From positions 1-7,632 of the forward strand of contig NW_021828802.1 of the NCBI RefSeq assembly GCF_006345805.1: a stretch of DNA of 7,632 nucleotides, read 5' to 3'. The stretch comes from Octopus sinensis (taxonomy: Eukaryota). The position numbers and the translations under genes are program-made. How positions within the stretch are numbered: the stretch's first letter is position 1; every line of letters starts with the position of its first letter. The notes beneath the pieces are model-generated. The model did not search any database, was not told where the DNA came from, and saw only the letters and a list, made by a program, of their open reading frames with translations. Positions 1-7,632 of the stretch are shown here, one piece after another.

Positions 1-414
1 GTCTATGTAAATATATGTACTGTGTCGGTGTTTGTATTTCTTAGCAGAGGTGTTTGAATATATTTATCCTGCGGCAGTCTTTGCTGAGGTTGGTATTGTA
101 TCTTGCTGTAGCCAAAACATCATGTGACAGTAGGGGGGAGGAAGCCCCTCGATGACATTCAGGCAGCTGATGATCACATGTGTTATTGCACGGTCAACAT
201 TTACTGTTGTGTATCTTGGTTTGCAATTTAAGGGTTTCACTGTCTCATCTGTTCATTAGATACTCCATAGCTTTCTCCTCTCCTGTTGGGTCACATATAA
301 AAAAATAAAATCCCCCAAAATAACATAGCCTTCAAGACGTGAAATGGTGTACCAATCACAATTTGTTTTAAGGTTGCACTTCAGGTCACACTTCATTTCA
401 AGTTTAAGGGAAAC

Positions 415-715
415 CATCATCATCATTATCATAATCATTGAACATCTGCCTTCCATGCTGGCATGGGTTGGACGGTTTGACAGGAGTTGGCCAGGCAGCA
501 GCTGGCACCAGACTTCTCTATCTGTTTTATTCAGGTTTTTATGGCTGGATGCCCTTCCTAAAACCAATCACCCAGCAGAGTGACCTTTTTTTACATGGCA
601 CAAGCACAGGCGAGGTCAGTTTTGGCAAGGTTCTCACAGTTTGATGCCTTTCCAAATGCCACCACTACACAGTGTGGACTGAATGCTTTTCACATGGCAC
701 CAGTGCTAGCAGGGC
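415..715 (-). mobile_element. RTE-LINE-derived non-autonomous repeat with (GAT)n tail
   Basis: The minus strand has GGAAGGGCATCCAGCC (an RTE/Expander-type motif), ends ...CATGCCAGCATGGAAGGCAGATGTTCAA and then has a degenerate (GAT)n tail (439-415). It includes a diverged internal duplication of about 95 bp. Recognised from memory of cephalopod repeats. Confidence 0.6.
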
Positions 716-1329
716 CACCAAGTGACTTGAAAGACAAGGTCCTTTGAGAAGGGGAGGGACATTGGAGGAGATGATCTTGTGTCAGATGATAAAAGCTTAC
801 ACTGAGACAGAAACAGTTGTTTCAGTAGAGGAGTACATAGTTACACGTTGGGCCATACATTATTGTTTATAGTATAGAGAATTTTTGTGTTCTTGTGTCG
901 GCTGAGGTAGGCTAGTCCTACGCACCTGGGTTCAAAGGAGAGTCAACAGAAAGCGAATGTTTATTGAAGATTCAGTTTGCAGGAACCGAAGGATGTTACA
1001 GACTTCATGCTTTAGCATTTGGTTTGATGTATCTATTTTTTGCATCTGTTCTTTTTACATGTGCTGGTGATATCGTCAGTGATATCAAACTGCCTTTAAA
1101 ACCCTGCCTGGTGGTTACTCTGGCATGGGATCCACGACCTAAACGGAGATTACTTTAGGTTACTTTTTAGTTTATTTTCCCATTTTTAATACTTTAAGAT
1201 GTTGGCTAAAGATTTTTTTACAATAAATTCTTCTGTACTTAGCATTGTAAATGCATTCTTTCAAACTTCTTTCTATTTTAATGATGATAAAACGTTTCCT
1301 GTAGGACTTAGTGAATAATGATCCTGTCT

Positions 1330-1535
1330 ATTATAGGCAGAAAGCCTGAAATTTGTGGGAGGGGCATAGTCGATTACATTGACCCCCATACTCAACTGGT
1401 ACTTAATTTATCAACCCCAAAATAATGAAAGGTAACGTCGACCTCAGTGAAATTTGAACTCAGAACGTAGCGATGAGCGAAATATCGCTAAGCATTTTGT
1501 CCAGAATGCTAATGATTCTGCCAGCTCACCTCCTT
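1330..1535 (-). mobile_element. tRNA-derived SINE, octopus-type
   Basis: The minus strand reads AAGGAGGTGAGCTGGCAGAATCATTAGC (A-box-like, 1522-1508), GAGTTCAAATTTC (B-box-like, 1461-1449), then CCTTTCATTATTTTGGGGTTGATAAATTAAGTACCAGTTGAG, a central domain I recognise from abundant octopus SINEs. The family name is not verified. Confidence 0.75.
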
Positions 1536-1621
1536 GACTTAGAGAATAATGATAAAAAAAACAAAAAAACTGGAATAAAAATAAGCCACGAGTTTTGCAA
1601 CGAAAGAAATGAACCTAAAGT

Positions 1622-1692
1622 ACGATGATGGTAGTGGTGGTGGTGGGTGATGATGATGATGTTGTTGTGTGATGATGATGATGATGATGATG
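1622..1692. repeat. Compound (GAT)n/(GGT)n/(GTT)n microsatellite
   Basis: GATGATGGTAGTGGTGGTGGTGGGTGATGATGATGATGTTGTTGTGTGATGAT... seen directly. It explains the low-complexity ORF 1539-1766. Confidence 0.9.
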
Positions 1693-1931
1693 TAGACTGT
1701 CAAATGTACGAATGGAAAATATTTCAAAGAAGACAAAAAAAAAACGGTCAAATTGGAATTAGTCAAGGGATAGAAATCACGGGAAAACCAGAGTATTTCC
1801 CCCTCATCTGATAAAGTTACCCGGAACTACCTAAGAAAGTTTGTACGTGGACAAACAAATGTTTAGAAATAGCAGTCACGTATTTCGAAATCCGTCAATG
1901 TTTTTTATAAAAGGAAGGACACTATTTACAC

Positions 1932-1946
1932 CACACACACACACAC
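1932..1946. repeat. (CA)7 microsatellite
   Basis: Seen directly. Confidence 0.85.
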
Positions 1947-2387
1947 GGGTACAGGCGTTTCACTGCTTGACACCACAAACAAGTATTTTCTATTATAACT
2001 TCTTAGAAACTGAAAGTACCTGTTGTACATGTATATATACAGGGTGTCCCCCACACGAATGTTACCACTTTAGATAATTGTAAGTGGGTGTTTATTAATG
2101 TTACACACGTTCATATCTATGTGTATGCGTAGATATAAGTATATATGAATACATCCCCACTATTAGTACTATTTTGTTAAGCGCATCTAAAGCAGTATGA
2201 CTGTGTCATTTACATTTTGTGAACATGCCAAGTAAAGAAACGGGTAGAAATCATAAAAATGCCTTCAGTGAGTTGTTTATTATCTCACCACGAACCAAAA
2301 GAATACTAACACACTGGTTGTCATTAACAACAAGGTCCACATCAAATCTAATACTTTCTATACAATACAACAAAACATATTACTCAC

Positions 2388-2521
2388 ATAATGTCGTATG
2401 GTGACTTGTATGTTTTAGGTTTGTTTGAATAGATTTTGCTTTTGATCACTGAGGTGGCTTTGCTTCTTTTTTCCTCCTGAAATACTTCTGAACAGTTTTC
2501 GATACGATTCTGCCGTGTCTG
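2388..2521 (-). other. Candidate 134-nt spliced exon of an unidentified minus-strand gene
   Basis: Pyrimidine-rich acceptor CCTGCCGTCTTCTTTCTATCGTTTAAACACAG (ends 2522, NAGNAG) and consensus donor GTGAGT (2387-2382). One frame is open throughout: QTRQNRIENCSEVFQEEKRSKATSVIKSKIYSNKPKTYKSPYDI. The peptide is not recognised. Confidence 0.4.
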
Positions 2522-2971
2522 CTGTGTTTAAACGATAGAAAGAAGACGGCAGGCGATAAAATATATACACAGGAAAATGGAGACGTTAAGAAATAGGTGA
2601 CGATATTAAATAAAGAATATTGATTCACTGTTTGGGTGAATTGTTAGAAAATGAGCATTTTTCGTTGCCTTTTGGAGCTGGCAAACCAGTCTGAGTTGGT
2701 CAGATATAGACTGCTGTTTCCAGACGTTCACTTGTGTCTTTTAGGTGAGTCCTAACCTCTGCCTCAAGGGACGAAGTCAAGAATTGCAGGGGAGCTGGTT
2801 CTGAAAGACTTGAATCGCCTCTCGTAAGTGGAATAGGAAATCTCTTATAATTCCTAATTAATGACTTAATTGTGAGAACTTTAATGTCATTTAATATTAT
2901 TTAATTCATAAAAATGCTGACAATGTCTCTTTGATTTTAAATAAATAATTTCGACAAAGTTTTTGTCTAAA

Positions 2972-2980
2972 TTTCCCGCC
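2972..2980 (+). promoter_or_regulatory. E2F-type site TTTCCCGCC (overlaps a GC-box-like CCCGCCC)
   Basis: Matches the TTTSSCGC consensus exactly and lies 34 bp from the X-box. Confidence 0.4.
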
Positions 2981-3013
2981 CTTTTCTCCACGTTTTTTGT
3001 CATTCAAATTAGC

Positions 3014-3026
3014 GTTGCTAGGCAAC
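3014..3026. promoter_or_regulatory. RFX X-box GTTGCTAGGCAAC
   Basis: Inverted GTTGC/GCAAC half-sites, a high-quality RFX motif, inside a CpG-richer patch with GGGCGG at 3079-3084. Confidence 0.6.
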
Positions 3027-3128
3027 AAATAGAAACAATTGACGGGAAGCGGCAGAAGTTATAGATAGACTCCAGACTGGGCGGTTTGTGTGATACCAGA
3101 CCAGAAATATCACCAGACACCCTTAAGC

Positions 3129-3172
3129 ATGGGTTGTCACAGATGGATTTACCCGTCCGTCTTTTCTACGAG
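3129..3172 (+). CDS. Candidate first coding exon of an unidentified plus-strand gene
   Basis: ATGs at 3129 (MGCHRWIYPSVFST+AG) and 3143 (MDLPVRLFYE, phase 0), then donor GAG|GTATGC at 3173 and an abrupt switch to AT/AC-microsatellite, intron-like DNA. It is about 100-120 bp downstream of the X-box. The product is not recognised. Confidence 0.35.
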
Positions 3173-3314
3173 GTATGCTTATGTGTGTGCAAGAAGGCTA
3201 CGTATAATAATGATGTATATTATATTCCTATATGAATGTATTGGCAATCCTGAGTCGGAAATTATCCAATACCTCAAATATTCCAACATCTTTTGATATT
3301 TCTTTTTTAAACTT

Positions 3315-3412
3315 GTACATATACATGAATAAATGTATACACAAACACACATACATATAATATATATATACACACCTACATTTCTACAGTTATATATTAG
3401 ATATATATATAC
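3315..3412. repeat. Degenerate (TA)n/(CA)n low-complexity tract
   Basis: TACATATACATG...TATACACAAACACACATACATATAATATATATATACACAC...TATATATATACA seen directly. Confidence 0.75.
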
Positions 3413-4079
3413 ATCCTGTGGCATAACTACAGATGAACACCCCATCGACTTTGTTTCCTCTCATAACTTCCAGGAAAATGGATATTTTTAATGAAACTTC
3501 CACTTTCATTCCTAAGAGAAAAGGATGCTCTCAAAAGAAATCCTCTTTTACAAGCTCTTATTTAAATCCCTGTGGATAAATCCCCCAAGAATCTTCTCAG
3601 GCTCTCCATATTTTACAATTATAAAAGAGAAAGAATCGGGGGCCAGGAAGTGGGGCTAAAAATAATCAGAGATTTAAAAAATATTCTTTTTATTTTTTTG
3701 TAACATAATGTGTTTCTGAGGGAAAAAATGAGAAAAAAAAAAGACAAGGAGGGTGGTGTGCTAGAAACAACAGCCAAATCTCCCTTAAATCACACACTTT
3801 TTCCTCGACCCTTACAAAACATTTTGCCAACAAATTTCTTTTTTTTATCGTAATCTGCATCGTTTGAAAGTTATTTCTTTCTAACCAAACTTCATTCAAA
3901 AATACCCATTTTTATACAAAATACCTTTATACACATTATATACCTACAGATACACACATGGTCTTTGCTATGTTTTTAAACACATAAAACTCATAGATGC
4001 ATACTTTTATATAATTTTTACACTTAAACCGCCGCAGGACAATATTTTCAGAGTTGCTTCTTAAAGTGTCCTTCACTTT

Positions 4080-4616
4080 TTGATGATGACGACGATGATG
4101 ATGATGGACGATGATGATGCGATGATGGTGATGACGATATGATGGATGATGATGACGATGATGATGGCGATGATGACGATGATGGTGAGACGATGTGATG
4201 GCGATGATGACGATGATGATGATGACGATGATGATGACATGATGATGGCGATGATGACGATGATGGTGATGACGATGATGACGATGATGATGGTGATGAT
4301 GACGACGATGATGATGATGATGACGATGATGATGGCGATGATGACGATGATGGTGATGACGATGATGATGATGACGACGATGAAGACGACGATGATGATG
4401 ATGATGATGACGACGATGATGATGATGATGATGACGACGACGATGATGATGATGACGACGACCACGACGGCGGAGACGACGACGACGGCGGAGACGGCGG
4501 CGGAGACGACGACGACCACCACGACGACGACGGCGGAGACGGCCACGACGACGACGACGGCGGAGACGACGACGACCACCACGACGACGACGGCGGAGAC
4601 GGCGGCGGTGGTCGTC
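4080..4616. repeat. Long compound trinucleotide satellite (GAT/GAC/GGT/GGC grading to GAC/CAC/GGC-GGA) with higher-order units
   Basis: Seen directly. It accounts for the poly-S, poly-I/V and poly-M/T ORFs 4048-4689, 4073-4582 and 4146-4640. Confidence 0.95.
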
Positions 4617-4691
4617 TGCCTTTTAATGGAGAATCAATGATTATGAAAGTCTCTGCTTTTGGACCAGACATTCCTATACATACATGCATGC

Positions 4692-4694
<3 letters not shown>

Positions 4695-4739
<45 letters not shown>
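4695..4739. repeat. (TA)22 microsatellite followed by degenerate AC/AT tracts to about 4872
   Basis: Seen directly. Confidence 0.95.
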
Positions 4740-4741
<2 letters not shown>

Positions 4742-4896
4742 ACACACTATACACACACAAACATACATACTTATAGCCTTATTTCTATACATACATTCCT
4801 AAATATGTGTATATATATATAAACGCATGTATATATACTGTATATAAATATACACACACACACAAAGAGAGAGTGTTGAGGAATGTTACAACAATA

Positions 4897-4948
4897 AGTG
4901 TGTAGAATGCAATGTATGCGATGCAGGTTCGATTCCCGGGCGAAGCCA
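4897..4948 (+). pseudogene. Degenerate tRNA(Gly)-like fragment or short tRNA-derived retroposon head
   Basis: Perfect B-box GGTTCGATTCC at 4926-4936, continuing CGGGCGAAGCCA (compare the metazoan tRNA-Gly 3' end GGTTCGATTCCCGGCCGATGCA). AGTGTGTAGAATGC at 4897-4910 resembles the D-arm AGTGGTAGAATGC. The anticodon arm is shortened and unrecognisable. An (ACA)n/(AAT)/(AAG)n tail follows. Confidence 0.55.
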
Positions 4949-4949
4949 T

Positions 4950-5012
4950 TTACAACAACAACAATAATAAGAAGAAGAAGATTGAAGTTTAATATTTCTG
5001 GAAATATTTATT
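4950..5012 (-). terminator. Candidate polyadenylation region of the propeller gene
   Basis: On the minus strand, AATAAA at 5012-5007 overlaps the stop codon and ATTAAA lies at 4993-4988, followed by a U/GU-rich stretch (TTCTTCTTCTTATTATTGTTGTTGTTGT). Hexamers like these are common in AT-rich DNA. Confidence 0.35.
4952..4980. repeat. (ACA)n-(AAT)n-(AAG)n compound tail
   Basis: ACAACAACAACAATAATAAGAAGAAGAAG seen directly. Confidence 0.8.
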
Positions 5013-5808
5013 TGTCAAAATAAAAGAAAGCAAAAGATTGAGGTCCAGGAATAATTCCAAAAACCATCAAAGAATTGTCTGAAACATCCAAACCAAGAAC
5101 TTTAAAGACTTCATTATCATCCCCTCTGAGGAGTAAATATTTTGGATTATCTTTTAATCCCCGGATTTCATCATCTTCAGATGTTTCCTCTTCAATATGT
5201 CGAGGTATTTCGTAAATATTGTTTATTGTATCTGTTATATAAACACATTCACCAATTATGGTCAGACGAGGTCTTGGATTATAATATCCCAGACCAATAA
5301 ATAGTTCTTCTATTCTTATCCTCCTCACCAAAGACTTTTCCCTGAACCATTCCACAAAACACAAATATTCCCTCCTCAAAACAACAACAACATCACCAAA
5401 AGATGTGACTCCCACACCATCCACCCCTTCATCTCCCTCAAACCTTCCCCATCTCCCCATCTTCCCACGACACACTTCATCTTTACATTTCCCATCTTTG
5501 ATATCAACCACATCCACATAATAAGGGTCAAAGATGTCGGGGTCTTTGCAATAATAGTAATCCTTGTTGTTTATCCATCTTCTTTGGTATTTCTTGTGTC
5601 TCTCTTCTTGAGTTATGTCTCTAATATAATGACCACCACACACGAGTTGATTGTCGTTGTATTTATAAATCCTGTTGTAGTATTTCTCAGTTCTGATGGT
5701 TTTTAAACGACGGAGATCCCTATCGAAGACCCTCATTTCTCTCCCAAAGGCGACAATGAAACATTCCTCTGTCCACCGACATATGTCCAGTGGTGTCGTT
5801 GTTGTTGT
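5008..5808 (-). CDS. Segment 7: propeller unit 3 to the stop codon
   Basis: ORF 5008-5736 extends 24 codons upstream of its ATG (TTTTTPLDICRWTEECFIVAFGRE, bounded by TGA 5811-5809). ICRW mirrors MCRW in unit 1. Ends ...FAFFYFDK TAA (5010-5008). Confidence 0.75.
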   Translation of the reverse strand, partial: TTTTTPLDICRWTEECFIVAFGREMRVFDRDLRRLKTIRTEKYYNRIYKYNDNQLVCGGHYIRDITQEERHKKYQRRWINNKDYYYCKDPDIFDPYYVDVVDIKDGKCKDEVCRGKMGRWGRFEGDEGVDGVGVTSFGDVVVVLRREYLCFVEWFREKSLVRRIRIEELFIGLGYYNPRPRLTIIGECVYITDTINNIYEIPRHIEEETSEDDEIRGLKDNPKYLLLRGDDNEVFKVLGLDVSDNSLMVFGIIPGPQSFAFFYFDK

Positions 5809-7632
5809 TCATGTTGAAGTATGTCCATGTTGTTGTTGTTGTTGTTCTGATTAATGTGACACTTTCTCGAAACATCAACACACTCACATTCTCATCTAAC
5901 TTAATTAGTTTACTGTCCGGTCCCTAATGTCCAACAAATCATAATCAACAGGTTCCTCGAATGCAGGAATGGAAAAAGGGACCATTGCTGTCCTATATGG
6001 AAGTCTCCTCACTGATATTTCATCAATTCCTGAATTATTAATCTCCGCTATGTAATTACCACATCTCACCTTTAATCTACCTTTACCAATTATTTCACCT
6101 GATTTACCTCTTCTTCTTCCTCCTCCATCTCCATCTCCTCCTCTGTATTCCAATTTATTAATTAATTCATTACTGAATATTTCCTTGTTCGTTTCAGATG
6201 TAATGGAAGGGAAACGAAGACCAGAATCAAGATTTAATGACGACACAGATTCCAGAATGTTCACTTGGTCCCCATCAATCTTTATGCAATGACATTCAAT
6301 CAATTCATTATGTACACACCAGTAAATACCCCCACTTTTCTCCATATTACACCATAAGGGATGAGACTCGACCAAACTTGAGATGTCTGCAAATCTTCTC
6401 CATTCAGTTGAAATATTTCTTTCCTTTTAGGAACCGTGGCCATTATGTGTGATTCTTGTGTAAAACACACACCACCAACTAAACTTGCAACATTTCTGTG
6501 ACATAGCAACTGGCCGTCTTCATCGAATATTTTAACATTTCCATTATTGGCTTTTTCACACACAACTGTCTTTCCTTCCTCAGAGACATCAAAATCTTTT
6601 ACTTGAACAGGACATTCGTCTGTTTGTAAACGAGCAACCGGGAAGCTGTCTCGATTCACCATAAACAACCCTTCAACATACAATTCATTCTCTCCCTTTC
6701 GGGGCTTCCAACAAACCTTGGTCCTTTACAGTCTATACTGGAGAAATCTACTCTATCTTTATAAATTCTTTTATTTAAAAATATTCTCTTGTATTCCCCA
6801 TTCTGGGTCAAACACAAAATGTTTCGATATTCTAATGAACCAAAAATTTCTCCCACTCACCATAAATGTACAAAAAACTGTCATCAATTGTCATCCTGTC
6901 ATCATCACATATAATACTCCATGTAGTGTCTGACTGAATGTAAATATTGACCACCACTGTTGAAGAAAATGATGAATCTCAAGTTGAAGACAATGATGAC
7001 ATCTTCATCAGTAACTTTAATATCCTGGATTATATCAGAATAATCTCCATCTTCTCTTCTCCTTATTAATGGTTCAGGTATGTCTATTTTTTTTATTTCC
7101 TTCACACTCGAATGTATTTCATCAATATCAACAAAATGCAAATGTCTTCCATCTCCCCATTCACTCAAAACCAGTTGATTATTTGATAAAGAAGCCACAC
7201 ATTGATATTTATTTCTCGTTTTGTAAATTACCAACGACAATGGAAATTCCACTTTTAATGTCAACAGTTGGTATTTATTATAATCATAACGATCCCAATT
7301 CGTAATGACCAGTGTGTTTGACTGCCATCGACACATTTTAATATTATCATAAACATTCACTTTGATTGAATCCAATAGGTGACCATCCAATGTGAATATC
7401 TTAATGTTTCCATTCTCCCTGTCCCATCCTGCAATCAGATTATTTTCAGTAAGAACCAAATGATTAATCCTCGCTGGTCTTTTGTCTCCCAAATGTTTAG
7501 GGAGAGGAATATGTCTGGCTTTATCAGAAACTGTCAGGTCCTGTAGATATAAAGTGGAAGACAACATTTCACTGAGAGAAATGTGTCTGGAAAATACATC
7601 CACCAGGTCGATATAATAATTAAGTTGATTAT
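5008..7632 (-). CDS. 5'-truncated, frameshift-interrupted gene (or single large terminal exon) for a multi-beta-propeller protein, NHL/TRIM-C-terminal-like, about 874 aa within the window
   Basis: Manual translation links ORFs 6905-7603, 6656-6856, 6300-6683, 5905-6375 and 5008-5736 through six frameshifts (near 6930, 6845, 6710, 6335, 5923 and 5800). The frame is open from the edge (7630: NQLNYYIDLVDVFSRH...). Recurrent blade-like motifs: NGNIKIFTLDGHLL, IIFFNSGGQYLHSV, ILCLTQNGEYKRI, NGNVKIFDEDGQLL, MRVFDRDLRRL. The family call is by motif resemblance, not a search. A young pseudogene cannot be excluded. Confidence 0.75.
5809..5923 (-). CDS. Segment 6 (absent from the ORF track): GPDSKLIKLDENVSVLMFRESVTLIRTTTTTTWTYFNM
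   Basis: The -1 frame relative to segment 5 opens right after TAG 5926-5924 and bridges the apparent 170-bp gap between the track's ORFs with a beta-rich peptide. Confidence 0.6.
5924..6335 (-). CDS. Segment 5: rest of unit 2, Gly/Arg low-complexity linker, start of unit 3
   Basis: ORF 5905-6375 from GGIYWCVHNELIECHCIKIDGDQVNILESV through GGDGDGGGRRRG and YIAEINNSGIDEISV to PVDYDLLDI. Confidence 0.65.
6336..6715 (-). CDS. Segment 4: linker plus first part of propeller unit 2
   Basis: ORF 6300-6683 extended upstream (CWKPRKGENELYVEG..., bounded by TAA 6728-6726). Contains VKDFDVSEEGKTVVCEKANNGNVKIFDEDGQLL and VGGVCFTQESHIMATVP. Confidence 0.7.
6716..6846 (-). CDS. Segment 3: end of propeller unit 1 (GSLEYRNILCLTQNGEYKRIFLNKRIYKDRVDFSSIDCKGPR)
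   Basis: Part of ORF 6656-6856, in the same frame as segment 1. ILCLTQNGEYKRI matches the IKIFTLDGHLL-type motif. Confidence 0.65.
6847..6930 (-). CDS. Segment 2 (absent from the ORF track): DTTWSIICDDDRMTIDDSFLYIYGEWEK, one propeller blade
   Basis: The +1 frame relative to segment 1 is open until TAG at 6834-6832, while the segment 1 frame has several TGA stops here. The peptide TIDDSFLYIY looks like a blade. Boundaries are approximate. Confidence 0.6.
6931..7632 (-). CDS. Segment 1: end of a helical region plus most of propeller unit 1
   Basis: ORF 6905-7603 extended to the window edge with no stop. Helical-looking LNYYIDLVDVFSRHISLSEMLSSTLYLQDL is followed by beta-strand repeats (HLVLTENNLIAGWD, NIKIFTLDG, MCRWQSNTLVIT, VASLSNNQLVLS, IQDIKVTDEDVIIV). 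The track's last residues (HYMEYYM*) are probably out of frame. Confidence 0.75.

Follow-up and report, generated by a model that had tools for sequence, protein, structure and literature searches.

The described proteins closest to the gene reported here are the TRIM-NHL proteins (TRIM71/LIN-41, Brat, TRIM2/3), which carry one NHL propeller. The nearest of them by sequence is a RING-B-box-NHL protein of the cuttlefish Acanthosepion pharaonis (CAE1315789.1, referred to below as P0064). Tandem beta-propellers in one chain are found in scaffold proteins such as DDB1, the IFT-A subunits and WD40 tandem-propeller proteins. Diversified, amplified recognition families of invertebrates are lineage-restricted, occur as tandem or segmental copies and show dN>dS in the loops of a repeat scaffold. 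In these families an invariant part adjoins the variable loops and many copies are broken. The expansions known from cephalopods are those of protocadherin, C2H2 zinc-finger and GPCR genes. The Octopus sinensis locus analysed here belongs to a family that combines a helical head with about five tandem propellers in one exon, an architecture unreported for NHL proteins. Throughout, the window denotes the whole stretch of DNA that was analysed (7,632 nucleotides).

Reading frame and extent of the gene

Judged by its alignment with paralogues, 7632-5008 is the 3' 2.6 kb of a single-exon gene, with its final ~874 codons, and the gene runs on upstream past 7632. Seven frame changes are needed to read 7630-5011 (minus strand) as a single protein. 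The preliminary description had chained five ORFs into one gene by single-base frame changes. That the ORFs chain is confirmed, well above what chance would give, but translating the minus strand in three frames resolves eight open segments (Table 1) and, while six of the changes are 1 bp long, one is 2 bp. For the visible part, its minimum of 874 codons is correct.

The window is colinear with the paralogous locus L001 (11256-13915; 95.2% identity over aligned bases). This alignment shows no intron-sized gap in the window gene, and no gap relative to paralogues exceeds 30 bp. One paralogue is intact: P0001 (Octopus vulgaris, 1304 aa) is an uninterrupted 3915-bp ORF that aligns end-to-end with the window at 95% nucleotide identity; P0100 is an intact copy as well. 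P0001, P0002, P0038, P0033 and P0042 all have their coding sequence in a single contiguous ORF without introns, which bears out the proposed intron-free reading over 2.6 kb. The chained 880-aa window protein has 42 matches, and those to the Octopus proteins P0001 and P0002 reach 85% amino-acid identity at 100% coverage (E = 0). The stop codon overlaps an AATAAA hexamer (5012-5007, minus strand) and coincides in position with that of P0001, P0002 and further paralogues. The window thus shares with its family full-length colinear homology and a coding sequence without introns. As written this copy is untranslatable, its reading frame being broken by seven frameshifts.

By frame arithmetic, the seven indels reproduce the observed ORF order f2, f0, f2, f1, f0, f2, f1, f0. 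At least six are shared with no other copy of a six-way alignment, in which the gap of the window at ~6696-6698 overlaps an in-frame deletion of 6 bp in L003, the sister copy. Two further indels are in frame, one of -3 at about 7288 and one of -30 at about 5373. The 868 codons compared contain no nonsense substitution. Taken singly, the pieces are all open, and Pfam returns nothing on any of the six raw ORFs, as would be expected of separate small genes or chance ORFs. That reading is refuted by the colinear intact paralogues and retains practically no probability: the pieces align at 95% nucleotide identity with single ORFs of 3.1-3.9 kb, the frame-change junctions sit within conserved protein sequence and the indels account for the ORF order.

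Table 1. Coordinates of features in the window. Segment frame (f) is defined as (7632 - start) mod 3.
Feature	Position	Strand	Basis or remark
Module A, short linker then predicted six-bladed NHL-like propeller	6668..7632	minus	P0001 aa 420-740
Module B, nearly invariant core	5933..6667	minus	P0001 aa 741-985
Module C, predicted six-bladed propeller, NHL-like by profile	5011..5932	minus	P0001 aa 986-1304
Open segment, f2	7630-6908	minus	three-frame translation
Open segment, f0	about 6915-6835	minus	three-frame translation
Open segment, f2	6856-6659	minus	three-frame translation
Open segment, f1	6725-6303	minus	three-frame translation
Open segment, f0	6426-5908	minus	three-frame translation
Open segment, f2	5923-5723	minus	three-frame translation
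Open segment, f1	5891-5736	minus	three-frame translation
Open segment, f0	5808-5011	minus	followed by TAA stop at 5010-5008
TAA stop codon	5008..5010	minus	read directly from sequence
Frame-disrupting indels, all seven	5796..6910	minus	pairwise and four- to six-way nucleotide alignments with intact paralogues
Frame-disrupting indel sites	~6910 (+1), ~6846 (-1), ~6696 (-1), ~6332 (-1)	minus	alignment to the L001 paralogue
Frame-disrupting indel sites	~5917 (-1), ~5830 (+2), ~5796 (-1)	minus	alignment to the L001 paralogue
30-bp in-frame deletion relative to paralogues	5373	minus	acidic variable loop of module C
3' flank, same duplicated unit as the gene	1192..5007	minus	megablast against L003

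Propeller modules and the octopod family

Modules A and C are predicted to be divergent six-bladed NHL-like propellers. In AlphaFold models, module A (folded as residues 181-462 of the paralogue P0002) reaches pLDDT 70-88 with 24 strands and module C, which ends in ...FAFFYFDK, pLDDT 70-92 with about 25 strands, counted on DSSP strings of the predicted models. The beta-rich character of the protein given in the preliminary description is confirmed, and propeller folds, for which it proposed to look, are predicted for A and C. Module B has a pLDDT of about 25 in two AlphaFold runs, the second on a shorter paralogue chosen to fold B, and only its first 55-137 residues look blade-like. The predictions accordingly bear out the count of about three tandem NHL-like propellers for A and C only, and a low-confidence linker takes the place of the helical segment suggested at the window edge.

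Profile comparison points in the same direction. Against the NHL domain of P0064, module A scores 97.4% in HHalign over 208 columns and module C 93.1% over 197 columns, compared with 31% or less and about 1% or less, respectively, against WD40. The homology of A and C is thus specific to NHL among propeller types. B is ambiguous, scoring 84.5% to NHL yet 81-91% to single WD40 blades, and a ~55-residue stretch of it is the sole WD40-blade-like part of the window protein. The propeller-like modules of the family are related to one another, and the family profile matches P0064 with E = 1e-7 among 1.84 billion representatives. In Foldseek, module C matches propellers in general (TM-score to target 0.34-0.59) with no separation of NHL from WD40, and the top matches of the whole model are multi-propeller scaffolds with E = 1e-13 to 1e-10 and TM-scores of only 0.15-0.19. 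Pfam yields nothing above threshold on full-length relatives; NHL (PF01436) stays below threshold on every family member tested (best P0049, 18.5 bits against a cut-off of 20) and no WD40 is detected on window pieces or relatives. A sequence profile search of the PDB gave sub-threshold NHL matches only (E = 0.19-3.6), mostly to TRIM71, Brat and TRIM2/3.

The family is restricted to Octopoda, in agreement with the lineage-specific family suggested earlier. It comprises 33 clusters among the 1.84 billion representatives, and those looked up come from Octopus vulgaris, O. sinensis, O. bimaculoides and Argonauta hians. Databases name its members 'uncharacterized protein LOC...' or 'Hypothetical predicted protein' (XP_014776406.1, CAI9743080.1). 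Full-text literature searches returned no description of the family, nor did a term search within the 2026 O. vulgaris repeat-annotation paper. Full-length members of about 1550-1900 aa consist of a helical N-terminus followed by about five propeller-like modules, the last three of which lie in the window. In full-length relatives, the ~965 residues upstream of the part equivalent to the window comprise a ~170-aa helical region and two propeller-like modules, and a helical N-terminus with additional propeller modules is present in the close full-length relatives P0038, P0043, P0044, P0047, P0011 and P0030.

This architecture bears on whether the window encodes the C-terminus of a TRIM-type E3 ligase, the part that recognises substrates, with the RING, B-box and coiled coil of the enzyme beyond 7632, a reading that follows the E3-ligase substrate-recognition family suggested in the preliminary description. 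The distant homology of A and C to the NHL domain of the cuttlefish protein would suit such a ligase, as would the distant family model P0034, which starts with ankyrin repeats and a sub-threshold RING. In all close full-length relatives, however, Pfam and inspection of the sequence found no RING, B-box, zinc-binding or Cys/His pattern in the ~170-aa helical region, the N-terminal helical profile is unrelated to the RING, B-box and coiled coil of P0064 (HHalign 0.1%), and the 965 upstream residues of the sister copy L003 likewise form a helical head and propeller modules. P0034 is a single model. Its first family residues (...PRFDCKSIMKSHSSKFRP...) are shared by P0060 of O. sinensis with neither ankyrin repeats nor RING before them, so that the ankyrin-RING fusion is probably a gene-model artefact, and we rejected it as support for an E3 ligase. 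The TRIM/E3 reading is largely refuted and we regard it as highly improbable.

Selection, duplication and the frame breaks of the window copy

Modules A and C, with hypervariable loops, flank the nearly invariant core B. Among six copies, YN00 omega is 1.6-3.5 for A plus C in 15 of 15 pairs and 0.4-0.6 for B, and NG86 dN/dS is 1.2-2.2 in A and 1.5-5.8 in C. The positive-selection signal comes from these six non-independent copies, with binomial p = 4e-4, 1e-6 and 2e-3 for three pairs and p = 0.08 in a conservative test of private changes only. Entropy in module A is 0.61 in loops versus 0.23 in strands. The window and L003 repeat the family pattern instead of one of neutral decay, with omega about 2 in A and C and 0 substitutions over 732 bp in B, while their flanks differ by 2.7-3%.

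The 3' flank at 1192-5007 is about 94% identical to L003 with gaps counted. By substitutions alone, the two copies differ by 2.5% in coding sequence and 2.7-3.0% in the flank. Identity to five O. vulgaris loci is 88-96%, and none of the five contains the window. In O. vulgaris the family extends over no less than 4.4 Mb of a single 29-Mb chromosome (OX597841.1, about 6.0-10.5 Mb). Mobile-element cargo or retrocopies would likewise be intronless, multi-copy and concentrated on one chromosome, and interspersed repeats do occur in the flanks. Homology with L003 nevertheless runs 3.8 kb past the stop codon, which speaks against a processed pseudogene or retrocopy, and with a minimum of 3.8 kb of 3' flank duplicated along with the gene, the copies have arisen by segmental duplication at the DNA level. 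Pfam finds no reverse transcriptase, transposase or integrase match, orthologues more than 90% identical lie on other chromosomes in three Octopus species, and L001 and L002 maintain long ORFs with in-frame indels only. An origin as mobile cargo rather than as a host gene family is hence very unlikely. ARAGORN and Rfam detect no RNA genes in the window.

The preliminary description treated the ORF chain as a gene and did not draw the consequence of its frame breaks, which mark either a pseudogene or consensus errors. We favor, at a probability of roughly 0.55, that most or all of the seven indels are consensus errors of a long-read assembly, whose error profile we infer; the real locus would then probably be an intact gene. 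We lean towards errors because nonsense substitutions are absent, the selection pattern is that of intact copies and private 1-bp indels are abundant in the flank as well. Over 1.9 kb of non-coding flank, private 1-bp indels per substitutions number 19/31 in the window, 3/15 in L003 and 6/42 in L005. Changes private to the window gene comprise 12 substitutions and 7 frameshifts, for which P(7 or more) = 0.012 at an indel-to-substitution ratio of 0.2.

The competing account, to which we assign somewhat less than even odds, is that the window holds a young true pseudogene, a recent duplicate that carries at least one real frameshift and is no longer fully translated. Pseudogenes are usual in multigene families like this one. 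The presence of seven frameshifts plus a 30-bp deletion within 2.6 kb, together with the nearly equal divergence of coding sequence and flank from L003, fit this account. Further cluster copies are broken, with at least one frame break each relative to the full-length architecture in L003, L004, L005 and even L001, and many O. vulgaris models are shortened (316-790 aa). Annotated proteins include no match to the window copy: no protein on record is identical to the window translation, an exact look-up of the 242-aa terminal ORF was also empty, and the best local match to a cluster member is 98% over 50 aa. The searches also turned up no unbroken version of this copy, which counts against errors, as does the position of the seven indels outside long homopolymers. 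In favor of errors, the reference assembly of the closest species is based on ONT R9.4.1 reads polished with short reads (PMC10700109). Five paralogous loci in the ONT-based assembly contain one frameshift in total in the equally repetitive central 1.1 kb, and a general polishing failure in this region is therefore not evident.

Other properties of the indels speak against a pseudogene. Their 7:12 ratio to substitutions is far above the 0.14-0.2 of private 1-bp indels in the L003 and L005 flanks, and module B carries a 1-bp deletion although no substitution separates it from L003 in 732 bp. All seven lie in the central 1.1 kb, where uniform placement would put them with a chance of (1115/2622)^7, about 0.0025, and the window is just as indel-rich in non-coding DNA. 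Taken alone, the copy in the window is an unremarkable member of its gene cluster, either broken or mis-assembled. For frameshifted ORF chains of such clusters in long-read assemblies, reads should be checked before pseudogenes are called.

Possible function and comparison with known systems

The alternation of variable and invariant modules suggests, tentatively and with less than even confidence, that the family consists of intracellular recognition or scaffold proteins. Their variable propeller loops would recognise a changing set of ligands, RNA or protein as in NHL propellers, and the invariant core would carry a common function. A more specific proposal, which we consider doubtful, is an octopod intracellular recognition system formed by a chromosome-scale cluster of single-exon genes, each encoding a giant protein of about five NHL-derived propellers. 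Positive selection would diversify the loops of two propellers, while selection or gene conversion would hold the central core identical from copy to copy. Candidate ligands of such diversified NHL-fold receptors might be RNA or viral or transposon products. If true, this would represent a diversified receptor family in an invertebrate lineage, with the NHL fold as its scaffold, and, if confirmed, add a candidate recognition or immune-type family in cephalopods.

Compared with TRIM-NHL propellers, the predicted modules are alike in size (about 280-320 aa, 24-25 predicted strands). The octopod family differs in lacking RING, B-box and the TRIM coiled coil, in Pfam NHL scores below threshold, in having a tandem series of about five propeller-like modules where TRIM-NHL proteins have one propeller, in its 1550-1900 aa within one exon, and in an invariant non-NHL core between the last two propellers. 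Its likeness to the invertebrate recognition families is one of evolutionary pattern only and, unlike them, its members show no signal peptide, transmembrane segment or known immune signalling domain. With DDB1, IFT-A subunits and WD40 tandem-propeller proteins it shares tandem propellers in one chain, but structural similarity is low and A and C bear no sequence relation to WD40. Those scaffolds are conserved single-copy genes, whereas the octopod family is fast-evolving and amplified.

A frame-broken, intron-free gene in a duplicated family

The preliminary description had chained five ORFs at 5008-7632 by single-base frame changes into one intron-free gene. Within this interval every long open stretch is on the minus strand and the GC skew is strongly negative throughout; translated in three frames, the strand yields eight open segments in the order f2, f0, f2, f1, f0, f2, f1, f0, closing with a TAA at 5010-5008 overlapped by an AATAAA hexamer. 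The resulting 880-amino acid chain, with X at the junctions, matches 42 proteins, all from Octopus and the best at 85% identity over 100% of the chain, which establishes that the chaining is real. The frame changes, however, number seven rather than four and one is of 2 bp. Called relative to the Octopus vulgaris locus L001 and three to five other copies, these seven shifts account exactly for the frame order. The best-matching protein, P0001 (1304 aa), is encoded in L001 by a single uninterrupted 3915-bp ORF on chromosome record OX597841.1. The window is colinear with L001 11256-13915 at 95.2% identity and each of the paralogues P0002, P0038, P0033 and P0042 is also encoded by one contiguous ORF, confirming one ancestral, intron-free gene. 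A single frame change at L001 9908-9911 parts P0001 from a 465-aa upstream ORF (8517-9914) corresponding to the N-terminal part of the family; the annotation of P0001 thus probably cuts short a gene of ~1770 aa.

When 1.84 billion representative proteins were searched by profile, only 33 clusters matched, those looked up being from O. vulgaris, O. sinensis, O. bimaculoides and Argonauta hians. Full-length members are on record, for example P0100 (1902 aa), P0044 (1712 aa) and P0043 (1625 aa), filed as 'uncharacterized' or 'hypothetical', and a literature search found no description of the octopod family. The fetched O. vulgaris copies lie at 6.04, 7.22, 7.81, 10.41 and 10.43 Mb of one 29.2-Mb chromosome. 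Since the duplicated unit extends at least 3.8 kb into the 3' flank, the copies are products of segmental duplication and not of retroposition. The tRNA-like stretch in the window falls within this alignable flank (4609-5372 aligns with L001); no tRNA is called there by ARAGORN or Rfam, hence the stretch is probably a SINE fragment of tRNA origin. On both strands at 4048-4689, the microsatellite array gives rise to spurious ORFs 164-213 aa long.

Features of the window by position
Feature	Position	Strand	Detail
Module A	6668-7632	-	
Module B	5933-6667	-	
Module C	5011-5932	-	
Frame-disrupting indel	~6910	-	+1
Frame-disrupting indel	~6846	-	-1
Frame-disrupting indel	~6696	-	-1
Frame-disrupting indel	~6332	-	-1
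Frame-disrupting indel	~5917	-	-1
Frame-disrupting indel	~5830	-	+2
Frame-disrupting indel	~5796	-	-1
tRNA-like stretch	4926-4948	+	GGTTCGATTCCCGGGCGAAGCCA; resembles T-arm and acceptor 3' end of tRNA
Simple repeat	4695-4739		perfect (TA)22
Trinucleotide microsatellite array	4081-4603		~520 bp; (TGA)n passing gradually into (GAC)n; higher-order units of 33 and 60 bp
Interspersed repeat	3391-3502		four copies, 83-88% identity, downstream of L001 gene
Simple repeat	1648-1692		(TGA)15
Interspersed repeat	417-573		three copies, 72-73% identity, in L001 flanks

Propeller modules and variation among copies

About three NHL-like propellers had been proposed, two of which, modules A and C, are borne out. 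The AlphaFold model of P0002 (mean pLDDT 55) contains two confident all-beta domains, residues 181-462 (A) and 710-1028 (C), with 24-25 strands apiece, compatible with six four-stranded blades; C was recovered in a second run on the paralogue P0012. In Foldseek the whole model matched multi-propeller proteins, and C a wide range of propeller types, at modest TM-scores. The models thus support a propeller fold for A and C and leave its subtype undecided. In profile comparisons, A, C and two upstream propeller-like modules, R1 and R2, are mutually related, and the NHL domain of P0064, a cuttlefish (Acanthosepion pharaonis) RING-B-box-NHL protein, aligns over ~200 columns with A (97% probability) and C (93%), against at most 31% for three WD40 control propellers. 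The family profile also matches P0064 directly (E = 1e-7); PDB matches are sub-threshold and mostly TRIM71, Brat and TRIM2/3. The proposed third propeller, module B, has a pLDDT of ~25 in both runs and is blade-like at its start only. In the A. hians homologues P0047 and P0083, which carry an (ADNTRMV)n repeat at the N-terminus, a long Pro/Gln-rich, (YTPPLQQ)n-like insert separates B from C, indicating that this linker tolerates large insertions.

Six copies were compared in the reading frame of L001. YN00 gives dN/dS of 1.6-3.5 for A plus C in all 15 pairs and 0.4-0.6 for B, where divergence is very low. Against a kappa-weighted neutral expectation, binomial p is 4e-4, 1e-6 and 2e-3 in three pairs; with a conservative test restricted to private single changes, p is 0.08. 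Between the intact copies L001 and L002 there are 141 substitutions yet no indels other than in-frame ones, which indicates that their frames are under selection. Among 29 close paralogues B is almost invariant and variable positions cluster in discrete hot spots, in A mainly in loops between predicted strands (entropy 0.61 vs 0.23) and more weakly so in C (0.46 vs 0.38). This pattern, from few and non-independent sequences, may reflect a recognition scaffold with diversifying loops. Module B of the window differs from that of its sister copy L003 at 0 of 732 bp and from L004 and L005 at 2-5 bp, while adjoining modules and flanks differ by 2.5-6% among these copies; such near-identity suggests gene conversion or extreme constraint reaching synonymous sites.

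Origin of the frameshifts

Of the seven frameshifts, at least six are private to the window, while at ~6696 the gap overlaps a 6-bp in-frame deletion of L003; in-frame deletions of 3 and 30 bp are also present. We favor, at roughly 55%, a reading in which these frameshifts would be consensus errors. That the copy is instead a true young pseudogene, to which we give somewhat less than even odds, would fit the frameshifts themselves, the similar divergence from L003 in coding (2.5%) and flanking (2.7-3.0%) sequence, the other broken family copies and the missing protein annotation. Against decay, nonsense substitutions number 0 among 868 codons compared and only 12 private substitutions accompany the seven frameshifts. 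The window-L003 pair also keeps the selected pattern, including an identity in B that has P ~1e-9 to 1e-8 under flank-like divergence, although B of the window holds a 1-bp deletion. All seven indels fall within the central 1.1 kb, where copies are most alike; the same stretch is almost indel-free in the other five copies, which weakens the case for error. Outside the coding region, 1.9 kb of flank that was polarised against a third copy shows 19 private 1-bp indels (14 of them deletions) per 31 substitutions in the window, compared with 3 per 15 in L003 and 6 per 42 in L005. Small indels are thus unusually frequent over the whole window.

The O. vulgaris reference was built from ONT R9.4.1 reads with NextDenovo and polished by HyPo using reads from 10x Illumina and from ONT (PMC10700109). 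In its L003, ~150 bp of module A (corresponding to window 7299-7156) hold five private frameshifting indels, beside an indel-poor flank; this reflects either low quality over a local patch or true decay of the L003 copy.

Relation to TRIM-NHL proteins

A TRIM or E3-ligase identity, raised in the preliminary description, is not supported. In L003, 965 residues precede the point matching the window start and comprise a ~170-aa helical region followed by R1 and R2; the helical region lacks a RING, a B-box and any Cys/His pattern and does not resemble the N-terminus of a TRIM protein. The sole link to an E3 domain seen was P0034 (a distant family model derived from XP_036356076.1, 953 aa), in which ankyrin repeats and a C3HC4 RING below threshold stand ahead of family sequence. 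This head is missing from the O. sinensis relative P0060, and P0034 is thus probably a chimeric gene model.

The window copy is an unremarkable frame-broken member, and interest rests with the family. Pfam finds no above-threshold domain, NHL included, on the window pieces or family members tested; with RING, B-box and coiled coil also absent, the family does not belong to TRIM-NHL. Judged from sequence profiles, its modules appear distantly homologous to NHL propellers and would be NHL-like in working. Restricted to octopods, the family represents a new variation in architecture among NHL-like propeller proteins.
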